This document shows positions 1 to 64,000 of a stretch of 64,000 nt of DNA, piece after piece. Where the stretch lies: assembly GCA_002269645.1 (NCBI GenBank), contig NIVC01000620.1:434001-498000 (forward strand), read 5' to 3'. The stretch is from Macrostomum lignano (taxonomy: Eukaryota). The notes beneath the pieces were generated by a model. The model was given only the letters and a program-made list of their open reading frames with translations, made no database searches and was not told where the DNA came from. The first letter of the stretch is position 1; the number at the start of each line of letters is the position of its first letter. The position numbers and the translations under genes are program-made.

Positions 1-900
1 GAAAGGTGAAATGTGTCTGTTTCATAGGGCTTATGTTGTTTGCAGTTCTTGGGCACTCTTCTATCAGGAAGTCAGTTCTCTGACTAGAATCCTTAAATCA
101 AATGGCTATCCATTTGAGTTTGTTAGCCATATTGTTAACAAGTTTGTTTCTGAAAAAGTGTCCAGTGTGCAACATGGGAAAGGTTTGGAGACGGACTCTT
201 TGGTCTCGCTGATGATTTTACCATTTCTTGGATCCGCTTCGATTGATATTAAAAAGAAGTTAAGAGGTTTTTAGACTGCTCAATTGCAAAATTAGAATTG
301 TGTTCAGGACTGAAAAGATTGCGAGCAGACTCAAATCTAGTGTTCCTCTCCTACTTAAGGCTGGTGTCGTCTATCAATTTCAATGCTTTCTGTTGATCAG
401 GGTGTTTCCTATATTGGAAAAACTAAACAGCATCTGCACCAGAGGGTGAGGGAGCACTGGCTTGGGTCTTCGGCCATTAAAGAGCACCTATTCGTGTGCA
501 AGGCATGTTGTGACTGTGAGCCTATGCAGTTGTTCAAGGTGATGGATGGATATAACAATGATAGAAAACTAAAATTGTTGGAGGCTACGTACATTAGGAA
601 GTACAATCCTAGCTTAAACATTCAGCTTGTGAGTAAAGGTATGGAGCAACAACTCAAGAATTTTTTGATCTCGTTGTCCGCGGTGTTGAGGTGGGTGCAC
701 CCTCTTAACTGATTGGTTTGTTAGTTAAAGGTTTACAGCATGTACATGTTTTTTCATTCTTTCTGTTTTTTGTTTGCTCAATTTTTTCAATTTAATTTAA
801 ATACATTCTCATTTGTGTTTTCAATGGTTTGTTTGCCCTGAAGATGTCCACTCTGGATGAAACGCGTCGGCAGTTTAAATAGATTAAATGTTTGTTTTGA
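1..900 (+). mobile_element. Penelope-like retroelement, 3' part (RT C-terminus + GIY-YIG endonuclease), frameshifted remnant
   Basis: Three frames join into a PLE-type protein end: LFHRAYVVCS..LKSNGYP..LPFLG (11-274), then KIRIVFRT..GVVYQFQC, then YIGKTKQHLHQRVREH..SAIKEHL..LLEATYIRKYNPSLNIQ (383-712). At least two frameshifts. Followed by a hammerhead motif typical of PLE termini. The right boundary is approximate. Confidence 0.88.
833..873 (+). ncRNA. Minimal type I hammerhead ribozyme of the Penelope-like element
   Basis: TTGCC-CTGAAGA-T-GTCCA ctc TGGAT-GAAA-CGC-GTC-GGCAG. Core CUGANGA at 838-844, stem II 846-850 paired with 854-858, GAAA at 859-862, palindromic mini stem III, predicted GUC cleavage after 868, stem I 833-837 paired with 869-873. 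Confidence 0.8.
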
Positions 901-2055
901 TGTTTGCTCTTTTGCTAATGCTATATAGAAATTTGTATATACAAAGCTATTTATACTATCAATTATAAGACTTCAAAAATGTGCTAAGTGTATGCCTGAT
1001 CCTAAGTATGGTACTAAAGCTTAAGCCAAGGGTAACTCTTATGTCCATCATGTCAGGTTATTAATAGTTTTTAAACTTATTTTAATATAAAAAAATGTTT
1101 TCTTGTTATACTCATATTTCATTTTTTCATGTAAAAATTACAAACTATTTCATTTCAGTTTCTAGGTGCTAGATCAAAATACAAGGGTAACAATAATCTT
1201 AAATCTTAATGCTTTTTTTAATTATAATTGGTATAGTTCATTTGTTTTTAACTATGTAAACAGATTTTGTTATGTTGACTTTAATTGGATGAAGGTTAAT
1301 ATTTATTTCAAATTTGATTGTTTATAATAATATAGTATACAAAACATATACATATAGATACATTATATTTAACAATGTTTCATATTGGGCTGGTTTTTGC
1401 CACTTTTTAATCCTAGCACAGATTTTGGTAAACTTTTTTACTTTAAGTGCCTGTAGTTAGAGAACCTATGCATGACTGTAGTCTGAAAGGAAGGAAGATA
1501 ATGATAGGAGACAAGATAAAGTAGATAAGAAAAAAGAAGCTATAGAAAGACATACATTAAGCAGAAAAGATTGTTTTTGTGAAATTTAAATGGACCCAAT
1601 GGGCAGATAGAGAGGCTTTGTAGGCAACAAACCAATTTAATGCTAGTTGGTAGCATACATACTTGACTATTCAGAAAAAATAGAAAGTGGACTGTAAACA
1701 TACCTATTTATAAATATCCAGTGTGTTTTGAATTGAATATGAATATCATTTAGGTGTGCTAACATTCTTAATAGTTAAAACTGTTCCTAAAATCATTGCT
1801 GAGTAAATAGGTATCATTTTTTAATAGTTTTTTTTCATAAAATTTGTTACTTTTTTTCCTGGAAGTTTTGGAGTGATCTAATAATCATTTATTCAGCTAA
1901 TTATTAGTCTTTGGCTAACCCATTGGCAGTTTATAAATTAACTATGTCAGACTTTCATAACAAGTTTGTAACTAAGGAATAACATATAAACAACTTGTAA
2001 TAATGTGTAAATGATAGTTAATTGCTATATTTTCTTGTTTGGCACCTTCCATCAG

Positions 2056-17222
<15,167 letters not shown>

Positions 17223-17419
17223 AACGAGAACAGTTGTTAGTCTATCGATATTCTATAGGTTATTTATTGCATGTCAGTTTATATAATTTATCCTAATTCT
17301 TGTCTGTGATGGTTAATTTTTTGTAAATGTTTGAAAATTACTTGTAGTAAATTTTAGGATAGCAATTTGTTTCAAATGTAGCTTGTGTGATTATCTAAGT
17401 AATGGCCATGGGAGCCTAA

Positions 17420-17790
17420 AGAGGGTGATTATCTAAGTGATAAGAGGGTAAAGAGGGTAATTATCCAAGTGATGGGAGGGTAAAGAGGGTAATTATCCAA
17501 GTGATGGGAGGGTAAAGAGGGTAATTATCCAAGTGATGGGAGGGTAAAGAGGGTAATTATCCAAGTGATAGGAGGGTAAAGAGGGTAATTATCCAAGTGA
17601 TGGGAGGGTAAAGAGGGTAATTATCCAAGTGATGGGAGGGTAAAGAGGGTAATTATCCAAGTGATGGAAGGGTAAAGAGGGTGGTTATCTAAATTATGAG
17701 AGGGTAAAGAGGGTGGTTATTTAAATGATAGGAGGGTAAAGAGGGTAGTTATCTGAGTGACGGGAGGGTAAAGAGGGTGATTATCTCAGT
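17420..17790 (+). repeat. 32-bp G-rich minisatellite, about 11 copies, downstream of the flippase stop
   Basis: Unit TTATCCAAGTGATGGGAGGGTAAAGAGGGTAA (period 17461 to 17493). Confidence 0.93.
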
Positions 17791-18224
17791 TTAATTGCAG
17801 TCTTTAAATACTTCTTAGTAACCAGAAATATTTTGCATCCTTTCTCCAGAATGCGAGGTTATGTTTGATTTTTTGGGTATTTGACTTTTTTGGTACAATA
17901 TCTGTCGCTAATTCAATCTGCAATTGTGTTACAGGAAGTTCACTGTTTGTGTAGTTTCCTATTTGCGTAAAAAAAACAAAAAAAGTTGGCATTGGAAAGT
18001 CAGGCATTGTTCATTCAGTGACTCATTTTAGGCATTAAATTCAATTCATTGAAAGTTAATACTATCATTTTGCTGTCATTCAGACTTTAACCACTGTTTG
18101 TTAAAGATTGATCTAGTTTTCTGCATAGCCAGTCAATGGCAGGACCGTTTCGTTAGTAAAAGCTCTGCTATGGAGAATCTTTTTACGGATTTCCTAATGT
18201 AATATGAGTAATGTGTGTCTGCTG

Positions 18225-18281
18225 GCTTGTCTGTCTGTCTTAGTGTCTCTGTCTGTCTGTCTGTCTGTCTATTCTAGTGTC

Positions 18282-18322
<41 letters not shown>

Positions 18323-18325
18323 GTC

Positions 18326-18364
<39 letters not shown>

Positions 18365-18378
18365 GACTGCCTGTCTGA
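18225..18378 (+). repeat. (TCTG)n microsatellite
   Basis: Direct reading. Confidence 0.9.
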
Positions 18379-19099
18379 AGTATACAAATCGATATTCTCA
18401 CTTTAAAATATATATGTCTACTACTTTACTTACAGTAGTGCTTCTCTACATTGACTGCTTTGCTACCTTTTTGTTTATTTTTTCCATTCAAGTCTCTTCT
18501 AGGCTGCACAGGCACGTCAGAATATTGTTTTCTATTTTCTTCAACAAGATTTAAAATAACGAATAGATTGCATCTATGCTACTAGTGCAAGCTAACAAAT
18601 TTTCATTTGTAAGCAGCTTATTTCGCTTGCTTAACATTTCTGCCATTTTTATCCAATTTAGTTTTTTTCTAAGCTTGATAAATAAATATTTCTTATTCAC
18701 ATAATTGCCTCGTCTGTGCACCCGCTTGACTGGCCTATTTAGATAGTGAATTTATTTCCTCTAACGAATTCGAAATTCAATGTTGGCATGCTTTTTTAAT
18801 TAATGATTATGTTGTGTGCTTTTTCAATTCAATTTTTTCTGTTTTTACTGTCTCACGTCACTAATTGTTATCTGTCTTCTGCTTCAAAAAATTATTGTCA
18901 AGAAATATTGCTGCAATTTCTTCTAGAAGCAACCAAAAACGGAACTAAGAATTCAATAAATCAAAGAATTTCACTGCGTTTCATTATTTACTGCCTATAA
19001 ATAATTTGAATGGCTGCCATTTGTATGTTTTTTATTTGGTTCCCAGATACATAGATAGATAGATAGATACATACATACATACATACATAGATACATAGT

Positions 19100-19300
19100 A
19101 GATAGCGAGAAAGAGCGAGCGAAGCGAGCTCTTTCGAGCTTGCTTGCCGCAGCCAATCAAGCTGAATGCACGCACACAAGATCACCGGAAACGATTAAGG
19201 CAGCTGGAAAGCCAATGGGCGCGGTAAGCGCTTTTATCCAGAGGAACTACCTGCTGGAACCAGCCATGCCGAACGAAAATCAGACTACTCAAGTAGTGCA
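19100..19300 (+). promoter_or_regulatory. Possible promoter / 5' UTR island of NCKX paralog 1
   Basis: GC-richer unique island between GATA tracts, with two GCCAAT (CCAAT-box-like) motifs and a donor-like GCG|GTAAGC. It lies about 0.9 kb upstream of the ATG at 20117. Inference only. Confidence 0.3.
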
Positions 19301-19310
19301 AAAGAGTGCA

Positions 19311-19626
<316 letters not shown>

Positions 19627-20116
19627 CTATATGAGATTTCGTGACCTTCTGGCCCATGCGGCGCACACAGACCCAAAGCATAGTATGGCAATCACAGCTG
19701 AAAGTGGAATTCGTGTCGCAGTTCTAAAAGTGCCGGCAGTCCGCAGTTCAGGGCTCACTAAAGTCTCACGTGCACACAAAGCGCCAAAAAGAGCTGGCTT
19801 CAAAACACTGGCTACTTGTTCATTCAATGACGTTTCAAATCTAGATAGCTGTTTTTATGAAAGTTCAGTAGCAGTGAAATTTCTTATCAAGATTCTGTCA
19901 GGCGCTTTTAAGCAATATAAAAAAGCTAAACTACCAGGTGAAAGGAGACCGGTGAATCTGTTGAAGAATTTTCATAACTCCACTGGCTAGAAACAGTCGC
20001 CAACTTGTTAAAGATTGAAGCCCTATCAATGATAGTTAATGGGAAGAGTTCGTTTGTGACTTTGAGTAGAGCAATAATTATTAGTAATTGTACGAGTTTT
20101 TACGGCCGCTTAAGGA

Positions 20117-23100
20117 ATGAGCTCATGCTCAGACTGGAGAAATATTCGACTGGCAGCCTTGCTTCTAGCACTGCTGGGTTGCGTCGTGTTTACTGCCTCT
20201 GTGGCTGGATTCAACTACAGGTGGCATGCGAGTAACACGGATGAAGATGGGAGTCTGCACAACTCAGCTTTCGGTGGCCAAAGTGAGTTAATTGCATCTG
20301 GTGCTTTGTATGGGTTTGAATGTGGCTCGATAGGAGTACATGTCTAACAAGTGCATGTAGGGGTGTCCGTGTCTAACGGGTAGGGGTGTCCGTGTCTTAC
20401 AGGTAGGGGTGTCCGTGTCTAACAGGTAGGGGTGTCCATGTCTAACAGGTAGGGCCTGTCCGTGTCTAACAGGTAGGGCCTGTCCGTGTCTAACAGGTAG
20501 GGCCTGTCCGTGTCTAACGGGTAGGGGTGTCCGTGTCTAACGGGTAGGGGTGTCCGTGTCTAACAGGTAGGGGTGTCCGTGTCTTACAGGTAGGGGTGTC
20601 CGTGTCTTACAGGTAGGGGTGTCCGTGTCTAACAGGTAGGGCCTGTCCGTGTCTAACAGGTAGGGCCTGTCCGTGTCTAACAGGTAGGGCCTGTCCGTGT
20701 CTAACGGGTAGGGGTGTCCGTGTCTAACGGGTAGGGGTGTCCGTGTCTAACAGGTAGGGGTGTCCGTGTCTTACAGGTAGGGGTGTCCGTGTCTTACAGG
20801 TAGGGGTGTCCGTGTCTTACAGGTAGGGGTGTCCGTGTCTAACGAATGCGACTTTCAAGCAACCTGTAAAGCCATCCCAACTCGCCTGGGCTGCAGGTGA
20901 AACATCCGCGGTGCATCCGGGCAATGCAATCGCCGATCCCATGCAAGCCATCAACAGCTCCGAGAGCTGCACACCGCGCACTGTGGAGGCCTACCCGCCA
21001 GACCTGTTCACTTTGGCGCAGAAGCAGAGCGGCGCCATTCTCATTCACGCTTTTGTCTCGGCTTGGCTGTTTGTTGCTTTGGCGATCGTGTGCGACAATT
21101 ATTTTTTGGCTTCACTGGAAGTTGTTTGTGAAAGTGAGTGCTGGCACAGGTGCTCAACTGGGTTGTCACAGGTGCTCAACTGGGTTGTCACAGGTTCTCA
21201 ACTGGGTTGTCACAGGTGCTCAACTGGGTTGTCACAGGTGCTCAACTGGGTTGTCACAGGTTCTCAACTGGGTTGTCACAGGTGCTCAACTGGGTTGTCA
21301 CATGTGCTCAACTGGGTTGTCACAGGTGCTCAACTGGGTTGTCACAGGTGCTCAACTGGGTTGTCACAGGTGCTCAACTGGGTTGTCACAGGTGCTCAAC
21401 TGGTTTGTCACAGGTTCTCAACTGGGTTGTCACAGGTGCTCAACTGGGTTGTCACAGGTGCTCAACTGGGTTGTCACATGTTCTCAACTGGGTTGTCACA
21501 TGTTCTCAACTGGGTTGTCACATGTTCTCAACTGGGTTGTCACAGGTGCTCAACTTGGGTGTTACAGGTGCTCAACTTGGGTGTTACAGGTGCTCAACTG
21601 GGGTGTTACTGGTGCTTAGGTACCTGTACCTGGATGTGCCTGCACCTGTCCAACCCTAACCTTGATCTTGTCAATCACCTGCTATTTCGATCGCAGAGCT
21701 TCACCTGAAGCCGGACGTCGCCGGCGCCACCTTCATGGCTGCTGGCAGCTCAGCACCGGAGATGCTGGCTTCGGTCATTGGCGTCTTCATCGCCCAGAGC
21801 GACGTCGGTGTGAGCACCATAGTGGGCAGCGCCATCTTCAACAACCTGATGATTGTCAGTCTGTGCGGCTTGGCCGCCACCAGCGCTGTCTACCTGTCCT
21901 GGTGGCCGCTGTTTCGAGACTGCGGCTTCTACTGCATAAGTGTGGCCGCTATGATTGCTGTGATCTTCGACGGGATTGTCAACTGGTGAGCTTCATTTTC
22001 TTGCATTTTGTTTGTTTGAAAGACCTGCTGCTATTACAGTATGTGCCTGTCTGGCGATTAAAATGAATGGGAAGGGGCCATGGCGTTTCATTCACGATAT
22101 ACTCGTACCTTCCCTCCAGAAGCTGCGCCTTGAAACCAAAGAAACTACAGGTAGTTGCTAATAATAATATAAAAATAATTGATTACACCTGCCCTAATAA
22201 GCAGATGTGCAACCGACAGCTCAGCCGCAGCTATTGCACGGCGCATCTGAAGGCTGCGTACGGCTGTTCAGTCCAAGGACTGGGGGGGGAGTCGCCACAC
22301 ACACCCTCAATTTCCCCAGCTAATGCTGGCACCCATTCTACAGCTGGGTGAACTGAAGCAGTGCAGAGTTAAGGGTCACGAATCAAGGACACAAATTCAA
22401 GTCGTGAGTTCGACGCTCTAACCACTAGGCTAAAACCTCTTCCACACTATTGTCACACTCTCCCTGTCACCCTCCTTGTCACACTCTCCTTGCCACACTC
22501 CTTGTCACATTCCCTGTCACACTCCTTGTCACACTCCCTCTCACACTCCTTGTCACACTCCCTGTCACACTCCTTGTCACACTCCTTGTCACACTCCTTG
22601 TCACACTCCCTGTCACACTCCTTGTCACACTCCTTGTCACACTCCTTGTCACACTCCCTGTCACACTCCTTGTCATACTCCCTGTCACACTCCTTGTCAC
22701 ACTCCCTGTCACACTCCTTGTCATACTCCCTGTCACACTCCTTGTCACACTCCCTGTCACACTCCTTGTCATACTCCCTGTCACACTCCTTGTCACACTC
22801 CCTGTCACACTCCTTGTCATACTCCCTGTCACACTCCTTGTCACACTCCCTGTCACACTCCTTGTCATACTCCCTGTCACACTCCTTGTCATACTCCCTG
22901 TCACACTCCTTGTCACACTCCCTGTCACACTCCTTGTCATACTCCCTGTCACACTCCTTGTCACACTCCCTGTCACACTCCTTGTCATACTCCCTGTCAC
23001 ACTCCTTGTCACACTCCCTGTCACACTCCTTGTCACACTCCCTGTCACACTCCTTGTCACACTCCCTGTCACACTCCTTGTCATACTCTCCCTGTCTTAC

Positions 23101-26100
23101 TTGACTTACTTGACTCAGCTGCAGGGCTGTCCAGGGGGGACACAGCGGGAAGGCGCGAGCGCCCATTCCGCTAATCCCTGAACGGCCGACGCGTCGCTAT
23201 GGACGAAGGGTTGGCGCCGCCCAGGGAGGTCCCCCAGTGTCGCCAGCAGCTATAGTGCTCTCTGGAACAGAGAGTTCAGCCCTGCGGGTGGCCTGGAGGT
23301 TGCGCATGAGCTGATTAAAGTTTTCGGGTACTCTCCCTGTCACTCTCCCCTTGTCACACTCCCTGTCACACTCTCCCAGTCCCAGTACACGCCCATCTAG
23401 GTGGTATTCCTAGATATGAGTATCCAGGAACAGGTTGTGGCCTGGCTAACTCAATACTACTGTTTGATTCTCGCAACCCATCAAGGTACGAGTCTGTCAT
23501 CCAGCTAGCTCTATTCGCTCTATACATCGTGGTGATGGCCTTCAACAATCGAATCGACGCTGCAATCTCCAAGCGCTATCCTCGGCTCGGCACGGGGGGC
23601 GCGCAGCGATTCTACGACCAGAGTAGACAGCAGACGGACGACTCAAGTCGGGTGATGGACGACGACGAGCTGGCTGAGACGGTTGCCGGGCAGCAGCAAC
23701 AGCAGCAAATTGAAATCTGGACGTTTGAGACTGGCGGCAGACCGCAGGTGCTCGCTGGCAGTCAAGACGATGAAGAGCTGGATGTGGTTTGTGAGTTTGA
23801 GTTGGTTTGTTCCTGGCCAAAATAGTGATGCTAGTATTTTTTGTACACAAGCCTCTAATGAATGTGGTTGCTTACGGAATTGTAAAATGTCGGAATGAGT
23901 GACTTGGTTGTCTGTCTGACTCTCGACAATGTCATTTCTTGCGTTCAATCCCGTGAATGATCTAGTTACCTTGGATTTGTCCTTCTCCAAGGTGCTCAAC
24001 TGGGTTGTCACAGGTGCTCAACTGGGTTGTCACAGGTGCTCAACTGGGTTGTCACAGGTGCTCAACTGGGTTGTCACAGGTGCTCAACTGGGTTGTCACA
24101 GGTGCTCAACTGGTTTGTCACAGGTGCTCAACTGGGTTGTCACAAGTGCTCAACTGGGTTGTCACAGGTGCTCAACTGTGTTGTCACAGGTGCTCAACTG
24201 GTTTGTCACAGGTGCTCAACTGGGTTGTCACAAGTGCTCAACTGGGTTGTCACAGGTGCTCAACTGGGTTGTCACATGTGCTCAACTGGGTTGTCACAAG
24301 TGCTCAACTGGGTTGTCACAAGTGCTCAACTGGGTTGTCACAGCTGCTCAACTGGTTTGTCACAGGTGCTCAACTGGGTTGTCACAAGTGCTCAACTGGG
24401 TTGTCACAAGTGCTCAACTGGGTTGTCACAGGTGCTCAACTGTGTTGTCACAGGTGCTCAACTGGGTTGTCACAGGTGCTCAACTGGGTTGTCACAGGTG
24501 CTCAACTGTGTTGTCACAGGTGCTCAACTGGGTTGTCACAGGTGCTCAACTGGGTTGTCACAGGTGCTCAACTTGGTTGTCACAGGTGCTCAACTGGGTT
24601 GTCACAGGTGCTCAACTGGGTTGTCACAGGTGCTCAACTGGGTGTTGTCCTTTTCGCATGTGACGGGGACCAACGTCCAATGTAGGTAGACGGCTGCTTT
24701 ACACCCTGACTGAGTGCCTAAGTATCCGCCTGCGTGTCCGTGATCGGGGGTCACTACTTGACTCCTCGCTTGATGTGGGTGGGTCCAAGCTCGATTGAAA
24801 GCAACTGCCGCTAAAATTATCAATGCATATCAATGAAGATGTCGATCTGAAACCTCCATGCGCACGCACCCACCGACAGTAGTCAACCAAGGCCCCGAGT
24901 CGCCATTCCAACCGCCAGTCGGGCTGCTCCGACGGGTTTACTGGTTAATCGGGTTGCCATGGACAACGGCATTCTATTTAACCATACCAGACTGTCGGAA
25001 ACCCGGCATCTGGCGCCGACTGTTTGTCCTCACCTTCCTAGCCAGCGTGCTGTGGGTCTCGGGCCTGATCTACATGCTGGTGTGGATGGTCTGTGCCGTA
25101 GGCGACGCCATGGGCATCCCGGACACTGTGATGGGGCTGACGCTTCTGTCTATTGGCACCTGCATTCCGGACGCTCTGGCTGGGATTTTTGTGACTAGAA
25201 GTGGTGAGTTTTTGTTAAAATAATCTAAGATTAAAAGTCGTAGAATTTCATTCGGGTCTTTTCTTCCTAAAACTATGTTGCACAAATTTCATTTGGTGTG
25301 GTGCCATCTAATTTGATGAGGTGCCATTTCATTTGGTGTGGTGCCATTTTATTTGATGAGGCGCCATTTCATTTGATTAACAAAAAATGAAACGATTGCT
25401 CATACTCTGTTTTGCACAAGACATTGAACTACAAACAGTTGAAATGTCTAAGATAAAATTGCGAAAATGGGTCTGGCACAAAATTTGCGTCGAACTCCCA
25501 ACTTAGGGCGACTTGGAGGACGACATATTAACAGCCTTCATTCCATCGAGCTTTAGAGGTTATTTGACCTTTTATGACTGTTCGTAGTTGTTAACCATTG
25601 TCCTTGGTTTTTCTTCACTAGCTCAAACCATGACACCATGAATGCTAGGCCACTCTTGTGACATCTCGTGACGCAACCAGCTCTGAGGCAATTCTGCTGA
25701 GATACTCTCACACGGGGTGTACATTGGCGCTGACTTTCTAATCGTCAGGCATGTGCACTCTCTGTGCCCTAGGGGGGGGGTAGGCCCTGATGCATGTGAA
25801 GGAAATCTAAAATTCACCTACCGATTCGTGTGCAGGTCTGGCAGACATGGCCATCGCTAACAGCATCGCCAGCAACGTGTTCGACATCACGGCTTGCCTC
25901 GGCCTGCCCTGGTTCATCAGCACGGCCCTGCTGAACCCCGGCAGCACAGTCACCATCAGCTCCAGCGGTCTGACCTACACGGCTATCACTTTGCTGGTTA
26001 CTATCGTGTTCCTTCTAGTAGCAACACATGCCAATCGAATGAGGGTAGATAAGAAATTAGGATTCATCTTCTTGTTTGTTTATGTTGCCATAGTGACCGC

Positions 26101-26170
26101 TGCGTGTTTGTACGAGACTAACGTTTTTGGATCGTTCAATCCGGAGCCCTGCCCAAGACAAAGAATTTAG
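20117..26170 (+). CDS. SLC24A: K+-dependent Na+/Ca2+ exchanger (NCKX/SLC24 family), paralog 1
   Basis: Exons 20117-20282, 20897-21133, 21697-21985, 23486-23790, 24880-25203, 25836-26170 (551 aa; phases 1,1,2,1,1). Motifs: YPPDLFT, DVAGATFMAAGSSAPE, GSAIFN, PLFRD, IPDCRK, GIPDTVMGLT..GTCIPD, DMAIANSIASNVFDI, GLPW. The exon 1 and exon 5 boundaries are less certain. Confidence 0.93.
20355..20842 (+). repeat. 23/24-bp minisatellite, about 20 copies, NCKX-1 intron 1
   Basis: Unit AGGTAGGGGTGTCCGTGTCTAAC. Confidence 0.95.
21145..21610 (+). repeat. 22-bp minisatellite, NCKX-1 intron 2
   Basis: Unit CACAGGTGCTCAACTGGGTTGT. Confidence 0.97.
22450..23095 (+). repeat. 12-bp minisatellite, about 53 copies, NCKX-1 intron 3
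   Basis: Unit CACACTCCTTGT / CACACTCCCTGT. It is the source of the CHTP and ECDK ORFs. Confidence 0.97.
23988..24645 (+). repeat. 22-bp minisatellite (same family as 21145-21610), NCKX-1 intron 4
   Basis: Unit CACAGGTGCTCAACTGGGTTGT, about 29 copies. Confidence 0.97.
25286..25452 (+). mobile_element. Short copy of a minisatellite-bearing dispersed element (about 4-5 units + unique tail)
   Basis: CATTTCATTTG(A/G)TG(A/T)GGTGC units followed by a tail TTAACAAAAA..AAACGATTGCTCATACTCTGTTTTGCACAAGACATTGAA..AAATGTCTAAG that is nearly identical to 28008-28084. Confidence 0.7.
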
Positions 26171-26438
26171 CTAAAAGCAACCTAATTGCATACGTACTAC
26201 GAGCTACTTACAAGTAATAAGAAACGAATACCACATTTGCCGATATTATTAGAAGGTAGTTGATTTTTTGAAAGTACGAGTACAAAGCGCTGTCACGCTA
26301 AAATATTGAATAAATCGAAAATACGATTATAATCAGTTGATTTCCTAATTTGAGTAAAGCTTCTTATTTTTATCTGTAAAATGACTGTACTAACATACAA
26401 ACGATGAGAGAGATTAAATAAAAAAATTCATTCATAAT

Positions 26439-26735
26439 GGTTGGCCGTGGCCCAGTGGTCTGGCGTGGCGCTCTCGTGTGCCAGCGGCCCAAGCTCGATT
26501 CCAAGTGCAGTCACATTAATTTTGAAGGCTAAATTGGAATTTCGGCTTGGCTCTGCTCGTGAAATTAACGGCCTTGAAGGCCAACCCCCCAAGGCACAGT
26601 GAAGTGTACATGCCTAACGATAAATAAAGTTAGGGCCGCTGTACACTCCTGTGTGAGTGTGTGCCTGTACGTATGACTGCGTACGTATCCGCGCGCTTGT
26701 GTGCCTGCTCAGGGGAGTCGGCGCAATGATGGGCA
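26439..26735 (+). mobile_element. tRNA-headed SINE, copy 1 (3' end not recognised)
   Basis: A-box-like TGGCCCAGTGG, B-box-like GCTCGATTCC. The body matches 33818-34175. Confidence 0.8.
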
Positions 26736-26834
26736 GTATCTGTTCTTTGATAAAGTGCAAGTTCCTAACTTGCTGCTTTTGCATAGGATTGCAAAGGATT
26801 CCGTCTTGAAGTTTTTATCGTTAAAGAAATCCCA

Positions 26835-28084
26835 CCATTTCATTTTAGAGGCGCCATTCATTCATTTGATGAGGTGCCATTTCATTTAATGTGGTGCCAT
26901 TTTATTTGATTTGGTGCCATTTCATTTGGTGAGGCGCCATTTCATTTGATGAGGTGCCATTCCATTTGATGAGGTGCCATTTCATTTGATGAGGTGCCAT
27001 TTCATTTGATGAGGTGCCATTTCATTTGATGAGGTGCCATTTCATTTGATGAGGCACCATTTCATTTGATGAGGTGCCATTTCATTTGATGAGGTGCCAT
27101 TTCATTTGATGAGGTGCCATTCCATTTGATGAGGCACCATTTCATTTGATGAGGTGCCATTTCATTTGATGAGGCACCATTTCATTTGATGAGGTGCCAT
27201 TTCATTTGATGAGGTGCCATTTCATTTGATGAGGTGCCATTCCATTTGATGAGGCACCATTTCATTTGATGAAGTGCCATTCCATTTGATGAGGCACCAT
27301 TTCATTTAATGAGGTGCCATTTCATTTGATGAGGTGCCATTTCATTTGATGAGGTGCCATTCCATTTGATGAGGCACCATTTCATTTGATGAGGTGCCAT
27401 TCCATTTGATGAGGCACCATTTCATTTAATGAGGTGCCATTTCATTTAATGAGGTGCCATTTCATTTGATGAGGTGCCATTTCATTTGATGAGGTACCAT
27501 TTCATTTGATGAGGTGCCATTTCATTTGATGTAGTACCATTTCATTTGATGTGGTGCCATTTTATTTGATTTGGTGCCATTTCATTTGGTGAGGCGCCAT
27601 TTCATTTGATGAGGTGCCATCTAATTTGATGAGGTGCCATTTCATTTGATGAGGTGCCATCTAATTTGATGAGGTGCCATTTCATTTGATGAGGTGCCAT
27701 CTAATTTGATGAGGTGCCATTTCATTTGATGAGGTGCCATCTAATTTGATGAGGTGCCATTTCATTTGATGAGGTGCCATCTAATTTGATGAGGTGCCAT
27801 TTCATTTGATGAGGTGCCATCTAATTTGATGAGGTGCCATTTCATTTGATGAGGCGCCATCTAATTTGATGAGGTGCCATTTCATTTGATGAGGTGCCAT
27901 CTAATTTGATGAGGTGCCATTTCATTTGATGAGGTGCCATCTAATTTGATGAGGTGCCATTTCATTTGATGAGGCGCCATTCCATTTCATGAGGCGCCAT
28001 TCCATTTGATTAACAAAAATTAAACGATTGCTCATACTCTGTTTTGCACAAGACATTGAATTACAAACAGTTAAAATGTCTAAG
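26835..28084 (+). repeat. 20-bp minisatellite, about 58 copies, plus a tail shared with 25286-25452
   Basis: Unit CATTTCATTTGATGAGGTGC. The 3' part alternates with a CATCTAATTTG variant, giving a 40-bp higher-order period. Confidence 0.96.
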
Positions 28085-28384
28085 CACCAGCTTAAGTTAT
28101 TAGTCAAATACAAACGAAGCCCCTACCCTCTATCAAATCAATTCGATATCTTCTTCAGTGTTTCAAGCTTGTATAAGCCAGCCAAATATTCGGTTAATTG
28201 ACTCAGAAACCGGATCTCCTCAGTTTTATTTAACCAGGCTTAACGGCTGGGAAACCATGTGCCAGTTGAAATCTAATACACACCTTGTCAACATCCTACT
28301 GAATATAAATCTACCAAAAAGTGTCGATTTTCGAATCGTCTCTAATTCTCGTCCATTGACAGATCCTTGAAAGTTCCATGGAAA

Positions 28385-29166
28385 ATGGTTTGTACTTTTG
28401 TTTTCGCATTCTTGCTGTTGCACAGCTCAACTGCCATAAAGCTCATCGGTGTTACCTACATCGGTTGCTTCAAGGACGAATTTAGGAGTAGCAGAGACCT
28501 GGATGGTCTAAGAGGACTGCTTTCGGTTGATAAATACCCAGTGCGCACTTTTGGTGCAGTGACGACGGAAAAAAATTCGCCAAAGTTTTGCACTCAAATC
28601 TGCTCAAGCATCGGATTCAAGTTTTTCGGATTGCAGAATACAGACGAGTGTTTCTGTGGAAACTACTTTGGGAGATATGGGCGGGAGCCGCAGCACAAGT
28701 GTAATCACAGATGTCCGGGCAATGCGACCGAAATCTGCGGCGGTAATCTTCGAAATTCCGTGTACCGCTTGAGCTATCAATTCGGTGAGTTTCCTATTCT
28801 GAAGCTTCTGGGTCACTAGTCGCCCCGAAGGCTTCCTATAAAAGAATGTATGCGTACCTTTTAACGTGTCGAATATGATCCAAACCTACAAAAACTTTGA
28901 CAGAATCTACAGGCATCAATCAGTTTGTTAAGCAACTCGACAACCGTGTCGATGAGCCGAAAAAACTTTTGTCCGAAGACCTGCTGCTACTTGCCGAGCG
29001 AACTGTCAGTGCTCATCGCCTGCTGCAGTGTGCCGCTAAGTGCTCAATTGTTGGCTGTCAAGTTGTAGTTTTTTCTGAGAAACAACGACGTTGCGGACTG
29101 TTTTGGAATGTTCAGGTTGTTAAAGATCGACGTTTGGTTGATTTAGAAGTCTTTGTTCGTGGCTAA
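28385..29166 (+). CDS. Secreted WSC-domain + PAN/Apple-like domain protein A (220 aa)
   Basis: Exons 28385-28784 and 28904-29166 (phase 1). Signal-like MVCTFVFAFLLLHSSTA. WSC pattern YIGCFKD..FCTQIC..FFGLQNTDECFCGN..CNHRCPGNATEICGG..NSVY. The second exon has LLQCAAKC..GCQVVVF..RCGL. The PAN/Apple call rests on Cys spacing only. Confidence 0.85.
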
Positions 29167-29845
29167 AGACTAACTGAAACCTGCAATCGTTCCCTGGGAG
29201 TGTTAATTTAGCAAGCATTTACTGGTATACTAGCTGCTATTCAAAATATTCGCATTGCATCATGTGAAGTATTTCACCCATGGAGAAATAAATATATCTC
29301 GATTCCCAGCAGTTTGAAATGAGTTGAGAAGAAAGTTGCAAAATATTGACGTTTTTAAGCTCTTTGAGACAGAAATTCACGAAGCTTTTAATTTTTTTTC
29401 ACGGTTGCACCTACCTAGATTCTCTATACATTACCTGTATGGCATACATCAGTGAGTTTCTTGTAAAAGCCCGCAAACATCAGCAGCATCCCCCATATAC
29501 TTTTGGCAGTAAAAATTTGCTTGACTTCAAAGTTTCGATCGATTCAGCCTAAACTGAGCGACAAAATTCAGTCGATATTGGTGTGTGGACTCAGCAATGA
29601 AACTGTATTCCTTGCGTAGAAAACTTTTAGGATCTTTTTCTAACTTCCTTTTCGACATCCTTTTGTATGCCAATCGAAGGAAGCTGTGACTACGGTGCAA
29701 CACCTAGTAAATAGTGAGAATATGGATAAACAGACGCATTGCGACAGATTTGGGCGAGTTTGAAAGGGAAGGCATATCAAAATACTAGCTGTATGCAGAG
29801 TTTCTTCTCAAGCTGGTATTCAGTTTAATCGTCCCAGAGTTAGGC

Positions 29846-30554
29846 ATGCTTCGCCATCTCTTTTTCTTGCTTTTTTGTCAATGCTTAGCCGCTAAGAAGC
29901 TCACTGGTTTCGACTACATCGGCTGTTTCAAAGACAAAGACAACCGCGACATGCCAGGACTCGAAGGCATGCCTCCAATTGAGGGCCACAGCGTTGTCGG
30001 TACCTCAATTAGTAATGCCACCCAGAACTCGCACGAATTCTGCAGCCATATTTGCTCTCTGTTCAACTTTCGCTACTTTGCTGTACAGTTTGGCAAGCAG
30101 TGCTTCTGCGACAACTCCTATGGAGGAATGGGAGCAGGTCTGGAGAGCGAATGTAGCTTTGGTTGTCCTGGCAATTCGAACCAGAAATGCGGAGGATTTG
30201 ATCGAAACTCTGTTTTCAAGCTGAACTATGCTAGTGAGTAAAGCATTTCTGCATTGATACACTTTTGATACACTTTCTAAAGATCCTAACCATTGCATTA
30301 CAGACGTGGACGAATATTTTCAAGGGCAGATTAATCGCAACTCGACTCTGAGCTACGTTACGAGCCCTGACGCACCTGCCGATCGTACTTTTATCGCTCG
30401 AAGTTTGCTGCAGTGCGCCTCGAAATGCTCTTCGACTGCTGGTTGCCAAGCGGTAATTTTCACCAAGCAAAGAAAGCTGTGCCGCCTGCTTGGAGCTGCG
30501 GAAGGTCTGCCTACATTGGTTGGAACCGACGAACTGGTGTTTATTCGTGGCTGA
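29846..30554 (+). CDS. Secreted WSC-domain + PAN/Apple-like domain protein B (212 aa)
   Basis: Exons 29846-30233 and 30304-30554 (phase 1). Signal-like MLRHLFFLLFCQCLA. Motifs YIGCFKD..FCSHIC..YFAVQFGKQCFCDN..CSFGCPGNSNQKCGG..NSVF and LLQCASKC..GCQAVIF..LCRL. It ends VFIRG, like paralog A (VFVRG). Confidence 0.87.
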
Positions 30555-31159
30555 ATGGATCGAAAAGTGGTCAAGAACTTTGATGTCAACGAAAAAATTT
30601 AGAACCAAAAAAAAAAAATAAAACATTTTCGATCTGCTAAAGGACTCAAGGATTAGCTTGCATTCGCAATTGACACCAGACTTAACCTGCTCTTTGTCAT
30701 TTTATTAAGCTGTTATAATCAATTACAATACCGTAGTTACCGTAATTCTCCAGGTAAGTGTTAGCACACCAATAACCTTTCTTAACTAGTAGTTGTTCAA
30801 AGGTCGTGTCAGCACCCATACATTTTTATTTGCTGAGAACGAAGCTGATATGAGAAAGTGTTTTCATAGGTGCAGAGAGATAGAGAAGCGCAGTGGACAC
30901 CATACGCTGTGAGAATATTTATCTAATTTAATTTCCTATTTCACAGTTTGATATGCCTTGGCCAGCAATGGTGAGCACCCTCTTGACAGCTTTAATAACC
31001 CGAGCTTTCACTTTTTCGATTCAATATTTTTAGAGGTGAAAAATGACCATATAAATATGGCCTTTTAATAAAAGGCTCAAATTTTGTTATTATGTCACTA
31101 AAATGCCTTTTAATGCATATAAATATGGCCTTTTAATGCAAGGCTCAAATTTTGTTATT

Positions 31160-32282
31160 ATGTCACTAAAATGTCAAAAATTTACTCGGCGAGACAGAAC
31201 TTTTACCACTTTACTTTTGGCTGCATGGCTGTTCGGCATGGCCCTGTATGGGCTGGCCTACAAAACGGCGACTGCAGGTGAGTCAAAACTTGTCCTTTTT
31301 CAAGGAGATCTCAACTTGAGCACCAGCACGAAGTAAAGCTCAGATTTTGTGCTGCTAGTGGACTTAGGAGTTTGAAGTTTAAAGCAACCAATAATTTTCG
31401 ATATGTGCAGATTTCTGGATGTTTGACAGAGATTTTGTTAGAACTTTAGAATCCATTCTAGAGTTTTAAGTTGGTATAAAATCCCCATTTTGAGCCTAGG
31501 AATGCAGGAGCCTTGATTTTCGGCTTTTTCGGGTCAAATTAGTCCGACAAGTTGTCGATTGAACATCTGTTGCAATTCTAAATAAAATATTCGATTATCT
31601 CTTGTTGATTAATATTTGAAAATATCGGTCTCGTGTTGCAATGAAGGCGGAATTCTACATGTAAATGTCAGCTATACATTCAGAGGCAGAATGTGCTTTT
31701 TATGTTAAAAAAATCCAGCTCATAGGTGTTAAATGCTTCCTTCGCCTTTGCAAGCAATTCTTATCTAAACCGAGTCATTTTTATAAGTTCAGAATGTAAA
31801 CAGCATTAAATAGCTCTGCCTTTAATAGCAGCTGATGCCTCAAGGTACGGTAGAATGCTAGATTACAGGTGTAAATGTACATTACTGTCTACAGCACAAG
31901 AGAAGAAAGAATCAATTAAACTGGATTGACAGTAGTCTAGGTGATGTCGGTAACTTGAAAAGGTTTTCCACCAACCATGACTACCATTTGATCTTCCACC
32001 AGGTTTAACGTCCCAAGGTGACAATCCGTCCGACTTTAACTTTGGAACCAGTGTCGATGAAAGCAGTTCGCACCTGCGACACCTACTGTTTGTTCATGTT
32101 CACAGCAATTGTACGCCTCGATCAGTGGAGACTTACCCACCTGACCTGTTCACTCTGGAGCAGAAACAGCACGGAGCAATTATTATTCATATTGCAGTTG
32201 CCGTGTGGCTGTTTGCCGCTTTGGCTGTGATCTGCAATGACTACTTTCTGGCTTCAATGGAGGTGCTTTGCGATGGTAAGTG

Positions 32283-32326
<44 letters not shown>

Positions 32327-32363
32327 GCTACTACTACTACTACTGCTACTACTACTACTACTG

Positions 32364-32425
<62 letters not shown>

Positions 32426-32468
32426 GCTACTACTACTACTACTACTGCTACTACTACTACTACTACTG

Positions 32469-32546
<78 letters not shown>

Positions 32547-32547
32547 T

Positions 32548-32597
<50 letters not shown>

Positions 32598-32608
32598 TTA
32601 CTACAACA

Positions 32609-32681
<73 letters not shown>

Positions 32682-32684
32682 TTG

Positions 32685-32725
<41 letters not shown>

Positions 32726-32728
32726 GCG

Positions 32729-32792
<64 letters not shown>

Positions 32793-32793
32793 T

Positions 32794-32859
<66 letters not shown>

Positions 32860-32886
32860 CACTACTACTACTACTACTACTACTAT

Positions 32887-32973
<87 letters not shown>

Positions 32974-35900
32974 CACTACTTATGTACTTTGTAACACTTT
33001 CAGTTCTGCACCTGAAGCCGGACGTCGCAGGCGCCACCTTCATGGCCGGCAGCAGCTCAGCTCCGGAGCTGCTCACCTCAATAATCGGCGTGTTCTTCGC
33101 CGAGAGCGACGTCGGTGTGAGCACGATCGTTGGCAGCGCCGTGTTCAACATCCTCATGATTGTGAGCATGTGCGGCCTGTTGTCCTCCAGGCTGGTCTGC
33201 CTGTCCTGGTGGCCGCTATTCAGAGACTGCAGCTTCTACTGCGTCAGCGTTGTCGCGTTGGTCGCGGTCATCTACGACGGTTTGGTGACTTGGTGAGCGG
33301 TTGTCACTCTGTTAAGCCATTGTATTAGCTGAGAATGTAGAACCAGGTAAGCGAGGTCTCAAGGTATAAGAATTTTTTATTCCTTATAAGTCGCAGCAAC
33401 TAAAATCGTTAAAAATAATAACGAATCACCTCTAAAAGGCACAGGGTAGAGTGTTCAGGTTGAAAAGCTACGTGACCAATTAGATAGAATCAAGGACAAC
33501 TTAAGTAGAAGGACGCAACACTCAAAATATACGAGTATATGGTAAATGTTTTGAAGGCAACTTTTCGCCGAAAAATACACTACAGAGATAGGAGATTTTT
33601 TAATTTTTTCAGCACAAAAGTTGTTATTGCTTTTGATAAGAGAAAGACTCAGTGCTCATCTTTTGATATGTTGTGCCTTCCTTATTGCTCTATTGAAATT
33701 CATAAAGCTTCTTGTTCAGAAAATTAGGATTTCGAGTTTAGCGTCCTATATATATGTTACTTAAGTAGTCCTTTGGATAGAATACGATAGAAAACTCAAG
33801 GATGAAGGCGCAACCCAGGGGGGCCGTAGCCCAGCGGTAGCGCAGCTGCTCTGGTGTGCCAGCGACCCAGGCTCGATTCCAAGTGCAGTCACATTAATTT
33901 TGGGCTGAATTGGAATCTCGGCTTGGCTCTGCTCGTGCAATTAACGGCCTTGAGAGCCAACCCCTCAAGGCGCAGTGATGTGTACATGCCCTGTACACTT
34001 GAAATAAAGTTAGGGCCGCTGTACACTCCTGTGTGAGTGTGTGCCTGCGTACGTATCCGCGCGCTTGTGTGCCTGCTCAGGGGAGTCGGCGGAATGGGCA
34101 GTAATGCCTCTCGCCGGTTGTGTGCCCATGTCGCTTAAAGTGCGCCAGGGTACCCCCCTGCCTCTAATAATAAAAAAGGCGCAACCCAACTTACACGCAG
34201 ACTTTACACTACTAAGTCAGTAGTATCATTCATATAAGTCTACAGACTACACTTTGTGTTACTGTAGTTTTCAGTAGTTTTCAGTTCCTTTGTAATTGTC
34301 TAAGAAACCAAGTTTCCCATCCTTCCACTTCAATTTAATGTCAATTTAATTCTATTGTAAACTTCAGGTTCGAGTCCGTAATCCTGGTAGGCATGTACAT
34401 CATGTACATAGTGTTGATGTTCTTCAATGATCGCCTGGACAGCGCAATATCAAGCCGGTATCCCAGCCTGGGCACCGGGGCAGCCTACAAGCTCTATGGA
34501 AAAACTGACGCCATCGACAATGAGAGGGAGGTGTTGCTCAGCCAGTCTGGCGAATCGCCGAGAGGATATGCCAGCATTGACTTGCCTCTGGTTTCAGTCA
34601 CTGGTAAATGCAAACATTTTTATGTGACCAGATATAGAGCATTAGCTAATGTCTGCGGGCCAGGTGAGGAGAGGAGAGAGGATAGGAGATGAGATATGAG
34701 ATGAGAGTAGAGGTAAAAGAGAGAGAATATATGAAGAAGAGGAGAGAGAAGGGGGGAAAGGGAGAAAAATAGAAAAGGGAGAGGATCGAGAGAAGGGGGA
34801 GAGAGGATCGAGAGAAGGGGGAGAGAGGATCGAGAGAAGGGGGAGAGAGGATCGAGAGAAGGGGGAGAGAGGATCGAGAGAAGGGGAGAAAGGATCGAGA
34901 GAAGAGGGTTGAGAGAGGATCGAGAGAAGAGGGTTGAGAGAGGATCGAGAGAAGAGGGGGGAGAGAGGATCGAGAGAAGAGGGGGATAGAGGATCGAGAG
35001 TAGAGGGGCAGAGAGGATTGAGAGAAGAGGGGAGAGAGAGGATCGAGAGAAGAGGGGGAGAGAGGATCGAGAGAAGAGGGGGAGAGAGGATCAAGAGAAG
35101 AGGGGGAGAGAGGATCGAGAGAAGAGGGGGAGAGAGGATCGAGAGAAGAGGGGGAGAGAGGATCGAGAGAAGAGGGGGAGAGAAGATCGAGAGAAGAGGG
35201 GGGATCGAGACAAGAGGGGGAGAGAGGATCAAGAGAAGAGGGGAGAGAGGATCGAGAGAAGAGGGGAGAGAGGATCAAGAGAAGAGGGGGAGAGAGGATC
35301 GAGAGAAGAGGGGGAGAGAGGATCGAGAGAAGAGGGGGAGAGAGGATCGAGAGAAGAGTGGGAGAGAGGATCAAGAGAAGAGGGGGAGAGAGGATCGAGA
35401 GAAGAGGGGGAGAGAGGATCGAGAGAAGAGGGGGGAGAGAGGATCGAGAGAAGAGGGGGAGAGAGGATCGAGAGAAGAGTGGGAGAGAGGATCGAGAGAA
35501 GAGGGGGGAGAGAGGATCGAGAGAAGAGGGGGAGAGAGGATCGAGAGAAGAGGGGGAGAGAGGATCGAGAGAAAAGGGGGAGAGAGGATCGAGAGAAGAG
35601 GGGGAGAGAGGATCGAGAGAAGAGCTGGGAGAAAATAGGTAATAAAATTGAGAAGAGATCCTGGATTGCTATTGCGAATTTGAAGTTAATAACTACGGGG
35701 GTATTTTTGATAAAAGTCCCTCATTCAGAGACGGAAACTTTCTTTCTTTACATTCGTCAAAGCCCCAGAAGACCAGGGTCCAGAGTCGCCATTTCTGATG
35801 CCTCAGGGCTTTCTCCGCCGAACCAGCTGGATCTGCATGCTGCCGTGGACCTGCGCATTCTTTGTCAGCATTCCCGACTGTCGAAGACCGGGCATTTGGA

Positions 35901-37080
35901 GGCGCCTGTTCCCGCTGACTCTGGTCTCTAGCGTGGCCTGGATATCCGGGATAAGCTATCTCATGGTGTGGATGGTCTGCGCTGCGGGCGACGCACTGGG
36001 CATCCCGGACACAGTGATGGGGCTCACTCTGCTGGCCGCCGGCACCTCTGTGCCTGACTGCATGGCCGCTGTCTTTGTCTCTAAAGGAGGTGTGCAAAAA
36101 CTTTTGATTGGAGAGTGGGGCTACTACGAGTATTACGAATAGCTATAGACACAAACACACACACACAAGCACACACACTGTCCCTTGAAGGCTGGGACTC
36201 TGAGCAGATATTATTTAACTTCAAACTTAAACCAATTTGCGTGCAAAAAGCCCTATAGGATACTGCATCTGCAACTGGGAGGTATCTACAAAACCCATTA
36301 AACAATGAGACAGTTTGTGACTAGACATGCCAATGCTTTGACCCCCCGCGCCCCAGATTGTGACTCGTTGTGGAAATCAATATTTATGCTTCAGGGCGCC
36401 AAAATATAGCGCTATCGGCACCAAAATGAATCTCAAAATAAATGCTTGCCTGCGGCGCCAAAATGAGTGCCTGTCATTTCGTGCCTGTCTGTGGCGCCAA
36501 AGTGAGTGCCTGCGGCGCCAAAATGAGTGCCTGCGGCACTAAAAGAATGCCAAATGCTTTGATTCCCAAAACGTTGTAGAGTTTTTTATTTTGTCCCCCC
36601 ATATAAAAAATCCATGCCGACATCCCGGTTGGCCAGAATGCAGAGGTGTAGCAAAGGAATTCCAGGGCTTTTCGAGGAAGTTCAGTCGCCCAACGAACAA
36701 CGATGCAAATCAATAAATATTGAAACTTCTCGTTCAACTTTGCAGGACTGGGCGATATGGCGGTATGCAACAGCATTGGCAGCAATGTGTTCAACATCCT
36801 CATCTGCTTAGGCCTGCCCTGGTTAATCAGCACCGTCATTATCGAGCCTGGAAGCTCAGTTATCATCAATTCGTCTGGTCTAACGTATTCTTCCATCACC
36901 CTGTTCTCCACAATAGTATTCCTGTTCATCATTGTCTATTATAACAAAATGCAATTGAACTTTCGTCTGGGACTTACCTGCCTCATTGTTTACCTAGTAG
37001 TGACGACATTGTCGTGCTTGTACGAGACTAACGTGTTTGGACCATTGAATCCGCCGCCGTGTCCCAGGACGCGGATGTGA
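31160..37080 (+). CDS. SLC24A: Na+/Ca2+(-K+) exchanger (NCKX/SLC24 family), paralog 2
   Basis: Exons 31160-31277, 32003-32275, 33004-33292, 34368-34603, 35763-36089, 36746-37080 (525 aa; phases 1,1,2,1,1, the same as paralog 1; exons 3 and 6 have identical lengths, 289 and 335 nt). Motifs: YPPDLFT, DVAGATFMAGSSSAPE, GSAVFNI, AAGTSVPD, GLGDMAVCNSIGSNVFNI. The start exon is least certain. Confidence 0.93.
32283..32980 (+). repeat. (CTA)n trinucleotide microsatellite, about 230 units, filling NCKX-2 intron 2
   Basis: Direct reading. It is the source of the poly-Y/T/L/S/V ORFs. Confidence 0.98.
33818..34175 (+). mobile_element. tRNA-headed SINE, copy 2, full length with target-site duplication
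   Basis: A box TAGCCCAGCGG (33827), B-box-like GGCTCGATTCC (33870), tail TAATAATAAAAA. Flanked by AAGGCGCAACCCA at 33805-33817 and 34176-34188. Confidence 0.9.
34775..35625 (+). repeat. Purine-rich 22-25-bp minisatellite, NCKX-2 intron 4
   Basis: Unit GAAGAGGGGGAGAGAGGATCGAGA and length variants. Confidence 0.95.
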
Positions 37081-38457
37081 AATATTCAACTTCCATAGCT
37101 TTTTCAAGTATAGTCTCAATGTTTTTCCTAATTGCTTGGGGAGTAAGATTTTGAATATTTGGAAGAGCTTAACAGTTCGTTATGAAATACATTATTAATT
37201 TTCATAATATCTATTTTTTATATTCCATTGAAGTACCTTGATGAGTCATTTAATTCAACTACAAATTTAATTTAAAATGTTCTTTTTGTCCTTTCAAAAG
37301 ACGCAACATTCATTCACTTCAGATAAAAGTGCTTATTTACCCATATAGTGCGGCACACTGCCTGATTTGCCTCACTACTTCAAAAGTCCATATTTACTAT
37401 TCAAAAAGCCGCCAATATTGCCCCATTCAGTGCAACTTCCGGCTCTGGAGACTTTAGAAATTTTTCTAAGGAATGGCTAAGGTGGTTAGATGGCATGGAC
37501 TACCACTCTGCAAAGGGCTTCTATTTTATACGCTTTTATTCATAAAATCTTAGAACTTTTATAGAGTTGTCAACTGAGCAATTTTTAGGTCTCTTGCGTC
37601 AAACAATATAGATGGACTGTCCTTCTGAATTTTCTGTAGACCCCAACTCGTCCCTAAATCTTCACTCTCTCTCGGCATGCTCTCCAGTCCTGAGCTTGAC
37701 ACATCTCTTCTCAAAGCTTGTAAATAAGCAAACTTCGAGCACGCATGAGTCCTTAGACGCTCACTTTTCTGCCAGAGTAATCAGACAGCTGTACTTGGCC
37801 TTTTTCATTTTCTTACTAAAACTTGGGGTCTCCTTATGATCTCTCTCTCCCTTTCTGTGCTCTCATTTGGAGCAGAAAAGAAGTGACTGACTACAGGCTT
37901 GCTGCTCGGGCAGGAAATAGCAGCAAGGAGAGGGAGGGAGGGAGAGAGCGTGTGTGCCAGATTGTGTGCACCGCTCGTTGCCATAGCAACAGCGGAGAGG
38001 TGCGCGCATGCAGGCTCTCAGCACAGCAGCAAGCAGTTTTAGATATGATTAAAGACTTTCGTGTCTCTTCTGGTCTGTGAGCGAGACCGCACTGAAATTC
38101 AATTGGCACTACTGGGTCTTCACACTGTATAGCCCAGTGTTCCATGCTCATTCTCTCACTGGCTGCTCACTGGCACACATCAACCCCACCCAGCTGGGGG
38201 CCCCGATTCCATTTGCTCTTTTTTTGCCTCAGCTATTCGTTTTGTGCAAGCAGAGCATGAGCACAAAGCATTAGAACTCTCTGTTGATTCTGGAGAGAGT
38301 TTTCTTCACAAAGAAAAGACGCCCCTAAGTGAATATATATATGATGCGCTGCTTGTAAAAATAGCCATCAAAACTGGAGAGAGAGAGCATCGACTGCACT
38401 AAAACAGACAACGGCCGAAACTGAAAGAAACTTCCGATAGCAGCTGAAAAGTTTGAA

Positions 38458-40316
38458 ATGAAGCGGAACATTGAACGGACGGCGACTCCGCCAGACAGAC
38501 AAGCGACATACGAAGCCGACCGGGTCGCTGAAGATGACAGCACTCAGCAGCAGCAGGAGCAGCAAGCAAAGAATCCAGGAGCTGTACAAAGACCGCGAAC
38601 CGCCCTTGAGGTTGCTCGGTCCAGCGGCATGTTCAAGGACTACTTAGCTGGATTAGACAACCTCCGCTCGATAGTAAACGATTGCGAGAACCGTCTCGCC
38701 CAGGCTTTGAACGAGTTCTACGGCACAACGGAAAAAGACGAGCAGATGTTCAACGCATTTAACATCGAGGTCAACAAAGCGTTCGAAGCGTGCAACTCCT
38801 GCCTGGACAAGGCCGGCCATCAGGCTATCATTGTTGATGGCCAAGCCCCGATTGCTACGCTGGTGAACAAGCTGAAGGAATACCGATTGGCCGCTAATCC
38901 GGAGGACACTCAACTGCTGCTACAGTTTTGGGAGTCGTTCAAGCTGGCTCTGGAGCAGCTGCAGACCATCGCGGATGACTACGAGCGTCGAGTGCTGTCA
39001 AAACTGCGCACAGGGTGCCTGATTGCCTCGAGCGGCGCAATGGCGACCGCCAAATCGCCGCTGTCGAAGGCCTACGAAGCCGAGGCCGCCGCCTACTCCA
39101 AGGAGCTGGAGACCGTCCGCACGAGAGTCCGACTGCTCTGCCACAGCGCCGGCACCCACATGCGAATGGAGCTGCTAGGCAAAGCCTCTCACACCGAGAG
39201 AGTCCTCATCAACTGTAACGACGACTTCTATCCGATCCTGTGCGTAGTGCCTGACCTGACGGTCAAGCTGGAGTCCATGGCCCGCATCGCCTACCAGTGG
39301 CTGGACAAAGACGAGACCTACTTGTTTGAGGTGTCCCGCCAACTGCGCGATAAACGAAGCGAAACACGCGAGATGGAACAGCAACTCAGAGCTGAGCGCG
39401 AGAAACACCGACTGCTACTGAAGTCAGTGAAGTCAGCTTACCTGATGTGTCAAAACAGCAAGAAGAGACTTCGAGAAATCACGCAAGAGCTGAAAAACCT
39501 CGAGGAGCATATTGAGCACTCGGCTCGGGAACGGCGGGCCAAGATGGACGAGAAAAAGCAGAAGAAGGAGATGGCCGACTTTTTAGACTTGAGCATCACT
39601 CAGACTAAAATGAATTACGCGCTCCAGGTGAGTTCTTTCGTTGATTAGACAGATGCTTTGATCGTGCTAACGAAGTGAAGTCAAATGCGGGTAAAAACAG
39701 ACCACAATTACTTTTAACTTTTTTGGGTAGCGTATTGGCTGGCTATCCAGATCCCTATGCCACACGAGCTGGTAATCAAAGTGATGTACTCTAATACTCT
39801 GTATGCACATACTCCATCAGACAAAGTGTTATTTCTTACTGATGATATTTTTCGTAATTTTCATTGATAAACAAGTTTGTTGCACTCGTAATGGGCTAAA
39901 ACATCCCATTTCCCATCTACCAGCTCAAACGCCAGCGTCTGATGGCCCAGATTCAGGAACTGGAGGAGTTCCTGCGCAAAGTTGAGCAGGAAATCAGCTC
40001 GCTCAAGACCCAGATTCAAACAAAGACTAATGAGAGAAAGTCTGCCGAAGACCTGTACCAAGCGCAGGACAGCAACTTCGCGAATATGAAGACCGACTTA
40101 GAAGGCTACACTAAAAAAGTACAAGAGATGAGCAACGAACTCCGCGGCGTCCGCCAGCATCTCAGTCATCTGGAGAGCATCCAGAGCCTCAAAACCAGTC
40201 CGGAGACTGTGGACACTTTCTACGAAAGGCCTCGCAGCGTGAAGCTGGCGCCGTCGCTCATGGAGTCGATCAACATGAAAAAACGACGTCTCCTGAAGCA
40301 GTCAGTTAAAAGTTGA
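38458..40316 (+). CDS. Uncharacterised coiled-coil protein (520 aa, 2 exons)
   Basis: Exons 38458-39627 (donor CAG|GTGAG) and 39924-40316 (acceptor CTACCAG), phase 0. Non-repetitive, coding-like codon use, long E/K/Q/L heptad-rich C-terminal half. I do not recognise the family. Confidence 0.85.
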
Positions 40317-41911
40317 CTGAATTTCAGGGAAGTGTGCATTGCGTTTTCCGAAAAAATCTGCGTTGTGTAAAATTTCGTAGAATTCTAAATTTGATAAAAG
40401 AACAATTTTAATTGTCATGAAACTGATATGAAAATCAGGTAGCCGAACTTCAGATGCTTTGCTCACGGCATTTACGCTCGTTAGATGCTTCTCGCTTTTG
40501 TAACGATAATATTTATATCAGATTAATTTGTTATTGTCCCAAAAATAGCTATCGAGTTCTATTTTGCAGACAGGAATTTCGATACTCTGTAGTTAAAATA
40601 ACAAATACTCCTAGTTCTAAACAGTTTTGGCAGCTCGCCAAAATTAAAACTCTCCGATTTCTAAACCAGCGAGCAATCATCCAAGACTCTCAACTTACTT
40701 TTTTGTACAGCAAACAAAGTCAAACTTGTTTTTGTTGTAATGAAACTCCTGCCGGTTTGTCGATAATTATCTTTTGTTAGAAATTGCTTTGCTTATATTA
40801 TTTGAGTCGATTTTGACTGCGTCAAAACAAAATATTAGCGTCAAACAATTAATCTTTTTTTCCTTAGAGTAACTTTTATCTGTTTGCATATAAAATTTTT
40901 AGTGAATAAAACAAGAAATTTGATATTGTGATATTATTATTCACATTTGAATATTATATTAAATTTACTCAGTTGTATGACGTAGCGAGTTCGAGATGTA
41001 GTTAGCGATTAATTAAGCATTAGTTATTTATTTATTAGTTAGCTAGTTCAATTATTAGTAGTGTTGACACGCAGGGTACGAGACAAAACGCCGAGTTGAG
41101 GAGAGTACAATAACGAGCGCGAGGCAACAATTTAAATTGGCGGGGAAATCCGATTCATTTAAACCTAAGATGTCTATAAAAAAGTAATAATAACTTGGAC
41201 TTAAATAAATAAAACTTGGAGCACATTTTTTTCTAAATAAATTACATTAAATTAATAGCTGGGGAACCTGCAAATTAATCAACTACAATAATTTTAAGTA
41301 ATAAAAACTCAGTTAGAAACTAAAAATTTAAGATGCTAACGACGTCGTCACAGTTTCTTCGTCGAGATTGAAAATTATATCTTAGGATTTTCAAATTTGA
41401 AACAATAATTTCGCTTCTCCGAAATTATAAAGTAACAGTTTTCGCAACAATTATTAAAATCGATGTTAGAAAATTGTTGATAAAGGCTCGTTCACACCCA
41501 GGAGCGTATAGCCTGGCAGGGAGGGCAAGGGCCTTCCCCTAATAGAGTGGCACAGCAGGTTCGCCGTCTCTGTGTCCATTGGTAGTAATAGATCCCCAAA
41601 AACTTATTTGGCGCTGGGCACCCCTTGTTGCTAGCGCTCCTGGGTGCTAAAGCCCGTCGCTGGCCCCAAGGCGCCTCCCCATCAAAAAGCCTGGCTCCTC
41701 TCATGGGTACACTGCGATCATGAGGCTTCGTTACATTGTGCGTATCTTCGTTGCACTCTTTTTATAACCATATCTCGTTAATTAGGCAACCTCACTCAGA
41801 CTTTATTTTAATTGCCTAGTCATTTTAAGTGAAAACAACATTGATTTCTTGTAATTGTTATTAGGCTCACATGCTGAATAGTTAAAGGTAAATGAAGCAT
41901 AATTTCTTGAA

Positions 41912-42328
41912 TCAGTTGGGCCTGAGCACCGGTTGAATTCGACCGCTTTGACCTTTGCGCGCCTCGCTGAACTGCCTCAGCTGCTGCACGAGCTCCCGAG
42001 AGCGCTGCCGCTGCGGAAAGTCCGGGTCCTGCACGCACTGCACCAGGTAGTCATTCTCGTCAATCAGTCGCTTCATCTCCTTCTCGATGATGCACACTTT
42101 TGATTGCAGCGAGTTTACCAACTGGCCCTGATATTCAATCTTTGCATTGGCGGCTGCCAGCCTCGCGGACAGCTCCGGCAGGCTCACAGCCGACTGACTC
42201 GTTTCGTCAACTGTTGCTAGGGAAGCGCCGCCGATCGATGGGAGATCCGTGCTTTGGGCCTTCTTCCGGATCAGGCGTTTGGAGTCTGCAGTCTCGGCAG
42301 CTGATAGCTTGACAGTCTCAGATGCCAT
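41912..42328 (-). CDS. Small uncharacterised coiled-coil protein (138 aa)
   Basis: ATG-initiated non-repetitive ORF with a heptad segment LSARLAAANAKIEYQGQLVNSLQSKVCIIEKEMKRL. Confidence 0.6.
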   Translation of the reverse strand: MASETVKLSAAETADSKRLIRKKAQSTDLPSIGGASLATVDETSQSAVSLPELSARLAAANAKIEYQGQLVNSLQSKVCIIEKEMKRLIDENDYLVQCVQDPDFPQRQRSRELVQQLRQFSEARKGQSGRIQPVLRPN

Positions 42329-43217
42329 TTAGTGCGTGCGTGTGACAAAAATGGAAGGGCGAATAGAAAAACGCAAGCTGTTATAAATCCGTCCGAGCCA
42401 CTTCAGCTGCATGCAGTCGACTGCGCACGAGGCAGCATTTTTCTAACCCGCATTGCAGTTCCCATCCGACGTATTCTGTGCAAAACAATGCAATTTCAGT
42501 CATTGTTTGCCGTACCGGTTTTGTCTAGATAGAAAGACGAGAGCAATTGACTCTGGTGCCTGAGTCAGCTGATAGATTAATTGCTTCCGCTTTATCTTCT
42601 CCTGTCTCAGAGCTTACAGCAGACTTCCCATTTGTCAGGTGTTGATTCCCAGGAATTTTACATTCATTTTAAATTGTGAAACAGCCTCTGCCTGGCTCAG
42701 AGCCTGCCTATAGAGAATACGACGGTGAAGCCTTCCGTGATGCTTGGCTGCTTGCTTCAAGACAAGCCTCAAGAAATTTTACTTGGAGTTGTTTTTCGTT
42801 CCGCTTTGTAAGCGTCACTTTCTTCGACTTTTGACACTCTTCATTTTTATTTAAACAGATCAGCTTAAAAGCTTGCTATGCCTTCCTACCTGCTACTTGA
42901 AATTTTAAATCAGTTTATTTGGACACTCAGAACGAAGCGACGAGTTCTCATGCCTCGAAACCCAAGCCTAGAATCGAGATCTAGCAGCGCCTCAACCGAC
43001 TCCGAGTTGCTGCTTCAGCAGTATCGCAACCAGCAGCAGACGCGGAAACAGAAAGTGTTTCAGCAGCATGCAAAAGTCACCGAAAAGACGACAACAACAC
43101 AACAGCACCACAAGCAGGAAACCGAGCAGCAAAAGCAGTCGAAAATGCCTCATAATCGGCAGAAGCAAGCTCACAAGCCTCGAGCCTGGGCACAAACCCA
43201 CAACACGAAACTATAGC

Positions 43218-44294
<1,077 letters not shown>

Positions 44295-44871
44295 AGTGTC
44301 ATCAGAGTGGTGTGTCTCTAGCCATTAATTGTGTTTCGTAGTTTTCCGCCTCTTGGTGAGCATCTCAGAACGCAAATTAGAGTTCTCAGCTCGACAGAAA
44401 ATCTTCTTTCTGTCTCTGTCTGCTCTTTTTTCGTTCTCGAGCGATCATGGTTCATTCAGTGTGCTGCACTCTGCCATTGCTTTGGCTGAAGACACTTCGG
44501 ACACAAAATTACTGCTTAATAAAAAAGTCTAAAATTTTCGGGACCACTTCGCTGCCATGTGGGTCTTCATTGGAAGTGCTATAAATGGACAATCAACCCT
44601 CTTAGCTGTTTAGAAGACACTAACTAAAAGCTAATTACAAGAATTTTTTCACAAGAATAATTTTTTCGATTTGATCATATGAGTTTGTTGGCTTAAGATA
44701 AGCTATTCTAAAAATCAACCAAACCGTTGCAATAACCAGTTTATCAAAATACTCATGATAACGAATCATAGAATATAGAAACTTGAAATCTTTTGATCGT
44801 AAGCTGACAGCCTACAGCCTACGGTTGTCTGCCAAAAGTTTTTTGAAATAAATTTCTAAATGGATCAATGG

Positions 44872-45200
<329 letters not shown>

Positions 45201-45946
45201 TAGATAGATCTTCTTCCTCAGGTCTCCTTGGCCTGCTTGTAGGTTGGTGAGAACTTGGTCGGAAATTATTGCAATGCTTGCCTTGTTGTCTTGGAGAAAT
45301 AAAAAGCGCTGCTGGGAAAAAGCAGAGACACAGAGAGATAGCAATCTTGTAGTTTTACGACGCCGGCACTGTCTCAGCAGGTTTGAAAATGAGCTCTGCT
45401 CATCGGTGTGACAAGCCCACCCAGACATGCTTTCTCCCTCACCCTTGTCAACGTCGCCCACCCTCGGCTGCCTCTGTTGCATTATCCATTCATTTAGTGA
45501 CAGCGAGACAGAGAGAAAAGCAAAGTGCTCTTTCTGCCGCCCAGGAGGGTCGTTTTTTTCTTTTCATTCTTATTTCTGCTTCTGCGCACCATTTTCTAGC
45601 GAAAACTCTGAGAGAATTGATGGTCTTTATTTCATAGCTTGTTTTTACTGCAAGTGTGTATACACCCGGCTCACTCTCCCTCTCACTCTCTCCCCAAGCT
45701 TCTCATTTCTATTGCTCAGTCGGATGTCTCTAAGGCGCAGGCTGGGAGCGGAGTGGCCCACAATCCGTTCTCCATCAGGCTCTGTCAATCTTACTTGACC
45801 AATATGGTCGCGGGTGAGCCAGTCAGCATTAAGCCTGATGAATGGCGTCTCCATCTATAAAAAGACCCGTCGCATTTAACTGTAATTGAAAGAAAACTAA
45901 AGTTATCGACTAGAAGTACGTTTTCGACAGTGCAGCAACAAGCGAC

Positions 45947-48900
45947 ATGGATTTTGACTACTCCGAGCAAATTGAAATTCGACCATCAAAAAGGTAGGTT
46001 TGTCATTTCAAGCGTTATAGTAACTTGAGTTATTGTTACCAGGCATCTTAGTCTCCCTCAGCTCGAAAATTCCCCATGAGTCTTGACAACTCTAGCGATT
46101 CCTTGAGTCTTGACAACTCAAGCGATTACCCATGAGTCTTGACAATTCAGCGGTTCCCGATGAGTCTTGACAACTCAGCGGTTCCTTATGAGTCTTGACA
46201 ACTCAGCGATTCCTTATGAGTCTTGAGAGCTCAGCGATTCCTAATGAGTCTTGACAACTCAGCGGTTCCTTATGAGTCTTGACAACTCAGCGATTCCTTA
46301 TGAGTCTTGAGAGCTCAGCGATTCCTAATGAGTCTTGACAACTCAGCGGTTCCTTATGAGTCTTGACAACTCAGCGGTTCCTTATGAGTCTTGACAACTC
46401 AGCGATTCCTTATGAGTCTTGAGAGCTCAGCGATTCCTAATGAGTCTTGACAACTCAGCGGTTCCTTATGAGTCTTGAGAGCTCAGCGATTCCTTATGAG
46501 TCTTGACAGCTCAGCGATTCCTTATGAGTCTTGACAGCTCAGCGATTCCTTATGAGTCTTGACAGCTCAGCGATTCCTTATGAGTCTTGACAGCTCAGCG
46601 ATTCCTTATGAGTCTTGACAGCTCAGCGATTCCTTATGAGTCTTGACAACTCAGCGATTCCTTATGAGTCTTGACAGCTCAGCGATTCCCCATGATTCTT
46701 GACAACTCAGCGATTCCTTATGAGTCTTGACAAACCAACAGTTCCCTACGACACTTAAAAACTCAACAATTCCCCATGATAAGTTTGAACATAGCTTGAC
46801 ATATTGCCTAATGATTGCCTAATTAGTGCTTCGTCATAACTGAAAATCAATATCTTGACTATTAAATCCCAATGACTGCCCCTAAATTAACGACGCCAGA
46901 GAATACCCCAGAGGTTGCAGGCAACATGACTGTGACTCAATTTTCTTGAATCAGCTGCGTGAGGCTACAGGGATGCAACGCCAGGGGGGGGGGGGCGTTG
47001 CCACCCATCCCCCAAAAACCCCTGGCGACCACGGACCCTCCGAAGAGTCCCGGAAGTGGATTGGGTCTTCCGGAGAGCCCTCAGTTAGCTTACAAGCTGG
47101 TGAAACTTTCCGGGTCCTAAAACGTTGGAGAGGTCCGGGTTTGGGCCGATGTATGTGAAGCTTCTCCTGAGTAAAGGCGGGGCATACACAGATGAAGTAG
47201 TGGTACATAACAGAACAGGTCACCGCATTGATGTCCCTGCGGTTGAGTCCAAGCAGGGCCCTGCGGAAAGCGACAGGACAGGCAACGGTAGTGCAGGGCT
47301 TCTGGCATCTTTGTGTTGGGAAAATTTGCATAACTTAATCATCAATACTACTTACTGAAAGTAGCTCATAGGCCGGACTGATAGGTTCTATTGCTAGACA
47401 TATCACTATAGCTGTTAGAAGCTAAAAAATACATATTATAGTTTTATTTAGAATTTCGATTAAAACTATTATAATACGAACTTTTTCGTTTGTGGTACTT
47501 TGAGTAGTGCTATTATTGAACCCTAAAACTTTAGATTAAGTGGGCATGCTTGCAACATATTTTAAGCCATGCTCCCCGGGGTTTGGCCTGAATGTTTGCA
47601 CAACAGTCTACAAGCTGAGAGCATTGGAGGCTGAGGCTATTCAAGTAGTCAAACGGAAATAATTGATGGCCTACTGCTCACTTCCTTGCGAGCTACATTG
47701 GGTCTCTCTGTGTTGACACTGCTGCAGGGTGGCCTTGTTATGGCTTGTTGGCCATGTCCTCTCTTCTTCAAGGAGCCTGCAGGAGTCAGGAACCCCCAGT
47801 GCCCCTTGTCCCCAAACTATTGGTCGCTATAAAATTGGACGACAAGCCAGTCTGCTCCCGCCCTCTGACAGCAGACTGATCCCCGTCTAGAGCCGGAATT
47901 CTCCTCACGGACCAGCTGCTTAGCAACTGCAGGCAGATACACAATAAGCCAGACTGCCAGGCAGAACGCTTTGAATAGCATCACCAACCCCGGTTACTTT
48001 TTGCGTATTTCTTCCAAGCATTGTGCTTCTGCGATGCTGCACCTTTTGTAGCTCGCACTTCTATTCTGTTCTTCCTGGATCCCCGGTCTTGAGAAACTGA
48101 ATAGGCTGGGCTTAGTGCAGAGAGCCCAGCTTACAAAGCAGCTTACAACTCTGAGCAGAGTCGCATTTGAACAGATCGGAAGTTGACGGGGGATTTTCTT
48201 GTAAAGTTAAAATAAGTAGAAGTTTTTGAAGAAGAGTTAAAAAGGCCGAGAGGATCAGCTCTGTATAAATCAGGCAAAATCCCTCTACACCATTGAAATC
48301 ATGTCGCAGAGATGAGGAGGCATTCAAGATGGAGGATCAAGGCTCCGCTCTGCTGCACTACTCTGAGGCCGAGCTCACGGCCAGTCGAATCAATCTGAAG
48401 GAGCGCCGGCTTCTGTCGCGCAGCTGGGCCCGCCTGGAGGCCGATCGGAGCTACCGGATGCGCTGCCTGCAGACGGACCTGCGCCTGGCCGAGCTGGGCC
48501 GCGCACGCTTGGAGACGCGCAGCGCTCGGGTGCGCAGCAACCTGACGCAGGACGAGCGCAGCGGCTACCGTCGATTGGACGCCGCTGGTATGCTTCGCCT
48601 GCCGTCGGGTTGTAGCTATTACCGACGTCCGGCACACCTGGAGCCGGCCCAGCTCATCCAGTCCGCCCAGAGACGCCTTGAAGCCGGCGGCACGTGCAGT
48701 CGTCTCACTCGGAGGCAACACTCGCCGCAGCGCCTGCTGCGACCGAGCACCAGCAAAACCGCCAGCTCCAGTGCGGTGCGCTTTGTCCGCTCCGACATCG
48801 CATTCGACGCGCCAGACGTGGACGACATCAATGACGCTTCATCGACTGCATCGACTTCTTCAGCGTCGACAACGGAGAGTCTGCGTCAATTGCGCACAGC

Positions 48901-49186
48901 TGCGGCCGCGTCCTCGGCGCGTCAGAGGCCGCAGACGACAACAGCAACAGCCAGGAGTACCTACAGCGCCCTTCAACAGCTTCAGCAGCAGCAGCAAAGG
49001 CTACGACTAACCAGCCAGTCCTGCCATTCCGCATTTTACACCGGCGGCGAGCAGCGGCAGAGCCACTTAATGGACGCAGCTAGCAGGCGTCGGGCTTGGG
49101 CGGAGGCTGAACGACAGAAGCAGCGCAACTTAGACAGACCAGTGAAGGAGTTTCTGCGCTCCCTGGAGCAGCTGCGGGTCGCTTGA
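45947..49186 (+). CDS. Uncharacterised R/S/Q-rich protein (about 307 aa, 2 exons)
   Basis: Exon 45947-45993 (MDFDYSEQIEIRPSK, donor AG|GTAGG) joins in phase 2 to 48310-49186 (acceptor GTCGCAG). TATAAAA lies about 90 bp upstream. Exon 2 is GC-rich and coding-like. The exon 1 link is inferred. Confidence 0.65.
46075..46732 (+). repeat. 28-bp minisatellite, about 23 copies
   Basis: Unit TCTTGACAACTCAGCGATTCCTTATGAG. Confidence 0.96.
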
Positions 49187-49399
49187 AAATGAGCTGATTT
49201 TTTCAAAGGCATTATTCTACATTTACTACTGCACATAATATGCAAATAATTTTTCATAGCTAATGGTTTTCTGATTCTTATTTTGACTCTAAATAAATAA
49301 TTTTATTCGTAATTTTTGCAGTGACAGGCCGATCGGCCTGAGAAAATTTGATAAATAACAGTCGATTTTCTCTTTCTGAAGCGTACTTTCAAAAGAAAT

Positions 49400-49930
49400 G
49401 AAATGAAAAAAATGAGAATCTAGAAATGAGGAATGGGAATTAAGAAATGAGAATTGAGAAATGAGAAATGAGAATTGAGAAATTACAATTTAGAAATGAG
49501 AATTGAGAAATGAGAATTGAGAAATGAGAAATGAGAATTAAGAATTGAGAATTGAGAATTGAGAATTGAGAAATGAGAATTGAGAATTGAGAATTGAGAA
49601 TTGAGAAATGAGAATTGAGAAATGAGAATTGAGAAATGAGAATTGAGAATTGAGAAATGAGAATTGAGAAATGAGAATTGAGAAATTAGAAATGATAATT
49701 GAGGAATGAGAATTTAGAAATGAGAATTGAGAAATGAGAATTGAGAAATGAGAAATGAGAATTGAGAAATGAGAAATGAGAATCGAGAAAAGAGAAATGA
49801 GAAATGAGAAATGAGAAATTACAATTGAGAATCAGGAAATAAGAATCGAAAATTAATAATGGACAATTGACAATTAAGAATTGAGAACTAAGAATTAACA
49901 AATGAGAAATGAGAAATGAGAAATGAAAAT
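49400..49930 (+). repeat. Degenerate (GAGAATT)/(GAGAAAT) 7-bp repeat
   Basis: Direct reading. Confidence 0.92.
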
Positions 49931-50277
49931 TTGCGCAAATGTGAGAATAGTGTTCCAAATTTTACCGGCTAGAGGCAAAGATTATCACCGGCATTAACGA
50001 AATGAGACATTTTTATGCAAATAAGCCAACTACTACAAGTATATTACGTTTTGGAGACAGAAGTCTTTATTATAAAAATCAAAAAACTCTCAAACGCTTT
50101 CGCCAAGTACGTCATTGTCTTTTTCATATTGGCCCAGACATGCTTGGGTTGCTAGTGGATAAGTTCTAACGCTGTAAAAATTTCGCACCAATTTAAACAT
50201 TCCGCAAAGATTTTAAAGAGAATTCGGCTCCGCAAATCTCGAAAGCCGCTCAACTCCATCGGGTCTCTTTATTTTTA

Positions 50278-50535
50278 TATTAGAGGCAGTGAGGCTGTGT
50301 GCACCCTGACGCACATTGTCACATAACCGGAGAGAGGCATTACTCCGACTCCCCTGAGCAGGCACACAAGCTCACGGATACCTATAGATACGCAATCATA
50401 CGCACAGGCACACACTCACACAGGAGTGTACAGCGGCCCTAACTTTATTTATCCTTAAACATGTACACCTCACTGTTTCTAGGGGTTGGCCCTCAATGGC
50501 GTTAATTGCACGAGCAGAGCCAAGCCGAGATTCCA
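50278..50535 (-). mobile_element. SINE copy 3, 5'-truncated, minus strand
   Basis: Reverse complement of the SINE body (CCGACTCCCCTGAGCAGGCACACAAG; CACACAGGAGTGTACAGCGGCCCTAACTTTATTT) and of its 3' end (TATTAGAGGCAG). The tRNA head is missing. Confidence 0.85.
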
Positions 50536-51439
50536 GTTTCTTCAAATGTAGCGAAAAAGTTTCCGGTAGGATTTCTGAGCAGATCTCTTTACAATTCAGA
50601 GCAACATGGATTCGACTGGTTGCATAAAACGCTTGACGAAAGCAAGCCTGAGAAAGGTCCTGGAGCTGGAGGAGATCTCCCAAACTGTGCTCAGCGGCAG
50701 CCTACCACTCAGAACTGAGGAACAGGTATACGACTGCTGGCTAAGTCACATTAGAGGCACCTAAGCTAAAATTCACAGCTCAAAGCCAGGGGCACTTGCT
50801 CATCAACTTTGAGCCCCCATTCCGTGCAGTGCCTGCTGAGCAGTCCTCAGAGAAACATGCACGTGAGATTGAAATTGTTGAAAAATCAACTCTGATTATG
50901 CTAAAATTGAATTCTAAAATCGGATGATGACGTGAGAAGTCAATGGTGGCAAAAAATCTGCACCAGAAAAAGCAGACAGTTGAGACTGAAAGACACTGAC
51001 AATGTGACGCTCACGGTTAGAAACAAATTTAAAAATCGCAAAATTCACGCAAAAATGCATTCGAACGATCCAAGCGCTGCACTGAGATTCTATGCGTGGA
51101 GGAGCAGCCACCGGCAGCAACCCAGCCTCCCCAAGACAACGCACAGCAAACAAATTTCTCTGTCGCTATGGCAACGCGATGCTGAATTCAGCGCAGAAAG
51201 CAACAGAGAGACAACAAAGAATCTCTCAAACCAATCCAAAGCCCGGCTTCATCGGGATCGACTGGCTCGACACTGCGCTCCCGCGCTGCCATCGCAACGC
51301 CCTCCACCCCAAATGATGAGTTGGGAAGCTGCATAAAGCCCGCAGTCCTGCAGCAGTCGAGAGGCACAAAAGCGAAAAGAACATCCCATCTCCGTAAAAG
51401 ACTCTCCGCTGCCGCTCTGACCGCTCTGACTTTGTCAAA

Positions 51440-52576
51440 TCTGCCGCTGATTCTCTGCTGCTGCATCGCTCTCGGCCACTCGCTCGAATTCGGCCACTTG
51501 AGCTGCTTTGTGGACGAAGAAACTCCAAACCGAGACCTCACCGGTCTTGTTGGCTTATCCATTGTCGGACCTTACTCGAAGACACCGGAGGAGGGGGACG
51601 TCGCACTTTATGGCAGCTTGACTTTAGAAGTTTGCACGAAATCTGCACGTATGGAAAATTCCGGTACTTTTCCGTTCAGTATTCAGGTGCTTGCTTCTGC
51701 GGAAACTCGTACGGCAGATTCGGCAGGGCAGCCGACAGCGACTGCAACATGGCCTGCGCTGGCAACTCCGCCCAAATCTGTGGAGGGACGTCGCGAAACT
51801 CTGTGTACCCGCAGGTCTACAATCGTTCAGGTGAGCGTAACGGAATTGCAATCGATGCGGTTCTACTTCTACACGTACATGTACTTTTCCAGCTGCACTG
51901 GGCACAGCATCCATGGTTTAGCACGCGTTTGCTTCAGCATTAAATATTAAGATTTCAAAGCATTTCACAAAGTCAAACTAGATTTCTGATCCAACACAGA
52001 TAAACAAATATAATTAATTTTCCGTAGGGCTCCGGGCACGCTATTAGAACGCTGTCAAAAAATGGTTTCACAACCAAAGGTTTTGTCAATCTTCAGCCCG
52101 TTCTGCTGATTTCTGGGCACGTATAAGAGCACGGATAACTGTACGAACTCATACATGTACACTCTCTGTGCCTTGGGATTTAGCACTCCTAGGTGTGAGC
52201 GCGCAACGAACACTGAGCCAATTTTTCAAAAGAAAATATACAGCCAGAGTTTGAATGCAGTTTCAGCATGTGACTGACTACAGTCGACATGTCGAAGGTC
52301 TCACAAGAGTAGCGGTGCACCACTCAATGTCTTTTTTTCCTTTCAGATAGCAAGCATTTCATTTTGGCTGACCGAGACTACGTGAACCTGACCTCTACCA
52401 GCGGCCCGTTCTACCGCACCGAGCAGCCCGTCAGGAGTTTGACTGAGTACGTATATCGCTGCGTCACAGACTGCCAGGCCGTGCTGTTCCACCTGGACGC
52501 CTGCCACCTGCTGAGATTCGCCGTTCTGCCACACGAGCTGAAGAACGTCGCTGGGATGTTCGTCACCCGCGTGTGA
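51440..52576 (+). pseudogene. WSC + PAN/Apple-like protein C, disrupted (pseudogene or assembly error)
   Basis: Exon 1 ends at 51830 (G|GTGAG) and exon 2 is 52347-52576, the same phase-1 intron as A and B. A 1-nt deletion at about 51635 splits the WSC domain (EVC[H]EICTYGKFRYFSVQYSGACFCGN). No in-frame ATG before the signal-like LPLILCCCIALGHS. Cys to Tyr in exon 2 (SLTEYVYRC). Confidence 0.75.
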
Positions 52577-52609
52577 GGGACCGCCAGATTCGGAGCAAGG
52601 AGACTCGGT

Positions 52610-54000
52610 TGCTGAAGCCTCTGATTGGTGAACTCTGTGATTTCTGACACCCTCTGATTGGTGAACTCTGTGATTTCTGACACCCTCTGATTGCTGCAAT
52701 TCTGTGATTTCTGACACCATCTGATTGCTGCAACTCTGCAATTTCTGACACCATCTGAGTGCTGAATATTGTGAATTCTGACACCATCTGAGTGCTGAAC
52801 TCTGTGATTTCTGACACCATCTGATTGCTGAACTCTGTGATTTCTGACACCATCTGATTGCTGAACTCTGTGATTTCTGACACCCTCTGATTGCTGAACT
52901 CTGTGATTTCTGACACCCTCTGATTGCTGAACTCTGTGATTTCTGACACCATCTGATTGCTGAACTCTGTGATTTCTGACACCCTCTGATTGCTGAACTC
53001 TGTGATTTCTGACACCATCTGATTGCTGAACTCTGTGATTTCTGACACCATCTGAGTGCTGAACTCTGTGATTTCTGACACCATCTGATTGCTGAACTCT
53101 GTGATTTCTGACACCATCTGATTGCTGAACTCTGTGATTTCTGACACCATCTGATTGCTGAACTCTGTGATTTCTGACACCCTCTGATTGCTGAACTCTG
53201 TGATTTCTGACACCATCTGATTGCTGAACTCTGTGATTTCTGACACCATCTGATTGCTGAACTCTGTGATTTCTGACACCATCTGATTGCTGAACTGCGT
53301 GATTTCTGACACCCTCTGATTGCTGAACTCTGTGATTTCTGACACCATCTGATTGCTGAACTCTGTGATTTCTGACACCATCTGATTGCTGAACTCTGTG
53401 ATTTCTGACACCATCTGATTGCTGAACTCTGTGATTTCTGACACCATCTGAGTGCTGAACTCTGTGATTTCTGACACCATCTGATTGCTGAACTCTGTGA
53501 TTTCTGACACCCTCTGATTGCTGAACTCTGTGATTTCTGACACCATCTGATTGCTGAACTCTGTGATTTCTGACACCATCTGATTGCTGAACTCTGTGAT
53601 TTCTGACACCATCTGATTGCTGAACTCTGTGATTTCTGACACCATCTGATTGCTGAACTCTGTGATTTCTGACACCATCTGATTGCTGAACTCTGTGATT
53701 TCTGACACCATCTGATTGCTGAACTCTGTGATTTCTGACACCATCTGATTGCTGAACTCTGTGATTTCTGACACCATCTGAGTGCTGAACTCTGTGATTT
53801 CTGACACCATCTGATTGCTGAACTCTGTGATTTCTGACACCCTCTGATTGCTGAACTCTGTGATTTCTGACACCATCTGATTGCTGAACTCTGTGATTTC
53901 TGACACCCTCTGCTTGCTGAACTCTGTGATTTCTGACACCCTCTGATTGCTTAACTCTGTGATTTCTGACACCATCTGAGTGCTGAATATTGTGATTTCT
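52610..54000 (+). repeat. 33-bp minisatellite, about 42 copies
   Basis: Unit CTGATTGCTGAACTCTGTGATTTCTGACACCAT. It is the source of the 483-aa SNQMVSEITEF ORF on the minus strand. Confidence 0.98.
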
Positions 54001-55544
54001 GCAAATCTAACCACAGTTAATATATTTACTCCTGGCGTGTCACCTGAGTTCCAAAAAAATAAATATTTTTTGCTGCCAAAAAGAAAGAATTCTAGCGGCT
54101 TCTGAGCAGTAGCTTAATGGCATATAAATTTCTTTTTTTATCTTGATCGATCGACATAACGGCAGTAGTAGCAACCAAAGCAGATATTGCTGCCACACTA
54201 TCGACTCTAGCATTATCAGGCATCAGATTTACAGCAGCGAATTAACTGAAGAAACTTCTCAATTCACACGGAGCTGCTGTATGAGCTATTGTAACACTCG
54301 AATATCACACCAGTTTCTACGAGTATAAGGCTAGCACCCCAGATGTTGCGAAAAAAATTTAGAGTGTTATACTTCGATATACTACTTGCACAGCAGAAGC
54401 CACAATAGCTTCTGTAGGTGACATCTCAGGTGTGTATACTATCTATTATTTACACACCTTGAAACGTATAGCACCTGTATCATTTATTTACTTTAGTACA
54501 CTTACAAAGGGAATTGAGAATATGAATTGCAGCACTCGATGGATTAGAATGATAAAGCTGTTAGTTAGTTTAACAGCAGTTAGTGAGCAGGCTAAATACA
54601 GGTATAATAATTAACACCAGGAATTCCTAACCATTTTTCTGCCCGTCGAAATACCATGGATTCAAAGGCATTTTTTGCTTCTGCAGTACGCAAGAAGGCA
54701 GATACACGAATTTCAAGGACACATGGGCTTGTTTGCTTTTTGCACCTGGCGCCATTTCAATCAAGAACCAAGTAGTTAGACACTCCAGACAGTCGAGATA
54801 TTCAACAGTTGTGCTTGTGTCACCTGGTGTCACCGAAGGCCCACAACCTTTTGAAGTCATAGCAGATGCATCCACGTGTGGTTGAGATGCTGATAAAATT
54901 TTGAGACGCAGTGCTTACTTGAATACACTTGTATCGAAACAAGTCTGAATATTCCCTCACCTTTGAAGTTCTACCGTTAAAGCACCGAGTAACAAACACA
55001 CATTCCCTTGCAAACAACGTGAAAATGTTAAAATCTGGTGAGACAGTGTTTTTCAAGCAAAGTTAAGCGTAGTCTAAATTTGTTTGTAAGCAGAGTTAGC
55101 TTTGCAAAGCTCACTAGCTACAATGTGAGTAAGTTTTAAATAAATTAGTGCTAGGAGTCAGATTTATTTCGTATTTGTAGCTCCATCTGATGAGGTAGTG
55201 ACAGTCGACTGGGTATTGAAGTCTACGACATTTGCCCGCGGGAAGTCTTCACAGGAACTTCACAGGACCTTGAGATTAGGCGAATTAGGGAAGACTTATC
55301 TCCACCTAGTCACGAATCTTATCATTCAGTCGATCATCTGCAGCCACGTTTATCAATTAAGAGTTAATTATAAAGTGTATTATTAATCTAAACTGCTGAT
55401 AAATTTATATAGTCAAGGTATATAACTATACTACTATAGATGATAACTTTATCAGAATCGAATAATAATCATCACTCAATCTAAATCTTATCTGGAGTTG
55501 TCTTATCAGCGTTATTAATTTACTTGTACCGCATTTCTGATTAT

Positions 55545-55754
<210 letters not shown>

Positions 55755-56520
55755 GTTTCTTGTCTCTCATTTAATGATAGCAGATTTTGTAGGCCAGAGA
55801 TGCAGCAGAGAAGTTTCTGCAGCTAAGCAAGTAACAATATGCAACTAATATTTATTTTAAGCACCATACGTCAGTACCATGTTGGAGGAGACTTTTTTGA
55901 GACAATCGTTTGAAAGTCTCAGATCTTGGTTAATAATGCTCAAGGCTTGTCTTTCTACCCGAATGCGAGCACAATGAGACTGTAGGTAATGAAATGCCTG
56001 CACACTGCCGCACTTACCTCAGTGCGTGTATGGGCAGACACAGCTTAAGTATCATAAAATAAAAAAACAGTATACGAGCGTATACGGGATGTTTAACACT
56101 GTGACACAGCAGTATCCCGGACCTTTACACAAAATGCTAGAGCTGTAATTGAGAATTAGAATATCGAATGTTCTATTAGATGAGGCTTGTGTGCAGTGTT
56201 GGCTTCGAAAATTACGGTTGGACTAGCATCGCTCTCTCGTCGTTTTTCAGAAGTCGCTTTTTCATTATTTTTTTGCTAATGTACTCTCCTCACGATAAAC
56301 ATCCTCAGCAGTGCGACATGAATTCTGTGATGCAGAAAGCCTTACTCCGGTTCATTTTTTTTCATTATGTCATTCTTATTTTTATACATATTTGTGTTCT
56401 CTGCAGCTTTGCAATTGCGATAGGTTTATGAAGGCCATAAGTCGTCTTATATAAAGAGAATTCTTAGCTCATTTTTAACTAGCGTTCAACATACCACGTT
56501 TATTCTCGAATACTCGTACA

Positions 56521-57543
56521 ATGGAGGTCTTAGGCACCCTGTCTCAAATTTTCGAGATCGCAAATGGCATCATCACGACATCTAATGCTGTGAGCAAAAT
56601 TGTGGAAGACATTGTCGCCGACGTGTCTCGGCTTCGGACGTCGCTAGAGAACAAGAAGGCTGAGATCGATCGGATGCTGATGTCCGAATTCAGCTCGGCT
56701 ACAAGAGAAGTCAGCTCCCAGGGCAGCCAGACGCAAGCCATGTTCCGCAACCTGTGCCACCGATGGCATCGAATTTCGGACGAGCTGTCTCAAGCTATGC
56801 GCTATAGGCGACTCGAAGCTTGGAAACTGAGGGAATTAAAAGAGCAAATCTCTGCTGCCCTGACCTTCAGTAGCTCGTGCGAGCACAGCTACGATATATT
56901 CAAGGAGCGACTCAATGAAGCCTTCAAGATCGCACTGAGGCTCTGTGGCAGGCTGCAGTCTGGCGCGGAACAAGCAATGGCTGGGGTCAGGAAGGCGAAG
57001 ATCGGCGGCTACGGAGCCGCTGGCGTCATGGGTGCTGGAGCTGTAGCCTGCGCTGTTGGCGCCTTTTTTACTGGTGGCTTGTCACTGATTGGCACGGCTG
57101 TTCTGGGGGCCGGAGCGGCTGCGGCTGCCAAGGCTACAAAAAAGTAAGGGTAACGTGTGTAAAATGTCGTAACTAACCCAGATATTAAAAAAGTTTTATT
57201 GGTAATGCGCTACGGGAACACAGTTTTTTAAAGAGAACCAGAAATATTTAAAAAACTGTTTTAATGTGTAAAACATATTCAGCTTTCATAAAATTTCAGA
57301 CACGCAGGCGAACTAGAGAATCTTGCCAACGAGTTTAAAGGGCGGATTAGTAACATCGACGAATCGATTCGAAACATGGATCGCCTTGCCGATCAAGTGG
57401 AAAAAGCCCGCCAGCAAGGCTTGAGCGCTTGCCAAAGGCTAGAAGATAAGATGTTCGATCTGCAACGAGAAGAAGAATGGCGTAGACGCGCCGAATTAAG
57501 TAAAAGGACAATGAGTCTCTTAGACATTTGGAAAAATAGTTGA
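56521..57543 (+). CDS. Helical protein with central Gly/Ala hydrophobic hairpin (ApoL-like / ClyA-type alpha-pore-forming candidate), 288 aa
   Basis: Exons 56521-57143 (AA|GTAAG) and 57300-57543 (TTTCAG|A), phase 2. Exon 2 is not in the ORF track. Hydrophobic stretch GGYGAAGVMGAGAVACAVGAFFTGGLSLIGTAVLGAGAAAAA lies between amphipathic helices. The gene is well supported; the family call is inference. Confidence 0.8.
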
Positions 57544-58159
57544 AGGCCGATTACTAAAATGTCTGTATCTCCGAATCGGTTGCATGTAGAAGAATCCTTT
57601 TTTCGCCAGATTGTTCAGATTTTTGTCCCCTACCAAGTAAGTCAGTCAGTTTAGTTTCCCACTCGATGTAGATGCAAGAAAATCCTGTACAATGAAGACA
57701 CCCTATTTCTGATCGAATGGTAGCTATTCAAATCTTCAAGTTTAGGAAGCAAATAAAATAAAGAAGCTAAAAAATCTTAAGCGCTTCATTAGTGACATTT
57801 CTGAAAATATATCGGAGTCTGGAGATCATATACAGAACCCGCATAATTTGGCCTATAGCTATCCTTTAAAATCTTTCTCACAAGATGGCCAGTCAGAAAA
57901 AATGAGTGAGAAGAAAAAGCCAAACATCACAAAGCAGACTCCTGTTTTAACACTCTGTCCTCTATAATCTGTAAATCGAAGTGGCTTGAAAGTGGCAGTA
58001 GAATTTAGCAAGCAAGCAGAGTTGTGTCGAGTTTATTTGCTTATATAGGGTTATGACTAGCTAGAAATCAAATAGGTCTATGTCTATAAAGTATTTATTA
58101 CTAGGTTTCCAGTCGATAAATATTTGTCCTTAGCCTTAGTCATAGGCCTAGCCTAGTAA

Positions 58160-60520
58160 TGTAAGTAATGTAAAAAACGATAAATAACCTAATAAAATTC
58201 GACTAAACCATAAAATAATATAATTGCTGCGGGGTTTGTATAAATAATATAATTATGTTACTGATAGTAGTTAACCGTGCATATTTTATTCCAATCAATC
58301 AGAAAATTCTTCCCCTTATTAGTTTTAATCCCGTGAAATTTTGTTTAAATTCCCACTTTGTTATAAATGTCGTTGTTATTTTGTTTTAATGCGTAGTGCT
58401 CACCCCCCTTTGTATTTCACTATAAAAAGGAGCAGTTTGGGCTCAAATTCAAGTTTTGGCTTTGATCATTTTCCGCTTGAAAACTCTTAGTAATTTGAAG
58501 TTTAACTTTAAAACTTCCGCTAAGACTTGTCTCGCTATTTCTTTATTGAATAGGGAGAACTTGAGGTCGTGGAGACCCAGAACTAGGAGTCTGGAATAGG
58601 GAGAACTCGAGGTCGTAGAGACCCTGAATAGGAGCCCAAAAAGGGAAATTTGAAGTCGTGCAGACCCTAAGGAAGCCGTGCAGGCTAATAAAACACATTA
58701 GGCGCTAGGGAATTAGGCATTAGGGGATTAGATAGCTATCTGGACACACTTGATCCTCGGAAAACGCAATACTTTCGGACTTAATTAGGGAATTAGACAG
58801 TGTCTTACCGCTCGGGCACTACACGCTATCACAAGGTTTCTAAGAAATCACGTGAATTAAGAAATTTCTAGGAAAGAATTATAGCTTAGGGGCAAACAAC
58901 ACTACTTAAAGTAGGCAACTCAGTGGCATTTAATGAGATTTACAGAGGTAGAACATAGAAGTAAAACAAAACCTAGTACAACTTGGTGACTGCGGTGGGA
59001 TATTTTGCAGAAAGAGCAGTCAGACCTATTACAACTTGGTGACTAATCGCTGGGATTTCAGCTAGGAACTATAAGGACTATTAAATAATTTAGCTAAGTG
59101 TTTCTGGTTACATACTGCAAAATTATGAAAATTAATAGCCCTAGGCTTCTGCAAACAGCACATTATGTTGAAAATCATATGCAATTCGTATATCTCACTA
59201 ATGTATAAGAGAACGAAAATCGGCCTTCAACTATTTTTACACGAATCGAGAGTGTTACGTCCTGCATACAGAGGCGCCGGTAGGGCCTCAATGATGTTGC
59301 CCCAAAAAAATTAAATTTAAAAACAAACAATAACAAAATACGCAGCCCCACATGCAAGGTCACAGTTAAACAGCTCATAATTTTAAAAGAATGCTTCATA
59401 TTCAATGCTACTCGAATTCTAAGAGTAGCTGCTTTTATTGGTCTTGCAAAAGATCAAAATATACAGTACGATCTACGCTTTGTCAACAATACTGTAAAAA
59501 TCCAATTCTTTTCTATGCGTTTCAAATTTCGCCTATTAAATTAGTAAATATACCTGATCGTTGCCCGAAGGTATTTGGCCCTGAATTCAGGCCTGCAAAG
59601 AGATATCACTTACCTATTTAAGTTAGTTTGCTCGTAATTGTTGGGTAGTTTTATTGCTCATTTTTACTTTCATACGAGCGTAGAATGTGGGTTTTGGGGG
59701 TAGCTACCCGATGCCTTCACCCCCCGGCCCTGTTTTGAGTCCCTTTGTTAGAAAAGATGGACAATAAAAGTTTTTTATCGCTGAGATAGTGCCTGAAATA
59801 ATAGCCTATTTTTATATGCACAAATAATACTTTACGTTTTTGCTATGCTTTCTTAGAAACGCGCTCAGTAAAATTTACCCGAATTTTGTTAAAATGTTGT
59901 TATTCACGGAAATATTAACTTTTGTTTGAAACGAGTCTGACATCTTAGTATAAATAGAAGCCCCGAGCGGGCCAAGAAAAGTAACTTGCCTCGACTTGCC
60001 GAGAGCTTCCAAATTTCGAGCAAAACTTAGTAAGCTCTTACTAAATCTTTAAAAGCAGTTGTTCAAATTGACTTATTCATTTCCTAGAGTATAAAACCCC
60101 AAATTGGGAGTAGCATTAGAAGACCGCTAAAAAGCGAGAACCACCTCAGAGTAGGAAAACCCTACAGAGTAGTAAAATCGCCTCAGGGCAGGAACGATCG
60201 CCTCGGGGCAGGGAAAGCGCATAAGGCTGTGACCCTCTGATACCGGGAACGCCCAGGACTGAGAGAAATTATAAGATCAAATAGTAAGAGTAGACAGTGC
60301 CATTAGACCGCTCAGGCCAAAGAGTAAAGTACATGTACAGACGCTACCAGTAGATCATTAAACGCTACCAATAACTATAAATTCATGCAAAAGTACATTA
60401 ATGAGAATTAAGTAAGAAAGCATCGAAATTGGCCTTATAACAGCTTTAGTGGCAGAAAATATGATTAGACAATGGAATAAATAGGGAGCCCTAGTACAAT
60501 TTGGTAACAGTAGTAGGATA
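58160..60520 (+). mobile_element. Decayed LTR-retrotransposon remnants (LTR end + primer-binding site junctions)
   Basis: CCTAGTACA-ACT-TGGTGACTGCGGTGGGAT at 58972-59001. The 18-mer is complementary to a tRNA-like 3' end (ATCCCACCGCAGTCACCA). Degenerate copies at 59031-59055 and 60490-60519. TATAAAA at about 58421. No intact gag/pol. Boundaries are approximate. Confidence 0.55.
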
Positions 60521-61633
60521 ATTATAGTAAGAAGAATAATCACTGTTACAATTATGGTTGCGTTGTGAGATTATTTATAGGGACAGAAGTAACCCCTGTG
60601 TCACCACCTAGAATCTCTCCATCTAGCTGCATTAAAAGTTTATTTTTGGCTCAGTTTCAGATTATTTTTTCTGCACTCAGAGATAAAATGCATTGTATAT
60701 AGAAGACAGCACTTGATATTTGTCCAAGTAATTGTGAGAAGGAGTTCTCAATATATTTGTCTTTTTACATTTTTTCGGACTGCTGTTGCAAAGGTAAGCC
60801 AAGTCGTATTGCGTTAGATAATTTAGAGTTCTGTATCACAATTTTCAAATTCCATTCTTTATAAATTAATCTGATTTGTACCATTATGAATTTAGCGTCA
60901 TAAATAAGCTTGCCAAGTTAGAATTTACAGTGAAAAAATCTGATTTCCATGAAAATTTGGCCTCTTGGGCAGAAATGCGATTGCAGAGCTAGTCAAACTG
61001 GTTTTTGTTTTTAGACTAGCCATCTGCGCCCCCTTTGGGGTAGCGAAAAGGAGAGGAATGATTGACTCAAAATTCCAAAACGCAAGCAAACCCAAGCAAC
61101 CAGGCTATCAGTCTAACCGAGCCCTCTTGCACTAAAATGATCACACTCCTAACCAGCCTACATTACCAGCCTTATGCCTGATGAAATTCTATTAGATCTT
61201 GACTCTGCATTTTAAAGCACCCACTCCCTGCAGACAATTAATGTGGCAGTGCTGGGCAAAAGTAGGGGTTAGGCAATGTTATATGAATAGAAGGTAGAGT
61301 CTTGTTTCTTTTTTGTGCTTCTGTACCCTGCCTGTCTGCACGCCGCCAAAAGCTGACAGTGGGGTGGGCCCTCCACTCCACTGCCCTCCCCAGCCGACGG
61401 GTGGCGCCACGTTCTTACTTTTTTCCAGAATTTTCCGCTATCCACCCTCTCAATCTGTGAAAGTTCTACTGTTTCCTTTTTTGAAAAGTAGCCAGGTTGG
61501 CGTGGTTGGCGTGTTAGTAGTATGTTACGCGCATTTTTCTTTGCTTACTTGCATTTAACATTTCTCATATATTAACTTAAATTTAACTTGCATGCAGACA
61601 CTCTAGCATTAGAGAACTATTCGGCCGCAACCG

Positions 61634-64000
61634 ATGGAGCCGGACTCTTCTAAAGGAGTCGAAGTGCCGAATGATGGCGATCCGATGGTATCGTTTGAGC
61701 CTCAGCCGACGCCGCCGCCACCGCCATCAACGCAGCCTCCGCCGCCAACACAGCCTCCACTGCCAACGCCACCAAATGACGACGACTGCAAACGTGAACT
61801 ACTGCTTCAGCTGACACAACAGAAGAAATTTGATGACGCAAAGAAGATTATACAAAGTTTAAAGAACACAGCTGCACCTTTACGTCGAGATCAGCTGCTA
61901 CGGACAGCTGTTCACTACTCCGCGATGGATCCAAGCGGGTTTGAGCTATTGAAGGATCTCACAGAACTGGTTGGCGCAGGCTGCTTGGCAACCCCAGACC
62001 GCAATGGAGTGACTCCGTTTCACTTCGCAGCGCAATATCTGCCTGATAATGCCTGGAATACATTTATTAACCCGCTTGTAACGGAAAGCCATCTTAAGAA
62101 GAGAGATAACGCAGGAAATACTTGCGCACACTATGCAGTCCGCGAACAGCGTGCCAATGATGGAGTAATACTTTCTATAGTCCATAAGTCGGGGCCGAGA
62201 TGCCTGGATGTTTCAAATGAGATTAAAGAGACGCCTCTTCAGCTTGCGGTAAAAAACTGCACCTCAAAAACAGTTAAAAAGCTGTTGAAAGAGCTCAATC
62301 CGAGGTGGCTTCAGGAGGCAGATGAAGAAGGCAACACAGTAGCACATTACGCGGCCATGAACCCGAGAGGCGCGGTACTTAAAGTTGTAAAAAAAGTGGG
62401 CGATCCCGTTCTTTTTTGGTCTAACAATCACAAAGAAACCGTTTTACAAATAGCGCTTCAGTTCTGCTCGATTTCGAAATCGCACTTGCTTCTGAAAAAA
62501 GCTGTAGCAAAGGCTGCTAAATTGCCAGGGTCGAAAGAGTCGAAAAAACTCCGGCAGCAGGATTCGACTGGAAAGACATGCTTACACAGTACAGCGATGC
62601 TTAGCGACAGGCAAGAAATTCTGCTTCAGGCAGTAGAGTTAGGGAAGCCACTCGGACCCGAATGTCTAGCCTGGAAGAACCAAGCCGGAAGTTCAGTGCT
62701 GCACGTTGCACTTGAGCATGGCCGCCAGTCCGAACCCGCAAGCACAGAAGTCTTAGTCAAATTGATTTCAAAATCTACAAAAGACGTTCTAGCAAAGGTT
62801 GATGCAAACGGTAATACATGTCTTCACATAGCCGCTAAGAGGAGAGACAATCATCGATTGTTACGTGAGGCTATCCAGAAGTGCGGAAAAGATTGCATGT
62901 TCTGGCCAAACAAAAGAAATCAATTGGTAATGTTCTTTGCTATTGGAGTTGTCTCTTCCAAAGAACTAGAAGAGGCATTGAAGAATGACATCCCTTCTGA
63001 CGATTTCGGCAACACTCTGTTGCATTACCTCCTTCAAGGCTACAGCAGCGAGTCAGTCTGTGTTGGCTTAACCGATTCTGCAATCGAAAAGCAGTCTACA
63101 ACTGATATTCTTGAGAAGATCGATATCCTTATTGCTTTTGGCGTGGATCCACTTGAGGAGAATATTGCCGCTCAAAACTTTCTACATTGGGCTAAGTTGC
63201 CGCAAAATTTGCTTAAGAAGCTTTTAACAGATTTTTCCGAATCTCATGGGCTTAAGGCCCTGTACGAAAAGCTAGATTGTGGGTCAAATGGACTCCACTT
63301 GGTTCACACGTACTCAAGAAAGTACAATTTGGAAGTTTTATTAGAGCCATTATCGAAACTGTCGGATTTAAAAGAAAATAGACTTTTGAGCTTGGCTGTT
63401 TCCAAGGGCGACAACAAGGGTGCCACCTGTTTTCATTTCGCCTGCGAAGGTGGCCAAACAAGCAGTTTTCGATTCTTATTGAAAAAAGGTCCAAATATTA
63501 GCGTCAGCATCAAGACGCTGACAGATTCCGAACTGTCTTGCATTGACTTTGCTATTGATAGAGGTCACCTCGAGCCGGTAATGAAAGTCTATACAGAATT
63601 TGAAGCTAAGGCACTTCAGAAAAAAGGAATAGGCTCCAAAGCAGCATCAAATGCCGCAAGAATTACTCTCTTGCGCCTCGTTGATCCGATTAAGAAGGCC
63701 GTCTCGCTGCCGGACCGGGTGGCAGCTCAGAAAGCGCTTGCTTCAATAATCGACCAGCTATCCGACGATTCAACTGCCTGTCGGAAGGGCAGAAGAGGCC
63801 TGCAAATACTAGAAAGGGCGATAACGCTCAACTCAACAAAACTATTTCGCAGCGCTTTAAAGATGAACTTTGTTAACGCCACAACGGAGAGACTTTTGCC
63901 AGAGTTCTTGCGCTGCCAGCAGCATCGAAATTTAGAGCTAAGCGTGATAAATTGCCTGTGCATGGGTGACAAAATTGGAAGGCACGGTTGGGTCGATGCT
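61634..64000 (+). CDS. Ankyrin-repeat protein, N-terminal 789 codons, runs off the window
   Basis: I translated it by hand: open from ATG 61634 to 64000 with no stop. Pro-rich N-terminus, then repeats DRNGVTPFHFAA, DNAGNTCAHYAV, DEEGNTVAHYAA, DSTGKTCLHSTA, DANGNTCLHIAA, DDFGNTLLHYLL, DNKGATCFHFAC. It is missing from the ORF track because no stop lies in the window. Confidence 0.93.
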   Translation, partial: MEPDSSKGVEVPNDGDPMVSFEPQPTPPPPPSTQPPPPTQPPLPTPPNDDDCKRELLLQLTQQKKFDDAKKIIQSLKNTAAPLRRDQLLRTAVHYSAMDPSGFELLKDLTELVGAGCLATPDRNGVTPFHFAAQYLPDNAWNTFINPLVTESHLKKRDNAGNTCAHYAVREQRANDGVILSIVHKSGPRCLDVSNEIKETPLQLAVKNCTSKTVKKLLKELNPRWLQEADEEGNTVAHYAAMNPRGAVLKVVKKVGDPVLFWSNNHKETVLQIALQFCSISKSHLLLKKAVAKAAKLPGSKESKKLRQQDSTGKTCLHSTAMLSDRQEILLQAVELGKPLGPECLAWKNQAGSSVLHVALEHGRQSEPASTEVLVKLISKSTKDVLAKVDANGNTCLHIAAKRRDNHRLLREAIQKCGKDCMFWPNKRNQLVMFFAIGVVSSKELEEALKNDIPSDDFGNTLLHYLLQGYSSESVCVGLTDSAIEKQSTTDILEKIDILIAFGVDPLEENIAAQNFLHWAKLPQNLLKKLLTDFSESHGLKALYEKLDCGSNGLHLVHTYSRKYNLEVLLEPLSKLSDLKENRLLSLAVSKGDNKGATCFHFACEGGQTSSFRFLLKKGPNISVSIKTLTDSELSCIDFAIDRGHLEPVMKVYTEFEAKALQKKGIGSKAASNAARITLLRLVDPIKKAVSLPDRVAAQKALASIIDQLSDDSTACRKGRRGLQILERAITLNSTKLFRSALKMNFVNATTERLLPEFLRCQQHRNLELSVINCLCMGDKIGRHGWVDA

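What the first reader, a model, noticed from the sequence alone, without database searches (positions are those of the whole stretch)
36781..36800. Natural D575N-equivalent: NCKX paralog 2 is predicted to be K+-independent
Seen: paralog 2 reads GSNVFNI (AAC at 36793-36795) where paralog 1 reads ASNVFDI (GAC at 25883-25885). Counting from the PD aspartate gives the same 27-residue spacing as D548 to D575 in human NCKX2. Established: Asp575 confers K+ dependence in NCKX2, D575N makes exchange K+-independent, and NCX proteins have Asn there. Inference: after tandem duplication one copy may have become an NCX-like, K+-independent exchanger on an NCKX scaffold, giving a linked pair with different stoichiometry. 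The ORF is otherwise intact.
Basis: partly seen in the sequence, partly recalled or inferred. Interest (0 to 1): 0.78.

Follow-up and report, generated by a model that had tools for sequence, protein, structure and literature searches.

The report
Flatworm NCKX paralog with NCX-like pocket
One of two neighbouring calcium-exchanger (SLC24/NCKX) genes in the flatworm Macrostomum lignano naturally carries Asn at the one residue whose Asp-to-Asn mutation makes human NCKX2 potassium-independent, so it may work like an NCX, but its expression and transport are untested.

Summary
The window is Macrostomum lignano contig NIVC01000620.1. It holds two same-strand, six-exon SLC24 (NCKX) genes 5 kb apart. 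Paralog 1 (551 aa) is identical to annotated BOX15_Mlig021664g2 and has GAC (Asp) at 25883-25885. Paralog 2 (525 aa, intact, all GT-AG) has AAC (Asn) at 36793-36795. Both lie 27 residues after the alpha-2 PD aspartate. This residue aligns to NCX_Mj D240 and to the Asn of NCX1 and NCLX. At all 12 ion-coordinating positions paralog 2 matches NCX1, and it differs from the SLC24 consensus only here.

Paralog 2 is unannotated in a transcript-based annotation, has no nearby poly(A) signal, and no expression evidence could be obtained. It also carries three other very rare substitutions, two of them next to the pocket. Paralog 1 is not a conventional partner: it has Cys where S545C inactivates human NCKX2. 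The duplication is ancient (synonymous sites saturated).

Asn here is rare but recurrent, at roughly 2% of 270 SLC24 sequences. Abalone and a coral also have physically linked Asp/Asn copies, and the abalone Asn form is under purifying selection. K+-independence is a reasonable, directly testable prediction, not a result.

The parts
31160..31277 (+). Paralog 2 exon 1 (start codon, N-terminal signal/anchor helix)
   Evidence: Inferred from the ORF, the GTGAGT donor and its resemblance to paralog 1's N-terminus. There is no transcript evidence. This is the least certain exon.
32003..32275 (+). Paralog 2 exon 2 (extracellular N-terminal loop, TM1; includes N118 at 32236-32238)
   Evidence: GT-AG, phase 1, in frame with exon 1. 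N118 replaces an Asp that is present in 243 of 270 relatives.
33004..33292 (+). Paralog 2 exon 3 (alpha-1 repeat; E152 at 33066-33068; G146/S147 at 33048-33053; N179 at 33147-33149)
   Evidence: 289 nt, the same length and phase as paralog 1 exon 3. SAPE Glu is retained. The A182G/G183S-equivalent changes are seen in 2 and 1 of 270 sequences.
34368..34603 (+). Paralog 2 exon 4 (TM5 and start of cytosolic loop)
   Evidence: GT-AG, correct phase.
35763..36089 (+). Paralog 2 exon 5 (end of loop, TM6-7, first half of alpha-2; S401 at 36047-36049; D404 at 36056-36058)
   Evidence: Acceptor at 35763 (an alternative in-phase acceptor lies 6 nt downstream). The donor AAAGGAG|GTGTGC is the only one that keeps the frame.
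36746..37080 (+). Paralog 2 exon 6 (second half of alpha-2, TM9-10, stop codon)
   Evidence: 335 nt, the same length as paralog 1 exon 6. TGA at 37078-37080.
36793..36795 (+). AAC = Asn431 of paralog 2, equivalent of NCKX2 D575, NCX_Mj D240 and the NCX1/NCLX Asn
   Evidence: It lies in a predicted helix (417-447) where the 10-residue pLDDT block means are about 88-93.
20117..26170 (+). Paralog 1 gene (exons 20117-20282, 20897-21133, 21697-21985, 23486-23790, 24880-25203, 25836-26170), 551 aa
   Evidence: The translation is 100% identical over 551 aa to P0003 = BOX15_Mlig021664g2. AATAAA lies 139 nt after the stop.
25883..25885 (+). GAC = Asp457 of paralog 1, the D575 equivalent
25161..25163 (+). 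TGC = Cys427 of paralog 1, the S545 equivalent (with Ser423 at 25149-25151 in place of the A541 equivalent)
   Evidence: The signature STC in place of ATS occurs only in paralog 1 and its database copies among 270 sequences. NCKX2 S545C has <1% activity (PMC12150658).

Best explanation
Paralog 2 is an old, intact, still-constrained SLC24 (NCKX-lineage) gene of Macrostomum lignano. Its ion pocket has been converted to the NCX configuration by one G-to-A change, Asp to Asn, at the D575/D240 position. In the CaCA fold this side chain belongs to the central 'Smid' site. SLC24 exchangers are thought to use that site for K+ (or a fourth Na+), and NCX does not use it for a transported ion. With Asn there, the protein most likely exchanges Na+ for Ca2+ without co-transporting K+, giving NCX-like 3Na+:1Ca2+ instead of 4Na+:(1Ca2+ + 1K+). 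It would do this on an SLC24 scaffold that lacks the NCX regulatory loop.

Shown: gene structure, residue equivalence, identity with NCX1 at the 12 liganding positions, rarity of Asn, the sister relation to paralog 1, and a slower rate than paralog 1.

Inferred: expression, transport activity, loss of K+ coupling and stoichiometry.
For: - The ORF is an intact six-exon GT-AG model, and Pfam finds two Na_Ca_ex domains at E = 3e-50.
- The AF2 model is confident (pLDDT 82, pTM 0.77) and matches only CaCA exchangers.
- N431 aligns to NCX_Mj D240 and to the NCX1/NCLX Asn.
- The 12-position signature ASSESN|ATSDSN is unique among 270 sequences. It differs from the clade consensus ASSESN|ATSDSD (102 sequences) only at this site, and it equals the NCX1 residues seen.
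- D575N removes K+ coupling in NCKX2 while exchange persists, and D240N NCX_Mj is fully functional (PMC5749117).
- Paralog 2 has fewer lineage-specific changes than the annotated paralog 1 (39 vs 69, chi2 8.3).
- dN/dS is about 0.16-0.22 against its relatives even though synonymous sites are saturated.
- Asn-bearing SLC24 genes persist elsewhere. The Haliotis rubra and H. cracherodii orthologues keep Asn with dN/dS 0.22 at dS 0.41.
Against: - No expression evidence exists. The gene is missing from the transcript-based GenBank annotation and from all protein collections searched.
- No canonical poly(A) signal lies within about 960 nt of the stop, whereas paralog 1 has one at 139 nt.
- Exon 1 is inferred only.
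- Lineage-specific changes in paralog 2 do not significantly avoid conserved columns (Fisher p = 0.23), so constraint on its own recent branch is not demonstrated.
- It carries other very rare substitutions: the A182G and G183S equivalents beside the pocket, and TM1 D118N. NCKX2 A182C is inactive, so activity cannot be assumed.
- The D575N result comes from one human isoform about 45-50% identical to this protein.
- Paralog 1 tolerates a Cys that is inactivating in NCKX2. This shows that single-site results do not transfer cleanly to this clade.
Confidence: 0.4

Rival explanations
1. Paralog 2 is silent or only recently inactivated: an unexpressed relic or young unprocessed pseudogene. Its ORF has not yet been broken, and Asn431 and the other rare pocket-side changes reflect relaxed constraint rather than a new function.
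For: - It is not annotated, although the annotation rests on deep whole-animal RNA-seq with a 0.5 RPKM cut-off, and it is absent from the UniProt M. lignano proteome hits.
- No nearby poly(A) signal.
- Six of 90 near-invariant family columns are violated, against a median of 1. Three of these are D118N, G147S and D431N, and A146G is a further very rare change.
- Lineage-specific changes show no significant avoidance of conserved columns.
Against: - The 525-codon ORF across six exons is intact, with all splice sites canonical.
- It evolves more slowly than the expressed paralog 1, and average dN/dS is about 0.2.
- The annotation pipeline also discarded transcripts overlapping repeats, and paralog 2's introns hold a 698-bp (CTA)n array and an 850-bp minisatellite.
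- The two intact-looking WSC/PAN genes next door are also unannotated, so gaps in this annotation are common.
- Paralog 1 itself is absent from the Logan-derived protein sources, so absence from the database says little.
Confidence: 0.3
2. Paralog 2 is expressed and transports, but Asn431 does not abolish K+ coupling in this sequence context. It would remain a K+-dependent exchanger with altered K+/Na+/Ca2+ affinities, or it would have some other changed selectivity.
For: - Paralog 1 shows that this clade tolerates a pocket substitution (the S545C equivalent) that kills NCKX2, so site effects depend on context.
- Paralog 2 has extra changes in the alpha-1 helix facing the pocket.
- Glu and even Ile occur at this column in other SLC24 relatives, which suggests the site is tunable rather than a binary switch.
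Against: - In the alignments made here, the Asn-bearing CaCA proteins NCX1 and NCLX belong to families described as exchanging Na+ (or Li+) for Ca2+ without K+. That point rests on established knowledge and was not tested here.
- D575N and D240N retain activity without K+ coupling.
- Apart from this site, all 11 other liganding positions are canonical.
Confidence: 0.2
3. The AAC codon is an assembly or base-calling error for GAC.
For: REAPR scored only about 64% of Mlig_3_7 bases as error-free (PMC5730564). A single G/A difference separates the codons.
Against: - Long-read assembly errors are mostly indels, and this ORF has none.
- The same gene shows several other independent rare substitutions, so it is genuinely divergent.
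- Asn occurs naturally at this site in other phyla.
Confidence: 0.03

Closest known systems
SLC24 / NCKX K+-dependent Na+/Ca2+ exchangers (NCKX3/4/5-like invertebrate clade; human NCKX2 as the functional reference)
   Same: Both are of SLC24 descent; best named hits are 45-59% identical and all are SLC24. Both have two Na_Ca_ex domains, alpha-1 GxSAPE with the Glu188 equivalent, alpha-2 GTSVPD with the Asp548 equivalent, a short cytosolic loop, and an N-terminal signal/anchor helix.
   Different: Paralog 2 has Asn instead of the Asp575 equivalent that confers K+ dependence. It also has Gly/Ser at the A182/G183 equivalents and Asn for a conserved TM1 Asp.
Engineered NCKX2 D575N (Kang et al. 2005, J Biol Chem 280:6834)
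   Same: Same residue change at the same structural position, on an SLC24 scaffold. The mutant is K+-independent with Na+/Ca2+ exchange retained (as cited in PMC5749117).
   Different: Paralog 2 is a natural gene about half-identical to NCKX2 with additional substitutions. Its function has not been measured.
SLC8 / NCX1 Na+/Ca2+ exchanger
   Same: Identical residues at all 12 positions that coordinate ions in NCX_Mj, including the Asn. The fold matches.
   Different: Only distant sequence similarity (E about 1e-13). Pfam finds no Calx-beta/CBD regulatory loop in paralog 2. Paralog 2 is not an SLC8 member by descent.
NCX_Mj (archaeal exchanger) D240 / D240N
   Same: N431 aligns to D240, the Smid-site residue. 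D240N is fully functional and K+-independent.
   Different: Wild-type NCX_Mj has Asp yet is K+-independent, so Asp is not sufficient for K+ coupling. The scaffold is prokaryotic.
Other natural Asn-bearing SLC24 relatives found here (Haliotis rubra and H. cracherodii NCKX4-like; Acropora palmata XP_074639369.1 units 2-3; Orchesella dallaii CAL8091630.1; Glandiceps talaboti XP_077988426.1)
   Same: Asn at the same column. In Haliotis and Acropora the Asn copy is physically linked to an Asp copy, as in M. lignano.
   Different: These are independent origins in other phyla. Most carry further pocket changes (Haliotis A206S equivalent; Orchesella Glu at the D548 equivalent; Glandiceps a degenerate motif). 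Only paralog 2 has the exact NCX1 signature.

Membership tests
CaCA superfamily | Two Na_Ca_ex (PF01699) membrane domains carrying the alpha-1 and alpha-2 repeats | tested here: met
   Two stretches, E = 3.1e-50 for paralog 2 and 1.1e-43 for paralog 1.
CaCA superfamily | Ten-helix antiparallel-repeat exchanger fold | tested here: met
   AF2 model has pLDDT 82 and pTM 0.77. The only significant Foldseek matches are NCLX, NCX_Mj, NCX1, VCX1, CAX and YfkE.
SLC24 (NCKX) | Sequence groups with SLC24 rather than SLC8, NCLX/CCX or CAX | tested here: met
   Best hits are all SLC24-named, at 45-59% identity and E down to 1e-195. NCLX, NCX1 and NCX_Mj reach only E = 1e-12 to 1e-16. Paralog 2 sits inside a 200/200-supported Macrostomum SLC24 expansion.
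SLC24 (NCKX) | Central acidic pair: Glu188 equivalent in alpha-1 (SAPE) and Asp548 equivalent in alpha-2 (xPD) | tested here: met
   E152 and D404 in paralog 2; E156 and D430 in paralog 1.
SLC24 (NCKX) | Asp575 equivalent in alpha-2, the residue that confers K+ dependence | tested here: not met
   Paralog 2 has Asn431 (AAC, 36793-36795). Paralog 1 has Asp457.
SLC24 (NCKX) | K+-dependent transport with 4Na+:(1Ca2+ + 1K+) stoichiometry | not testable with these tools
   Needs flux or electrophysiology measurements on the expressed protein.
SLC8 (NCX) | NCX-type liganding residues, including Asn at the D240 position | tested here: met
   The signature ASSESN|ATSDSN equals the NCX1 residues in the alignments.
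SLC8 (NCX) | Large cytosolic regulatory loop with Calx-beta (CBD1/CBD2) domains | tested here: not met
   Pfam finds only Na_Ca_ex. The low-confidence loop spans only about residues 270-320.
SLC8 (NCX) | Sequence groups with SLC8 | tested here: not met
   The NCX1 match is limited to the alpha-repeat segments at E about 1e-13.

The most novel reading that the evidence does not exclude
SLC24 exchangers have switched from K+-dependent to NCX-like, K+-independent coupling several times independently, each time through the same Asp-to-Asn change. The switched copies were kept under selection next to an Asp-bearing sister gene in flatworm, abalone and coral. Such linked pairs would give one locus two Ca2+-extrusion stoichiometries, and M. 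lignano paralog 2 would be the cleanest natural example because it has the exact NCX1 liganding set on an SLC24 scaffold.
Probability: 0.3. Interest if true: 0.65.

Novelty: new variant of a known kind. Interest (0 to 1): 0.42.

Why it matters
K+ co-transport lets NCKX exchangers extrude Ca2+ against gradients where NCX would reverse. How the CaCA family switches between the two coupling modes is known only from engineered mutants. A natural SLC24 gene with the NCX liganding set would offer evolutionary test cases for that rule, and so would the similar Asn (and Glu) variants found here in abalone, coral, springtail and acorn worm. These cases would show whether one residue really sets the stoichiometry in native contexts. 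M. lignano is transgenic-tractable, so the prediction can be tested in vivo as well as in cell lines. If paralog 2 turns out to be unexpressed or inactive, the finding reduces to an ordinary divergent paralog.

Tried and rejected
1. Looked for paralog 2 as a protein in the 5.8-billion-sequence collection, first with the full length and then with a 131-aa query spanning the exon 5/6 junction. Nothing was more than 67% identical, so there was neither transcript support nor independent read support. This was judged uninformative, because the expressed paralog 1 is itself absent from the Logan sources.
Look-up of the last-exon ORF found nothing.
3. Tried to read Kang et al. 2005 directly; it is not held. 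The premise rests on how PMC5749117 and PMC4232491 cite it.
4. Searched for literature on natural K+-independent SLC24 or D575N variants and found none.
5. Looked for a solved NCKX structure to define the K+ site. None exists in the PDB copy, by sequence or by fold.
6. Tested whether the linked Asp/Asn arrangement is general. It is not: the Glandiceps and Orchesella Asn genes have no SLC24 neighbour within 10 kb.
7. Considered whether the WSC/PAN ORFs are N-terminal exons of paralog 2. Rejected, because each unit ends in a stop codon and has its own signal-like start.
8. Considered paralog 2 as closer to P0001 than to paralog 1, since identity is 58% vs 53%. Rejected, because bootstraps favour P1+P2 (186/200 vs 8/200) and the identity difference reflects paralog 1's faster rate.
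9. The third homologue search was deliberately left unused. No remaining question that bears on the verdict could be answered by it.

Full report
**What is at the coordinates.** The codon at 36793-36795 is AAC and the one at 25883-25885 is GAC. Both lie in the last exon of two similar genes on the + strand. The DNA is eukaryotic and intron-containing. Stop-to-stop frames and splice-site inspection gave two six-exon models with canonical GT-AG introns at matching phases.
- Paralog 1: exons 20117-20282, 20897-21133, 21697-21985, 23486-23790, 24880-25203 and 25836-26170; 551 aa.
- Paralog 2: exons 31160-31277, 32003-32275, 33004-33292, 34368-34603, 35763-36089 and 36746-37080; 525 aa.
- Exons 3 and 6 have identical lengths in the two genes (289 and 335 nt).
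With the only frame-preserving donor, the spacing is D404 to N431 in paralog 2 and D430 to D457 in paralog 1, so 27 in both.

**Source and annotation.** Paralog 1's translation is 100% identical over all 551 residues to BOX15_Mlig021664g2 of Macrostomum lignano. That protein is encoded on contig NIVC01000620.1 of GCA_002269645.1. This validates the gene-modelling approach and identifies the organism.
- In that record no gene is called in the 10 kb downstream of paralog 1. Paralog 2 is therefore unannotated.
- Its best database matches are other M. lignano paralogs at 58-59% identity.
- The GenBank annotation of this assembly derives only from transcript evidence. Novel transcripts below 0.5 RPKM and transcripts overlapping repeat annotations were removed (PMC5730564).
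- Absence therefore hints at low or no expression, but it is not proof. Paralog 2's introns carry a 698-bp (CTA)n array and an 850-bp minisatellite.
- Two intact-looking WSC+PAN genes between the paralogs are also unannotated.
- Paralog 1 itself is not present in the Logan-derived sources of the protein collection.
- A junction-spanning query and an exact ORF look-up found nothing.
- Paralog 1 has AATAAA 139 nt after its stop. Paralog 2 has no AATAAA or ATTAAA for about 960 nt.

**Family and residue equivalence.** Both proteins have two Na_Ca_ex domains, and their named relatives are all SLC24/NCKX3-5-like.
- No NCKX structure exists in the PDB copy. The nearest solved proteins are NCLX, NCX1 and NCX_Mj.
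- HMMER alignments put N431 on D240 of NCX_Mj and on the Asn of NCX1 (GSNAVNVF) and NCLX (IIFNIL).
Asn substitution of Asp575, the equivalent of Asp240, makes NCKX2 K+-independent with Na+/Ca2+ antiport retained. D240N NCX_Mj is fully functional, and Asn is prototypical of eukaryotic NCX (PMC5749117 citing Kang et al. 2005).
- An AF2 model of paralog 2 is confident (pLDDT 82, pTM 0.77). N431 lies in helix 417-447 and E152 in helix 136-162.

**The whole pocket.** I mapped the 12 NCX_Mj ion-coordinating positions (A47, T50, S51, E54, S77, N81, A206, T209, S210, E213, S236, D240) onto 270 aligned SLC24 relatives.
- The clade consensus is ASSESN|ATSDSD (102 sequences).
- Paralog 2 reads ASSESN|ATSDSN. 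This signature is unique in the set, differs from the consensus only at the last position, and equals the residues NCX1 shows in the alignments.
- Two caveats follow. First, paralog 2 has very rare neighbours of the pocket: Gly at the A182 equivalent (2/270) and Ser at the G183 equivalent (1/270). It also has Asn for a TM1 Asp (2/270). NCKX2 A182C is inactive (PMC12150658).
- Second, paralog 1 reads ASSESN|STCDSD, with Cys at the S545 equivalent. NCKX2 S545C has <1% activity. The supposedly conventional partner is thus itself atypical, and single-site results from NCKX2 do not transfer cleanly to this clade.

**How rare is Asn here?**

| Sample | Residues at the D575 column |
|---|---|
| 120 closest homologues | all Asp except two Haliotis proteins (Asn) |
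| 77 alpha-2 fragments | one Asn (P0170, unidentified assembly GCA_013565555.1) |
| 150 representatives of 50%-identity clusters (exhaustive search, 18,489 hits) | 136 D, 6 E, 1 I, 3 genuine N, 3 gaps and 1 misaligned alpha-1 N |

- The Asn representatives belong to an Acropora cluster, Orchesella dallaii and Glandiceps talaboti. The Glu ones belong to hemichordates, echinoderms and Varroa.
- A nematode survey had already noted that this Asp is nearly universal (PMC4232491).
- I found no paper describing a natural K+-independent SLC24.

**Evolutionary context.**
- Paralogs 1 and 2 are sisters in 186/200 NJ bootstraps, inside a 200/200 Macrostomum-specific expansion whose other members all have Asp.
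- The duplication is old: 53% identity, with pS 0.67 (saturated).
- Average dN/dS is about 0.22 (P1-P2) and 0.16 (P2-P0001).
- Paralog 2 has fewer lineage-specific changes than paralog 1 (39 vs 69). This argues against long-term decay.
- Its own changes do not significantly avoid conserved columns (p = 0.23), so recent constraint is unproven.

**Parallels.**
- In Haliotis cracherodii the Asn gene lies head-to-head with the orthologue of the Asp-bearing H. rufescens NCKX3-like gene. The H. rubra and H. cracherodii Asn orthologues show dN/dS 0.22 at dS 0.41 with Asn conserved.
- The Acropora palmata model XP_074639369.1 looks like three fused tandem units whose alpha-2 motifs read D, N, N.
- Linked Asp/Asn copies therefore arose independently at least three times. 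The Glandiceps and Orchesella Asn genes have no such neighbour.

**Verdict.** The mechanistic reading is that paralog 2 is an NCX-like, K+-independent exchanger on an SLC24 scaffold. This is the best single explanation, but it rests on inference for expression, activity and coupling, and I give it about 0.4. The main rival, at about 0.3, is an unexpressed or recently silenced copy. A functional but still K+-sensitive exchanger gets about 0.2, and sequence error about 0.03. By descent paralog 2 is an SLC24 member that fails the family's functional signature residue. By pocket chemistry it resembles SLC8, but it lacks the SLC8 regulatory architecture.

Noticed in passing
window 25149-25163 (paralog 1 codons S423, C427): The annotated paralog 1 has Ser and Cys at the A541 and S545 equivalents (SIGTCIPD instead of AAGTSxPD). 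This signature is seen only in this gene among 270 relatives. S545C abolishes transport in human NCKX2 (PMC12150658), so paralog 1 may itself have unusual ion handling or none.
   Followed up: partly
window 28346-29163 and 29849-30551 (+): Two tandem small genes, each with a signal-like start, a WSC domain (Pfam E = 2e-14 for the second copy) and a PAN/apple domain. Each ends in a stop after F(V/I)RG. They lie between the two exchanger genes and are not annotated in the GenBank record.
   Followed up: partly
window 21145-21616 and 23990-24643: The same 22-bp minisatellite unit (AGGTGCTCAACTGGGTTGTCAC) forms arrays of about 21 and 30 copies in two different introns of paralog 1. Further arrays are a 23-bp unit at 20357-20843, a 24-bp unit at 22443-23088, and a 40-bp unit at 26835-28010 downstream of the gene.
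   Followed up: no
window 32283-32980 and 34779-35632: Paralog 2's introns 2 and 4 carry a (CTA)n microsatellite of about 233 copies and a 24-bp GA-rich minisatellite of about 36 copies. These could have triggered the repeat-overlap filter of the published annotation.
   Followed up: no
window 31050-31173: A roughly 68-bp direct duplication includes paralog 2's predicted start codon. The upstream copy has its own ATG at 31092, which opens a 14-codon uORF. The start of paralog 2 is therefore uncertain, and translation may be uORF-regulated.
   Followed up: no
window 26400-26900 vs 33800-34220; 25381-25503 vs 28010-28198: Similar translated segments recur downstream of paralog 1 and inside intron 3 of paralog 2. 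Others recur in paralog 1's intron 5 and upstream of the first WSC gene. They look like dispersed repeat or transposon fragments.
   Followed up: no
window ~3800-17222 (+): Upstream neighbour is an annotated P4-type phospholipid flippase gene (1203 aa; PhoLip_ATPase_N/C, Cation_ATPase). The locus-tag suffix g2 of paralog 1 may mean it is the second gene of a shared transcriptional unit; I did not check this.
   Followed up: no
window 38425-39645 (+): A 407-aa open frame, rich in Glu, Lys and Gln with a coiled-coil-like composition, has no Pfam match. It starts about 1.3 kb after paralog 2's stop. The first ATTAAA after paralog 2 (38048) lies just upstream of it.
   Followed up: no
L003 1-6769 (-) and 10001-43525 (+) (Haliotis cracherodii JAJLRC010000017.1): Abalone has a head-to-head pair of SLC24 genes. 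One has Asp (orthologue of H. rufescens NCKX3-like) and one has Asn at the D575 equivalent. The Asn copy also has SAAE instead of SAPE in alpha-1.
   Followed up: partly
P0346 (Acropora palmata XP_074639369.1, 1327 aa): The gene model appears to fuse three tandem SLC24 units whose alpha-2 motifs read FDIL, FNML and FNIL. This is probably an annotation merger of a tandem array that mixes Asp and Asn copies.
   Followed up: no
P0204, P0236, P0243, P0269, P0308, P0338, P0321: Glu (six cluster representatives: hemichordates, echinoderms, Varroa) and Ile (one, Ptychodera) also occur at the D575 column. Three Glandiceps variants (one Asn, two Glu) lie on the same 24.8-Mb scaffold.
   Followed up: no
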